Shown one piece after another: positions 1 to 27,530 of a stretch of 27,530 bases of DNA; the stretch's first letter is position 1, and the number at the start of each line of letters is the position of its first letter. A program made the translations under genes and the position numbers. The stretch is from a virus (taxonomy: Duplodnaviria; Caudoviricetes). Location: the IMG/VR virus record IMGVR_UViG_3300011440_000050, positions 1 through 27,530 of that record; one strand, given 5' to 3'. A model generated the notes under the pieces. It made no database searches. It had not been told where the DNA came from and worked only from the letters and a program-made list of their open reading frames with translations.

Positions 1-292
1 CGATCCCCCCACCACCCCCGCCGCCACCGGCCCGCGGTTCGCTCGCGCTGATGCAGCCATTCAAGCCGTGTGCTGTCATGCCGTCCGGACAGTTGTCCGG
101 CTGCTCAACGCACGCGCCCCCGGAGCCCTCCTTGCGCGAGCGGTACGGCATCTCCGGCGGGCACCCCGAGTCCAGGTGCTTCCGATCCGCGGCGCTCTGC
201 TCCTTTGCCTGTTCGGCCGTGCGTATGCCGAGGCGAACGTCCTCTGCTTCCCTCTCGGCCAGCTCCCTCTCGGCCTTGCCGTAATCAGGCAT
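1..292 (-). CDS. hypothetical protein, runs off left edge (MPDYGKAERELAERE...GGGGGGGG)
   Basis: ATG at 292 overlaps the end of the upstream ORF; GAGGT RBS; frame open to window edge; not in supplied ORF track. Confidence 0.7.
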   Translation of the reverse strand, partial: MPDYGKAERELAEREAEDVRLGIRTAEQAKEQSAADRKHLDSGCPPEMPYRSRKEGSGGACVEQPDNCPDGMTAHGLNGCISASEPRAGGGGGGGGI

Positions 293-491
293 TCGTTACC
301 TCAGGCCCGCAACAAGGTTGCAGGGGTGTTCGAGCGAAGAAGGCTCGCAGAGCTTCCTTGCCGGCGGCGATGCCGCGGAGCACCGAGCTGCTCCTGCAAG
401 GGCTGCAAAGCCAATGGCCACAGCGATCGCAAAAGCGAATGTCATCGGTGTACGTGCAGATGTGACAGCGTCCACGAAGCTCTTCGTACAT
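285..491 (-). CDS. small Cys-rich putative Zn-finger protein
   Basis: CHIC-x8-CDRCGHWLCSPC pattern; same orientation as neighbours; end overlaps next start. Confidence 0.65.
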   Translation of the reverse strand: MYEELRGRCHICTYTDDIRFCDRCGHWLCSPCRSSSVLRGIAAGKEALRAFFARTPLQPCCGPEVTNA

Positions 492-508
492 CCGGCGAAA
501 AAAAGGGG

Positions 509-805
509 TTAGTACTCTGTAATGTTCGAGTTACGGGGCTTCTGAAACTCGCAGTTTCGCTCTTTCAGGAGCTTTTCGTGCTGCCTGAACGAAGTCACGG
601 CCGGGTTGCCCTCCAGCCGCTCGTCGTAGAAGTACACCCGGTCCGTCCCGATGGCCGTGAACGTCGGCCGGCCGTGCCCCCCGCTGCAGAAGGGCCAGGA
701 GCCGACGAAGAGCGGTACGCCGCACGAAGGGCAGGGCTCCGACGCGGTGGAGTCTGGGCTCACTGATTCCGCCGGCCCTGCCTGATGCGCGTTTTCGCTC
801 TTCAT
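509..805 (-). CDS. small putative Zn-ribbon protein downstream of portal
   Basis: CPSCG...C...H motif; ATG lies 8 nt after a perfect -10 box. Confidence 0.65.
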   Translation of the reverse strand: MKSENAHQAGPAESVSPDSTASEPCPSCGVPLFVGSWPFCSGGHGRPTFTAIGTDRVYFYDERLEGNPAVTSFRQHEKLLKERNCEFQKPRNSNITEY

Positions 806-813
806 CTAGACGC

Positions 814-842
814 ATTATACCACAATATGCAGTGGTTGTCAA
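814..842 (-). promoter_or_regulatory. sigma70 promoter, perfect consensus with extended -10
   Basis: Minus strand TTGACA (842-837), 17 nt spacer, TGg-TATAAT (819-814), in the gap after the portal stop. Confidence 0.9.
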
Positions 843-906
843 GCGAAAACTGCGTATTCGTTGTGGCCGATTCACTGGCCGGTGTTACTGTCGTCGATTC
901 AAGGAC

Positions 907-2826
907 TTACGGGGCGGTTGGCGCGGCCATCTGGCCGGTTATCGCATTCGCCTGCTGCTCGGCGCTCGGTGGACCGCTAGGGCCTTCTCCGCCCGGCCCG
1001 GGTCCACCCTGAGGCGGGCCACCCGGAGCCACGCCCATGCTCATCGCCACCTGCTGCATAATCTGGCCGGTGAGTACACCAATCATCGCCTGCTTGATGT
1101 CGTTCAGGTCGCGGTTGGAGCGGAGCCCGTAGAATTGCAGCGTGCGCCGCAACATCGTGTCGCTGGATGCGAGCACCTGCATGAGCTGCGGATTGCTGAA
1201 GAGAGAGAGCACCTGATTCCACTGCTCGCGGCGTCGGTCCTCACTGTCCGGGGCGATGGACTCGATGTCGATTTCGACACCAAAATCCATGTCTCCGATT
1301 TCCTTCGCCTGCACGAGCTGCCACGTCTGCGCGACAGCCATCGACTCCTCCATTGCGGTTGGCGAGGAGGGGTCCACCTGCGTCTTGATCACGAAATCAA
1401 GGGACAGCCGGTCGCGCGCCGTCTTCAGGATGAGCCAGACGATGCGGGACAGCCAGCCGGCCACGATCTCTCGCGCGAACGTCTCGCGGTGCTTCATGTT
1501 CGTGTCGATGATTGACGCCTGGGTCGCGGTGTCGCTCTCAGCCACACCCTGCGCTTCCCCGCCGATGCCGAGTATGCGAGAAAAGTCCGCCTGCGACTGC
1601 GGCACGGCCTGCATCGCCGCGGAACCGAGCTGCGCATCCTCAATCGGACGGAGAGCACCGGCCACGTTCTCGATGACAACCTGCCCGTCGATAGGCGGGC
1701 CGGTCAGCTTGTCGATCTCGACCGCCTCCATCCCACCGGCTCGCATCGCGTAGCGTCGGACGAAGCGGCGACGGTGCGACTTCATCATGTTCCGCGCTTC
1801 GTTCATTTCGAGCTGCGGGCTCACGCCGCCCGCGAGCCAAGGCATCGGCAACGCGGAGTCGAGTAGCTCGTGGAACTTCAGCATAGCAAGCGGTAGGTAC
1901 TCGAACGGCTCGTTTTCGAGCAGGAAGTAGCATCCGTCCTCACGGAAGACGTGCCGCATCTTCGTGCGGAGATCCCAAAAGCGCCAAACCTTGTGCATCC
2001 CCGTCTTCGCGGCGTCCTCGTCATCCTCGTCACCGTTCGAGACTCGGCTCTCCGGGTGCTGGTAGTCGCCGCCGGGCTTGATCTCGTCGAGTGCCTCGGG
2101 GTTATAGAACGCGTTCCTCTTCAAGTCCGAAGGCCACGCCCAGTCGTAATAGGCTACCCAGTCGTTCCGGTGCAGGAGGTTGTGCGACACTGCCGGGAAG
2201 CGGAAGTGCTTCGCCGGGATGCGCTTGACGAAGAGCAGCTCGCTCTCGATGATCGTCGCTGGCTGGAGCACGGGGCCGTTCTCGTCCGTCAGCGCCCCAC
2301 CCTTCTCGTCGAGCGCGGGCTTGCCTACGTTCGGATTCTCGATCGGGTTCGCGCTGTAGCCGACTTCCACGACACCGAATCGGTAAAGCGACTCCTTCGT
2401 CGCAAGCAGTGTCTCCTCGCGAAACGCCGTGTCAGGGTCGTGGATGAAGTGGTTCGCGATCTCCTCAATGAGCTTCGCACGGTCATCGAGGTTCGCGCCC
2501 AAGTCATCCGCACGGCCCGGCCGCATCGAGACATGGACGCGGGGTCGCTGGTACATCAGCTGTGGGAGTCGCACTTCGACCGCGGGGAAGAACTGGTTCA
2601 GGATGTAGTAGTCGTCACCCTGATCGCCCGACTCTTGCTGCCCGGCGTAGAACTCCTCCAGCATGTCGCAGTTGAACTTCTCCTCCCAATCCGCGTGCGT
2701 CTGCCCGGAGTCGGTGAGGCGCTTCACCAACTGCTTGAGGCGCTTCTTCTGCGCTTCCTGGTCGTCGGTGGCCTCAAGTGGGGCCTCCTCCTGCTGCGGT
2801 TCGTGGGTTTCCTGCTCGTAAGCCAT
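907..2826 (-). CDS. portal protein (P22-like)
   Basis: ~639 aa directly after terL; NQFFPAVEVRLPQLMYQRPRVHV and TATQASII segments resemble P22-like portals; Gln/Gly/Pro-rich C-tail; start moved to ATG 2826 with GGAGA RBS. Confidence 0.85.
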   Translation of the reverse strand: MAYEQETHEPQQEEAPLEATDDQEAQKKRLKQLVKRLTDSGQTHADWEEKFNCDMLEEFYAGQQESGDQGDDYYILNQFFPAVEVRLPQLMYQRPRVHVSMRPGRADDLGANLDDRAKLIEEIANHFIHDPDTAFREETLLATKESLYRFGVVEVGYSANPIENPNVGKPALDEKGGALTDENGPVLQPATIIESELLFVKRIPAKHFRFPAVSHNLLHRNDWVAYYDWAWPSDLKRNAFYNPEALDEIKPGGDYQHPESRVSNGDEDDEDAAKTGMHKVWRFWDLRTKMRHVFREDGCYFLLENEPFEYLPLAMLKFHELLDSALPMPWLAGGVSPQLEMNEARNMMKSHRRRFVRRYAMRAGGMEAVEIDKLTGPPIDGQVVIENVAGALRPIEDAQLGSAAMQAVPQSQADFSRILGIGGEAQGVAESDTATQASIIDTNMKHRETFAREIVAGWLSRIVWLILKTARDRLSLDFVIKTQVDPSSPTAMEESMAVAQTWQLVQAKEIGDMDFGVEIDIESIAPDSEDRRREQWNQVLSLFSNPQLMQVLASSDTMLRRTLQFYGLRSNRDLNDIKQAMIGVLTGQIMQQVAMSMGVAPGGPPQGGPGPGGEGPSGPPSAEQQANAITGQMAAPTAP

Positions 2827-2828
2827 GC

Positions 2829-4487
2829 TTATCTCCGTGCCCACTGCCGGGCGAGGGAATCGAGGCGCGCCCGACGAGCGAGCTGCTTGTGCAGACCACC
2901 CTTCCGGGCCGCGACCATTGCTGCCTTGACGGCGTTGAACGACCCGGCGGGCGCCTGCTTTGAAACTTCGATGAATCCGGGCGCGCGAGAGGCGATGAAG
3001 TAGCGGAGCGTGTCGTAGGCATGGTCCGGAATCGTGTCTACGCGCTCCTCACTGAAAATCGGCTTTCCCAGGTGAGTGCCGACCTTTTCTCGACGCTGTG
3101 CGTTCGTCTGGAGGCTCAGATTTTCGACTCCGAGCGGATATCGATCGGTTTTGCGGATGAAGTAGAGCCGCGGAGCGCCTAATTTGCCCGTTACAGGGTG
3201 TTTCCGGTTCGGGTCGATGCGCAGATACTCGTTGATGCGGTTCCGAGTGCCCATTTCGTCGTTGTCGGCCTTCTCCCAAAAGATCGCGGTGCGCTTGTCG
3301 CCCATACTCACGTCCGCGTACTCGTCCGCGACGCTCCACAGGTCGCCTTTGTGCTGCTCCTTGCGGAAAATCGAGGGGTCAGCGAGCTGGCGCATGTAGG
3401 ATTCGGGCCGCTCGGTGAACACACCGCTCAACTGCGCGATGGCATGCCTGTGCGTGCTGATGGAGGGCAGCGCGGCGTAGTACTCGCGGTACGCGAACAC
3501 GTTCCCGAACTTGTCCACCGCCCACCAGACACAGCACGTTGGAGCAGTGTCGCCGTGGTCAAAGGTCCGATGTAGAGTGCATTCGCTAAGGAGCTGTTGA
3601 ACGAAGCCGGGATCTCCGTCGAGGATCGAGAGCTGGCTGATTTCATGGATTTGACCTTCGGGAATCCCCCACTCCCCGCGCCGATAGCGCTTCTGGAAGC
3701 TCTCGTCCTGCGTCATGAGCTGCTTGAGCGCAGCTTTCGCAAGGAACTTGTTCGAGTCGGACGACATCGTGATCATCCGGTAGCCCTGCTCCTTGTAGGA
3801 AGGTAGCGGCTCAGCCGTGTTCGGGTCGAGGCCAGGGCTCCGGTCGTGATCGGGGCTCTCCGGATGGAAGCGTCGGTAGATCCAGTGCAGCTCGTTGTCC
3901 GGGTTGCACGCGATGATCATAAACGGGGGCACTGAAACGCGCCCGTCTTCGCCCGTACACTCCTCCGTGAGCCACTTCGGGATCTTCGCCTGATCCCACC
4001 GGCCGAGACGCGAGGAAAGCAAGTCGAAAACTTCCTCGCTCAGCTCCTCGGCTTGGTCGAGAAACACCCCGTTGATCTCCAGCCCGCGGATGACAGTCGC
4101 TACTTCCGGGTCATCGAAATAGAGCCAGTAGATTTCCGACCCGTTGTTCAGCCGTAGGATCTTCTCAGTATCGGCGCGGCGTCCGAAGGGGTGGTACGCC
4201 GCCGGTGGACAGAGCTTGAAGAACGTTTGCATTGTCGTCTTCTGCAACTCGGTCCAGCGACGCCGGCCAATCACCCATCGAGAGCCGGGAAAGACATCCG
4301 CCAGCCACAAGATTTTCAGACACCCGACGAAGGACTTCGCGGAGCCAAAGCCGCCGGAAAGACACAGGGGCGTGGGACCCCATTCAAAGCCCTCCTTCTG
4401 CTGCGGAGAAGCCCAAGCGAGCTGAGTCGTTTTCGTAACTGGAGCGAGCTGTGTCGCCGAGCGGATCGATTTGTAATTTGAGGGCAA
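2829..4487 (-). CDS. terL: terminase large subunit
   Basis: Walker A GGFGSAKS, Walker B-like VFLDQAEE, motif ACNP, RNase H-fold FDHGDTAPT and C-terminal DHAYDTLRY. Confidence 0.95.
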   Translation of the reverse strand: MPSNYKSIRSATQLAPVTKTTQLAWASPQQKEGFEWGPTPLCLSGGFGSAKSFVGCLKILWLADVFPGSRWVIGRRRWTELQKTTMQTFFKLCPPAAYHPFGRRADTEKILRLNNGSEIYWLYFDDPEVATVIRGLEINGVFLDQAEELSEEVFDLLSSRLGRWDQAKIPKWLTEECTGEDGRVSVPPFMIIACNPDNELHWIYRRFHPESPDHDRSPGLDPNTAEPLPSYKEQGYRMITMSSDSNKFLAKAALKQLMTQDESFQKRYRRGEWGIPEGQIHEISQLSILDGDPGFVQQLLSECTLHRTFDHGDTAPTCCVWWAVDKFGNVFAYREYYAALPSISTHRHAIAQLSGVFTERPESYMRQLADPSIFRKEQHKGDLWSVADEYADVSMGDKRTAIFWEKADNDEMGTRNRINEYLRIDPNRKHPVTGKLGAPRLYFIRKTDRYPLGVENLSLQTNAQRREKVGTHLGKPIFSEERVDTIPDHAYDTLRYFIASRAPGFIEVSKQAPAGSFNAVKAAMVAARKGGLHKQLARRARLDSLARQWARR

Positions 4488-4488
4488 A

Positions 4489-4704
4489 TCAGTGTGCGCG
4501 TGGGAGGTGGTCCAGATGCGACTTCACGACGTTGAGCACCTGCTCCTGTGTCACATCTCCCATGGTCCACAGCACGACTGCGATCCGGAGACACGCCTCG
4601 GCAGCGACCGTCCCTGTCTTCCCCCTCATCAAGTCGACCATGTCGGCAGCCAGCTCAGAAATTTCATCCTCTTGCGCGTCGCTGAGTCTCCCCACTTCGC
4701 TCAT
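4489..4704 (-). CDS. hypothetical protein
   Basis: 71 aa ORF filling the gap between putative terS and terL; ATGA overlap with upstream gene. Confidence 0.7.
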   Translation of the reverse strand: MSEVGRLSDAQEDEISELAADMVDLMRGKTGTVAAEACLRIAVVLWTMGDVTQEQVLNVVKSHLDHLPRAH

Positions 4705-5177
4705 AGCTTCCTCACAGGAACGCGCGTGCCCTTGGGCAGCGCGAAAATTGGCACGAGTGCGGGCGGCTGGTTGGATGTCGCGCTCACCTGACTGATCTCG
4801 TCGGCCATCTCGATAGCTCGCAGGCTGATTGCCGGGTTGGCGTTCTTGGCGTGAAAGGCGAGGCGCTCGGCCCGGGCCTGGACGCTCAGGTTCTTGATGA
4901 GGTGGGCGCGGTAGAGTTCCCGCTCCTTCCCCTGCTTCTCCACATCGCTGGGCTTCATGCCCTCGGCGTCCCGGATCTCGGCGACCTGCTGCCGAGCGAC
5001 CCCTGTCGTCTCCTCGATTACGGCGAGCGACTGGCCCTCGGCGAGCATGAGGATGATTAGGTCGCGTAGGCCCTCATCCAGCCGCGGGCGACGCGCCGGC
5101 ACGTCAGCCGGCTCCCCGTCGTCGCTGGGGTCAATCGGTGCTTCGTACGGCGGCTCGTCTGGATCTGGTGCCAACAC
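4701..5177 (-). CDS. putative terminase small subunit (HTH)
   Basis: First gene of the packaging operon; HTH-like MLAEGQSLAVIEETTGVARQQVAEI; strong AAAGGAG RBS before GTG. Confidence 0.6.
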   Translation of the reverse strand: MLAPDPDEPPYEAPIDPSDDGEPADVPARRPRLDEGLRDLIILMLAEGQSLAVIEETTGVARQQVAEIRDAEGMKPSDVEKQGKERELYRAHLIKNLSVQARAERLAFHAKNANPAISLRAIEMADEISQVSATSNQPPALVPIFALPKGTRVPVRKL

Positions 5178-5215
5178 CCCTTCTCCTTTCTATCCTCATC
5201 CCCTGACAACGTCCG

Positions 5216-5244
5216 ATTATACCACAGAAGAATGCGAATGTCAA
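5216..5244 (-). promoter_or_regulatory. sigma70 promoter for packaging operon, perfect consensus
   Basis: Minus strand TTGACA (5244-5239), 17 nt spacer, TGg-TATAAT (5221-5216). Confidence 0.9.
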
Positions 5245-5269
5245 GCAGAAAATGCATTAATAGAAAAAT

Positions 5270-5800
5270 ACCCCGAGCGCCCGGCGGGCGCGAGGCCGCT
5301 TCGGGGTGGGCCCCCCCAGGGCGAGGCCCGGGGTAGGGTGGCTCCAGCGGGCGCGGGGCCCGGGGTGAGAGCTGAGCCGGGGCAGATGCGGCCCGGTTGG
5401 CCCGGCAAGTGTTAACTTCTTGCCTATCAACAATATAAAAGGACCCCCGTCCGGGGTAGGGAGGCTCCTGCGGGTCAAGGCTCCCCCGTCCCCTCCCCCC
5501 GGGGGGCCCCATTCGGCCTCCCGTCCCCCCTATCCCCTTGCCGCTCAATCACTTGCGTATGCACAGTGCTTGCGACCCATGCGAGGTCGTAATCACAAAT
5601 CCGACGGCGAAGCCCTACGAGGCGCGCCCTGTAGACGCTCTACAGGAGGGTGGGCTAACGCCTTGCCTATCAATAGCATAGGCGGCCGCTGCGTACGCAG
5701 TGGGCCAAGCGTATGCGCGTAAGCATAGGCGTATGCAGGGGATAGGGCATAGGGCATAGGGCGAGGGCAAAGGCCGCGGGAGAGAACAGGCGAATCATAC
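5270..5800. other. divergent non-coding region with G/C runs and short repeats; candidate packaging site/genome end or origin
   Basis: G- and C-runs 5300-5540; direct repeat CTTGCCTATCAA at 5419-5430 and 5662-5673; inverted repeat CCTGTAGA/TCTACAGG 5628-5646; TAGGGC(A) tandem at ~5743-5762. Confidence 0.5.
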
Positions 5801-5811
5801 GCATTTGCCTG

Positions 5812-5840
5812 TTGACACCGGGGGGCATATGGCCTATTCT
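5812..5840 (+). promoter_or_regulatory. sigma70 promoter for early arm
   Basis: TTGACA (5812-5817), 17 nt spacer, TATTCT (5835-5840); GAGGAGG RBS and ATG follow. Confidence 0.75.
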
Positions 5841-5871
5841 CCATATGCGCATCGACGCGCGAGGAGGAGAG

Positions 5872-6960
5872 ATGGCCTACAACGGCAAGACACAGAAGAC
5901 GCGGCAGGGGAAGTGCATACCCTGCGGCGGGGAAATCAAATGGATACGGGTCGACGGTCGCTGGACGCTGTTCGACAAGGACGCGACCACAAAGCACGTA
6001 TGCGCGCCGAAGCCCGGGCCCGAGCCGGAGGCGAAGCCGGAGCCCGCGCCGGAAGCGCCGGAGACGCCAGAACCACAACTGGACAAAAGGCAGGTGAAAG
6101 CACGGTGGCTTGACGACGACAACCTTGCCGGCCACATTGCGGATATCGATACAAAGCTAGGACTTCTCCAGCAGGACGTGGACGGGCTCAAGAATCACAG
6201 CGGCGGAGAGTACCGCTTTAACGCGCTCCCACCTGTGGGCAAGATCGTCAAGGCTGATGGACATTCGATGATGCCCGAACTTCTGCGGGCACTCGCGGCA
6301 GACCAGCCTGCAATGCTCTTCGGTGAGCCCGGTACGGGCAAGAGCGAGGCTGTACGCGTTGCGGCTCGTGCGCTTGGCCAGCCGTGCACCGAGATAACCC
6401 TCGGACCCGCGGACACGCCGTCACGCATCATCGGGTACCGCAATCCCACGACAGACAACTACGTCGAAACGGACTTCATCAAGGGGTGGCGCGAGGGGCA
6501 CGTGTTGCTGATCGACGAAGTGTGTATCGCAGCACCTGCAGTCCTAACGATCCTCAATCCGGCTTTCGGTGGTGACGGCTCCACGTTCTCAACTCCCGGT
6601 GGGATGCTCCCACGACACCCGAATACACGGCTCGTGATTGCGGACAACACGAACGGGCTTGGGCAGGCCGCTTCCTACCCGACGCGTCGAGCACTCGACA
6701 TCTCCTTCCGCGCCCGGTTCATCTTCCTCGAATGGTCCGAAGACAAAGCGCTTACGAAGGCCATCACAGAGCAGATACTTCGCGACCGTGCAGAGGAAGC
6801 CATCGCGTTGATTAACGAGTTCCGGACCGCGCAAAAGCAGGACGAGAACATGATCCCGCGCACCGTCACGCTGCGCATGCTGTACGCCGCGGCGCGACTC
6901 ATGGCGTGCGATCCGAGACTCAACCCGACAACGGCTGTGAAGAAAGCGGCCACGCGATGA
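5872..6960 (+). CDS. AAA+ ATPase, CobS/MoxR/CbbQ-like (AAA_5), with N-terminal Cys/His domain
   Basis: GEPGTGKS Walker A, LLIDE Walker B, HPNTRLVIADN sensor region, LDISFRARF Arg finger; start reassigned to ATG 5872 after GAGGAGG. Confidence 0.85.
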   Translation: MAYNGKTQKTRQGKCIPCGGEIKWIRVDGRWTLFDKDATTKHVCAPKPGPEPEAKPEPAPEAPETPEPQLDKRQVKARWLDDDNLAGHIADIDTKLGLLQQDVDGLKNHSGGEYRFNALPPVGKIVKADGHSMMPELLRALAADQPAMLFGEPGTGKSEAVRVAARALGQPCTEITLGPADTPSRIIGYRNPTTDNYVETDFIKGWREGHVLLIDEVCIAAPAVLTILNPAFGGDGSTFSTPGGMLPRHPNTRLVIADNTNGLGQAASYPTRRALDISFRARFIFLEWSEDKALTKAITEQILRDRAEEAIALINEFRTAQKQDENMIPRTVTLRMLYAAARLMACDPRLNPTTAVKKAATR

Positions 6961-7790
6961 TCACGACACATAAAATTGGGTACGGCTCGACTGTCCTTTA
7001 CCGCGCGACCGCGTCGGAAGCACTTAGGCACGCGGTAGAGCAGCCACATAATCACAATATTGGCTATAGTTCACGAACGCATGCGCCGAGTATGGCGTGG
7101 GACGAGAATCGCGGATTCGACGGCGCGGTTAAGGACGCCATGGAGGGTGTCGAAATCAGCCACGACGAACAAATCGTGGTTGAGGCGCTCATTCGCAGAC
7201 AACGAGAACTCCAGCAAGCCGAAGACTACCAATACATCGCGGACCCGGCCCTGGCTGTAGACATAGATCCTGTGCTGGCCTTGCAGGGAGACCCCGATTG
7301 TTGGGTTGGCATGGCCCCGTCCGATGTTGCTACGACGCGTGCGCAGGCTCAAGGTGTCGTCGTGGTCGCCCTACACAACTGGGATTGGATGGTACCTGCG
7401 ACCACGATCCGGCGTGCGGGCTTCAATGCGTTCGCACTCTGGCGCGGGCTCGTCTCGCTCGGCATACCCGCCCAGCTGTACGTAGGTCGTGCTACGAGGC
7501 ATGGCGGCCGATACAACATGCTGTCTCTTGTCGATCTGACAGGGCTATCACTGCCCGTGATAGCTGCACATCTCAGTCCCGCATGGTTCCGCCGCATCCA
7601 CTTCGGTATCCAGGAACACGTCGAGGGACGAACAGGGATGCCGGTCGCGGCAACCACGTCCTACGGCTCACAGTACTCCCCCGAACAGGCATCCAACATG
7701 CTCAGCGCGCTCGGGATTCCGCGCTCGATCGTGATGAATGATTCGGGTTACTGTCTTGAGCAGAGACTTCGGAAGGCCCTATGTCAGTAA
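6957..7790 (+). CDS. putative vWA-like partner of the AAA+ ATPase
   Basis: ATGA-coupled to the ATPase; VDIDPVLALQGDPDCW and SPAWFRRIHFG resemble motifs in phage proteins found beside CobS-like ATPases; no intact MIDAS motif seen. Confidence 0.5.
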   Translation: MITTHKIGYGSTVLYRATASEALRHAVEQPHNHNIGYSSRTHAPSMAWDENRGFDGAVKDAMEGVEISHDEQIVVEALIRRQRELQQAEDYQYIADPALAVDIDPVLALQGDPDCWVGMAPSDVATTRAQAQGVVVVALHNWDWMVPATTIRRAGFNAFALWRGLVSLGIPAQLYVGRATRHGGRYNMLSLVDLTGLSLPVIAAHLSPAWFRRIHFGIQEHVEGRTGMPVAATTSYGSQYSPEQASNMLSALGIPRSIVMNDSGYCLEQRLRKALCQ

Positions 7791-8638
7791 TAATCGGAAC
7801 GGCGAAAGTCGTTTACGGGCCCAGGATTCAGAGCAAAGACACGGGCTTCATGCGCGCGGACGGCACCGTATTGATGTGCAAATCTGCAATGACGCCGCTT
7901 GTGACCGCACGCCGCGTCCGCGCGACGTACTGTCCGCCTGAGCTTGGGCTTAGAACTATGCCAACGCGCGTATCGAACGGTATCGCGCAAACGGCTGATC
8001 CCACTTTCACCGCTATCGCTCACCACGCGAACATTCCCGGGGACACCCCGCTAGATTTTGCATCATGGTGCGCGCAGATATTCGCGCCAGACGACGGCAA
8101 AGAACACGCCTATCACGCGGTGATGACAGTAGACGGTGACGTCTATCTCATCGAAACGGGCGTGGGCAGCGTGTGCGCGGTAGTACCGGACTGGACACAG
8201 CTACTGATCGCCGAGCCCGACGTCACAAAATGGGAGTGGGTTCTGTCCATGCATACACATCCGGGAGGCACGGCGCCTTCGCAGCAGGACAAGTACGGCG
8301 CGTGGGCACAAGACGAAGACATGACCGCATGCGGATTTACCGGCATGTCTCAATACGCGACGCTCAACATGTCATCTCGCGCAGCTGAACCTTACGACCC
8401 CGAACAACCGCCACAAGGTACGGGCGACATAATCGCGATCCTTCCTCTCGACATGCCGAAGGACATGCTTGACAAGCTGATCAAAGCGCTAGGCGGGGAG
8501 AACGGGGGCGAAGACGAGAACCCCGAGGGCGAGGGCGAGGATTACCAGGATGAACACGGGGGCAAGCCCGACCCCGACGAGGCAAAGAACCAAGACGACA
8601 AGCGGCACGAGAGCCCGGACGGGTTCGCCTTCGACTAA
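7781..8638 (+). CDS. JAB/MPN (JAMM)-domain protein with acidic C-terminal tail
   Basis: MHTHPGGTAPSQQD fits HxH...SxxD; upstream KEHAY supplies a candidate catalytic Glu. Confidence 0.7.
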   Translation: MSVIIGTAKVVYGPRIQSKDTGFMRADGTVLMCKSAMTPLVTARRVRATYCPPELGLRTMPTRVSNGIAQTADPTFTAIAHHANIPGDTPLDFASWCAQIFAPDDGKEHAYHAVMTVDGDVYLIETGVGSVCAVVPDWTQLLIAEPDVTKWEWVLSMHTHPGGTAPSQQDKYGAWAQDEDMTACGFTGMSQYATLNMSSRAAEPYDPEQPPQGTGDIIAILPLDMPKDMLDKLIKALGGENGGEDENPEGEGEDYQDEHGGKPDPDEAKNQDDKRHESPDGFAFD

Positions 8639-8648
8639 GCGAATGCGC

Positions 8649-8672
8649 TTGACACGCGTGCTATACTAGAAT
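8649..8672 (+). promoter_or_regulatory. probable promoter (extended -10)
   Basis: TGc-TATACT (8659-8667) in short intergenic gap; nearby TTGACA (8649-8654) is not at canonical spacing. Confidence 0.45.
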
Positions 8673-8680
8673 AGGAGACA

Positions 8681-9337
8681 ATGCGAATGGCGAAACTGGC
8701 CGATCTACCAACCGCGCAGCGATTCAAGCTCGATCACATCATCGGCATGTTGTTATCGAAGACCGTAGACGACGCTGGCGTCTGCACTCGGGCCTACGTG
8801 CGCATCTGGGACACGAACGATCGCGTAATGGTGCGCATCGAAGGCCGCGAGTTTCCCGGGATGAGGAAAAGGGACGTCGATTGGAGCCCGGGCACGAGCG
8901 TCGAGCCCATCTCCATCGTCGAGTTCCAGTCGATCAGTCAGCGCCGGCCCCCGGACCTTGGCGTGATCCCGCGTATTGAGGTACCCGACGAGCCCGCACC
9001 CGCGGACGAACTTGCCCCGGAACGCATACGACGCGAAGACGTTGAACTCGTTGTAGTGGAAGAGGTTACGGTCACGCCCGCGGTGCGCAAGCCCAAGAAG
9101 ATCCGGCCCGCCCCGAAGCTCGTGTCCTCCGCGCCGCATACGAGTGTGATCGAGAAGACGATAGCGCAGGGCCGGATCTGTATCTGCGGTTGCGGGGAAG
9201 TTGTCGAAAAGACGCTCAAGCGCGGGCACTACATGCGCCTACGCAATTGGGCCGACGACCTACGCCGCGGGAAACTTCAGCAGTCCGACATACCGAAGGG
9301 TGCGCTCATGCACATGCTCGAAAAGGGGATGATCTAA
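8681..9337 (+). CDS. hypothetical protein with C-terminal CxCGCG...GH metal-binding motif
   Basis: AGGAG RBS; CICGCGE...RGHYMRL. Confidence 0.75.
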   Translation: MRMAKLADLPTAQRFKLDHIIGMLLSKTVDDAGVCTRAYVRIWDTNDRVMVRIEGREFPGMRKRDVDWSPGTSVEPISIVEFQSISQRRPPDLGVIPRIEVPDEPAPADELAPERIRREDVELVVVEEVTVTPAVRKPKKIRPAPKLVSSAPHTSVIEKTIAQGRICICGCGEVVEKTLKRGHYMRLRNWADDLRRGKLQQSDIPKGALMHMLEKGMI

Positions 9338-9519
9338 TGCGCTACTACGTATACGAAGTGCTTATCTACGTTCTGTCTATAGCTGCGATGGCTTCAGGCG
9401 TGAGTTTCATCATGGCCGTGATATCCGGGCGCGCATGGTGGGCCATGCTCTCTGCGCTCGCGTCGCTGCTGATCGCCTTTGCCATTCTGGAAGCAGACCA
9501 GAGAGCGAGCTTCTCGTGA
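9337..9519 (+). CDS. small membrane protein (2 TM)
   Basis: TAATG overlap; MRYYVYEVLIYVLSIAAM... two hydrophobic stretches. Confidence 0.65.
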   Translation: MRYYVYEVLIYVLSIAAMASGVSFIMAVISGRAWWAMLSALASLLIAFAILEADQRASFS

Positions 9520-9791
9520 CGTGGTTGTTGACATGGTACTGCGCGTGTCTTCTCTGCTGCGGGAAGACAGACGGTATCACCGCAGCGGGCACACGCGCGA
9601 AGGCTAACTGGACGATCGCGTGCCCCCGCTCTCTCCCGCTCGGGACGCTGCTGGAAATCGACGGCGAGTGGCGCATGTGCCTCGATAGAGGGGGCGCCAT
9701 ACGAGGCAAACGGCTGGACGTGTTCGTCAACTCGCACAAAGAAGCGCTGAAGCTCGGCACACGACGCGCGGTAGTGGAGGTGGTGCGATGA
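9516..9791 (+). CDS. 3D-domain (MltA-like) peptidoglycan lytic protein
   Basis: TWYC...TDGITAAG...LPLGT...DRGGAIRGKRLDVF...EALKLG pattern; GTGA overlap start. Confidence 0.85.
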   Translation: MTWLLTWYCACLLCCGKTDGITAAGTRAKANWTIACPRSLPLGTLLEIDGEWRMCLDRGGAIRGKRLDVFVNSHKEALKLGTRRAVVEVVR

Positions 9792-10009
9792 CTCACTGCC
9801 CTTCAGGACGCGGATTGAGGCGGACACGCTGCGCCGATTGCCGGCGCGCTGCGGCCCGTGTCCGCATGCGTAGGCTTCGTGCGCGCGGTGGATCGGCTAA
9901 GTGCGCAACGCTCGTGCGGTGGGGTCCGAGAGCGGAAGCGGAGTCGGCTCACCGCCCTTGCCACATGTGCGGCCGACCCCCTGTCTTCGATCAAGTGTGC
10001 TGTGCATGA
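9788..10009 (+). CDS. small basic Cys-rich protein
   Basis: ATGA-coupled at both ends; HCPSG...RCADCRR and CHMC motifs. Confidence 0.6.
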   Translation: MTHCPSGRGLRRTRCADCRRAAARVRMRRLRARGGSAKCATLVRWGPRAEAESAHRPCHMCGRPPVFDQVCCA

Positions 10010-11550
10010 CACCACGTTCGCTTGGCCTAGCGTTCGACGACTGGCGACCGAAGCAACTCGACGCCGTGTTTGAGATTGCCTCACACATGCCCGGGCTCGT
10101 CGCGCACTCGGGGCCGACAGGATCCGGGAAGAGCCTCACTGCGCTCGGCGCGGCAACCCTGCGCGGTGGCCGCTTCGCCTACCTTACTGCGACGAAGGGC
10201 TTGCAGGATCAGATACGAGCGGACTTCCCTCACGTCGTGGACATGCGCGGGCAAGCAAACTACCTGTGCGACCTTGAGAAGCCCGCAAAGGTCACGAGTG
10301 ATCAGGCGGTATGTCGCTTCGGTGTGCAGTGCGCGCTTAAAGGCTCTGGCTGTGCGTACTTCGCCGCGTACCGCAACGCATCAGCTAACAGCATGACGAC
10401 GAACTACGCGTGCTGGCTAAATGCATACGAGCATGGCCTAGGATTCGGAGCGTTCGACACGCTCATCCTTGATGAAGCACATGCGGTGCCTGAAGAGCTG
10501 TCGCGCTTCTACACTGCGGAAATTCCCGACTGGGCGTTCGCCGCATACTTGACCCGCGAAGCTGGCGTGCAGCTACGAGCCGGCGAGCTGGGTCGGGGCC
10601 TTCGCCCCGCGCTTGAAGAGACGAGCCGGGTGCTCAAGCAAAAGCAAGTCGATACGCTTGCAGAAATGACGAAGCGTGGCCGGCAGCGCAGCATACTGCG
10701 CCGCTTGAAGGAGATAGACTCTCTCCTCAACACCGTGGCCCGCATGGCCGTCATATGCGTCGATCCTCAGAATTGGGTGCTGCAACCCGGGACTGCATAC
10801 GAGCCTCTCCGCATTGTGCCCGTGCGGCCCTCGGCGCAGGCTCTCCTGCGGAACATTCCGGGTGTGCTGCTCTCCTCCGCGACACTCACACAGAAGACGC
10901 TCGACCTAATCGGCCTGGGGGCCGTGCACTGGACAAGCGCTGTGCCCGCATACGATCGAAAGCAGCGGCCAATCTACCTGATCCCTACTGCGAAGATGCG
11001 CTACGGGATGCCCGAGTCAGAGCGCGCGGTGCTCTTCACGCGACTCGATCAGGCTATACAAGCGCGGAAGGCTCTCAAAGGTGTCATTCACACAGGCAGC
11101 TACACGCTTGCGAAAGAGATCGCCGAGCGCAGCAAGCACCGGGCGTACTTCATCACACATGAGCGGGCAAACGCCGCAGCTCGCATACGACAGTTCAAAG
11201 ACATGAAGGGGCCAGCTATCCTCGTAAGTCCCGCAGTCACAACAGGTTGGAACTTTCCCGGCAAGGAGTGCGAATGGCAGATCATCGCGAAAGTGTCCTG
11301 GCCGAACCCGAACGATCCGGTGATTGCCGCGCGCACGAAGCTCGACGCGAACTATCCGGGCCACCTCGCGATGCAATCCCTCGTGCAAGCATGCGGACGC
11401 GGCAACCGCTTGCCCACGGATTACTGCGAGACGCTCGTGTTCGATGACACCGCCGAGCGACTGCTGCGACGATTCCGCGGATACGCGCCGGACTGGTTCC
11501 ACGAAGCAGTTGAACGTCGCGCGGCTCTGCCCGCGCCGAGGAGGAGGTAA
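10006..11550 (+). CDS. DinG/XPD-family SF2 helicase with Fe-S cluster motif
   Basis: Q motif WRPKQ, GPTGSGKS, TATKGLQDQ, GQANYLC plus three more Cys, DEAH, SAT, QACGRGNR; start at ATGA overlap 10006. Confidence 0.92.
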   Translation: MTPRSLGLAFDDWRPKQLDAVFEIASHMPGLVAHSGPTGSGKSLTALGAATLRGGRFAYLTATKGLQDQIRADFPHVVDMRGQANYLCDLEKPAKVTSDQAVCRFGVQCALKGSGCAYFAAYRNASANSMTTNYACWLNAYEHGLGFGAFDTLILDEAHAVPEELSRFYTAEIPDWAFAAYLTREAGVQLRAGELGRGLRPALEETSRVLKQKQVDTLAEMTKRGRQRSILRRLKEIDSLLNTVARMAVICVDPQNWVLQPGTAYEPLRIVPVRPSAQALLRNIPGVLLSSATLTQKTLDLIGLGAVHWTSAVPAYDRKQRPIYLIPTAKMRYGMPESERAVLFTRLDQAIQARKALKGVIHTGSYTLAKEIAERSKHRAYFITHERANAAARIRQFKDMKGPAILVSPAVTTGWNFPGKECEWQIIAKVSWPNPNDPVIAARTKLDANYPGHLAMQSLVQACGRGNRLPTDYCETLVFDDTAERLLRRFRGYAPDWFHEAVERRAALPAPRRR

Positions 11551-11554
11551 GCCC

Positions 11555-12160
11555 GTGGTCTACTACGACGCCTGGACCGGCATGATGGTCCCGGAGGAGT
11601 GGGAGCGAGACAGACTACGTAAAGGAGAGCAAATGAGGGAGTACGATAAGACGGAGCGGACGATACGGACGATGTTGTACACTGCCGTCATCGCGACCCT
11701 CATCGCGCTGCTGATCAGTTGCGCGTCCCCCACTGCGGCCGAGGAGTACGAAACGCTGTCCCCCTCGGGACAGTTCGCGTTGCGTGACGGGGACTGGGGG
11801 CTGCCCACCAACGAGCAGCGCATCTTCGCGGACTCTCGCTGGCTTGAAGTCCAGGAGTGTGTCGGCTTGAAGCACACACCGTCTCGCTTCCCTGTCATCC
11901 TCCGGAAAAACCTGGGGGGGCCCCTCATCGCCTACTTCGCCTCCGGGGGCATCTACGTCGGTGGCCTCTACCACCCGCGCACATCGATCGAAGTGCTCGG
12001 CGATCTTGAATTCAAACAGTCGTGGAAGCACGAGATGATGCACCTGCTGCTTGACGTGAAGACGGGCGACCCTGACGTGAAGCATACGCGCGGCGGGCTT
12101 GTCGAGTATGCGCCGGGACACTCGCAGGGGGCGGACTGGCTTCGGTGCTCAGCATGGTGA
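11555..12160 (+). CDS. membrane/lipoprotein with HExxH zinc-metallopeptidase motif
   Basis: GAGGAGG RBS before GTG 11555 (alternative ATG 11633 with AAAGGAG); hydrophobic segment ending LISC; KHEMMH. Confidence 0.6.
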   Translation: MVYYDAWTGMMVPEEWERDRLRKGEQMREYDKTERTIRTMLYTAVIATLIALLISCASPTAAEEYETLSPSGQFALRDGDWGLPTNEQRIFADSRWLEVQECVGLKHTPSRFPVILRKNLGGPLIAYFASGGIYVGGLYHPRTSIEVLGDLEFKQSWKHEMMHLLLDVKTGDPDVKHTRGGLVEYAPGHSQGADWLRCSAW

Positions 12161-12663
12161 AGACCATCGCTGCTGCACTCTGTTTCTCGCTGATTGCGGC
12201 TCAGGCAATCGGCTCGAAGCGCGATCCGTACGAAGTGACGGTGTACCCGCGCATGGGCCTGCCGCCGCTCGGCGATCAGGTGCAGAACTACCACATCACG
12301 CTTCGCCTGAACGAGCCACTTACGGAAGCGAACTACTGCATCGGCGTCGAAGTGACGTGGCCGGACGGCACGCGCTCATCGCATGTGCAGGACTGCCCGC
12401 CCTTCGCCGAGTACATCGCGCAGGTGAGACGCTACACGGAATGCCGCGAGCAGGTCATCGTCTGCCCGAAGGACTACACCGTATGCGAGTTCGACTGTCC
12501 CGCGCCCTTCGATCTACAGCGCGAGTGGACGTTCGATACGAGGCGTATGAGGCACGCCTACGGCCCGGGACGTCACACGGTCTTCGTGAAGTTTCTACTG
12601 CCGGGCGGCAGAACGATGCTGCGCTCAGCGGACTGGCATGTTGCAGGTGAGGAGGAACGATGA
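12154..12663 (+). CDS. secreted Cys-containing hypothetical protein
   Basis: Signal-peptide-like KTIAAALCFSLIAAQA; start ATG 12154 or GTG 12157 overlapping upstream stop. Confidence 0.7.
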   Translation: MVKTIAAALCFSLIAAQAIGSKRDPYEVTVYPRMGLPPLGDQVQNYHITLRLNEPLTEANYCIGVEVTWPDGTRSSHVQDCPPFAEYIAQVRRYTECREQVIVCPKDYTVCEFDCPAPFDLQREWTFDTRRMRHAYGPGRHTVFVKFLLPGGRTMLRSADWHVAGEEER

Positions 12664-13232
12664 TCGACTTTCAAGAGATTGAAGCTAGCTACTCTCCGGC
12701 GGGATCGCTCGGCCAACGCTGCATCGAGATCTTCGGCCACGCGGTGAACGGCGTAAGACGGCTGAATGTCGGCTGTGGCGGACAGAAGTTCCCCGGCTGG
12801 ATCAACGCCGACAAGGAGCTGCCATGGCTCATCGCGGAGGGCCGGGAGCAAGAACCGGATGTGCTGTGGGACATGGACTACTACCACGAGATACCACTTC
12901 CCCTTGAGTCCTTTGACGTGATACTCGCCTCGCATGTGCTGGAGCACGTCGCCGATCCTGTCGCCGTCGTCTTCCGGCTGCACACGTTACTGAAGCCGGG
13001 CGGGCGCCTTCTCGTGCTCGTGCCGAACGCTTGGTCCGACGTGGGCCTCTGTAACCCCTTCCACCGCAACTACTTCTCCATGCACTCGTTCGTCTACTAC
13101 CGCAAGAGCACGTATGACCAGCCGGGAACGCCAGGCTATCACGCGAACGAGGGGCGCCCGATCGCGGACTGGGCGAGCGTCCAGGTGGCGATGGTGGACG
13201 AGTACGAGATCGCCGCGGTGTTAACGAAATGA
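12660..13232 (+). CDS. class I SAM-dependent methyltransferase (type 11-like)
   Basis: LNVGCG, FDVILASHVLEHV, LLKPGG, NPFH. Confidence 0.88.
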   Translation: MIDFQEIEASYSPAGSLGQRCIEIFGHAVNGVRRLNVGCGGQKFPGWINADKELPWLIAEGREQEPDVLWDMDYYHEIPLPLESFDVILASHVLEHVADPVAVVFRLHTLLKPGGRLLVLVPNAWSDVGLCNPFHRNYFSMHSFVYYRKSTYDQPGTPGYHANEGRPIADWASVQVAMVDEYEIAAVLTK

Positions 13233-13762
13233 GCGAACTCCTGATCGGTGCCGGCTCCTGTCGTGAGAAACTGATCGGCGTTCGCGACGGGCTCGTCTAC
13301 ATCTACCCGAGCGAGAACATGCCGCCGTGGCTACGCCTCACCACACTCGACAACAACGCCGACCACGCTCCGGATGTGCTCGCCGATCTGCGCGAGGCGC
13401 TCCCCTTCTCCGATGAGTGCTTCGACGAAATCCACGCCTACGAAGTGCTGGAGCATGTCGGGCAGCAGGGCGACTACATCGAGTTCTTCCGACTCTTCGG
13501 CGAGCTATGGCGCATACTCAAGCCGGGCGGACTCCTCCTCGCGAAGTGCCCGAGCTGGCGGGGCATGTGGGCCTGGGGCGACCCCTCGCATACGCGGGTG
13601 ATCTCGTCGGGCACACTGACCTTCCTCGACCAGCGTGAGTACGAGAAGCAGGTGGGCAAGACTCCGATGAGCGACTTTCGTGGTATCTGGAAACGCTCAT
13701 TCGAGACGATGTTCACGCAGGAAGATGGAGACACGCACTACTTCATTCTGAGGAAAGCATGA
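13229..13762 (+). CDS. class I SAM-dependent methyltransferase (type 11-like)
   Basis: LLIGAG, FDEIHAYEVLEHV, WRILKPGG, AWGDPSHTR. Confidence 0.88.
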   Translation: MSELLIGAGSCREKLIGVRDGLVYIYPSENMPPWLRLTTLDNNADHAPDVLADLREALPFSDECFDEIHAYEVLEHVGQQGDYIEFFRLFGELWRILKPGGLLLAKCPSWRGMWAWGDPSHTRVISSGTLTFLDQREYEKQVGKTPMSDFRGIWKRSFETMFTQEDGDTHYFILRKA

Positions 13763-14601
13763 TTCAGCTTCAGCTCGAAACCATCGGCGGCATATGCAAC
13801 GCCGCGTGCCACTTCTGCCTCCTGCAAGATCGCAAGTACTACGCGAACCAGGGCGTGCCCACGGGCACGATGAGCATGGACCTGTACCGCAAGATCATCG
13901 ACGAGGCGGTGGGCATACCTGAAATCTCACGGCTGACGCTCACGGGGTTGAGTGAGACGCTCCTCGACAATCAGCTTGAGGAGCGGATCGCATACGCGCG
14001 CCAAAAGCAGGCATCGTCTGCAGCGTACGCCTCCATCTGGCCCATCGACATCTACACGAACGGGCTTGCGCTCCGTCCTGATCGCTTCGACTCGCTCAAG
14101 GCAGCGGGGCTGACCGGTCTCAGCGTGTCACTCAACGCCGTGCGACCCGAGCAGCACACCGCCATCATGGGAATTAGGGCTTACGAACACATATGCCGAA
14201 ATATCGACTACGCCATCATCACGGGTGGCGTACACGTCGAAGTGAAGGCCGTGGTGAACGGGGACGCCTTCACGACGAAGGACGCGGAGCAGTTCAACTC
14301 TCGCTGGCATCCGTATGCTGTGTGTGTCCATGAGGGCAATTGGGCCGGGGACAACCGCACCTTGCGGGCCTTCGACCCGAAGGAGCCCTGCCACCGTGCC
14401 ATCGGCCAGCTTTACGTGACCTGGGAGGGCCGGGTGGGCATGTGCTGCTTCGACCCGCTTGCCAAAGCGAACTTTGGAGACCTCCGCACGCAGAGCATCA
14501 AAGAGGTGTACAATGCGCAGAGGTACGCGGACTTCCGCCAGGACCACGCGGAGGGCCGGGCTGACGCGCACGCCGTATGCGCCAAATGCACGCGTATCTG
14601 A
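13759..14601 (+). CDS. radical SAM protein with SPASM/Twitch-like domain
   Basis: CNAACHFC (CX3CX2C), YTNG, C-terminal PC...YVTWEGRVGMCCFD...CAKC. Confidence 0.92.
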   Translation: MIQLQLETIGGICNAACHFCLLQDRKYYANQGVPTGTMSMDLYRKIIDEAVGIPEISRLTLTGLSETLLDNQLEERIAYARQKQASSAAYASIWPIDIYTNGLALRPDRFDSLKAAGLTGLSVSLNAVRPEQHTAIMGIRAYEHICRNIDYAIITGGVHVEVKAVVNGDAFTTKDAEQFNSRWHPYAVCVHEGNWAGDNRTLRAFDPKEPCHRAIGQLYVTWEGRVGMCCFDPLAKANFGDLRTQSIKEVYNAQRYADFRQDHAEGRADAHAVCAKCTRI

Positions 14602-14614
14602 GGAGGGTAGAGTC

Positions 14615-14722
14615 ATGCTTGAGCTGATCATGTTCCTTGTCACCATGGCCGTCCTACACATCTGGGGCTGGAAGGGGGCCCTCATCGCTGCATGGTGCGC
14701 AGCGCTCATTCTGCGGGACTGA
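14615..14722 (+). CDS. 35-aa hydrophobic peptide
   Basis: GAGGAGG RBS; MLELIMFLVTMAVLHIWGWKGALIAAWCAALILRD; ends just before terminator. Confidence 0.65.
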   Translation: MLELIMFLVTMAVLHIWGWKGALIAAWCAALILRD

Positions 14723-14729
14723 CGTACCG

Positions 14730-14757
14730 GCCCCCCTCCTCGGGGGGCTTTTTTTTT
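14730..14757 (+). terminator. intrinsic terminator
   Basis: GCCCCCC-tcctc-GGGGGGC stem followed by T9. Confidence 0.92.
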
Positions 14758-14775
14758 GTCTAACGCACTTTCCTC

Positions 14776-14804
14776 TTGACGCATTCGCATTTCCATGTTA
14801 CAAT
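14776..14804 (+). promoter_or_regulatory. sigma70 promoter upstream of putative ncRNA
   Basis: TTGACG (14776-14781), 17 nt spacer, TGt-TACAAT (14799-14804). Confidence 0.8.
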
Positions 14805-14810
14805 GGTTGC

Positions 14811-15043
14811 GTGAGGTGGGGACAACCCCCATCTGTCACGGGGTTTCACCGGGTTACTTGTGACCTTGCTCCTGTCCATACGGTAAGAGGCGGGCAGCAT
14901 GCAGCTTCGGGTTGGCGGTTCTTCCTCTTACCGGAGGACGGACAAGCACAACCCGTCTTGCATTCTGCAGTCGGCTAACGAGTAGCAATTAGTGGGGAGT
15001 GGGGGAGCTACAACCGATATGGAAACGCGGAACATGACACCAC
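14811..15043 (+). ncRNA. putative structured non-coding RNA of unrecognised family
   Basis: Own promoter; nested stems incl. perfect 10-bp CGGTAAGAGG/CCTCTTACCG within a ~106-nt rod (14850-14955), 5' hairpin, and long-range closing pairs. Confidence 0.6.
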
Positions 15044-15068
15044 AAAATAGCGTTAGGTGCGATTTCGC

Positions 15069-15098
15069 TTGACTTTGCGAATGCACATGTGGTACACT
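15069..15098 (+). promoter_or_regulatory. sigma70 promoter for replication cluster
   Basis: TTGACT (15069-15074), 18 nt spacer, TGg-TACACT (15093-15098). Confidence 0.7.
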
Positions 15099-15139
15099 GT
15101 ACCTATCATGAGCGCTGGACGCTCAGAGGAGGAAAGTAG

Positions 15140-15871
15140 ATGTCGCTCTTCAATCCTAAGAACGCGCGCGTCGGCGGCAAGCTCGTGGACAACGTCGATG
15201 CCGATGTGACGTTCGAGACGGTGCTGTACGACTATAACGGGACCGTCGCGGTTCCCGTCCCCGCGATTCACCTGCACGGCGTCGTCACTGCCTCGCAGGA
15301 TGAGTCGCTCCACGCCATCGGCTCGGAGTTCGACGAGTACTACTCCGCGGGCAAGGCCGAGGAGTTCGCGCCCACCGGGAAGTACTTCACGATCCGCAAG
15401 GAAGGCGCCCGCCTGTCCGATCAGAGCAAGGCCATGGCCTTGTTCGTCGCGCTGCAGAACTCGGGAATCCCTGAGGAGACGTTTGACGCTGAGGACGTGA
15501 CCCTGTTCAACGGCAACTACAGCTTGACCCGCAAGCGGGAGACGCGGGAGTTCAAGAACAGGGCCGGGCAGAAGGAGACGAAGGAGTCGTCCATCCTGCT
15601 TCCTACCGCCGTCAATGAAGGCGTCAAGAAGGTGAAGAACAACGCGAAGGCGTACAACGGTGCGGCCAAGGACCGTGCCACTTCGATCGTGTCCGCGATC
15701 ATCGCCGAGAAGGGCGTTGTCCCTTCTAGCCAGTTGGGCGCGATGGTCTTCAATAAGGTGTCGAAGGACAAGGACGCCCAGGCCATCGTCAAGGCGGCTA
15801 TCGATCAGTCGTTCCTGGCCGCGGGCCCCTGGCAGTTCGAGAACGGAGTGCTTTCGTCGACGAACACGTAA
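15140..15871 (+). CDS. hypothetical protein, possibly ssDNA-binding
   Basis: GAGGAGG RBS, first gene after promoter, beta-rich aromatic N-half; function inferred from position only. Confidence 0.6.
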   Translation: MSLFNPKNARVGGKLVDNVDADVTFETVLYDYNGTVAVPVPAIHLHGVVTASQDESLHAIGSEFDEYYSAGKAEEFAPTGKYFTIRKEGARLSDQSKAMALFVALQNSGIPEETFDAEDVTLFNGNYSLTRKRETREFKNRAGQKETKESSILLPTAVNEGVKKVKNNAKAYNGAAKDRATSIVSAIIAEKGVVPSSQLGAMVFNKVSKDKDAQAIVKAAIDQSFLAAGPWQFENGVLSSTNT

Positions 15872-15873
15872 CA

Positions 15874-15933
15874 GGCCGAAACGGCGGGTAACGTAACCGC
15901 CGTCCGCGTGTTAGGCACGCGCTGAAGAGGGCC
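15874..15933 (+). ncRNA. type II hammerhead ribozyme (copy 1)
   Basis: GGCC-GAAA, stem III ACGGCGG/CCGCCGT, GUC site (cut after 15904), stem I CGCGTG/CACGCG, CTGAAGA core, one extra G, then GGCC. Confidence 0.88.
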
Positions 15934-15935
15934 AA

Positions 15936-16211
15936 ATGTTGAAGTCGATGAAAACGCTGTGGTTGAAAGCTCTCCGTAGCGGAAAGTACAAACAGGGAAC
16001 GGGGACCTTGGAAACCACAGACGGTAAATACTGCTGTCTCGGAGTCCTCACGAAGATCGACGGGGGAGAGTGTGAGCACCACCACTACCTTGACCCGGAT
16101 AGAGCAAAACGATTGCGTCTGCCGGGGCAAGTACAGCAAGACCTTGCTCAGATGAATGACAGGCGGGTCTCGTTCAGGGCGATCGCCAACTACATCGAGA
16201 AGAACCTGTGA
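15936..16211 (+). CDS. conserved phage hypothetical protein
   Basis: WLKALRSGKYKQGTGTL...CCLGVL...ND...FRAIANYIE pattern recalled from many phage hypotheticals. Confidence 0.8.
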   Translation: MLKSMKTLWLKALRSGKYKQGTGTLETTDGKYCCLGVLTKIDGGECEHHHYLDPDRAKRLRLPGQVQQDLAQMNDRRVSFRAIANYIEKNL

Positions 16212-16663
16212 AGACGCTTAAGCCCGTAGAGAAACGAATCGAGTGGTTTGGTGTGCGTATAGAAGCCCTACGTGAACGTGCTGAAGCCGCCGAGGCCGAA
16301 GTGGGGCGGCTCCGAGCCAAGAACGTTGATCTGGGGGGTGGGCAAGGCTTCAGCGATCTGCTTGCCGACTACAACGACAGGCTCAACGACATCAAGGCTC
16401 TCCGGGCCAAGCTCGCGGCGGCACCGGAGGACCTGACGCGAAACGACGCCTACGAGCTTCAGGGCATCCTCCGAACGCTCACACCCTCCGGCACGGCCCT
16501 GAAGACTTCGGCGCGAGAGCTTGTGCGTAAGTGGGAGGAGCAGAATGCAAAGCTCGCGCTCGCGGACAAGGTCGTAGCGGCTGTGTGGAACAGCAAGGCG
16601 TGCGTGCGGCTGAAGTCTATCCGCGCCGCACTCGATGCCTACCGAAAGGGCGATGCAAAATGA
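16208..16663 (+). CDS. coiled-coil hypothetical protein (Ead/Ea22-like style)
   Basis: GTGA-coupled; RAEAAEAEVGRLRA heptads. Confidence 0.7.
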   Translation: MKTLKPVEKRIEWFGVRIEALRERAEAAEAEVGRLRAKNVDLGGGQGFSDLLADYNDRLNDIKALRAKLAAAPEDLTRNDAYELQGILRTLTPSGTALKTSARELVRKWEEQNAKLALADKVVAAVWNSKACVRLKSIRAALDAYRKGDAK

Positions 16664-17151
16664 GCAGCAGCAAACCGACACCGCAGGACATCGAGCGGGC
16701 GTGGAAGTACCTCAGCGGGCGCATCTGCGGCACACACGTTCATGGGAGCATTGAAGGGCTCGCCACCGAGTTCGCCGCCGTCAAGGAGGAGACGCAGCGG
16801 GAGCGGGATGTCTGGTGGGGCAAGACTCTCTGCCCCGATGTCTCTCCCGTGCAGCTTGATCCCGAAGTACACCGGGAGGCCGCCATCGCTACCGCCGAGT
16901 GCAACGAAGCCCGCGTCCGCCAGCTTGAGACCGACCTGGAGAATGCGCGAGAAGACCTCGCCATCATGCAAGCCGACCTTGAGCGAACCCAAAACGCCGA
17001 GGCCGAGGTGGAGCGGCTGCGCGCTGTCGTGGATGATCGGGATCTCAGAATCGTCTCGGCGAGGGGCCGGATCTGCGAAGCCGAAGCCGACCTCGCGGCC
17101 CTGAAGGAGCGGAACGAACGGTTGGTGGAAGTGGCGGCAGAAGACGCGTAG
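16660..17151 (+). CDS. coiled-coil hypothetical protein (Ead/Ea22-like style)
   Basis: ATGA-coupled start 16660; NAEAEVERLRA heptads; stop overlaps the first base of hammerhead 2. Confidence 0.7.
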   Translation: MSSSKPTPQDIERAWKYLSGRICGTHVHGSIEGLATEFAAVKEETQRERDVWWGKTLCPDVSPVQLDPEVHREAAIATAECNEARVRQLETDLENAREDLAIMQADLERTQNAEAEVERLRAVVDDRDLRIVSARGRICEAEADLAALKERNERLVEVAAEDA

Positions 17152-17210
17152 GCCGAAACGGCGGGGGTTTACCACTGCTGTCCGCGAGTCAGGCTCGCGC
17201 TGAGGAGGCC
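17151..17210 (+). ncRNA. type II hammerhead ribozyme (copy 2)
   Basis: GGCC-GAAA, stem III ACGGCGG/CTGCTGT, GUC site (cut after 17182), stem I CGCGAG/CTCGCG, CTGAGGA core, GGCC. Confidence 0.92.
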
Positions 17211-17212
17211 AG

Positions 17213-17341
17213 ATGGCGAAGGCGGAGAAGGGTAACGCGGGCAAGTGTTACGACCACACATACCGCGGCCCCCGTTTCGACAAGCCGATCGTGCTACGGG
17301 ACGCCTCAGGCAAGCCGCTCTACACGGCGGACAAGAAGTGA
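17213..17341 (+). CDS. 42-aa basic protein (MAKAEKGNAGKCYDHTY...)
   Basis: GAGGAGG RBS within hammerhead 2; GTGA-coupled to next ORF; below ORF-track cutoff. Confidence 0.65.
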   Translation: MAKAEKGNAGKCYDHTYRGPRFDKPIVLRDASGKPLYTADKK

Positions 17342-17526
17342 GCCGCAACCGCGTCGGAGCGGACACGGTCGAGTACCACATGTATCCGGACAGCCACTTG
17401 TTCTCGACGCACGAAACGCGGGAGCGCGCACGGCGCTGCCCCATGTGCCAGAACTGCGTGGCCGTCGCCCACGACGCCGCTATCCAAGAGGACGCGAACC
17501 GCTGCGGCGCGTTCTCCATCCTGTGA
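17338..17526 (+). CDS. small hypothetical protein with CPMC motif
   Basis: GTGA overlap start; fills the gap before the lipoprotein. Confidence 0.55.
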   Translation: MSRNRVGADTVEYHMYPDSHLFSTHETRERARRCPMCQNCVAVAHDAAIQEDANRCGAFSIL

Positions 17527-17537
17527 TCGGAGGAGAA

Positions 17538-18332
17538 GTGAAGAAAGCCGTACTCGTTGCGCTGCTCTGCGGAGCGTGTGCTCAGGACTTGAACGTACTG
17601 CCTACCACGCCCGAGGCGACGCCTGTGCCCGTGAGCACGCCGGCCCCTGCGACGCCGCCGCCGGCAGAGGGCGGCTCGGATACGCCGTCGTACTACGGCG
17701 GCATCCGGCAGGACAACTCCGGGTGGGTCGTGAACAACACGGACCGGGTGCAGACCGTGAGCCTCTGCTCCTACAACGCGACCGGGCCGCAGCAGCTCGT
17801 GGACTCGCATACGCAGGACGCGGCTCGGGGGATTCAGGCCGACTTCCGCGCCCTGGCCGTCCCGGCTGCGTCGTGCGGGAAGACGACGCGCGTGCAGATC
17901 GACCTCGTCCCCGGCACATGCCGCGCGGACGGGCTCTATGGGAACTCTGCGATCAAGTACCGGGTGTATTTCCTGCCCGGGCCGGCGTGCCCAGTGCCGA
18001 CGCCTACGCCGAGCCCGACACCCACCCCTTCCTGCGACCAACAGAATCCGCCTAGCTTCAAGCTAGGGGCTTTGTCCTGGGACGGGCGTGGGCCGGTGTC
18101 GGGTGCTGCGGCGGTGAGCAACGCGGGCACCTGGAAGCTCATTCTGCGGGCGACGAATCCCGGCAACTTCCAGAAGGCCGTGGACACGAAGACCGTCTAC
18201 TGCGGGAAGTCCGCGACGCTCCTCGTGTCGTATCCCTGGGCCGGGCACTCCTCGGAAGACTGGCGTCTCGAACTCTACCGGGACGGCTCACTCGTCGCCA
18301 CGAGCCCTGTCGTCAAGAACCCGGTCAACTGA
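17538..18332 (+). CDS. putative lipoprotein with Pro/Thr-rich linkers
   Basis: GGAGGAG RBS; MKKAVLVALLCGAC lipobox-like signal; PTPTPSPTPTP linker between beta-rich domains. Confidence 0.75.
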   Translation: MKKAVLVALLCGACAQDLNVLPTTPEATPVPVSTPAPATPPPAEGGSDTPSYYGGIRQDNSGWVVNNTDRVQTVSLCSYNATGPQQLVDSHTQDAARGIQADFRALAVPAASCGKTTRVQIDLVPGTCRADGLYGNSAIKYRVYFLPGPACPVPTPTPSPTPTPSCDQQNPPSFKLGALSWDGRGPVSGAAAVSNAGTWKLILRATNPGNFQKAVDTKTVYCGKSATLLVSYPWAGHSSEDWRLELYRDGSLVATSPVVKNPVN

Positions 18333-18958
18333 TGAAGATCGAAGCCGTCCCTTTCACGCTGTCGCCCGAGGATCTGATCCCTGACCAAATCCTCTATCCG
18401 CCGCAGCCACGAAGAGTCGACTTGCCACACCTTTCGCCGATCCTACGGGACTTGGAACGGGTCACGGGTCGAGCGAAGAGATACGGCGACGATTTGACCC
18501 CTGAGGACCGGAATCGTCGCCGTGCGTATTTCGAGATGGGCTTCGCGTGGGAGATGTGCATGGAGGCTGCGTTCAAGATGCGGCAGATGCACGGCTTCAG
18601 CGCGAGCATGATCCGGCAACCAGAGATCGAGCACAAGGGCATCCTCAGCACGGGCGACCTGCTCGACACCGAGGACTGGCGTTACGTCGAGTTGAAGTTC
18701 ACGACGCGCAGTTCCCGTCACGTCGAGGAACTCGAAGAGAACTTCTGGGTGTGGTTCCAACAGATGCGGTGGAATTGCGCCGCGTGGCAGACGAACAAGG
18801 CCGCGCTCTTCGTGCTCTTCGGTTGCGGTAACTACAAGCCACCGACGCCGGACGCACGGGGTTGGAGGATCGAATTCAGCGACGGGGAGATCGCGGACAC
18901 AGAAACGATGGTCACGAATCACAGGGACCGCATGTCCCGGGAGGGGAGATTGCGATGA
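18332..18958 (+). CDS. PD-(D/E)XK exonuclease (RecB/Cas4-like)
   Basis: GFAWE, STGDLLD, VELKFT, WFQQM motifs. Confidence 0.75.
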   Translation: MKIEAVPFTLSPEDLIPDQILYPPQPRRVDLPHLSPILRDLERVTGRAKRYGDDLTPEDRNRRRAYFEMGFAWEMCMEAAFKMRQMHGFSASMIRQPEIEHKGILSTGDLLDTEDWRYVELKFTTRSSRHVEELEENFWVWFQQMRWNCAAWQTNKAALFVLFGCGNYKPPTPDARGWRIEFSDGEIADTETMVTNHRDRMSREGRLR

Positions 18959-19377
18959 GGGTTTCATTCGAGGGTGAGCTGGACGACGTTTTCAAGATGG
19001 TTTGTGAGGCTTACTACGAGGCTAAGGGGGATATGTTTTCTCAAGCGGACGGTTACTCGGGGCCGATCGATGTGCCGGCCGGTGATCAGGGCGGCGTCAA
19101 GTTTGGGCCGCAAGGTTCCGTGATCGTCAATGGCCTTCTCAGGGACGTGGCACAGCCCGTCATTGGCGAAATCGAGGGCGACGAGCCTGAGGAACTACTC
19201 ACGGCTATCGCCGGCTTCCTGTGCCGACTCAGCCAAGCGACGGGGCGAAGTATCGATGATGTTGAAGTCGCGCTGGATAAGGACAGAACGCGCTTCGAGC
19301 TGGTCGTTGTCTTGGGTGAGGGCTTCAACACCGACATTGCCGACGCGATCACGTCTGATCTGCTGGAAGTTGTATGA
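18955..19377 (+). CDS. acidic hypothetical protein
   Basis: ATGA-coupled both ends; 140 aa. Confidence 0.7.
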   Translation: MRVSFEGELDDVFKMVCEAYYEAKGDMFSQADGYSGPIDVPAGDQGGVKFGPQGSVIVNGLLRDVAQPVIGEIEGDEPEELLTAIAGFLCRLSQATGRSIDDVEVALDKDRTRFELVVVLGEGFNTDIADAITSDLLEVV

Positions 19378-19583
19378 CAAGCATCTTCGGGACGGTCAGC
19401 AGCGTCCGCGCACGGTTGCAGTCGCGTCGTGGCCTTTCGAAGCGAGAACTCTATCGGCTCGTGCAGGACGTGCTCATGCGTGAGCAGATTGCGCTGAAGC
19501 GGCTAGCGGGCGCTATGAAGCGGCTGGAAGAGCTGGAACCGCCCACCACGGCGGCGGATCCGGTACAGGAGGTTGAGGGATGA
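19374..19583 (+). CDS. hypothetical protein
   Basis: ATGA-coupled both ends. Confidence 0.65.
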   Translation: MTSIFGTVSSVRARLQSRRGLSKRELYRLVQDVLMREQIALKRLAGAMKRLEELEPPTTAADPVQEVEG

Positions 19584-19756
19584 AGAAGAAGCAGATGTTT
19601 GGGATTCGGTGCTCTGACGGGAGCCGCTGTTTTCGCTTCACACTGTTCCGCAGCCGCGAGACGGCGAAAGCCCGACTTGCTGCGGCGAAAAAGCGAGCGT
19701 TGAAGTCGCCCTGTCCGAAAGAGTTCGAGGGACACCGCGTGGTGATCGCTCAATGA
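19580..19756 (+). CDS. 58-aa basic hypothetical protein (MKKKQMFGIRCSD...)
   Basis: GGAGG RBS; ATGA-coupled both ends; below ORF-track cutoff. Confidence 0.6.
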   Translation: MKKKQMFGIRCSDGSRCFRFTLFRSRETAKARLAAAKKRALKSPCPKEFEGHRVVIAQ

Positions 19757-20493
19757 GCACGCCCGCGGCGAACCTCGGCTTCGAGCGGCCTCGGCGCACG
19801 CGTCAGCGTCGTCAGTGTTGGCTCGGGGCCGGCAAGACGAAGACGGGCAAGACGCGCTTCGGCCTGACATTCCCTGGGCCGATCGCCGTCCTCAGCTTCG
19901 ACCGGGCCATCGAGGACGTGCTCCACGAAGTGCCCGGAGCCGACGTAGTCGTGAAGGACTTCACGCGCTCCTTCAAGCTCGGCGAGCCTATGACGCAAGC
20001 GCAGGCACAAGCGGTCGAGGCCGAGTTTGCGAAGGCGTACCTCGGCGCTCTGGAGCACAAGGACATCCGCACCGTGATGATCGACAAGGGCACAACCTTG
20101 TGGGAGATCATGCGCTACGCCGAGTGGGGCAAGATCGACCACGTCAAGGCGCACCATTACGTAGGCGTGAACTCGCGTATGCGCCGCTACCTCCTCGCCT
20201 TTCAGGACTCCACGAAGAACGTCTATATCGTGGACGACGTGAAAGAGGAGTGGGACGACAACGGCAAGCCGACTGGTCAATTCAAGCGTGAGGGCTTCAA
20301 GCATACGCCGGGTCTCGTGCAGGTCTGCGCGAGCTTTGAGCGAGTAGAGAAGGGCAAGGACTTCTTCATGACTCTCGAAGAGTGCGCGCTCAACTCGTCG
20401 CTCATCGGCTGGAAGTTCGAGGGGCCAGAGATCGATTTCCGCCAAATCGCCGGTATGGTCATGACGGATAGCGTTGCAGAGGACTGGAAATGA
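19753..20493 (+). CDS. AAA_24/Sak4-like P-loop ATPase
   Basis: GKTKTGKT Walker A, TVMID Walker B; near a PD-(D/E)XK exonuclease as in phage recombination modules. Confidence 0.75.
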   Translation: MSTPAANLGFERPRRTRQRRQCWLGAGKTKTGKTRFGLTFPGPIAVLSFDRAIEDVLHEVPGADVVVKDFTRSFKLGEPMTQAQAQAVEAEFAKAYLGALEHKDIRTVMIDKGTTLWEIMRYAEWGKIDHVKAHHYVGVNSRMRRYLLAFQDSTKNVYIVDDVKEEWDDNGKPTGQFKREGFKHTPGLVQVCASFERVEKGKDFFMTLEECALNSSLIGWKFEGPEIDFRQIAGMVMTDSVAEDWK

Positions 20494-20663
20494 GCAAAGG
20501 TTATCGGCTCTACATGCACTCTCGTGTCCCGCTCGGCCTTACGTCGCGAATCTCGTTCGGCTTTCACTCGCAGTTCCTTGACGCTTTCGATAGAGCCACA
20601 AGATTCCGCGAAATCATTGCTGTCGGCACCGAGGAGGGCGCTATGTGCGTCCATGTCCGATGA
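20490..20663 (+). CDS. 57-aa hypothetical protein (MSKGYRLYMH...)
   Basis: ATGA-coupled both ends; below ORF-track cutoff. Confidence 0.55.
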   Translation: MSKGYRLYMHSRVPLGLTSRISFGFHSQFLDAFDRATRFREIIAVGTEEGAMCVHVR

Positions 20664-21247
20664 CACAGTATCACCACGGAGTGAATCTCGCGTGCGAAAT
20701 CAAGCTGACCGGGGTGACGCCGCACGGGAGGGCGTTCGTGTGGAACCACAAGGATCCGAATTGCCCGTACCACCACGCTGTGCTCACGGGTACGTCATCT
20801 GCTCCACCGATGAATGGACAGGTTTTCGCGTACGGAGTGAACACGGCGGAAGTCGAATCTTCGAGCGTGTCTACGCCCCTGTCTGCTCCGAGTGTCCGCC
20901 AGTTCGAGACGGGGGCGACGCGAGACGCTGATACGGGAAAGCTGGCGTACGAGGGCTTTCTCGATCCGCTCGTACTGAAGCGTTACGCACAGTTCATGCA
21001 TCGGCACCGGACACAGTCGGACGGCACACTGCGCGACCCCGACAACTGGCAGAGAGGCATCCCTCTTGATGTGTATGCCGACTCCGGCATACGCCACGTC
21101 TTCGAGTGGTGGCTCGTACACCGAGGGAACCCGATGCCACCGGCCGGGCCGCGCGATCCGAAGGACCTGCCGGACATTCTCTGCGCCGTAATGTTCAACG
21201 CTATGGGCTATCTGCACGAACTCTTGAAGGAGAAAGCGAATGGGTGA
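20660..21247 (+). CDS. dATP/dGTP diphosphohydrolase-domain protein (DUF5664-like)
   Basis: RQFETGATRD...GK, DNWQRGIP, SGIRH, LCAVMFNAMGYLHE. Confidence 0.8.
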   Translation: MTQYHHGVNLACEIKLTGVTPHGRAFVWNHKDPNCPYHHAVLTGTSSAPPMNGQVFAYGVNTAEVESSSVSTPLSAPSVRQFETGATRDADTGKLAYEGFLDPLVLKRYAQFMHRHRTQSDGTLRDPDNWQRGIPLDVYADSGIRHVFEWWLVHRGNPMPPAGPRDPKDLPDILCAVMFNAMGYLHELLKEKANG

Positions 21248-21479
21248 GGCGCTCAGGGATCGCGACCGCCAGATGCTCGGCGTATTAGACGCCGCGCTCG
21301 ATAAGCTGGAGAGTGACTTCGAGGACGCCCCTCAGGCCACTATTCTCGAACAGGTTGAGCGGCTCGTCGCGCAGGCTAAGCTCGCGTATTGGTCCGCGGC
21401 GTCCCCTCGCGCACAGTTCGCCGAGGACCTCGACCGGCTCCTCGCCATGGCGTACTCGCTGCGGAGGGAGATCCTGTGA
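21240..21479 (+). CDS. hypothetical protein
   Basis: AAGGAG RBS; overlaps neighbours. Confidence 0.65.
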   Translation: MGEALRDRDRQMLGVLDAALDKLESDFEDAPQATILEQVERLVAQAKLAYWSAASPRAQFAEDLDRLLAMAYSLRREIL

Positions 21480-21682
21480 TCAAGGTTCGACACAAGGATC
21501 AACAGTGGATGGTAGATGAAAACGCGGGCTTCCCCGGCGCGACTCTCTGCGTGCTGATGGATCTTCGCGACGAACTGAAGCGGCTTAACGCAGTCTTCGC
21601 TTGCCACAACACACAGGAAATCCCCGACATCCTACGCCGCATCTCTTGCAACACTGCGCGCAAGACGAAGCGGAGGAAGTAG
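21476..21682 (+). CDS. hypothetical protein
   Basis: GGAGGGAG RBS; GTGA overlap. Confidence 0.6.
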   Translation: MIKVRHKDQQWMVDENAGFPGATLCVLMDLRDELKRLNAVFACHNTQEIPDILRRISCNTARKTKRRK

Positions 21683-21792
21683 TGGAGATCCTCGGCACCG
21701 TCGTCGGGCTCATCCTCGTCTTCGCAGTCGGGATCATGGTTGGACACGCGCTCGGGTCGTGCGGGTCATGCTCTTCATCGACCCGCGGGTAG
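21682..21792 (+). CDS. small membrane peptide
   Basis: GGAGG RBS, TAGTG overlap; ILGTVVGLILVFAVGIMVG hydrophobic run. Confidence 0.45.
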   Translation: MEILGTVVGLILVFAVGIMVGHALGSCGSCSSSTRG

Positions 21793-22487
21793 GCGGCTCC
21801 GCGCAGGAGCGAGAAGCGTCGCTCAAGCGCTGGATCGCGGGGACCGGGGGTGAGCAGCGAACGCTCCCCTTCGGAGACTTCGCTATCGACGGTTTCGCGC
21901 CCGGCGGGCGTCCGACGCTCGTCGGCATCGAGTTCAAGACGGTGAGTGACTTGCTCTCGTCCCTGGACACGGGCCGTTTCGCCGGGCATCAAGTACCGGG
22001 CTTGGTGTCCAGCTACGAGTACCGATACCTGCTCGTGGAGGGAAGCCTCCAGCTCTCCACGAGCGGGCGCGTCAACGTCTATCGCGGGGGTTGGGCTGAG
22101 ACGGGCTGGATGCATCAGGCGCTCCTCGGCCTGCTCGATGACATCTGCACGCAAGCCGGCATCTCCGTCCTGCGTAGCGCGAACCGTGAGGAGTCGTACA
22201 GCGTGCTCAAAGCCGTGGCTGCCGTGTGGTCGAAGCCGTGGGAGGAGCGGACGGGGCTCAATGTTATCTATACGCCCCCGCCTCCGCTCTTCCTTCCACG
22301 TCCTTCGCAGGCTACGGAGTTCGCGAATCGACTCCCGGGCTTCGGGTGGTCGCGGGCACGGGCGGCGGCGAAGCACTTCGGTAACGGGCTGGAGATGGCG
22401 TCGGCGACAGAGAAGGACTGGCGGGAAGTTGAGGGGGTCGGCAAAACACTGGCGAAGGCCGCTTTCGCCGCTTGGAGGGAGAAGTAG
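21759..22487 (+). CDS. ERCC4/XPF-family structure-specific nuclease with HhH repeats
   Basis: LPFGDF, IEFKTVSDLLSS, LLVEG, HhH LPGFG and VEGVG. Confidence 0.88.
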   Translation: MRVMLFIDPRVGGSAQEREASLKRWIAGTGGEQRTLPFGDFAIDGFAPGGRPTLVGIEFKTVSDLLSSLDTGRFAGHQVPGLVSSYEYRYLLVEGSLQLSTSGRVNVYRGGWAETGWMHQALLGLLDDICTQAGISVLRSANREESYSVLKAVAAVWSKPWEERTGLNVIYTPPPPLFLPRPSQATEFANRLPGFGWSRARAAAKHFGNGLEMASATEKDWREVEGVGKTLAKAAFAAWREK

Positions 22488-22492
22488 GGGCC

Positions 22493-22714
22493 ATGAAGGA
22501 ACTATCGACAGACGACTCTGGACACATCGAGGGCGACGGTAGTCGCATTCGCCCCGCGCAGTGGGCCGACGATGCGCCGAAGCGCTTCCGCAAGCCGCGG
22601 AAGGAGCGGCCCGAAGCGAAGTGTACCAACCCGCGGACGGGCTTCGAGCGGGCGAAGCACGAGCCCGACAAGGACAACCGCTGCATCTTTTGCTCGAAAA
22701 GAGCAGTGGCGTAG
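22493..22714 (+). CDS. hypothetical protein
   Basis: ATG 6 nt after ERCC4 stop; C...H...CIFC motif. Confidence 0.6.
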   Translation: MKELSTDDSGHIEGDGSRIRPAQWADDAPKRFRKPRKERPEAKCTNPRTGFERAKHEPDKDNRCIFCSKRAVA

Positions 22715-22869
22715 TGGACTGTCAGGTGTGCGGATTCCCTACTGATTATTCCTTCGTCTGCGGCCTTCACGGCGTAACGTTGGAGTGCATATGGGAGTAC
22801 ATCTGCTTCGACTGCTGGCTGTGGGCTGACAACCTTGACACATGGGGGCGAAGTGCACACGAGGATTGA
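22714..22869 (+). CDS. small Cys-rich protein
   Basis: TAGTG overlap; CQVC...CGLH...CFDC. Confidence 0.5.
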   Translation: MDCQVCGFPTDYSFVCGLHGVTLECIWEYICFDCWLWADNLDTWGRSAHED

Positions 22870-25381
22870 GGGTGAGGGGCCGCGACCGTGCTCCGTGATG
22901 TGGGTGGGCGAGGCCCCTACGCCTGCGGAGAAGATGAGCGGGCGCGTGTGGCAAGGCAAGGCGGGGACGCTGCTCTCGCGCGTGATGGATGCTGCGGACT
23001 TGTTCCGTCCCGACCAGTACATCACGAATCTGCGGAAGACGTTCGTGCAGGAGGGTGAGGACATTTTCACGGAACTCGACGAGTTCGGGCTCGAAGTCGC
23101 GTGCGTCAAGCCGAGCGTCATCGTCGCCATGGGCCGCAACGTCTCGCGTTACTTCCTCGGCGACGTGGACATGGAGGCCGTACACGGCAACCCGTACAAG
23201 CAGACGATTGCTATCGGCCAATCGGGTACGCTTTGGACAGGCACCGTGATCCCCATTTACAGTCCGGCGGCGGGGTTGTACGACGCTTCGCTCCTCGGCG
23301 CAGTGCTCAGCGATGTCCGTCGGGTGGCTGCGGTGATAGCAGGGGATGAGGCCCCGAGACTGCTGCGGCAAGATGTGGTGAAGGAGTACCGTTGGGGTTT
23401 CGACTCCCGCTGCCTCTGCTACCAAAAGGAATCCGTGATCGGGCTCGACACTGAGGGCTGGCAGGATGCGCCTTGGTGCCTTTCCTACTCCTGGGCCAAG
23501 GGGCAGGCTGCGGTGATCCGTGCGAATGATGACTCTCAGCTATACCTGTTTCGTAAGTGGCTGCCCGGCGTCAAGCAGGTTTGGCTTCACAACTCGCTGC
23601 ACGACCTGGGTGTGCTCAAGGCCATGGGTATCACGCTACGTGACGACCAGATTCAAGACACGATGCAGCTCGCATACTGCATCCAGTCTGAGCCACAGGG
23701 GCTCAAGGCCCTCGCGCTACGGCATCTCGGCCGGCATATGCAGAACTACCACGATCTGACTTTCCCCTTCGACCAGCTCGGTGCGGCCACCTACCTGCGG
23801 AAGATAGCTGCGGGGAACTGGCCAAAGCCGGAGCCCTATTTTGATGAGGAAGAACAGAAGGTGAAGAAGCCGCGCAAGCTGCAGTCGCGCGCCGCAGAGC
23901 TGCTGAAAAAGTATGACGCGGGTGGGCTGGAGAAGTCGTTGCGGGACACTTGGGCTGACATCCCCGCGCATGTGCGGGCAGTCGTTGAGGAGGCTGCCAA
24001 GGAGCAGGGTGATCTTGGCCCCATGCCGCCCTTCTCGCTCAGCGATTGCCCGAAGGATAAGGTGCTCGACTACGCCGCCGAGGACGCGGACGTGACCTTA
24101 CAGCTCGCAGGGCCGCTCGCCGCGATGGCTGTGGGTCGGAAGGTGTCCGACGTGTACGAGATCGACCGTCAGTGTATACCGATCCTTCAGCGTATGCAGG
24201 AAGTAGGCATGCGGGCGGACCCTGCACACTTCCGCAGGCTGACGGAGACGTTCACGAACAAGATGGCCGGGAAGCGGTTGGAGATCGCTTCGTATAACAA
24301 GGGCGAGGACGTGAATCCGTCCTCCAGTGACCAAGTCGCCACTCTGCTGTACGACCGGCTCCGGCTTCCTGTGCTGAAGCTGACGCCGGGCCGCAAGCCC
24401 TCGACTGAAGACAAAGTGCTCGAAGCCTTGCGCGAGAAACATCCGGTGCCCGGGCTCATCTGCGACTACCGGGAGTATGCCAACCTTCGCAACAACTTCT
24501 CTTCCAAGCTGGCCGGCATGGTACGTCCTGATGGCCGGGTGAGCGGGCGTATCCGGGGGACGCGAGTGCCTTCGGGCCGCATTGCGATGAGTGAGCCGAA
24601 CCTGCTCGGTATCCCGACGCGCACCGCGGAAGGCGTACTGATCCGCAACGGCTTTCCCGCACCGCCGGGCCGCGTGTTGGCTTCGTGCGACCTTGACCAA
24701 ATCGAAATGCGTGTGATGGCAAGTCTCAGCGGCGACGCGCTGCTCAAGGGCCATTTCCGTGATGGTCGCGACGTGCATGTGCAGACGGGCGCCCGCATCT
24801 TCGGCGTGTCGCTCGAAGAGGCGAAGCAGAAGAAGTACCGCGACCCGGCGAAGACGACTGGCTACGGCATCCTTTTCGGCATCTCTGGACAGGGGCTCGA
24901 TGAGCAATTCCGCAAGCTAGGCATTACGGGCGTGCGCGGTCAAGACATGATCGACGGATGGTTGGGGATGTACAAGGGCGTCCACAGGTTCATCAAGGAG
25001 ACGCACCGTCAAGCCGCGATGAGTGGATACATCCGGGACGAGAGCGGGCGAATCCGCGACTTGCCCGGCGCCCTTATCGGCGACCTGCACCAACTCTCCG
25101 AGGCTCGGCGCTTCGCTGTCTCTCAACGTATCCAGGGGACCGCGGCGCACATCTTGAAGCGCGCACAGCTCCGTGTGTGGGAGTGGATTCAGGGGTGTCC
25201 GTTCGCAGATTTGCTGCTACAGATCCATGATGAACTCCTCTTCGAGTGCGAAGAGGGGCAGGAGGAGTTGCTCAAGACGTTGGTGCTCGAAGCAATGACC
25301 GCGGACTCGGGCGTACTCCTCTCCGTGCCCATCACCGCCAAGATGGGCTTCGGTAAGACCTGGGGCGCTCTCAAGGACTGA
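22835..25381 (+). CDS. polA: family A DNA polymerase with N-terminal UDG-like and 3'-5' exonuclease domains
   Basis: VGEAP/GKAG/YITN (UDG family 4-like); LDTE, HNSLHD, YAAEDA (Exo I-III); DLDQIEMR, RDPAKTTGYGILFG, IHDEL (Pol A-C); start may be GTG 22853. Confidence 0.95.
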   Translation: MTHGGEVHTRIEGEGPRPCSVMWVGEAPTPAEKMSGRVWQGKAGTLLSRVMDAADLFRPDQYITNLRKTFVQEGEDIFTELDEFGLEVACVKPSVIVAMGRNVSRYFLGDVDMEAVHGNPYKQTIAIGQSGTLWTGTVIPIYSPAAGLYDASLLGAVLSDVRRVAAVIAGDEAPRLLRQDVVKEYRWGFDSRCLCYQKESVIGLDTEGWQDAPWCLSYSWAKGQAAVIRANDDSQLYLFRKWLPGVKQVWLHNSLHDLGVLKAMGITLRDDQIQDTMQLAYCIQSEPQGLKALALRHLGRHMQNYHDLTFPFDQLGAATYLRKIAAGNWPKPEPYFDEEEQKVKKPRKLQSRAAELLKKYDAGGLEKSLRDTWADIPAHVRAVVEEAAKEQGDLGPMPPFSLSDCPKDKVLDYAAEDADVTLQLAGPLAAMAVGRKVSDVYEIDRQCIPILQRMQEVGMRADPAHFRRLTETFTNKMAGKRLEIASYNKGEDVNPSSSDQVATLLYDRLRLPVLKLTPGRKPSTEDKVLEALREKHPVPGLICDYREYANLRNNFSSKLAGMVRPDGRVSGRIRGTRVPSGRIAMSEPNLLGIPTRTAEGVLIRNGFPAPPGRVLASCDLDQIEMRVMASLSGDALLKGHFRDGRDVHVQTGARIFGVSLEEAKQKKYRDPAKTTGYGILFGISGQGLDEQFRKLGITGVRGQDMIDGWLGMYKGVHRFIKETHRQAAMSGYIRDESGRIRDLPGALIGDLHQLSEARRFAVSQRIQGTAAHILKRAQLRVWEWIQGCPFADLLLQIHDELLFECEEGQEELLKTLVLEAMTADSGVLLSVPITAKMGFGKTWGALKD

Positions 25382-25382
25382 A

Positions 25383-26144
25383 ATGCCCAAGCCTAAGATT
25401 CTCTTCCTCGACATCGAGACAGCCCCCGATCTCGGTTACGTGTGGACCCTCTACCAGACGAACGTGATCGAGGTGAAGGAGCCCTGGTACATCCTCTCCT
25501 ATGCCGCGAAGTGGAAGGGCGAGAAGGCGTTCGTGCGCGGCCTGAACGACTGGGCGGACTACGGGCTCGACATGAGTAACGACCACCACCTAATGAGGGA
25601 GTTGTGGCTCCTGCTCGACAAAGCGGACATTGTCGTCGCGCACAACGGGATGGACTTCGATTTGAAGAAGATCAACGCGCGATTCATCGTACACGGCATG
25701 AAGCCGCCCTCGCCCTACGTCATCGTGGACACGAAGCGTGAGGCGAAGAAGGTGGCGCGGTTCTCCTCGAATCGCCTCGACTCCCTGTGCGATCAGCTCG
25801 ACATCGGGCGCAAGCTGCGGCATCAGGGGTTCTCGATGTGGCTCGGCTGCATGGCTGGTGACGCGGCTTGCTGGAAGACGATGAAGCGGTACAACCTGCA
25901 CGACATCAAGCTGCTCGAAGGTCTGTACAACGAGCTGGCACCATGGATGCGCCAGCCGAACGGCGCGATGTGGGGGAGGAACTGCACGAACCCTGCGTGC
26001 AGCTCGAAGCGGAAGATGCACTCGGACGGCATACGCCGGAACAAGTCGCGGGCATACCGCCGTCTCGTGTGTATGGACTGCGGAGCGCGAGCGCAGGGGA
26101 CGTTTTCCTTGCCGAGCCCGCGGGCGGATCGTGTTCCCGCGTAA
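25383..26144 (+). CDS. RNase H-fold DEDD exonuclease with C-terminal Zn ribbon
   Basis: FLDIETAP, AHNGMDFD, YNLHD; CTNPAC...CMDC. Confidence 0.88.
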   Translation: MPKPKILFLDIETAPDLGYVWTLYQTNVIEVKEPWYILSYAAKWKGEKAFVRGLNDWADYGLDMSNDHHLMRELWLLLDKADIVVAHNGMDFDLKKINARFIVHGMKPPSPYVIVDTKREAKKVARFSSNRLDSLCDQLDIGRKLRHQGFSMWLGCMAGDAACWKTMKRYNLHDIKLLEGLYNELAPWMRQPNGAMWGRNCTNPACSSKRKMHSDGIRRNKSRAYRRLVCMDCGARAQGTFSLPSPRADRVPA

Positions 26145-26238
26145 CTTCTGGCAGAAGGTCGAACGCCGTGGCCCCGGTGACTGCTGGCCCTTCACCAAGG
26201 TCTTGCCGGTCATCAGCTTAGGAGGACTATGCGGCTGA
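26131..26238 (+). pseudogene. probable truncated HNH homing-endonuclease remnant
   Basis: 35-aa frame MFPRNFWQKVERRGPGDCWPFT resembles the FWxKV...CW N-terminus of phage HNH endonucleases, then stops. Confidence 0.55.
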
Positions 26239-27047
26239 GTGACTTCGCCCCCGATTTCCTGCTTTTCTGTCAGACTCGCGTGACGCGGGCGACACTCGCA
26301 GACTACCGCCGCTGTCTGCGCGACTACATCGAGCCGCAGCTCGGCGAGAAGCCACTGCACACGATCACGAGCGGGGACATGCTGACCCTCCAGGGGCGAC
26401 TCGCACATATGCCGGCCAGATCGAACCGCGTGTGCATGGTCGCCATGCGGCTGATGCGGATCGCTCAGCTCTATGGCCACAAGGTCCAGGCTGAGCGGCC
26501 ACCGATGCTCCGCGAGCGGCGACGCTCCCGCTACCTGACGAGGGAGGAAGCCACGCGGCTCATGCATACGCTGGACAAGAAGCCCTCGGTGTGCGGACTC
26601 ATCATCCGCATACTTCTGTTGACGGGCTGCCGCCGGAGCGAGATCCTGGCCCTCCTCTGGTCAGAGGTAGACTTCTCGCGGAAGTGCTTCGAGCTATCGA
26701 AGGGGAAAACCGGCGCAAGGACCGTGCCGGTGAGTGGGGAGGTACTGCATATGCTGGCCGCACTGCCGAGGGCCAGCGAGTACGTGTTCGCCGGGCGGCG
26801 GGGCCACCTGAAGACGTTTCAGCGCTATTGGGAGCGCACTCGCCGAGAGGCGGGTCTACAGGACTTTCACTTGCACGACTTGCGGCACTCGTTCGCCAGC
26901 TTCGCTATCACGAACGGGGTGCCGCTTGCCGTCGTGGGGCACGTGCTCGGACACAAGAGCCCGGGCACCACTGCGCGCTACGCTCACGTCCACGATGAGG
27001 CTGCGCAGAGTGCAGTGGAGCGGGTGAGCAGCTTACTTCGCGCGTAG
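26229..27047 (+). CDS. tyrosine recombinase/integrase
   Basis: GGAGG RBS; LTGCRRSE, KTG, HDLRH, LGH, TTARYAH catalytic set. Confidence 0.95.
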   Translation: MRLSDFAPDFLLFCQTRVTRATLADYRRCLRDYIEPQLGEKPLHTITSGDMLTLQGRLAHMPARSNRVCMVAMRLMRIAQLYGHKVQAERPPMLRERRRSRYLTREEATRLMHTLDKKPSVCGLIIRILLLTGCRRSEILALLWSEVDFSRKCFELSKGKTGARTVPVSGEVLHMLAALPRASEYVFAGRRGHLKTFQRYWERTRREAGLQDFHLHDLRHSFASFAITNGVPLAVVGHVLGHKSPGTTARYAHVHDEAAQSAVERVSSLLRA

Positions 27048-27269
27048 CTTCAGAGAGCGTACGAGGGCGAACGCCTGCTCCAGAGAGGGGACGGGATGAC
27101 CGTCCACGGTGTACTGCTCTCCGCTGCGGGCAAAGCTGCGGCCGAGAGTTGTGAACTCCTTGTCGCAGAGAGCCTCGTCGTCCGTCCAGTCAGACAGGAG
27201 AACCTGGGCGGCGGTCGGAGCCGGGGACTCCTGCGCCGGGCGCTTGAAGAGCTTGGAGAGCCAGCTCAC
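27033..27269 (-). CDS. hypothetical protein (MSWLSKLFKRP...)
   Basis: GTGA-coupled to upstream minus-strand ORF; convergent with and overlapping the recombinase end. Confidence 0.65.
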   Translation of the reverse strand: MSWLSKLFKRPAQESPAPTAAQVLLSDWTDDEALCDKEFTTLGRSFARSGEQYTVDGHPVPSLEQAFALVRSLKLRAK

Positions 27270-27530
27270 GGAATGCTCGTCCCCAGTAAAGCGTCCACCT
27301 GATCCTTGAGTGACTGGCTCGCCGCGGTGAACTTGTCCGCGCGATCCTTGTTCACGAAGCCCTGTACCTGTGCCTTGGCGTCGTCGAGCCCCTGGTTGAA
27401 GATGCCATTGACGAGCTGCGTTAGGTTGATAGCCGGCTGTCCTGCGGCGACTCGCCGAGGGTTCACCCAAAAGTTGAGAGCGAAGGTTAGCTGTGCGTCT
27501 TCCGCCGCGCTCGTCGTGATTGTGTACTGA
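27266..27530 (-). CDS. hypothetical protein, 5' end outside window
   Basis: Frame open to right edge (QYTITTSAAEDAQLTFALNFWVNPRR...). Confidence 0.65.
   Translation of the reverse strand, partial: QYTITTSAAEDAQLTFALNFWVNPRRVAAGQPAINLTQLVNGIFNQGLDDAKAQVQGFVNKDRADKFTAASQSLKDQVDALLGTSIP

Follow-up and report, generated by a model that had tools for sequence, protein, structure and literature searches.

A predicted RNA of about 230 nucleotides, encoded at 14811-15043 on the + strand of a tailed-phage sequence, has a core (14850-15016) for which we find two predicted structures without a base pair in common. The DNA analysed (the window) is a stretch of 27,530 nucleotides from IMG/VR record IMGVR_UViG_3300011440_000050. 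Our folding models indicate a real, unusual and uncatalogued structured element, and we consider it highly probable that this element is under selection. As to what it does, we tentatively propose that it is a stand-alone two-state RNA that gates an internal 28-codon frame, in the manner of type I toxin mRNAs. Exclusive rods combined with an own, putatively operator-bearing promoter would make a compact and testable switch, and phage regulatory RNAs beyond those of model phages have barely been catalogued. As a single instance in one phage population, the element is a lead and not yet a family.

Two mutually exclusive predicted folds

The original prediction, made from the sequence by eye, described an independently promoted RNA of several nested stems and unrecognised family. 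Every stem that it listed is present, and folding against shuffled controls favours the + strand (z -2.69, 1 of 200 shuffles as stable) over the - strand (z -1.21). The multi-stem arrangement is nevertheless not the predicted ground state: of two folds it ranks second, and the more stable one had been missed. Relative to the minimum, its rod is 3.8 kcal/mol less stable, and its full model, with the arm at 14971-15018, 9.7 less stable. The structures that we discuss are as follows.

14850-14955, + strand: fold A rod; z -3.89; probability (P) about 1.0 for transcripts ending at 14940-14960; predicted nascent fold
14852-15015, + strand: fold B whole rod; the minimum free energy (MFE) structure; 14864-14872, or more widely 14864-14879, pairs with the G-run
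14893-14968, + strand: fold B apical hairpin; z -5.95, 0 of 200 shuffles as stable; exclusive of fold A

The core has an MFE of -68.7, against -55.8 +/- 4.2 in shuffles, and the best fold that shares none of its pairs, which is fold A, reaches -63.3, against -50.1 +/- 3.0; 0 of 200 shuffles were as stable in either comparison. The energy gap between A and B, 5.4, is ordinary, and what is unusual is the stability of both. When the window was scanned for such pairs of folds, this tile ranked first of 163 on both measures, in a scan that is noisy (12 shuffles per tile) and whose tile frame was set on this RNA. Alternating purine and pyrimidine tracts may inflate the scores of both folds relative to shuffles. 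The second strongest two-fold signal in the window comes from a coding tile at 8003-8169 (z -4.2 and -3.6). On the scale of single folds, the region ranks third among 114 tiles of 233 nt. The two tiles that fold better (z -4.35 and -4.01) both lie in 5177-5870, a GC-rich, palindrome-bearing non-coding region between divergent promoters, possibly an origin, a packaging site or a genome-end region.

Fold A is built around a perfect 10-bp helix (14881-14890/14924-14933), and a perfect helix of at least 10 bp arises in 20 of 1000 shuffles. Fold B pairs the strand 14933-14955 with 14908-14928, and the core of its apical hairpin, 14908-14914/14949-14955, has P 0.976-1.0 in four energy sets. Its middle helix has P 0.44-0.97 for ends up to 15090, its bubble consists of 14880-14888 and 14973-14991, and its outer, closing helices fail to hold across energy sets and lose strength once the RNA is extended. 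At full length, B is the winner in all four energy sets. Two details of the original prediction fare less well than its stems. The outer pairs TGTCA/TGACA and GTTTC/GAAAC can form but are weak (P 0.01-0.75 and 0.03-0.63, respectively, over four energy sets and three 3' ends). The G-rich loop was thought able to pair with the 5' C-run, but the 5' hairpin already takes up those Cs (P 0.99-1.0), and 14864-14872 is the preferred partner of the G-run (P about 0.76, from folding without pseudoknots).

The order of folding follows from the length of the chain. While a growing transcript ends between 14940 and 14960, A is dominant; from 14970 on it is B, apart from a near tie at 15010. Since the direct path from A to B has a barrier of 43 kcal/mol, which is an upper bound, refolding may need a helper.

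No homolog turned up outside this phage, whether among phages, plasmids, viral contigs or related loci and records, and the family is indeed unrecognised: Rfam has no match on the RNA (whole window at E<=1; 371 bases at E<=10). The expected absence of tRNA and tmRNA holds (ARAGORN finds 0 genes, and Rfam no match), as does that of RNase P and SRP. Compared by eye with the characteristic motifs of RNase P, SRP, hammerheads, twister and CRISPR repeats, the RNA gave no reason to keep any of them as a candidate, and Rfam matched none. A weak aceE-II match (13.4 bits, where the cut-off is 100) falls on the downstream promoter. Searches with blastn found 2 phage records with 25-nt chance matches, and in plasmids, among the matches listed, nothing longer than 31 nt and none covering 80%. 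Three patterns derived from the RNA yielded no homolog in viral contigs beyond the same phage; the resulting loci were followed with a covariance model on 80 of 121 and nhmmer on all 121, and a 19-bit match of 53 nt (L051) was discarded as the very hairpin that the pattern had selected. Covariance models built on the folds, weak because each holds one distinct sequence, found fold B in 0 of 28 related records and fold A only in the same phage among 29 records, 5 of them near complete.

An accessory insert with its own predicted promoter

By its sequence, the window is a tailed-phage fragment, with terminase, portal, helicase, Sak4-like protein, ERCC4 nuclease, family A polymerase and tyrosine integrase among its annotated genes. 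The integrase suggests that the phage is temperate; a host assignment by way of the integrase found no close named relative. Half or more of the stretch's words occur in 6 sequencing runs, 5 from freshwater sediment and 1 from groundwater. A second record of the same phage (45 kb; L001/G001) is 99.7% identical to the window and carries an identical RNA. Within one run, strains differ by 15 substitutions in 1685 bases, of which 1 falls in the RNA (14840) where about 2 would be expected, an uninformative difference. One RNA run gave a single 261-nt contig (15118-15378, depth 2.1) and no coverage of the RNA, which decides neither expression nor absence. The features around the RNA are these.

12660-14722: upstream accessory block of two methyltransferases, a radical SAM/SPASM enzyme and a 35-aa hydrophobic membrane peptide
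14729-14757, + strand: intrinsic terminator with an 8-bp GC stem and a T-run; closes the methyltransferase/radical SAM/35-aa peptide genes
14776-14804, + strand: promoter P1, sigma-70 type, TTGACG-17-TG-TACAAT; 10/12 consensus, extended -10
14782-14790, + strand: CATTCGCAT box, in the P1 spacer
14814-14834, + strand: 5'-terminal hairpin; P 0.95-1.0 in three energy sets, 0.36-0.69 in the fourth
15069-15098, + strand: promoter P2; 9/12 consensus
15140-15871, + strand: conserved 243-aa phage protein; 1029 relatives at E<=0.001
15874-15933, + strand: unannotated type II hammerhead ribozyme with an intact core, between the stop of the 243-aa gene and the next ATG
17151-17210, + strand: second type II hammerhead, found with a motif script, again between a stop and an ATG

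The 243-aa protein likely binds single-stranded DNA, a lead only, drawn from structural neighbours among DUF669/SSB proteins at a TM of about 0.3; Pfam gave no match in 57 members of the family. A helicase lies upstream of this SSB-like gene in 27 of 28 related loci, the remaining locus ending short of there. In the relatives, as read in 9 + 14 intervals, the two genes are directly adjacent or separated by unrelated small genes, while in the window phage the same interval holds several extra genes and the RNA. From this comparison we conclude that the RNA is a lineage-specific accessory insert ahead of a replication operon. Enzymes 30-45% similar to those of the upstream block adjoin likely virion genes in two other loci (L024, L025), and no such RNA lies downstream of these radical SAM relatives. 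One strain variant is about 22 bases longer at 14717-14749, where the 35-aa gene ends ahead of the terminator; the added bases are in part a short duplication. A 39-aa form of the 35-aa peptide is present in the protein collection.

The terminator and both promoter-like sites were part of the original prediction and all three hold. With 10/12 consensus positions and the TG, P1 supports independent promotion and looks like a real promoter of the RNA's own; it is one of 7 window sites under a stricter promoter rule, and its predicted start lies near 14811. The downstream replication operon probably had P2 as its ancestral promoter, and TTGAC-type sites, identified by eye, precede the same gene in four relatives (L014, L031, L040, L041). 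The CATTCGCAT box, a motif picked after being seen, has 3 exact copies in the window against 0.22 expected, and 0 of 100 shuffles reach 3. Exact or one-mismatch copies stand at or near promoter-like sites at 5232-5240, 5796-5804, 8637-8645, 8681-8689, 14782-14790 and 15075-15083. One lies in the P2 spacer, with one mismatch; of the two further exact copies, one overlaps a consensus promoter at 5244 and the other sits at the gene start at 8681, near TTGACA. This distribution is that of a putative operator, likely bound by a phage regulator.

The 5' hairpin is likely end-protecting. In about 150 viral stretches (L050-L170), a GGTGGGG/CCCCA hairpin begins within 6-12 bases after a -10 box, often before a Shine-Dalgarno (SD) sequence and an ATG. 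As the same layout is common in unrelated phage leaders, the hairpin is generic to phage 5' ends and is no mark of a family. At the other end of the transcript, no clear terminator had been noticed after the RNA, and we likewise find no U-tailed one between P1 and the downstream gene, so that the proposed 3' boundary at 15043 is without support. A possible 3' hairpin at 15057-15086 (z -2.92) overlaps P2. The first hammerhead, with a predicted cut after 15904, would set the 3' end of both P1 and P2 transcripts. It scores 27.3 bits with RF02276, below the cut-off of 37, and was missed in the whole-window scan; type II hammerheads flanking prophage genes have been described (PMC3088659). Stem I of the second hammerhead shows a compensatory change relative to the first; for this one Rfam has no match at E<=1. 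No minus-strand promoter reaches 9/12 near the RNA, and a single 8/12 site at 15180 is not convincing as an antisense start.

A proposed folding switch for a 28-codon frame

Two features inside the RNA, both overlooked by the original prediction, give the two folds a possible output.

14899-14985, + strand: candidate 28-codon ATG open reading frame (ORF); hydrophilic product, no homolog
14883-14890, + strand: SD-like sequence of this frame, forming the 5' strand of fold A's 10-bp helix

Against an anti-SD motif, the SD-like sequence scores -7.9 kcal/mol, a value inside the span of -2.9 to -12.0 seen for 13 phage genes. Of 2000 shuffles, 59 contain an ATG preceded by an SD of this strength and opening a closed frame of at least 28 codons, the thresholds being the observed values themselves. 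This is the best of 10 start-codon frames of at least 10 codons in 14811-15070, all of which have low gene scores. A 55-codon GTG frame (14811-14978), raised earlier as a possible gene, proved non-coding, with a score below all 97 true coding windows, a GC3 of 0.52 and no homolog; a 17-codon frame at 15019 and a 52-codon frame on the minus strand were likewise rejected as genes.

Sequence and computation give the consensus match of the promoter, the box it shares with other promoters, both folds and their order, and the place of the SD in the 10-bp helix. Transcription from P1, control by a repressor at the box, a refolding step inside the cell and production of the peptide are what we infer. 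P1 would fire when the phage regulator releases the CATTCGCAT box. The nascent RNA would form rod A, in which the ribosome site is locked against the frame's own coding sequence, and once the segment past about 14965 has been made, the RNA could refold to B. As fold B would free part of the site, with the opening cost roughly halved, the peptide would be made late or only upon a trigger. In the models, opening the site at 14883-14902 costs 20.5 kcal/mol in A and 11.3 in B; beyond this gating of the SD, we found no clear output predicted for the switch.

The evidence on this proposal points both ways. In its favour are two disjoint folds that each exceed 200 of 200 shuffles, an SD placed in the 10-bp helix of A, and an interval that takes up unrelated small genes in relatives. 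Against it, the frame has a low codon score (3.8th percentile of 208 true windows; GC3 0.70 against 0.78 for phage genes), is not recorded by gene callers, and encodes a peptide for which the protein collection, PHROGs and GenBank phages contain no match. Even in B, the site is costlier to open than 9 of 11 real start sites, which in their local context cost 4.5-19.8. The peptide is also hydrophilic (mean hydropathy -0.98; best 17-mer -1.15), whereas type I toxins are typically hydrophobic membrane peptides. Its composition says that it is not a membrane toxin, and because the hydrophobic-peptide feature failed, we do not file the RNA under type I toxin mRNAs.

The proposed switch would nonetheless follow the logic of those mRNAs. 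A criterion of type I toxin-antitoxin systems, a small ORF whose SD is sequestered by alternative folds, is what the models predict here. The closest parallels are timP (PMC13000454) and aapA3 of H. pylori (PMC6733600), type I toxin mRNAs under folding control in which the SD of a small ORF is locked by alternative structures that include its own coding sequence and in which the nascent RNA adopts an off-fold; timP is described as switching without processing. They differ from the present case in that our candidate peptide is hydrophilic and no clear antisense antitoxin is seen. A second parallel is IsrK-orf45 of prophage Gifsy-1 (PMC4825925). This RNA of a temperate phage has its own promoter and can adopt either of two structures, which determine how accessible the ribosome site is for a small ORF that precedes a larger gene. 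In IsrK, a terminator gives rise to a short form acting in trans, and translation is coupled to the next gene (PMC4825925); we see neither feature here. If the peptide is gated as we propose, folding control of the toxin-mRNA type would extend to a non-membrane phage product.

Alternative explanations

The shape of fold B invites comparison with RNAs that bind RNA polymerase. 6S RNAs are rods with a central bubble and closing ends (PMC8876501), and fold B is a predicted rod closed by its 5' and 3' ends, with a central bubble, a small hairpin in the 3' bubble and a length of 165-205 nt, within the 6S range; just 5 of 300 shuffles give an unbranched end-to-end rod. Fold B could thus be the working form of a phage-borne decoy that titrates the host enzyme while strong phage promoters keep firing, and several phage promoters in the window scan are indeed close to consensus. 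We regard this as unlikely. The 6S model (RF00013) has no match at E<=10, so that a 6S-like predicted shape goes with a failed 6S model, although divergent members can be missed, since only 4 of 14 genomes gave a match at the cut-off in a control search. The outer closure of the rod is unstable across energy sets and weakens upon extension, the 5' bubble is just 9 nt in the MFE structure, and the second, disjoint rod is left unexplained. Simulated blocking of the 5' strand, which mimics a product RNA, refolds the RNA but not into an extended 3' hairpin (P<=0.03 in 15 of 15 blocks); other 6S types use other elements (PMC8876501). The promoter rule for 6S sensitivity, including the sparing of strong -35 promoters, is itself disputed (PMC5982834).

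The size of about 230 nt, the 5' hairpin before a bubbled rod and the possible 3' hairpin at 15057-15086 also recall the Streptomyces Ms1-type RNA scr3559 (PMC9130861). Here the RF02566 model scored 4 candidates, none at E<=10, the 3' hairpin overlaps the next promoter, and the Ms1 host is actinobacterial. A combined reading, in which an inert newborn fold gives way to a 6S/Ms1-like open-promoter mimic that times host transcription and possibly carries a small peptide gene, we judge quite improbable. Binding of fold B to RNA polymerase would make this RNA a 6S-like decoy encoded by a phage. A narrow combined literature query found no paper on a phage- or prophage-encoded 6S-like RNA; an account of further polymerase-binding RNAs, in its excerpted text, never mentions phage (PMC11077062).

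It is also doubtful, to a similar degree as the plain decoy, that the RNA is a protein-free small RNA of a new family acting in trans on a host protein or host mRNAs, with the 28-codon frame a product of chance and one of the folds an intermediate. The own promoter and 5' hairpin would suit such an RNA, as would its anti-SD-like pyrimidine tracts and the low gene scores of all 10 frames, but it has no terminator and no strong complement in the phage, the best stretches being 15-16 nt with none on a start site. Nor are GGA motifs enriched (8, a count reached by 159 of 1000 shuffles). Most of these 8 are paired in the MFE structure, and a CsrA/RsmA sponge was rejected.

The possibility that the RNA is a leader was raised in the original prediction, and part of the argument stands: with no U-tailed terminator between P1 and the SSB-like gene, P1 could read through P2, and the fold could set the output of that gene. 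In one fold of 14811-15145, 14866-14873 does pair with the gene's SD. That long-range pairing is lost when 25 more bases are included, however, and the gene's ribosome site costs 7.2 to open in A and 7.0 in B and is thus unchanged by the fold. The gene also possesses P2, a promoter that persists in several relatives without the RNA, and we see no terminator or antiterminator output. We give this reading little credence.

Equally little credence goes to the absence of selection, with the insert a decayed remnant or a random capture and its good folding a chance effect of purine and pyrimidine tracts. The searches, with no homolog and one phage population only, are compatible with it, as are the two other window tiles that fold better at the 233-nt scale, but a near-consensus promoter with a shared box, and two folds that exceed 200 of 200 shuffles and rank first of 163 tiles, argue against it.

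ColE1 RNA II primes replication via a persistent RNA-DNA hybrid. That the P1 transcript might do likewise at its G-run, priming the family A polymerase, is very improbable: the RNA stands at the head of a replication operon, has a G-run and alternative folds, and no primase was recognised among 40 window proteins, but none of 28 other records searched contains it (26 were chosen for carrying the same SSB-like gene, and 5 are near complete), the locus shows no skew inversion, and the predicted fold contains no G-quadruplex. The polymerase itself (22835-25381) carries an N-terminal uracil-DNA-glycosylase-like domain, and a separate exonuclease gene follows it.

Follow-up and report, generated by a model that had tools for sequence, protein, structure and literature searches.

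The window analysed here, the whole 27.5-kb stretch of a virus record with a G+C content of 61.8%, derives from a temperate, uncultured phage and carries annotated genes for a helicase, a Sak4-like protein, a DNA polymerase and an integrase. A close cultured relative of the phage was not found, the best polymerase identities being 22–35%. A 45-kb record (G001) is of the same phage and differs from the window over positions 14000–20000 by 16 bases and two small indels. By consensus match only, a sigma-70-like promoter with a TG extension precedes the operon studied here (15069..15098, + strand), and a second sigma-70-like candidate (14776–14804, + strand) follows a terminator at 14729–14749; four promoter-like matches were found against 2.2 expected in shuffles. 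Downstream of both sites lies a run of + strand genes with a single weak + strand terminator candidate (19611). The run opens with a 243-aa gene of no family found (15140..15871), followed by a 91-aa phage protein (15936..16211; phrog_18067, with PF26948 recorded for its homologues), two overlapping genes of 151 and 163 aa that are coiled-coil-like and have no family found (16208..17151), and a 42-aa ORF (17213..17341) coupled through GTGA to a 62-aa ORF at 17338–17526. Homologues of the 42-codon ORF were not found beyond its own cluster. RNA data gave one run with 6% of words, which yielded a single 261-nt contig (15118–15378) away from both ribozymes described below; the start of the 243-aa gene lies inside this contig, a weak signal from one run.

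Two type II hammerhead ribozyme motifs occupy intergenic gaps of this early/replication operon. They had been proposed by the first-pass annotation, and both were confirmed, with stops, stems, GAAA, cores and ATGs all located in the sequence. The shared layout runs GGCC, GAAA, stem III, GUC, stem I (6 bp, closed by 5 loop nucleotides), CUGANGA and GGCC, and in MFE folds both copies take the type II permutation, with stem II open and loops closing stems I and III. The core positions of both (C3 U4 G5 A6 N7 G8 A9, G12 A13 A14 A15 and U16 H17) match the hammerhead consensus given by Perreault et al. (2011, PMC3088659).

Copy 2 (17150–17210, + strand; 65 bits and E 1.2e-15 with the custom model described below) begins within the upstream stop TAG (17149–51), whose G opens stem II. 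It comprises A(-5) at 17150, stem II (17151–54 with GGCC at 17207–10), GAAA (17155–58), stem III (17159–81), a predicted cut at 17182/17183, stem I (17183–99, with U1.7 at 17189) and the core CUGAGGA (17200–06). Beside the core (10.1–11.1, 1.1–2.1 and 15.1–16.1) there is no mispair or insertion. G5 to G10.2 of the ribozyme read GAGGAGG, a strong Shine-Dalgarno (SD) sequence that is followed after a 4-nt spacer by ATG 17213–15 (whole element 17202..17215, + strand).

Copy 1 (15873–15933, + strand; 60.8 bits, E 1.7e-14) follows the stop TAA (15869–71), which begins 9 nt before its GAAA (15878–81). A(-5) lies at 15873, stem III at 15882–15903, the GUC with its predicted cut at 15904/15905, stem I at 15905–21 (U1.7 at 15911) and the core CUGAAGA at 15922–28. 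The 5' strand of stem II (GGCC, 15874–77) faces GGGCC at 15929–33, with one extra G that is either inserted after A9, as preferred in 2D folding, or bulged from stem II. The fold is predicted to be stable, yet the stem II register is shifted by one base. A weak SD, GAAGAGGG, lies inside core and stem II ahead of ATG 15936–38 (15924..15938, + strand). The extra-G variant is, in the viral collection, confined to this phage, and copy 1, a weaker and unique variant, may cut slowly. In G001, three differences fall in the ribozymes; two of them alter loops and one turns a G-C pair into G-U, and the fold is kept. The TAACA of copy 1 (15869–15873), which contains the stop, is complementary to TGTTA at 15909–15913 on the border of stem I and loop I; this complementarity is not conserved as Watson-Crick pairing in relatives. 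A Watson-Crick pseudoknot between 5' flank and loop I was also considered and rejected, as the relatives show no consistent pairing at (-6, loop 2) and (-7, loop 3).

Rfam scans of the window gave no hammerhead match, including none to RF02276 (Hammerhead_II; gathering score 37 bits), and blastn with the ribozymes returned only chance pieces. A custom model, built from 40 relatives with this phage excluded, gave significant E values at exactly these two sites in the window and in the longer record, and further copies were not found in either. Across the 40 relatives, 98.3% of cells are paired, 12 of the 16 pairs show two-sided changes, and the covariation score was reached by none of 500 shuffles, although the search pattern left stem II little freedom to vary, which makes its own covariation weak evidence. 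Two positions outside the core are nearly invariant and present in both copies, namely A(-5), five bases before GAAA (173 of 177 relatives), and U1.7, seven bases past the cut (140 of 141). Since the position of U1.7 matches that of a described trans-Hoogsteen contact (PMC9217987), fast cutting is plausible.

The relatives that use the core as SD (see below) fall short of RF02276, the eight tested scoring at most 32.7 bits, whereas pseudoknot-type relatives mostly pass it. This pseudoknot subtype (L147, L154, L197, L203, L217, L226, L227 and L239) has a 3-bp stem II and a tail that pairs with loop I. The window copies lie outside it, because neither of their loop I sequences, UUAGG and UCAGG, finds a 4-bp partner immediately 3' of stem II, and U1.7 and A(-5) are conserved instead. 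The pseudoknot subtype seldom uses the core as SD; among N7=G cases, 2 of 10 with a short stem II do so, against 57 of 80 with at least 4 bp.

Every such ribozyme ends in GAGG, so that asking whether the core serves as a ribosome binding site required a comparison across relatives. Pattern scans covered viral stretches (at least 129, 57 and 89), metagenomes (at least 119) and genomes (60). Filtering by structure and excluding six loci of this phage left 332 distinct motifs among the matches listed, of which 319 had enough downstream DNA; these fell into 233 clusters, based on similarity in flank DNA and protein, and were reduced to 249 representatives by cluster and N7, relatedness being handled by clustering alone. 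A near ATG was one opening at least 30 codons and lying 4–10 nt after A9. With G at N7, where the core reads GAGGAGG, a near ATG was present in 59 of 90 representatives, as against 6 of 92 with C or U (p 6e-18); the other bases separately gave 4/67 (A), 1/41 (C) and 5/51 (U). The spacing of the ATG peaks at 6–10 nt after A9. The effect holds when one random locus is drawn per cluster (maximum p 3e-14) and in the N7-unbiased scan alone (5/5 with G, 6/125 with C/U), where N7=G is a small minority (5 of 137 motifs). A separate SD was present in 9 of the 59 N7=G loci with a near ATG, compared with 100 of 149 non-G loci with a distant one. Because the ATG is tied in spacing to the core and a separate SD is mostly absent, we suggest that the core acts as ribosome binding site when N7 is G. 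By these sequence statistics the overlap of core and SD is beyond chance, and the layout recurs at dozens of unrelated phage loci. The same SD word outside ribozymes is followed by an ATG in 12 of 28 cases (p 0.046 against 59/90), and the core GAGGAGG behaves as an ordinary SD word does.

We define the core-SD subtype as N7=G with an ATG 4–10 nt after A9 and no separate SD. Copy 2, with N7=G and its ATG at +6, is a typical member, and its computed anti-SD pairing (-12.1 kcal/mol) is level with the strongest starts listed for the phage. Copy 1 (-6.3 kcal/mol) has N7=A plus the extra G, with its ATG at +7, and falls outside the enriched subtype. Its start codon is nevertheless the true one, as the 91-aa protein carries a conserved Trp at residue 9, the position it also takes in 85 of 117 homologues (120 examined, motif found in 117), and no other SD was found between the copy 1 core and ATG 15936. 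The proposal that core and stem II 3' strand double as the ribosome binding site of the next gene is thus borne out by the comparative statistics; its extension to both copies holds fully for copy 2, and for copy 1 as a weak SD outside the enriched subtype.

Several observations were made alongside these counts. In the window, the word CTGAGGA also precedes starts outside the ribozymes, at 14598–14604, where its TGA is the upstream stop, and at 13748–13754. A scan allowing other stem II sequences, kept out of the main counts, yielded 15 motifs with structure, spread over 11 of 71 loci, and 5 of the 11 had N7=G with a near ATG. Pattern matches lacking hammerhead structure (near ATG in 50 of 100) were dropped as a null since at many of these sites a type I-like hammerhead precedes a stand-alone SD. 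Such type I-like arrays (L463, L470, L473, L479, L496, L509, L514 and others) match RF00163, mostly below the gathering score, and continue into an A-rich linker and a stand-alone CUGAGGAG SD in a small hairpin, with an ATG near in 48 of 53. The CUGAGGAG SD resembles a second core strand, which suggests a route to the core-SD type II form by permutation. Elsewhere (L009, L010 and L011 on one contig, L020 and L479), four to eight near-identical hammerheads lie 270–600 nt apart around short genes, and such arrays could additionally act as repeats at which recombination shuffles genes. In genome bins of bacteria from several phyla (L399–L458), 60 loci gave 12 structured motifs, two of them in one Syntrophorhabdus contig (L435, L436); these are likely prophage regions.

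The relatives with C or U at N7 carry a different feature. In 24 of these 92 representatives, a pentamer 3–10 nt after A9 is complementary to the first five bases of the locus's own core (among them L004, L005, L013, L020, L033, L051, L057, L074 and L255). With relatedness again handled by clustering, the tail covaries with N7, being GUCAG with C (13/41) and AUCAG with U (11/51), with 24 matched and none mismatched; one N7=A case has UUCAG, and CUCAG occurs in none of the 90 N7=G representatives. A hairpin of core and tail is predicted in 24 of 24 cut products and, at equilibrium, in most full precursors, and none of the 24 has a near ATG. Judged from sequence, the core strand, once freed, seems to meet one of two fates, serving as SD or being sequestered. 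In the window copies, a search for an anti-core tail gave at most 3 bp, and this candidate was rejected.

As annotated at first pass, the upstream stop abuts or overlaps the 5' strand of stem II in both copies. Among representatives with enough upstream DNA, and counting stops that close at least 60 open codons, the stop begins 5–10 nt before GAAA in 148 of 229, compared with 6 of 175 at a control point shifted by 100 nt, and few long frames run into or end within the ribozyme. The invariant A(-5) eases the forming of the stop triplets TAG, TAA and TGA. The abutment is genuine, yet it is a trait of the whole family and somewhat less tight in the core-SD subtype (26/53 against 122/176 of the others, p 0.009; within 20 nt, 44/53 against 150/176). 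We therefore see no sign of joint design that would couple cleavage to both neighbouring genes, as had been suggested. As to the related idea that a ribosome terminating upstream disrupts folding, the upstream sequence of copy 2 is itself predicted to compete with the ribozyme fold, so that such a ribosome could aid as well as disrupt its folding.

We next consider whether cutting would expose the ribosome site. The cost of opening this site was calculated over the ensemble with ViennaRNA, which ignores tertiary contacts, so that masking may be underestimated. Of the seven bases of GAGGAGG, the ribozyme fold engages just the final two G in Watson-Crick pairs. Over the 59 relatives the median gain in access on cutting is 0.6 kcal/mol; the shift is positive (Wilcoxon p 0.03), with gains of at least 10-fold (at least 1.4 kcal/mol) in 16, at least 100-fold in 5 and zero or negative in 17. 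With flanks included, the pair probability of stem II exceeds 0.5 in just 19 of the 59 precursors. For the window copies the computed gain depends on flank length, from -0.2 to 12.5 kcal/mol (copy 1) and from -0.3 to 3.6 kcal/mol (copy 2). When copy 2 is folded length by length, stem II holds (0.97–1.0) until about 17221 and then yields to rival folds, being predicted lost once 12–15 more bases are made, and 20 nt of upstream sequence erode it sooner; by this model, cutting of copy 2 may be partial. The earlier view that the fold hides the SD and cutting releases it is not supported as a strong switch, and the folding calculations lend only weak weight to cleavage switching translation on. Sequence and hammerhead chemistry (PMC6765202) do agree with the accompanying prediction that cutting would leave a 5'-OH 3' product capped by a blunt stem I hairpin. 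Expression from an engineered twister construct was reduced by a hairpin remaining immediately ahead of the SD (PMC5052635), the position that stem I would keep in the window copies.

Taken together, we somewhat favour constitutive processing with a built-in ribosome binding site, in which the type II hammerheads cut the early transcript and the catalytic strand becomes the next ribosome binding site. The ribozymes would cut the long transcript soon after synthesis and need no trigger, giving three pieces: the 243-aa gene; three small genes, of which the 91-aa gene is the first past cut 1; and the 42-aa gene, the first past cut 2, onward to the replication genes. At its 3' end, an upstream piece would carry the stem III hairpin and a cyclic phosphate. 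A downstream piece would start with a 5'-OH and the blunt stem I hairpin and reach SD and AUG within 30–31 nt, compared with a family median leader of 32 nt (range 28–38, n=47). The pieces could so gain their own stability and initiation rate. Before cutting, the SD is predicted to be just lightly masked; since the active fold and 30S pairing at the SD exclude each other, ribosome loading and cutting would be in brief competition. N7 is the one free core position, and a G at this position extends the obligatory GAGG to a full SD and spares a separate site; other family members keep a separate SD instead, with the core often hidden in a hairpin. Clustered prophage hammerheads have been found to cut in vitro and in E. 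coli (PMC3088659).

An extension we regard as possible, and hold only tentatively, makes the family translation-coupled devices, in which the freed strand is SD (N7=G) or locked by the tail (N7=C/U), and in which, for the N7=G subtype, loading, termination and cleavage gate one another as a ligand-free switch timing or staggering early genes. Cleavage-gated translation as first proposed, with the fold masking the SD and the downstream gene translated chiefly once cutting has taken place, or for a short time while a ribosome terminating upstream melts stem II, seems to us unlikely. SD and core are the same bases, which makes active fold and 30S pairing mutually exclusive, the cut products would be held by the 4 bp of stem II alone, gains reach 1.4 kcal/mol or more in 16 of the 59 relatives and, with some flanks, 3.6 (copy 2) and 12.5 kcal/mol (copy 1), and engineered SD-sequestering ribozymes give 5- to 100-fold activation (PMC5052635). 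However, those designs bury the whole SD in a stem where here two bases are paired, the median gain is small, 17 of 59 relatives gain nothing or lose and only 19 of the 59 precursors keep stem II above 0.5, and with no sensing domain visible the gate would open constitutively.

The reverse dependence, in which folding, and hence the fraction processed, is set by a 30S on the core or by a ribosome at the upstream stop, strikes us as a little less likely still. Pairing of SD and anti-SD in copy 2 rivals its 4-bp stem II, this copy has a narrow predicted folding window and a competing upstream sequence, and stops 5–10 nt before GAAA, where few long frames enter the ribozyme, lie within reach of a terminating ribosome's footprint. 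Termination is, however, brief relative to mRNA life, and the abutment is looser in precisely the core-SD subtype and explicable by compact packing and an invariant A completing the stop. It is improbable, finally, that the overlap is incidental, whether the SD likeness is a useless product of the GAGG ending and compact genomes or the motifs are inactive relics and repeats alone. GAGG is forced by G8-A9-G10.1-G10.2, CUGAGGAG is a common stand-alone SD with an ATG after 12 of 28 background sites, and an ATG follows 48 of 53 CUGAGGAG sites mostly downstream of type I-like hammerheads. Against this, GAGG alone attracts no ATG (10 of 159 with A, C or U at N7, against 59 of 90 with G), a separate SD is mostly absent where N7=G and an ATG is near, and the cores are intact and the stems covary.

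Processing of this kind has a protein-dependent parallel. In phage T7, RNase III processing hairpins between early genes cut the polycistronic early transcript and leave protective hairpin ends; these need the host enzyme, leave a 5'-phosphate and have a separate ribosome binding site. The hammerheads resemble them as intergenic structures that would cut an early transcript into hairpin-ended pieces. Type II hammerheads clustered between prophage and phage genes are themselves known (Perreault et al. 2011, PMC3088659; Rfam RF02276), and processing of long phage transcripts was proposed there. The window copies share with them the open stem II, the order GAAA, stem III, UH, stem I and CUGANGA, the intact core, and the flanking of single genes or short gene blocks by several copies; unlike the majority form, they have a 4-bp stem II, conserved U1.7 and A(-5), and no loop I pseudoknot to a 3' tail. 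The terms 'Shine' and 'ribosome binding' are absent from the main text of that paper, supplements aside. Two natural precedents share the making of an mRNA 5' end near a start codon, the HHphage of haloviruses HF1/HF2 (PMC3088659) and hammerheads of RNA viruses that lie directly upstream of start codons (bioRxiv 10.1101/2024.05.16.594327); the latter are type I motifs in eukaryotic viruses, and in the parts of these sources consulted a core acting as SD is not reported for either. A further likeness is to hammerhead and twister switches engineered in E. coli to sequester an SD (described in Felletti et al. 2016, PMC5052635), where the SD also lies inside the ribozyme fold and is freed by self-cleavage, as it would be in the window copies. 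Those switches, however, bury the SD in a designed stem and put cutting under the control of an aptamer, whereas here the SD is the catalytic core itself, with two bases paired and no sensor visible. Compared with glmS-like or engineered aptazyme switches more generally, there is likewise no visible sensor, and the computed access gain is small and flank-dependent. A literature search that took in few subscription papers found no description of a natural hammerhead core used as SD. While type II phage hammerheads were already known, the core-SD overlap appears to be new, as may be the covarying anti-core tail of the C/U copies.

The role of bacterial and phage self-cleaving ribozymes has been called largely unknown, with mRNA processing suggested (PMC6765202). 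In the core-SD subtype, where the next start codon lies can be predicted from the only free base of the core, which links these ribozymes to the initiation of translation. This offers a one-base test, as changing N7 from G to C or U would keep catalysis and remove the SD. The motif could also provide a natural cutter-plus-ribosome-binding-site part of 60 nt. If cutting does gate translation, these ribozymes would be the natural counterpart of the engineered SD-sequestering ones.
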